Source: a virus (taxonomy: Duplodnaviria > Heunggongvirae > Uroviricota > Caudoviricetes). From it: DNA of 12,849 nucleotides. The position numbers were made by a program, and so were the translations under genes. The notes beneath the pieces were generated by a model that worked only from the letters and a program-made list of their open reading frames with translations, was not told where the DNA came from and searched no databases. Positions within the stretch are counted from its first letter, which is position 1; each line of letters starts with the position of its first letter. This document shows positions 1 through 12,849 of this stretch, one piece after another. The DNA lies in IMG/VR virus record IMGVR_UViG_3300049846_001486, positions 64,001 to 76,849 of that record, one strand, 5' to 3'.

Positions 1-42
1 TTGATTAAGTTTTGCGACTTCTTTGAAACGGTAATGAAATAA
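1..42 (+). CDS. 3' end of an upstream gene (LIKFCDFFETVMK*), product unknown
   Basis: Frame 1 is open from base 1 to TAA at 40-42. The stop overlaps the next ATG (TAATG), typical of translational coupling. Too short to assign a function. Confidence 0.6.
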   Translation: MIKFCDFFETVMK

Positions 43-773
43 TGTATCTAGATGATAAAAAATTAGTATTCTGCACTTTAGCGATTGGGGAACTTTACAG
101 ACATAGAGTTTCTACTCAAATACAAAGTATTTTAAAGTTCACTCATCACCCAGTATATGTAATAACAGATTCTCCGGAATGGTTTAGAAATTATTATGGA
201 GAAAGAGTTAAATTTATAGATATAGCTACTCTTAATTTTAAGCCTTGGAGCATAACAGACGCGGTAGGTAGATTCAATTACAATTTAAAACTTTGGCCTA
301 TAAAATGGGTCGCTGAAAATACAGATGCTCAAATGATAGTTTATATGGATGCTGATTCTTTCTTATTTGGTTGGGATAGATTGACCTATAGATATTTCTT
401 AGATGATAGTGGCAAGTCTGCTATGTTCGGTCGCTTCAGGTCTAATTTGAACAACAATGATTTTCCAGAAGTGAAGAAAAAGGCAGAAACCTTAGAGATA
501 AATATATCGGAAATGGATACGCAGCTTCCAATTGAAAACATAATGTTCTTTAGAAATTGCGGAAATGATTTAAAGGTATTTATTAATAAATGGGAAGAAT
601 TAGCCGATATAACTATTACTAAAGGTCAAACTTGTTTCTTTGAGGCTGTAGAATTGGCAATAGCTTTGAATTTGACAAACTTGAAATATGTCCATGTAGG
701 CAACGGCTTTCCATATTCGGATAATTTTAGAACTTTGCATAATGGAGAAATCCATGTGCCATTTGTAATTTAA
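42..773 (+). CDS. Putative GT-A fold glycosyltransferase (243 aa)
   Basis: N-terminal beta-strand LVFCTLAIG, then YVITDSPE, and a hydrophobic strand ending in a DxD motif (MIVYMDADSF). The layout resembles GT6/GT8-like enzymes; the family cannot be fixed by eye. Confidence 0.7.
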   Translation: MYLDDKKLVFCTLAIGELYRHRVSTQIQSILKFTHHPVYVITDSPEWFRNYYGERVKFIDIATLNFKPWSITDAVGRFNYNLKLWPIKWVAENTDAQMIVYMDADSFLFGWDRLTYRYFLDDSGKSAMFGRFRSNLNNNDFPEVKKKAETLEINISEMDTQLPIENIMFFRNCGNDLKVFINKWEELADITITKGQTCFFEAVELAIALNLTNLKYVHVGNGFPYSDNFRTLHNGEIHVPFVI

Positions 774-781
774 GGGTTTAT

Positions 782-2419
782 ATGAAGAAGAACATCACTT
801 TAGTAACTGGACTTTTTGACTTAGGTAGAGGGAATCTACAGGGAGGATTCAATAGGTCATTTGACCATTATATTGAATGCTTTAAGCGTTTACTTAATGT
901 TGATTTCCCTATGGTTATTTTCGTTCCGCCAGAATTAAATTCTGTAGTATGGGAAATAAGAAAGCCAGAAAATACCAGAATCATAAACAAGACCGTAGAA
1001 GAGATGAAAAATAACTTTCCGTTCTACGACCGTGTACAGAAAATCAGAACCAATCCAGAATGGATTAATCAGTCTGGTTGGATTGTAGATAGCACACAAG
1101 CTAAGTTGGATATGTATAATCCGATAGTCATGAGCAAACAGTTCATGTTGAATGACGCTGCTATCTTTAATTTCTTCGAAACTAAACACTTTATGTGGAT
1201 AGACGCTGGTATTTCTAATACGATAGGAGAGCCGTCTGGATATCTAAATGAAGAATTCGAAAGAAGAGTTACTCCATTATTGAACAAAATGTTGTACATT
1301 TGCTTCCCTTATGGTCCAGATGTTCCAGAAGTTCACGGATTCAACAAAGCCAAGATGAACGAATACGCTGGTGCTGAAACCGCATGGGTGGCAAGAGGCG
1401 GCTTCTTTGGTGGACCAAAAGAGACCATTCATCAAATAAACGATATTTACTACGGTCTACTTAATGATTCCACATACAACGGTTTGATGGGCACAGAAGA
1501 AAGCATCTTCACCATAATAACTTACAAACATAAAGATAAGTGTAATGTTAGAATGATTGAAGGCAACTGTCTTATTTTCGAGGACTTGAAAAAAGAAGAA
1601 TTGCCGCCAGCCTTTGATGAAAAAATCGCCGTATATGTTTTAACTTACAACATCCCTAAGCAATTTGAATTATGGGTCAAGTCTTTCAAAGAAACTTTTC
1701 CAAACGATTTCAACAACTGCACCAAGTATGTGATAAACAATTCAAATGACCCTAATGTTGATGCCGAATATAAAGCTCTATTTGCTCAATACGGTTTCAA
1801 AGAATACAAATTTGACAACATAGGAATTTGTGGCGGGCGTCAATTTGCTGCCGACCATTTCCATGATAGTCCACATAGCTATATGATTTTCTTTGAAGAC
1901 GATATGCTATTCCACAATAAAGAAGGTAAGTGTAAGTCTGGGTTTACCACCTATCATCCAGAGCTTTTCGATAAAGCTGTGGACATTCTTAACAATGAAA
2001 AGTTAGATTACCTTAAGCTTACTTTCAGCGAGTTCTACGGTGATAATCACGACAACTGGGCTTGGTATAATGTTCCGTTAGACAAGAAGGACATATATTT
2101 TCCACAACGCGCCGACCATGTTAGTCCGAAGAAAGTAAAGATTGAATATACCGGAACTCACAGAGGAATGCCATTTGCGGTAGGTGAATATTTCTATTGT
2201 AATTGGCCTCTTCTTTTCTCCAAAGAAGGAAATAAAAAAGTATTCATAGATACTAAATTTGAACACAAATACGAGCAGACTTGGATGAGTTTCGTTATGA
2301 CCTTAATGAGAGAAGGTAAAGTTAAGGCCGGATGTTTGTTGGCTTCTCCAATAAACCACCATAGAGAAATTTATTATGATGGAACGAAGAGAAGAGAAAA
2401 TGAGTTCTACAAAAATTAA
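782..2419 (+). CDS. Two-domain protein: N-terminal HtrL/YibB (WlaTC/HtrL)-like domain fused to a C-terminal GT2-like GT-A domain (545 aa)
   Basis: N-half: ITLVTGLFDLGR...RSFDHY, FMWIDAG, GGFFGG, TEESIFT, which are HtrL/YibB-like. C-half: IAVYVLTYN, YVINNS, NIGICGGRQ, YMIFFEDDML, which are GT2-like with an acidic metal motif. SD AAGGG at about 772-776. Confidence 0.75.
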   Translation: MKKNITLVTGLFDLGRGNLQGGFNRSFDHYIECFKRLLNVDFPMVIFVPPELNSVVWEIRKPENTRIINKTVEEMKNNFPFYDRVQKIRTNPEWINQSGWIVDSTQAKLDMYNPIVMSKQFMLNDAAIFNFFETKHFMWIDAGISNTIGEPSGYLNEEFERRVTPLLNKMLYICFPYGPDVPEVHGFNKAKMNEYAGAETAWVARGGFFGGPKETIHQINDIYYGLLNDSTYNGLMGTEESIFTIITYKHKDKCNVRMIEGNCLIFEDLKKEELPPAFDEKIAVYVLTYNIPKQFELWVKSFKETFPNDFNNCTKYVINNSNDPNVDAEYKALFAQYGFKEYKFDNIGICGGRQFAADHFHDSPHSYMIFFEDDMLFHNKEGKCKSGFTTYHPELFDKAVDILNNEKLDYLKLTFSEFYGDNHDNWAWYNVPLDKKDIYFPQRADHVSPKKVKIEYTGTHRGMPFAVGEYFYCNWPLLFSKEGNKKVFIDTKFEHKYEQTWMSFVMTLMREGKVKAGCLLASPINHHREIYYDGTKRRENEFYKN

Positions 2420-2981
2420 TGAACGATTTTTCTGTGTAAGTTTACCAAGAACAGGAACCAAAAGTCTATGTAAGATGTTTGGGATTCTTGGATTTAATTT
2501 TAAACACAATCCGGGGCCGAATGCCCGCCATTACATAAAGAATAAATCTATTCATATGTTTGCTGATACGCCAATATACAGCCCTTCTGTATTCTTGGAA
2601 TTAGCAAAAGAACCAATTAATAAATTCATATACATTAACCGACCTGTAAATGAATGGGTGGAATCCTTTGAATATGTTAGATTGGATAAAAGTTATGCGG
2701 ATTATTTAAGTAAACCGGATGATTTTTATGGAGAAAAGGGAGCCTTAGATAAAAAGTGTCTCTTAGAAATGTTTAATAATGTCACGGAATATACTACCGA
2801 GTTGGCCCGCGAATCTTACCACAGACACAGACAAGCTGTTATGACTTTAGATAGTAATAGGTTATTGATTTACAAATTCGAACAAGGATGGGAACCTTTA
2901 TGTGAATTTGTTGGCAAACCGGTACCGTCTGAACCAATCCCAAAAATAAACTCTAAAACTCTTTACGAGCCTATCGTTTAA
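2400..2981 (+). CDS. Sulfotransferase family protein (P-loop, Sulfotransfer_4-like)
   Basis: 5'-PSB-like loop FFCVSLPRTGTKSL..LGF and family C-terminal signature LLIYKFEQGWEPLCEFVGKPVPSEPIPKIN. Start at ATG 2400 is preferred over the track's 2376, but this is uncertain; it overlaps the previous gene by 20 nt. Confidence 0.8.
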   Translation: MSSTKINERFFCVSLPRTGTKSLCKMFGILGFNFKHNPGPNARHYIKNKSIHMFADTPIYSPSVFLELAKEPINKFIYINRPVNEWVESFEYVRLDKSYADYLSKPDDFYGEKGALDKKCLLEMFNNVTEYTTELARESYHRHRQAVMTLDSNRLLIYKFEQGWEPLCEFVGKPVPSEPIPKINSKTLYEPIV

Positions 2982-4159
2982 GGTAGGGTTATGTTGACAA
3001 TCGAATCGCTAGATGGTTCGATGCCTACGGTCAATGTATAAGTTATGCTCAAAATTCTATCGGAAGACTTTAAGATTGGGTCGAAAATGAAGTGCGTCAA
3101 TAAGCGTTCGCGCTCTAATGTAGCATCGTCATCGTTGGCAATACCAGCAACATCACCGACAGCGGATTGAACATTGACATTATCGCAGTTACCAGAAGTC
3201 AAAACATTGAATAATTCAACTGGGTCCGTATTGTTACAATTTAAAGTAACAGTAGAAGTGCTTCCTGTGGTCAAACTCTGGAAGGTCAAATATCCATAAG
3301 ATTCTGCGCCAACTATAGAAGAATATCCGCCACCAGAAGTATCTGTAATGAATACATATGCGAATGATGGAATAGAGTCTCCTGAAGTAATCCATGCTCC
3401 GGTGTTTATGCCTTCACAAATATCACCGTAAGTTATTTCGCCGCTAGGCCCGCTACCAGAAGCCGGAGTAGTAATTTCCGTAGAATGGTTTACTCCATCT
3501 ACATCTAAATTAATGCTGTATACAGTATTGACTGCTAATAAACTAATATCTTCAGAAGTCTTTGTGCCTAGGCTTACATTAGAATATCCGCTTGTAGCTT
3601 TTGCCTGTTTTCCAGAACTATATAATCCGATTTCATCAAATTGAAAATAATCGTCGGAAGGAGTTAAAGTATAAGCGGCTAATTGGCTGCTAGGTTCGTT
3701 CTCATTCAGGAACACGGTTATAACGACATTAGACTTCGTACCAACCTCTTCCGAGACCACCCCACCACCAGCAGGGTCATCCCCCGGAGAAGCGCCACCG
3801 CCGATTCTAACGCTGTTGTCGTCGGCGGAACCGAGGTCGCTGCCGAAATTAACATTGTCTTCATCTACGATTTCAGAATAAGTTTCATTATATAGACGGG
3901 ATTCCCAGCCATCGCCGTTGTTTCCATCATTAGGAGTTTTATAAACAATATTGTCTGCGGCATCTAAGAAAGTTCCGCCATTGCCGAAAGCCATTCTATT
4001 AATTATATGGTTGCCTTCGTTTGCCAAAGCTCTGGCAATGATTCTTGACATATTCTGTGTATGAATTGCATTGGTTTTATCAACCAAGACTTCTTTAGTC
4101 TTGTGGTCTCTAATTACGACTCGGCCTTTTACGCTTACTTTGAAATCTACTTTTGACAT
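2978..4159 (-). CDS. Putative virion structural protein (baseplate/tail-collar-associated type), 393 aa
   Basis: Motifs NAIH..NMSRIIARALANE, RMAFGNGGT, FDEIGLYS and LLTHFIFDPILKS..ITYTL, which I recall from large-phage structural proteins. SD AGGAG at 4168-4172 and TATAAATA at 4180-4187 (minus strand). The specific role is inference. Confidence 0.6.
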   Translation of the reverse strand: MSKVDFKVSVKGRVVIRDHKTKEVLVDKTNAIHTQNMSRIIARALANEGNHIINRMAFGNGGTFLDAADNIVYKTPNDGNNGDGWESRLYNETYSEIVDEDNVNFGSDLGSADDNSVRIGGGASPGDDPAGGGVVSEEVGTKSNVVITVFLNENEPSSQLAAYTLTPSDDYFQFDEIGLYSSGKQAKATSGYSNVSLGTKTSEDISLLAVNTVYSINLDVDGVNHSTEITTPASGSGPSGEITYGDICEGINTGAWITSGDSIPSFAYVFITDTSGGGYSSIVGAESYGYLTFQSLTTGSTSTVTLNCNNTDPVELFNVLTSGNCDNVNVQSAVGDVAGIANDDDATLERERLLTHFIFDPILKSSDRILSITYTLTVGIEPSSDSIVNITLP

Positions 4160-4179
4160 TATAAAGTCTCCTAACCTTA

Positions 4180-4187
4180 TATTTATA
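4180..4187 (-). promoter_or_regulatory. T4-type late promoter TATAAATA
   Basis: Exact match to the T4 gp55 late consensus, 20 nt upstream of the ATG at 4159. Confidence 0.75.
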
Positions 4188-4201
4188 CAAGTTACTGGAT
4201 G

Positions 4202-4230
4202 TTTATTTCTACAAATTTTTGTGCTATACT
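4202..4230 (+). promoter_or_regulatory. Sigma70-type promoter for thyA
   Basis: Extended -10 TGcTATACT (4222-4230), with TTTATT (4202-4207) as -35 at 17 bp spacing. Confidence 0.6.
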
Positions 4231-4263
4231 ATTAGTATATATCTGATAAAAATGAGGGAATTC

Positions 4264-5196
4264 ATGGAAAAATATATCAATTATGACTTAGAATACAATA
4301 GGCTAGCAGAAACCGTTATAAACACAGGTTTTTGGAAATATCATGAAAGGACCGGCAAAAAATGCCTAACTTCTTACGGTCATATGTTGAAATTTGACCT
4401 TTCTGATGGTAGATTCCCTGCCTTAACCACTAAAAAATTATTAATGAAACCTATGATTGCTGAACTACTAGGGTTTATTCGTGCCGTTGACAATGCGGCC
4501 ACTTTTAGAGAATTAGGTTGTAATTTCTGGGACGCCAACGCTAACCTAAGTAAACATTGGGTCGAGAACCCCAATAGAAAGGGAACGGATGATTTGGGTA
4601 GAATTTATGGAGTACAGGCCAGAGATTGGAAGCACTCTCCATCTATTAAACGCGAAGCCCTTGGTTATGAATGGGATGAAACTATTGAGTTTAAGCATTG
4701 CGACCAATTACAGATAGTGGTTGATAAATTAAAGCAAAATAAAGACGACCGCCGCCTTATTGTATCTCATTGGAACCCCGGTGAACTAAATCAAATGGCT
4801 TTACCTCCATGTCATTTATTATATCAGTTTGGTTTAAGAACTGATATCTATGGCACTTCATATTTGGATATGTGTCTGTATCAAAGGTCTGCTGATATTC
4901 CATTAGGCGTTCCAATGAATATAGCAAGTTATGCGTTGATGCTTCAATTAATATCTAAGATAACTGGACATAAGCCCGGAGTGTTTACCCATTTTATTTG
5001 GGATGCTCACATTTATGAAGACCAGTTAGATTTGTTGAAAGAACAGATTACTAGAACGCCATTTGATGCGCCAACACTAGTTATTGACACTAGAATAGAA
5101 TCATTGGAGGATTTAGAAACTTGGTGTACTACTGACAATTTCAAATTATTGAATTATCAGCATCACCCTCACATAAAGTTCCCGTTTTCTGAATAA
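4264..5196 (+). CDS. thyA: Thymidylate synthase (310 aa)
   Basis: FPALTTKK, ELLGFI, DLGRIYGVQ, RRLIVSHWNP, catalytic MALPPCH, LYQRSADIPLGVPMN, DAHIY. Start moved to ATG 4264 because SD GAGGG lies at 4254-4258; the track start at 4219 overlaps the promoter. Confidence 0.97.
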   Translation: MEKYINYDLEYNRLAETVINTGFWKYHERTGKKCLTSYGHMLKFDLSDGRFPALTTKKLLMKPMIAELLGFIRAVDNAATFRELGCNFWDANANLSKHWVENPNRKGTDDLGRIYGVQARDWKHSPSIKREALGYEWDETIEFKHCDQLQIVVDKLKQNKDDRRLIVSHWNPGELNQMALPPCHLLYQFGLRTDIYGTSYLDMCLYQRSADIPLGVPMNIASYALMLQLISKITGHKPGVFTHFIWDAHIYEDQLDLLKEQITRTPFDAPTLVIDTRIESLEDLETWCTTDNFKLLNYQHHPHIKFPFSE

Positions 5197-5976
5197 TTAA
5201 CCGGTTAGACCGACTACGGTAATGTACACCGGTCTTGCAGTAGGAATTATTACAGACGCCGTGTTAACATCGGTAAAAGTTACTGATGTTGGTGTTATGG
5301 TAGCAAATGTTTCTGCATCTATTACTGTGACTTGACAGGTTCTAGTATTCAAGTTATGAGTAACTAGATGATTGGTGGCGTAAGTCATATTGGTGAACTT
5401 GTACCACCACTTTCTATTGATGAAAGTTTCGGAATCTAAATCATAGAATAGCCCGTCGTTATCTGCTAAACCAGAGGTTTGAACATCTGACAACGATACC
5501 ATAGACACTTGTAAAGTGTTGTCAGGTAAAGTATTGATATCTCCAATAACATAATCACTTCCGTTGAAGAATAAAATATAACCCGGCGCTGGAGTATCAA
5601 CCTCAACATCTGATAAATCTGCTAAAGAAATTTCTCCCAATACAGGTATGGCCGCGTCTAACTGAGCTATAACATCAAATAGTGTGCTGTTGGAATCTAA
5701 ACCGCTGACATTAACTAGTGCATTGAAATCTGTTGGGTTGAAGGTGAAATCATTATTAATCCAATTTGTGCCTAGTGTGGTGATTAACGGGGAAGCTGTA
5801 TCAACGGCAACTTGAATAGTAACCCAAGTTACTCCATTGTTGTAATACATTAACCCATCTTTGTAAATTATAATACCGGCATCAGCAGCATCGAAGGCAG
5901 GTAAATCTTCAACGAGTTCCGGTCGCATATTAATAATGCTGGCATTTACTAATTCTATATTCGAAGCGTATTTCAT
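5197..5976 (-). CDS. Putative virion fibre/decoration protein (259 aa)
   Basis: Fibre-type N-terminus (GIIIY..MYYNNGVTW). Two L.DLSDV...G.L.(F/Y)(N/D) repeats at about aa 117-143 and 158-188. C-terminal VTHNLN...VTVID...SVTFTDVNT domain. SD AGGTGA and TAAATA upstream. Confidence 0.65.
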   Translation of the reverse strand: MKYASNIELVNASIINMRPELVEDLPAFDAADAGIIIYKDGLMYYNNGVTWVTIQVAVDTASPLITTLGTNWINNDFTFNPTDFNALVNVSGLDSNSTLFDVIAQLDAAIPVLGEISLADLSDVEVDTPAPGYILFFNGSDYVIGDINTLPDNTLQVSMVSLSDVQTSGLADNDGLFYDLDSETFINRKWWYKFTNMTYATNHLVTHNLNTRTCQVTVIDAETFATITPTSVTFTDVNTASVIIPTARPVYITVVGLTG

Positions 5977-5993
5977 TTTATCACCTTAATCAA

Positions 5994-6002
5994 TATTTAT
6001 TA
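5994..6002 (-). promoter_or_regulatory. Late promoter TAATAAATA overlapping the upstream stop codon
   Basis: TAAATA at 5994-5999, 17 nt before ATG 5976. It is directly preceded by the TAA stop (6000-6002) of the 885-aa gene. Confidence 0.65.
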
Positions 6003-8657
6003 CAAACAGACCTCTTCATGAATGAATGTTATTGCTACAGTCAATACTTTAGAATTTCCATTAGTATCACTTATTGTACATTTATATTGTCCAGCCCCGG
6101 ATATTCCCGAAGTTCTACCTATCGTTACAGTAGAAGTTGTGGCTCCTGAAGTTATGTTTCCTCCCCCCGATACTTTAGACCAAAGATAAGAATATGCAGG
6201 ATTTCCACCAGAAGGAACTGCTGTATATTGTACTTCCGTGGTACATTGTGTTTCGTATAATTGAGGTGCCGCACAATAACTACAATATAAACTATCGCTA
6301 TAAGTCGGAGAAGTTCCAGTCATTGCTTCGCCTCCAGTCAAAATGCCATCTAATATAGGTGGGGAACTGGAAGGAGTTACTGTAGGAGTTGGAGTATTGG
6401 TTCTAGTCGGTGTATTCGTTGGAGTAACTGTAGGTGTTGCCGAACTTGTTGGAGTTATGGTTGGAGTATTTGTAGGTGTCTTTGTAGGAGTTACCGTTGA
6501 AGTAGGCGTATTGGTTGGGGTTACCGTTGGGGTTACCGTTGGGGTTACAGTAGAAGTCTTTGTTGGAGTAGGCGTATTCGTTGGGGTTACTGTTGGGGTT
6601 ACAGTAGAAGTAGCCGTATTAGTCGGAGTTGCCGTATTCGTGGGTGTGACGGTATTCGTCGGAGTATTCGTAGGAGTTACGGTCTTAGTTGGAGTATTGG
6701 TTGGTGTCGCTGTAGGAGTCGGAGTTACGCACAAATCTTCATGTTCCCAATAAATGGTTACTGTAACTTCTTTGAGGTTAGAGTTTGTATCTGTTACCGT
6801 CAATTTGAATACACCATTAGTGCCTGACCCTGCTCCGGTTCTGGATATAGTAGCATTGGCCGTAGTAGACCCTGCTGTTATGTTGCCAGTACCAGAAACT
6901 TTAGTCCAAGAATAGGTATAGGCCGGATTTCCTCCTGAAACTGACGCCGTGTATATTTGTGTATTAGTACAAACATTTACTCCCTCTGCGGTGCAATACG
7001 AACAGAAAGGATAATCTTCGTAAGTGGTGGCACCTGTCTGCAAAAAGCTTCCGCTTGTAGTTGACGATAACGATATTGCCAAGACTGGAGGTGATGTTGA
7101 AGGAGTTACTGTTGGTGTTGGGGTATTCGTTGGCGTTCTAGTTATGGTAGGGGTAACCGTAGGAGTATTTGTCGGCGTCAAGGTATTCGTTGGGGTTACA
7201 GTTATTGTTCTCGTTGGAGTTACCGTATTCGTTGGGGTTACTGTTGGTGTTGGAGTTGCTGACGGTGGTAATCCCGGAGTATTCGTTGGCGTTACCGTAT
7301 TTGTTGGAGTTCTTGTAGTTGTGTTTGTCGGAGTAACCGTTGGTGTTGGTGTAGGGCTTGGACCCGGTGGATTACAATTTTCTTCATGATTGAAATAAAT
7401 TGTTATATCTTCAGTATCAACATTTGAGTTGGTATCTGATACGGTCAGTCTGAATGTTCCGGAATAGTTTCCTTGGAAACGATTATATCCTATTGTTACT
7501 ATTTGCGAGTTGGCACCAGCTAAAATAGCACCATCGCCGGATAATTTAGTCCAAGCAAATGAATACGGCGGATTTCCGCCAGTTGCGTTTCCTGTAAAGT
7601 TTCCAGAAGATTGACAGATGTTTATGCTTTGTTCAGGGCATACGAAACAATAAAGATTTGTATCTCCGGATATTGACCCCTGTAAAGGAGGTGGCGAACT
7701 AGAAGGAGTGACTGTAGGAGTTCTAGTATTCGTCGGCGTCATAGTTGGTGTCACGGTGCTAGTAGGGGTCAAGGTTGGAGTATTCGTTGGGGTTCTTGTT
7801 GCTGTAGGAGTTACGGTTAAAGTAGTAGAAGCTGTAGGTGTATTAGTCGGTGTAACGGTATTAGTTGGTGTTACTGTAACGGTTGGTGTAACGGTATTCG
7901 TCGGGGTGCGTGTTGATGTTGGAGTATTCGTTGGGGTAACTGTCGGAGTAATAGTAACAGTATTAGTCGGTGTAACAGTATTAGTTGGAGTACGGGTTGA
8001 TGTTGGGGTATTCGTTGGAGTAACTGTTACTGTAGGAGTAACTGTACTAGTGGGTGTTATGGTATTGGTTGGAGTTACAGTTGGAGTTATAGTTGGAGTT
8101 ACCGTAACTCCCGGAGTTGGAGTATTCGTTGGGGTTCTTGTATTGGTTGGGGTTACTGACGGAGTAACGGTATTAGTTGGAGTATTTGTCGGCGTAATAG
8201 TTAAAGTTGGAGTTACAGTTGGTGTTCTTGTATTAGTTGGAGTTACCGTATTCGTTGGAGTTACAGTAGGACTTGCTTGAGCAGTTTTTGTAGGAGTTGC
8301 TGTATTCGTTGGCGTCGGAGTGGTTGATAATGTTGGGGTTGGAGTTGGGGTTACAGAAATATCATTTGCACAACTTTCTGTATCTGTGAAAATCATTATA
8401 TTGGCAAATCCCTGTGTAGGGCTATTGAAAATAATTTCTATGTTATTTTCATCTAATATAGAAATTTCAGGAATAATTAATTCATTATTCACGAATACAT
8501 TGACATTGACATTGATTGAATTTTTATTATGACCAATGGACCAAACTTCTAAAGGTGTGGCTTGGACATATTGAAAAGCACATGCTATTAAAGGATTTTC
8601 ATCCTTTAATATAAGCTTTCCAGTTTTAAAATCCCTATATAATACCTTGTAAGTCAT
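6000..8657 (-). CDS. Mucin-like Thr/Pro-rich fibre protein with three Ig/PKD-like domains (885 aa)
   Basis: N-terminal beta-domain (aa 1-91), then three (T/S-X)n stalks, each followed by a domain with consensus CxxC..C..GGNP.Y.(Y/F).W.K.SG.G.I...G.(F/Y)..T..DTN...HE..C. SD AAGG and TAAATA upstream. Confidence 0.8.
6363..6728 (-). repeat. Thr/Pro dipeptide-register stalk 3 of the 885-aa protein (about 122 aa)
   Basis: TPTN/TVTP-type 12-18 bp imperfect tandem units. Confidence 0.9.
7092..7370 (-). repeat. Thr/Pro stalk 2 of the 885-aa protein (about 93 aa)
   Basis: Same unit types, plus PPGPSP and GLPP interruptions. Confidence 0.9.
7695..8357 (-). repeat. Thr/Pro stalk 1 of the 885-aa protein (about 221 aa)
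   Basis: Imperfect tandem [10 protein letters not shown] units. Confidence 0.9.
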
Positions 8658-8674
8658 TAATTATAACCTTGTTT

Positions 8675-8683
8675 TATTTATTA
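8675..8683 (-). promoter_or_regulatory. Late promoter TAATAAATA overlapping the upstream stop codon
   Basis: TAAATA at 8675-8680, 17 nt before ATG 8657. It is directly preceded by the TAA stop (8681-8683) of the 811-aa gene. Confidence 0.65.
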
Positions 8684-11116
8684 ACAATCGTCAGTATGTT
8701 CAAATGTTACTGCATCTTGAGAATTTGCCGAAGCGGATAAATTGTCTGTAACTGTACATTTATAAGTTCCGGCGGCAGTAGAGGCTCCAGCCGTTCTTTC
8801 AACAGTAATAGTTGCGCTTCCATTACCGGAAACTATACTTCCCGCCCCACTAACTTTGGTCCACGAATATGAATATGGAGGCGTTCCGCCGCTTGGAGTG
8901 GCCGTGAAAGTAGTGCTTGAGGTGCATGAAAAACCACAGGCGGCGTTACAACTTGCAAATCCTGCATCATTATTAACTACAGAAACTGATAATGGAACAG
9001 CCGATGGTGTTACAGTACGAGTCGGGGTATTCGTCGGAGTTACCGTATTAGTCGGAGTAACCGTATTCGTAGGTGTTACCGTATTCGTCGGAGTATTCGT
9101 TGGTGTGACGGTATATGTCGGAGTGACCGTATTAGTTGGGGTAACCGTATTCGTCGGTGTATTAGTCGGGGTTACCGTTGGGGTTACGGTAGAGGTAACG
9201 GTATTCGTCGGAGTATTCGTTGGAGTATTAGTCGGAGTTACAGTAGAAGTTGCCGTATTAGTCGGAGTTACAGTATTAGTCGGAGTTTTTGTAGGCGTAT
9301 TCGTTGGAGTTACAGTATTCGTCGGGGTCGTAGTAGGGGTGTAAGTCGGTGTGACTGTGCTTGTTGGTGTTACGGTCGGTGTAACTGTCGGTGTGACCGT
9401 ATTCGTCGGGGTATTCGTCGGGGTTACAGTCGGTGTTACTGTAGTTGTCGGTGTAACTGATGCTGTTGGAGTAAATGTTGGAGTAACTGTGAATGTTGGT
9501 GTAACTGTATTAGTAGGTGTTATTGTGTTTGTTGGAGTAGTCGTAGGAGTATTAGTTGGCGTTACAGTATTAGTTGGTGTTACCGTATTAGTTGGTGTTA
9601 CCGTATTAGTTGGTGTATTAGTTGGGGTTACAGAAGCAGTAGGGGTAAAGGTCGGCGTTACCGTATTAGTTGGTGTTACCGTATTAGTTGGTGTATTAGT
9701 TGGGGTTACAGAAGCCGTAGGGGTAAAGGTCGGCGTTACCGTATTAGTTGGAGTAACCGTATTCGTTGGGGTTACAGTCGGAGTATTAGTTGGAGTAACC
9801 GTATTCGTTGGGGTTACAGTCGGAGTATTAGTTGGTGTAACTGTATTAGTCGGAGTCGTTGTAGGTGTATTTGTTGGAGTGTTCGTCGGAGTTATTGTCA
9901 CAGTTGGAGTATTAGTTGGTGTTATCGTATTAGTAGGTGTAACGGTATTCGTCGGAGTATTAGTAGGTGTAACGGTATTCGTCGGAGTATTCGTCGGGGT
10001 TACCGTATTCGTAGGGGTTACCGTATTCGTAGGTGTGACGGTATTTGTTGGTGTAACGGTATTCGTCGGGGTTGTAGTAGGGGTATTCGTTGGGGTAACC
10101 GTATTCGTCGGGGTTCTCGTAGTTGTCGGAGTAACAGTATTCGTAGGAGTTGCAGTATTCGTTGCCGTTGGAGTATTAGTCGGAGTTTCTGTTGGTGTTA
10201 CAGTAGGTGTTGGTGTTACAGTAGGTGTTACTGTATTCGTCGGTGTTACTGTATTCGTTGGCGTTGGTGTACTTGTGTTTGTAGGAGTTACAGTTGGAGT
10301 TATAGTTGGGGTAACCGTGTTAGTTGGAGTTACTGTTTTTGTTGGTGTTACTGTAGCGGTCGGCGTTACTGTATTAGTAGGAGTTACTGTAGCAGTTGCT
10401 GTTCTAGTTGGAGTATTTGTAGCTGTAGGAGTATTAGTAGGTGTAGCCGTATTCGTTGGTGTCGGAGTTGGTGTAGCGCCACTAGTAGGAGTTGTAGATG
10501 GCGTTACGGTATTCGTAGGAGTTACTGTAGCAGTTGCCGTTCTAGTTGGAGTATTCGTAGGAGTTACTGTATTCGTTGGGGTTACAGTAGGTGTATTCGT
10601 AGGAGTTACTGTGCTGGTAGGCGTAACCGTAGGAGAAGCCGTCTTTGTTGGAGTACGAGTAAAGGTCGGCGTTACCGTATTAGTTGGTGTTACCGTATTA
10701 GTTGGTGTATTGCTTATTGTAGGAGTATTGCTCGGAGTAACAGTTATAGTTGGTGTTGGCGTAACCGTAGGAGAAGCGGTAACTAATGGAACCTCCACGG
10801 GAGCATCTATGAAAAAGAATATAGATGCTACGCCTTTAATTTCTGAAGAAAATTCAACAGAAATTGAACTGCCACTTAAGAAAGTTACAGATTGTGGTAC
10901 TATTTTAGAATAAGTATCGTCTGCTTCTTTCTGGAAAAATGTTATTACTAAATTGGTAGTATTGAATGGGTGTTTTACATTCCAAGTTTTGGCAGCAACA
11001 TTCTGTTCAAACAAATATCCAGAGAACGGGCGTTCTATACCGTCATTGTCCAGTACCAATTCGCCGGTTTCTTTGTTTATTATCAATCGTTGGAGGTCTG
11101 AGAAATTGTTTGACAT
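8681..11116 (-). CDS. Mucin-like Thr/Pro-rich fibre protein with one terminal Ig/PKD-like domain (811 aa)
   Basis: N-terminal beta-domain (aa 1-104), about 593 aa (T/S-X)n stalk, and a C-terminal domain with [15 protein letters not shown]...GTYKCTVTD...HTDDC. SD GGAAGG at 11121-11126. Confidence 0.8.
9002..10780 (-). repeat. About 1.78 kb Thr/Pro repeat stalk with recent exact duplications
   Basis: Dominant TVTPTN (18 bp) unit. 78-bp tandem (9583-9738, 1 mismatch), perfect 42-bp tandem (9741-9824), and an identical 53-bp block at 9645-9697 and 10659-10711. Confidence 0.92.
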
Positions 11117-11128
11117 TTGACCTTCCGA

Positions 11129-12076
11129 TTAAGCGATTATCATAAGTTCTTTGATATCTAAGAATATGGTATTAGTATCAACGACAAATCCTATTCTCTG
11201 CATGGATTTTCTAGTAGGAACTGTAGTGGTAACTTCTCCGCTTTTACCCACCCATACTGGTGTGTTTGGGTCTACTGAGAAATTCCAATTTGGATTGGTT
11301 ATGAATCCAGATGATGCAAACTTTTTAATTTGTCCTTTTGTGATAGCTTCAGTAGCCAATCCTACACACGGATAATCCGAATCTTCACTTGAGGCTAATC
11401 CTATTTGCTTTATACCTTTCCACGATACACAATAAAATTTAGGAATTGGCTCAACAGCTTTACCATCAACTTGTACAGATTCCATTTTGAAAGGGTTTGT
11501 AGCATTGTTTTGAGTGTTTAAAATAGTCTCCGTCGTAACCAAAGCTTTTGGCCCTATCGAAGATTTTCTATAGATTGGGAATCCTAAATCATCGAACAGA
11601 ATAAATCCTGAATTATTGTTACTGTTCAATCCTGTTTGCGACCCTACATTATATTCATTCAAGATTCCACCAAATAACAATTCACCGAGGAATACTCTTA
11701 GTTTTATATCCCACGACACACCGCTGTAAACTTTCATGGCATTTACTGATGTATCAAAAAAATGAGTATCTGGCAATGGAGCGCCCGGAAGTGTATGTCC
11801 ATAACTTGGTTGAATTTGAGTATAACCGAAAGTTCGAGCGCCAGTCTCTATATTAATGTCCACATAAAAGTAATAATTATTCGTATTGACGAAAGAACCG
11901 GCCCAAGCCGCATATATGGTTTCATTCTCTGACAAGAGATAATTATTGTCGCCGTGAGCAAAGGTTATAATTAAATTTTCTGGGAAAACTAGTAAGTCAA
12001 CTTGGTCGCCAACAACATCCAACATGGCTGAACCTGTAGGCTTTTTTACTATACCTTGTCTGAAAGTTAAAAACAT
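11129..12076 (-). CDS. Putative virion structural protein with a C-terminal DUF2190/capsid-decoration-like domain (315 aa)
   Basis: N-terminus MFLTFRQGIV, which I recall from large-phage structural proteins. C-terminal pattern A.E.I..F..V...GLAS...VGLATE.I..G.....G.ITN..W.F...VWVGKSGEVTT..P...QRIG. SD TAAGGA and TAAATA upstream. Domain call is by eye only. Confidence 0.55.
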   Translation of the reverse strand: MFLTFRQGIVKKPTGSAMLDVVGDQVDLLVFPENLIITFAHGDNNYLLSENETIYAAWAGSFVNTNNYYFYVDINIETGARTFGYTQIQPSYGHTLPGAPLPDTHFFDTSVNAMKVYSGVSWDIKLRVFLGELLFGGILNEYNVGSQTGLNSNNNSGFILFDDLGFPIYRKSSIGPKALVTTETILNTQNNATNPFKMESVQVDGKAVEPIPKFYCVSWKGIKQIGLASSEDSDYPCVGLATEAITKGQIKKFASSGFITNPNWNFSVDPNTPVWVGKSGEVTTTVPTRKSMQRIGFVVDTNTIFLDIKELMIIA

Positions 12077-12100
12077 ATTGCTAATCCTTAATTATTCTTA

Positions 12101-12106
12101 TATTTA
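12101..12106 (-). promoter_or_regulatory. Late promoter core TAAATA
   Basis: CCTAAATA, 24 nt before ATG 12076. Confidence 0.55.
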
Positions 12107-12135
12107 GGGTTTTGGACAGAAATATAAGTTATAAA

Positions 12136-12426
12136 TTATTCGAAAAATATCAAAGAAGCTTTACCCGCTGTAGGCTCGGTAAAGGTGACCACTATGGTAT
12201 TATTATCATTGATGACCAGACTTTCAGGGATTATTAGTTCAGAATCTTCATTTGTTATTTCACAAAGAAACTTGTTAGAATTCTTCATATGTTGTATCGT
12301 CCATATTTCTGTAGGAGTCTCAACATTAACTACTATGTTTGATATTCCACCTTGGAATGCCGATTCATCAAAAACCGCCATTTCACCAGTCGTTTCGTCT
12401 ACATAAATTTTAGAATATTTTCCCAT
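12136..12426 (-). CDS. Small protein (96 aa): stand-alone copy of the N-terminal domain of the mucin-like fibres
   Basis: KIYVDETTGEM...WTIQHMKNS...ELIIPE....DNNTI..TF.EPT.GKA aligns with RDFKTGKL...WSIGHNKNS...ELIIPE...DENNI..IF..PTQGFA of the 885-aa protein. Confidence 0.75.
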   Translation of the reverse strand: MGKYSKIYVDETTGEMAVFDESAFQGGISNIVVNVETPTEIWTIQHMKNSNKFLCEITNEDSELIIPESLVINDNNTIVVTFTEPTAGKASLIFFE

Positions 12427-12450
12427 GATTTTCCATTCCCGAGTCTATGA

Positions 12451-12456
12451 TATTTA
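12451..12456 (-). promoter_or_regulatory. Late promoter core TAAATA
   Basis: CATAAATA, 24 nt before ATG 12426. Confidence 0.55.
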
Positions 12457-12476
12457 TGCTCTACAATATAATCTGA

Positions 12477-12482
12477 TAAATA
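12477..12482 (+). promoter_or_regulatory. Late promoter core TAAATA (divergent)
   Basis: GATAAATA, 19 nt before ATG 12502, with SD AGGA at 12490-12493. Confidence 0.55.
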
Positions 12483-12501
12483 CCACAATAGGACATTTAA
12501 T

Positions 12502-12849
12502 ATGGAAACGCTGAAAAAATTAACCGAAGAATTTAGAGTATTCGACTTAGAAACTGAAGAAGAAGTTGATTTACTTGATGTTCTCGATTCTTTAATGGAC
12601 GATAATTCCGAGGAAAATTCCCCGGAAGGCGACTATTTTAAATACTATGATATGGACACAGCCGATTCCGGATTGCCTACAGATGATTTTCCACCACCGG
12701 AATCTTATGAAATGGACCAACCGGTTGGAGATGATTATAATTTTAATGATGAATTACCTTCTGATGATGCGCCTGAATATGGTGAACCGGAAGATGACGA
12801 AGCTTTGGATATAGAAGACAAATCCGAAGAAGCGAAATTAGCCAATCAA
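12502..12849 (+). CDS. 5' part of a very acidic hypothetical protein (not in the ORF track; runs off the window)
   Basis: Open from ATG 12502 to the end: METLKKLTEEFRVFDLETEEEVDLLDVLDSLMDDNSEENSPEGDYFKYYDMDTADSGLPTDDFPPPESYEMDQPVGDDYNFNDELPSDDAPEYGEPEDDEALDIEDKSEEAKLANQ. Has an SD and a late motif. Confidence 0.8.
   Translation, partial: METLKKLTEEFRVFDLETEEEVDLLDVLDSLMDDNSEENSPEGDYFKYYDMDTADSGLPTDDFPPPESYEMDQPVGDDYNFNDELPSDDAPEYGEPEDDEALDIEDKSEEAKLANQ

What the first reader, a model, noticed from the sequence alone, without database searches (positions are those of the whole stretch)
1..12426. Candidate phage 'glycocalyx' system: sugar/sulfate-transfer operon near late-expressed mucin-like virion fibres
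Seen: three predicted glycosyltransferase domains and a sulfotransferase lie about 3 kb from two genes in a TAAATA-marked late cluster that encode about 1,030 residues of (Thr/Ser-X)n stalk capped by Ig-like domains, roughly 500 potential O-linked sites. Established: streptococcal serine-rich repeat adhesins (Fap1/GspB/PsrP) have (Ser-X)n stalks O-glycosylated in the cytoplasm by adjacently encoded GTs. Some mycobacteriophages glycosylate virion proteins with their own GTs, and mimivirus fibrils are glycosylated by virus-encoded enzymes. Inference: this phage may build glycosylated, possibly sulfated, bottle-brush fibres on the virion, for adhesion, protease or antibody shielding, or host-glycan mimicry. 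I am not aware of a described phage system combining these parts, but I cannot search to confirm novelty.
Basis: partly seen in the sequence, partly recalled or inferred. Interest (0 to 1): 0.85.

Follow-up and report, generated by a model that had tools for sequence, protein, structure and literature searches.

The report
Jumbo-phage mucin-type glycosylation module
An uncultured giant phage encodes very long threonine-rich stalk proteins next to a conserved set of soluble sugar-, carbamoyl- and sulfate-transfer enzymes, led by a relative of the enzyme that starts mucin-type sugar coating in protists. Its particles therefore probably carry sugar-coated fibres, though no experiment has shown this.

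Summary
The window is the end of a 76.8-kb fragment of an XacN1-like jumbo phage. It holds an HtrL+GT-A bifunctional glycosyltransferase, a GT8-like GT-A protein and a PAPS-type sulfotransferase. Beside them are late-motif genes for two proteins with about 1,100 residues of (Thr-X)n stalk and four PKD-like domains.

The key enzyme lies just outside the window. The operon starts with a PF11397/GT60-like polypeptide GlcNAc-transferase (E 1e-73, DxH motif invariant) and a NodU-type carbamoyltransferase.

- Thr-Pro tracts occur in all GT60-positive relatives with more than 15 kb of sequence, and in 0 of 6 GT60-negative jumbo relatives.
- 10 of 25 viral contigs picked only for Thr-X tracts carry the enzyme.
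- In a second phage lineage, Thr/Pro-rich genes sit directly beside the GT60 gene.
- Bacterial GT60-like genes also neighbour Thr/Pro-repeat proteins.
- XacN1 virions were already reported to stain as glycoproteins (2018).

Best reading (about 0.55): cytoplasmic mucin-type O-glycosylation of the Thr stalks of virion proteins. Carbamoylation is widespread in the clade; sulfation is only an accessory.

All evidence is comparative. The main rivals are another virion target (the neighbouring 393-aa tail protein) or a host glycan. Earlier notes of this scan on the adjacent DNA proposed the same link. This is a new variant of known phage virion glycosylation.

The parts
42..773 (+). 243-aa GT-A fold, GT8-like glycosyltransferase. 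It is the fourth gene of an operon that starts 4.6 kb upstream of the window with a GT60-like gene (contig 59368-60747), a carbamoyltransferase (60751-63120) and an HtrL-like gene (63074-64042).
   Evidence: No Pfam hit. Atlas structure matches to nucleotide-diphospho-sugar transferase/GT8 clusters at TM 0.69-0.77. Homologs at 30-35% identity sit in the same operon position in XacN1, L016 and L017. Upstream genes.
782..2419 (+). 545-aa bifunctional glycosyltransferase: an HtrL_YibB domain plus a GT2-like GT-A domain.
   Evidence: Pfam PF09612, E 1.9e-17. Model pLDDT 86 with two GT-A domains. Foldseek hits: E. coli HtrL (E 4e-17), LARGE1, K4CP, LH3, Mimivirus R699, PgtA. It is 43-62% identical in all 11 relatives aligned, with invariant WxD and EDD motifs.
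2376..2981 (+). 201-aa PAPS-type sulfotransferase; an accessory member of the operon that overlaps the end of the previous gene.
   Evidence: Pfam PF17784, E 7.5e-27. PDB sulfotransferase hits. Homologs found only in L014 (two copies) and L153.
2978..4159 (-). 393-aa virion (probably tail) protein that converges on the operon. It is the conserved neighbour of the operon in the clade and an alternative glycosylation target.
   Evidence: phrog_11259, E 2e-112. 57% identical to XacN1 ORF329. The N-terminal 185 aa match roughly 200-aa 'structural proteins' of CBB and 7t3. Residues 186-340 (pLDDT above 90) match tail-sheath outer domains and FliD, Z 9.3.
4180..4187 (-). TATAAATA, a T4-type late-promoter-like motif 26 nt upstream of the 393-aa gene.
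4219..5196 (+). Thymidylate synthase, in conserved synteny between the 393-aa gene and the late block.
   Evidence: PF00303, E 8e-84. TIGR03284 above its cut-off. Best PDB hits are true thymidylate synthases, and the catalytic motifs are kept.
5197..5976 (-). 259-aa late protein ending in the shared small beta-domain. TAAATA at 5994-5999.
   Evidence: PHROG 'virion structural protein', 'tail fiber' and 'head decoration' matches to residues 117-257. Alignment A2. Motif.
6000..8657 (-). 885-aa stalk protein: an N-terminal small beta-domain followed by three units of (Thr-X)n stalk plus PKD-like domain. TAAATA at 8675-8680.
8681..11116 (-). 811-aa stalk protein: an N-terminal small beta-domain, a 611-aa (Thr-X)n stalk and a PKD/SprB-like cap.
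   Evidence: L014 has a homologous N-domain plus stalk with a different tip, directly next to its operon.
11129..12076 (-). 315-aa late protein. In relatives its homolog is fused to a Thr/Pro stalk. TAAATA at 12101-12106.
   Evidence: The L153 995-aa ORF is 40% identical over 317 aa and then Thr/Pro-rich; L157 is similar. No hit in isolate phages.
12136..12426 (-). 96-aa stand-alone copy of the shared small beta-domain. TAAATA at 12451-12456.

Best explanation
The phage carries a cytoplasmic, mucin-type O-glycosylation module whose main acceptors are the (Thr-X)n stalks of its late structural proteins.

Proposed steps:
1. A soluble GT60-like enzyme transfers a HexNAc, probably GlcNAc from UDP-GlcNAc, to stalk threonines before assembly.
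2. The two-domain HtrL/GT2 enzyme extends it, together with the HtrL-like and GT8-like enzymes.
3. The NodU-type enzyme O-carbamoylates a sugar.
4. In this phage a PAPS sulfotransferase adds sulfate.

The result would be stiff, hydrated, protease-resistant bottle-brush tethers. They would hold PKD/Ig-like or other binding tips away from the particle, both on separate fibre proteins and on the giant baseplate-region protein.

Shown: the genes, domains, motifs, synteny and co-occurrence. Inferred: acceptor identity, sugar identity, order of steps, virion location and function.
For: 1. The operon head is PF11397, E 1e-73, covering positions 1-351 of 352. ASYRD, DxH and HxY-T motifs are invariant across subfamilies down to 25% identity. 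All characterised members of this family (CAZy GT60) glycosylate polypeptides: Thr of Thr-rich mucin repeats in T. cruzi and Dictyostelium, and Hyp of cytosolic Skp1 (PMC8724618, PMC3769586).
2. All six enzymes lack TM segments, and there is no flippase, polymerase or priming transferase.
3. The core operon is 50-65% identical across phages whose GC content and hosts differ widely. That fits a phage-intrinsic substrate.
4. XacN1, with the same core operon, has at least 2 PAS-positive virion proteins (PMC5852040).
5. Co-occurrence. The TPTxTxTPT pattern gives 19, 17 and 1 hits in the GT60-positive genomes XacN1, Xoo-sp13 and RAS14. It gives 0 in six GT60-negative jumbo relatives of 344-469 kb. 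It is present in 4 of 5 related contigs.
6. Reverse test. 10 of 25 IMG/VR contigs chosen only for Thr-X tracts carry PF11397. tblastn finds the enzyme in only 4 of 50,697 isolate phage records.
7. Those ten contigs belong to other GT60 subfamilies. Nine of their genes are of similar size (418-447 aa), and the five I aligned are 51-54% identical to ours. The tenth is an 820-aa fusion at about 26% identity. No homolog of our PolB was detected in G006 or G021. Thr/Pro-rich ORFs directly flank the cluster there: L143, L144, and 70 of 72 close relatives within 1 kb upstream.
8. In our clade a Thr/Pro-rich late ORF lies 0-9 kb from the operon in ours, L014, L153, L156, L157 and L160.
9. Bacterial GT60-like genes neighbour Thr/Pro-repeat proteins: 29 of 80 loci against 11 of 80 in a reversed-sequence control.
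Against: - There is no direct evidence of modification, and no virion proteomics for this phage.
- Pro/Thr linkers often work unglycosylated.
- Four complete phage genomes with Thr-X tracts (G010, G020, G022, G024) and the near-complete G029 lack PF11397.
- Co-occurrence is confounded by kinship: it amounts to a few clades, not many independent events.
- Adjacency is modest overall: 12 of 18 loci have a Thr/Pro-rich ORF within 10 kb, against roughly 40% expected by my rough estimate. L016, L155, L158, L140 and L141 have none in reach.
- RAS14 has only one pattern hit.
- In the XacN1 clade the invariant neighbour is the 393-aa protein, not a stalk gene.
- XacN1's glycoprotein bands are unidentified.
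- No prokaryotic or phage PF11397 member has a known substrate.
- E. coli HtrL sits in an LPS-core gene cluster.
- The operon's promoter and timing are unknown.
Confidence: 0.55

Rival explanations
1. The operon glycosylates virion proteins, but not the stalks. The target would be the conserved 393-aa tail-like neighbour, whose exposed Ser/Thr/Gly-rich inserted domain is specific to this clade, or capsid or tail subunits as in mycobacteriophage Che8. The Thr-X stalks would be plain extended linkers.
For: - The 393-aa gene converges on or lies within about 5 kb of the operon in the XacN1-like members where both genes lie within the fetched stretch: XacN1, Xoo-sp13, ours, L015, L016, L155-L158 and L160. 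In L153 only the distal operon genes are within reach, and in L014 a Thr/Pro-rich ORF takes its place.
- In XacN1 a further GT gene (ORF328) directly precedes it.
- The roughly 200-aa insert (residues 186-340, sheath-outer/FliD-like, Z 9.3) is absent from the GT60-negative Rak2-like homologs.
- XacN1 shows only about two PAS bands.
- The glycan shield of Che8 sits on major capsid proteins (PMC11256854).
Against: - Lineage-2 phages have the GT60+HtrL/GT2 pair but no BLAST-detectable 393-aa homolog near it. Thr/Pro-rich genes flank it there instead.
- The bacterial neighbours are also Thr/Pro-repeat proteins.
- Known acceptors of GT60 enzymes are Thr-rich repeats or Hyp in disordered segments, not folded domains.
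- Both targets could be true at once.
Confidence: 0.2
2. The operon remodels a host envelope glycan (LPS core, O-antigen or capsule) during infection, for example to block superinfection. This has been proposed for glycosyltransferase clusters of jumbo cyanophages.
For: - HtrL/YibB is named from an E. coli LPS-core-region gene.
- NodU-type enzymes and sulfotransferases act on free or lipid-linked oligosaccharides.
- The published view of jumbo-phage GT clusters is one of outer-polysaccharide modification (PMC7824862).
- The operon lacks the late motif and follows replication genes.
- Accessory gene content varies between relatives.
Against: - The core enzymes are 50-65% identical across phages of very different hosts and GC content, which is unexpected for host-specific glycans.
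- There is no membrane, flippase, polymerase or priming enzyme.
- The head enzyme belongs to a family known only for polypeptide acceptors.
- It associates strongly with Thr-X tracts.
- XacN1 virions contain glycoproteins.
Confidence: 0.12
3. The enzymes hypermodify phage DNA: glycosylated, carbamoylated hydroxymethyl-pyrimidines made with the adjacent ThyA-family enzyme.
For: - A ThyA-family gene is syntenic with the operon region across the clade and is divergent (25-30% identity) in some relatives.
- Jumbo-like phage YerA41 has a roughly 1-kDa thymidine modification attributed to its GT-motif genes (PMC9023294).
Against: - The window's ThyA is closest to true thymidylate synthases (3v8h, E 5e-71). 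It keeps the Cys, Asn and His-Tyr motifs and passes TIGR03284.
- No kinase, pyrophosphorylase or TET/JBP partner was seen.
- GT60 enzymes are not known to act on DNA.
- This reading does not explain the association with Thr-X tracts.
Confidence: 0.05

Closest known systems
Xanthomonas phage XacN1 ORF334-ORF330 cluster and its PAS-positive virion proteins (Yoshikawa et al. 2018, PMC5852040)
   Same: Same phage clade and the same core operon in the same order: GT60-like 62%, carbamoyltransferase 51%, HtrL-like 30%, GT8-like 30% and HtrL/GT2 60% identical. The 393-aa homolog is adjacent. XacN1 also has Thr/Pro tracts in several large proteins.
   Different: XacN1 has no sulfotransferase, and its tracts are about 20-270 aa against 611-969 aa here. 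Its authors annotated only two GTs. They did not identify the glycoproteins or the enzyme family, and did not link them to Thr/Pro tracts.
Mycobacteriophage virion glycosylation (Che8 and relatives; Freeman et al. 2023, cited in PMC11256854 and PMC12582341)
   Same: Phage-encoded glycosyltransferases modify the phage's own virion proteins in the cytoplasm and form a glycan coat.
   Different: There the acceptors are major capsid (and, from my memory, tail tube) subunits, not long repeat stalks. The enzymes are unrelated as far as I can tell (not tested here). The hosts are actinobacteria and the phages are small siphoviruses.
CAZy GT60 polypeptide alpha-GlcNAc-transferases: T. cruzi TcOGNT2, Dictyostelium Gnt2 (mucin-type initiation) and Gnt1 (cytosolic Skp1-Hyp)
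   Same: Same Pfam family (PF11397), with a DxH motif. Acceptors rich in Thr/Pro. For Skp1, soluble cytosolic enzymes act stepwise and are followed by a two-domain GT (PgtA) and a GT8-type enzyme. This parallels GT60-like + HtrL/GT2 + GT8-like here.
   Different: All characterised members are eukaryotic. The phage enzyme has an extra C-terminal region of about 110 aa. The 545-aa protein resembles PgtA no more than it resembles other tandem GT-A enzymes (rank 26). Carbamoylation and sulfation have no counterpart there.
Serine-rich repeat adhesins of Gram-positive cocci (GspB, Fap1, PsrP) with GtfA/B
   Same: Long dipeptide-periodic hydroxy-amino-acid stalks are glycosylated in the cytoplasm by adjacently encoded enzymes and carry binding domains.
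   Different: Those stalks are (Ser-X)n rather than (Thr-X)n, and the initiating GtfA/B enzymes are GT-B fold. They use SecA2/Y2 accessory export and LPXTG anchoring. None of these parts is present here.
Mimivirus fibril glycosylation and chlorovirus capsid glycosylation by virus-encoded enzymes
   Same: Virus-encoded, host-independent glycosylation of surface structures. HtrL-like and tandem GT-A proteins are common in giant viruses (Mimivirus R699 is a fold hit).
   Different: These are eukaryotic viruses with different acceptors and glycans. No Thr-X stalks are known there.
Pro/Thr-rich interdomain linkers of bacterial glycoside hydrolases (such as Cellulomonas fimi cellulases)
   Same: Extended (Pro-Thr)n spacers between domains, some of them O-glycosylated.
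   Different: They are tens of residues long, not 600-970, and have no dedicated adjacent GT operon.

Membership tests
PF11397 'GlcNAc' / CAZy GT60 polypeptide HexNAc-transferase (operon head, contig 59368-60747, upstream of the window) | Full-length match to the family profile above the curated cut-off | tested here: met
   E 1e-73, 249 bits against a cut-off of 21, profile positions 1-351 of 352
PF11397 'GlcNAc' / CAZy GT60 polypeptide HexNAc-transferase (operon head, contig 59368-60747, upstream of the window) | GT-A metal-binding DxH motif and a downstream His conserved | tested here: met
   Q-x-D-(S/A)-H-x-RF and H-x-Y-T are invariant in 13 sequences down to 25% identity
PF11397 'GlcNAc' / CAZy GT60 polypeptide HexNAc-transferase (operon head, contig 59368-60747, upstream of the window) | Transfers GlcNAc from UDP-GlcNAc to a polypeptide Thr/Ser/Hyp | not testable with these tools
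   Needs an enzyme assay. Only genomic association with Thr-X tracts is available.
HtrL_YibB (PF09612) glycosyltransferase-like family | Profile match above the cut-off and fold match to E. coli HtrL | tested here: met
   E 1.9e-17, 64 bits against a cut-off of 24. Foldseek to P25666: E 3.8e-17, TM by hit 0.73. The NCBIfam equivalog cut-off is not reached (77 against 265 bits), so it belongs to the family but is not a YibB ortholog.
Sulfotransfer_4 (PF17784) PAPS-dependent sulfotransferases | Profile match above the cut-off and a 5'-phosphosulfate-binding loop | tested here: met
   E 7.5e-27, 95 bits against a cut-off of 22.8. A PRTGTKS loop lies near the N-terminus. The acceptor is unknown.
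NodU/CmcH O-carbamoyltransferases (contig 60751-63120) | Both Carbam_trans_N and Carbam_trans_C domains present | tested here: met
   E 5e-28 and 6e-56. The NodU equivalog cut-off is not reached (182 against 1000 bits). An extra 260-aa C-terminal part has no assignment.
PKD / K319L-like Ig-fold domains (stalk caps) | Profile match | tested here: met
   The whole 885-aa protein scores 42.7 bits against a cut-off of 27. The single caps score 34.5, 26.7, 26.2 and 22 bits, so three are just under the cut-off.
Serine-rich repeat adhesin (SRRP) glycosylation/export system | (Ser-X)n repeats, GtfA/GtfB GT-B initiating pair, accessory SecA2/SecY2, cell-wall anchor | tested here: not met
   The repeats are (Thr-X)n. 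No such Pfam families occur in the operon or window. The initiating enzyme is GT-A/GT60-like.
T4-type late promoter (TATAAATA) | Exact octamer roughly 10-30 nt upstream of late gene starts | tested here: inconclusive
   There is one exact octamer, before the 393-aa gene. A TAAATA core lies at -23 to -30 before 4 more late genes and before 23 of 61 ORFs of the contig, but before no operon gene. No transcript data.
Thymidylate synthase (ThyA) | Profile above the cut-off, with catalytic Cys, Asn177-equivalent and His-Tyr motifs | tested here: met

The most novel reading that the evidence does not exclude
Two large groups of uncultured jumbo phages, and many bacteria, may share a prokaryotic mucin-type O-glycosylation system. 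A soluble GT60-like enzyme would start HexNAc chains on (Thr-X)n/(Thr-Pro)n repeat proteins. A tandem HtrL/GT2 enzyme would extend them, and lineage-specific carbamoyl, sulfate or methyl groups would decorate them. In phages this would give the virion kilodalton-scale 'phage mucin' tethers with swappable binding tips. The family may also be the prokaryotic root of eukaryotic GT60/GT27 mucin initiation and of the cytosolic Skp1 pathway.
Probability: 0.35. Interest if true: 0.85.

Novelty: new variant of a known kind. Interest (0 to 1): 0.7.

Why it matters
Virion glycosylation by phage-encoded enzymes is known from only a few cases, and there it changes antibody recognition. Here the candidate system is abundant: more than 7,000 close homologs of the lead enzyme in metagenomes, and at least 375 loci of a second lineage in IMG/VR. 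It has a clear, testable acceptor motif and a culturable relative (XacN1).

If true, it would:
- explain the function of the huge Thr/Pro tracts common in jumbo-phage structural proteins;
- add sulfated and carbamoylated glycans to phage surface chemistry, which bears on adhesion to mucus or biofilm matrices, protease resistance and immune shielding in phage therapy;
- give a prokaryotic context for the origin of mucin-type O-glycosylation enzymes.

It would also supply soluble enzymes for dense O-glycosylation of designed Thr-X polymers.

Tried and rejected
- Megablast of the window against isolate phages: no match.
- phmmer of the GT60-like protein against PDB sequences: no hit, so no solved relative by sequence.
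- tblastn of the 315-aa and 259-aa late proteins against 50,697 phage records: no match. Their virion role could not be anchored to proteomics of isolates.
- XacN1 supplement: the identities of the MS-detected and PAS-positive proteins are in figures only and are not readable here.
- Idea that the 545-aa enzyme is a specific PgtA (Skp1 pathway) homolog: PgtA is only rank 26 among tandem GT-A hits. I dropped this as a membership claim and keep it only as an analogy. The literature search for a GT74-HtrL link found nothing.
- First distance estimate between operon and stalks, from the strict DNA pattern, suggested 17-27 kb. ORF-level scans showed nearer Thr/Pro-rich genes that the pattern had missed, so that estimate was discarded.
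- Planned permutation test of GT60-to-tract distances: the pattern output was truncated, so only tallies are given.
- 393-aa fold: the N-terminal half was modelled poorly (pLDDT below 50), so only the inserted domain was interpreted.
- Sigma-70 and terminator scans gave no usable promoter for the operon.
- PolB search in lineage-2 genomes found nothing. The tool warns that an empty answer proves little, so I use it only as 'no homolog detected'.
- Freeman et al. 2023 is not held in the library.

Full report
**What the window is.** The window is the last 12.8 kb of a 76.8-kb IMG/VR fragment, about 22% complete. The phage is related to the Xanthomonas/Stenotrophomonas jumbo phages XacN1, Xoo-sp13, CM1 and RAS14, and more distantly to Rak2-like phages. 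No isolate genome matches at the DNA level.

**Gene map.**
- On the + strand lies the tail of an enzyme operon: 42-773 (243 aa), 782-2419 (545 aa) and 2376-2981 (201 aa).
- A 393-aa gene (2978-4159, - strand) converges on it.
- A thymidylate synthase follows (4219-5196, + strand).
- Then comes a minus-strand block: 259 aa (5197-5976), 885 aa (6000-8657), 811 aa (8681-11116), 315 aa (11129-12076) and 96 aa (12136-12426).

**The enzymes.**
- The 545-aa protein has an HtrL_YibB domain (E 1.9e-17).
  - Its AlphaFold model (pLDDT 86) is two tandem GT-A domains. The N-domain matches E. coli HtrL (E 4e-17).
  - The whole protein matches tandem GT-A enzymes: LARGE1, chondroitin polymerase K4CP, LH3, Mimivirus R699 and Dictyostelium PgtA.
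  - WxD and EDD motifs are invariant in 12 homologs.
- The 243-aa protein has no Pfam hit. The Atlas model of this exact sequence matches nucleotide-diphospho-sugar transferase/GT8 clusters (TM 0.69-0.77; a lead, not proof).
- The 201-aa protein is a Sulfotransfer_4 member (E 7.5e-27) with a PAPS-loop-like motif.
- The operon starts upstream of the window:
  - a 459-aa PF11397 'GlcNAc' protein (E 1e-73, full profile length);
  - a 789-aa NodU/CmcH-type carbamoyltransferase;
  - a 322-aa HtrL-like protein (Atlas lead).
- None of the six enzymes has a transmembrane segment.

**The stalk proteins.**
- The 885-aa protein has three Thr-X segments (247, 119 and 139 aa), each followed by a Cys-containing PKD/K319L-like domain.
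- The 811-aa protein has one 611-aa segment and one PKD-like cap.
- Thr holds every second position in 76-97% of the phase, and the four main segments contain 553 Ser/Thr.
- All four Thr codons are used and the DNA repeats are imperfect. The pattern is therefore selected at the protein level and is not a microsatellite.
- The long V/G-rich ORFs on the + strand are mirror images of these codons.
- Both proteins start with a small beta-domain of about 95 aa. The same domain also forms the 96-aa protein and the C-terminus of the 259-aa protein. It gives weak PHROG matches to 'virion structural protein', 'tail fiber protein' and 'head decoration' families.
- A third stalk lies outside the window. 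The 4,457-aa protein next to the baseplate wedge genes (a homolog of XacN1 ORF325) ends in 969 aa of the same repeat plus the same cap. XacN1's ORF325 has only two short PT linkers there.

**Late motif.** TAAATA (once TATAAATA) lies 23-30 nt upstream of five of the six minus-strand genes and of 23 of the 61 ORFs of the contig. It precedes none of the six operon genes. The operon follows a terminator-like hairpin and has no recognisable promoter. The placement fits a T4-like late class for the stalk genes. No transcript data exist.

**What the lead enzyme family does.** CAZy GT60, the family behind PF11397, comprises polypeptide alpha-GlcNAc-transferases. In T. cruzi and Dictyostelium they start mucin-type O-glycans on Thr-rich repeats. 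The family also includes the soluble cytosolic enzyme that glycosylates Skp1 hydroxyproline, where a two-domain GT and a GT8-type GT then act stepwise (PMC8724618, PMC3769586). In the phage proteins the ASYRD, DxH and HxY-T motifs are invariant down to 25% identity. No phage or bacterial member has a known substrate.

**Conservation of the operon.**
- GT60-like plus HtrL/GT2 is the constant pair.
- The carbamoyltransferase is present in most members of the XacN1-like clade.
- The HtrL-like, GT8-like and sulfotransferase genes come and go. The sulfotransferase is found only here, in L014 (twice) and in L153.
- The lead enzyme has more than 7,000 homologs, the best at about 60-70% identity, on contigs up to 390 kb.
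- The core is 50-65% identical between this 37%-GC phage and the Xanthomonas phages. Such conservation across hosts argues for a phage-intrinsic substrate.

**Co-occurrence tests.**
- (a) Complete isolate genomes that share the 393-aa N-domain. The DNA pattern for TPTxTxTPTxTxT gives 19 hits in XacN1, 17 in Xoo-sp13 and 1 in RAS14, all GT60-positive. It gives 0 in RsoM2USA, Phosso, Vibrio phage 2.275.O, XbC2, CBB and EJP2, all GT60-negative. The reversed pattern gives 0 everywhere. Four of five related IMG/VR contigs also have it; the exception is a 14-kb fragment.
- (b) The reverse direction. I scanned IMG/VR for any (Thr-X)14 tract, kept 25 contigs with real Thr/Pro-type tracts and searched them for PF11397. 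Ten have it, although most are 10-60% fragments. By tblastn the enzyme occurs in only 4 of 50,697 isolate phage records.
- (c) Those ten belong to other GT60 subfamilies.
  - Nine of the genes are of similar size (418-447 aa), and the five I aligned are 51-54% identical to ours. The tenth (G021) is an 820-aa fusion at about 26% identity.
  - In the loci I fetched there is no carbamoyltransferase, and four of the five from the main subfamily keep a full-length HtrL/GT2 homolog.
  - The neighbouring genes do not match our contig, and no homolog of our DNA polymerase was detected in two of the genomes, G006 and G021.
- Exceptions exist. Four complete genomes and one near-complete genome with tracts of about 40-400 aa lack the enzyme.

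**Adjacency.**
- In lineage 2, Thr/Pro-rich multi-domain ORFs flank the cluster on the same strand in L143 and L144.
- In 78 close relatives of L144, 70 of 72 loci have such an ORF within 1 kb upstream and none downstream. These are kin, so this counts as one conserved arrangement.
- In the XacN1-like clade the usual order is: Thr/Pro-rich or 315-aa-like late genes, then ThyA, then the 393-aa gene, then the operon. A Thr/Pro-rich ORF lies 4.5-9 kb from the operon in L153, L156, L157 and L160, about 3 kb away here, and directly at the operon's end in L014. That ORF has the same N-domain and stalk but a different tip. In L153 and L157 the 315-aa domain is fused to a stalk.
- Overall, 12 of 18 loci have a Thr/Pro-rich ORF within 10 kb. 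My rough chance estimate is about 40%, so adjacency alone is modest evidence.

**Bacteria.** GT60-like genes are also common in bacterial chromosomes (271 stretches, 35-59% identity, many phyla). 29 of 80 loci have a Thr/Pro/Ser-rich open frame within 8 kb, against 11 of 80 when the same loci are read backwards. In Gemmatimonadota, Vicinamibacterales, Acidimicrobiaceae, Alphaproteobacteria and Verrucomicrobia the direct neighbour is a small protein with a twin-arginine-like signal and a 75-200-aa (Thr/Ser-Pro)n tail. This is an independent hint that the family's acceptors are Thr/Pro repeats. High-GC frames inflate false positives, so it needs proper gene calling.

**Prior knowledge.** The XacN1 paper reported at least two Schiff-positive virion proteins and suggested that the phage's own glycosyltransferases make them (PMC5852040). 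It did not identify the proteins or the enzyme family. Mycobacteriophage Che8 and relatives carry glycans on capsid proteins (PMC11256854, PMC12582341). I found no paper linking a GT60-type enzyme to Thr-rich phage proteins. Earlier notes of this scan on the adjacent window of the same contig had already proposed the stalk-GT60 link. I tested their claims independently.

**The 393-aa neighbour.** It is 50-58% identical across the clade. Its first 185 residues match roughly 200-aa 'structural proteins' of Rak2-like phages. Its confidently modelled inserted domain (residues 186-340) resembles the protruding domains of tail sheath proteins and FliD, at Z 9.3, rmsd 2.9 Å and 121 residues aligned. 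It is the operon's most constant neighbour in this clade, so it is a serious alternative or additional target. Lineage 2 and the bacterial loci lack it near the enzyme.

**Minor rivals.**
- A host-glycan role, as proposed for GT clusters of jumbo cyanophages (PMC7824862), fits the HtrL name and the variable accessories. It does not fit the cross-host conservation, the lack of any membrane-associated step, or the Thr-X association.
- DNA hypermodification is unlikely. The ThyA here is a typical thymidylate synthase and nothing else points to DNA.

**Verdict.**
There is a good comparative case that a GT60-led, soluble, multi-enzyme module glycosylates Thr-X stalks of late, probably virion, proteins. 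Sulfation is a lineage-specific extra.
- My probability is about 0.75 that the operon glycosylates virion proteins at all, and about 0.55 that the stalks are the main acceptor.
- It is a new variant of a known kind (phage-encoded virion glycosylation). It is abundant in nature and directly testable in XacN1.

Noticed in passing
L262, L267, L276, L300, L307, L308, L311, L313, L243 (bacterial genome contigs), next to the GT60-like match: In several bacterial phyla the GT60-like gene directly neighbours a small protein with an RRxF twin-arginine-like signal followed by a 75-200-aa (Thr/Ser-Pro)n tail. Overall, 29 of 80 loci have a Thr/Pro-rich frame within 8 kb, against 11 of 80 in reversed-sequence controls.
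   Followed up: partly
L162-L241 (IMG/VR, relatives of G019); L143, L144: A second, very abundant jumbo-phage lineage (at least 375 stretches, genomes of about 320 kb, GC 32-36%) has a block of Thr/Pro-linked, Cys-rich multi-domain ORFs immediately upstream of its GT60-like gene on the same strand (70 of 72 loci). There is no carbamoyltransferase. In L143 a trypsin-like protease gene sits between the two.
   Followed up: partly
window 2978-4159 (-): The 393-aa protein equals a roughly 200-aa Rak2-type 'structural protein' plus an inserted domain (residues 186-340) that resembles tail-sheath protruding domains and flagellar cap FliD D2-D3 (Z 9.3). The insert occurs only in the clade that has the glyco-operon.
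   Followed up: partly
window 12136-12426, 8372-8657, 10799-11116, 5197-5440 (all -): One small beta-domain of about 95 aa occurs four times: alone (96 aa), at the N-terminus of both stalk proteins and at the C-terminus of the 259-aa protein. It recurs at the N-terminus of the L014 742-aa stalk protein. It is possibly a shared docking module.
   Followed up: partly
L014:18119-20347 (-) and 20377-21117 (-): The stalk protein of this relative ends not in a PKD domain but in about 8 repeats of a motif like RFPFSSPFTTxTDVGDL. The next ORF is made of the same repeats. The tips on the stalks are therefore swappable.
   Followed up: no
L155:5058-6230, L156:5131-6126, L157:5744-6604: The ThyA-family gene keeps its position beside the 393-aa gene across the clade, but in some relatives it is only 25-30% identical to the window's enzyme. 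Those copies may not be plain thymidylate synthases.
   Followed up: no
window 6343-6753, 7024-7389, 7708-8280, 8856-9344, 9351-10913 (+): Long V/G-rich open frames, up to 520 aa, lie opposite the stalk genes. They are mirror-frame artefacts of (ACN NNN)n coding repeats and could be miscalled as genes.
   Followed up: yes
window 12502-12849 (+), runs off the end: The start of a very acidic (Asp/Glu-rich) protein diverges from the late block. It has its own TAAATA 25 nt upstream.
   Followed up: no
contig 60751-63120 (L003:16751-19120), residues about 530-789: The carbamoyltransferase carries an extra C-terminal region of about 260 aa with no Pfam match. It is conserved in length in XacN1 and its relatives.
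   Followed up: no
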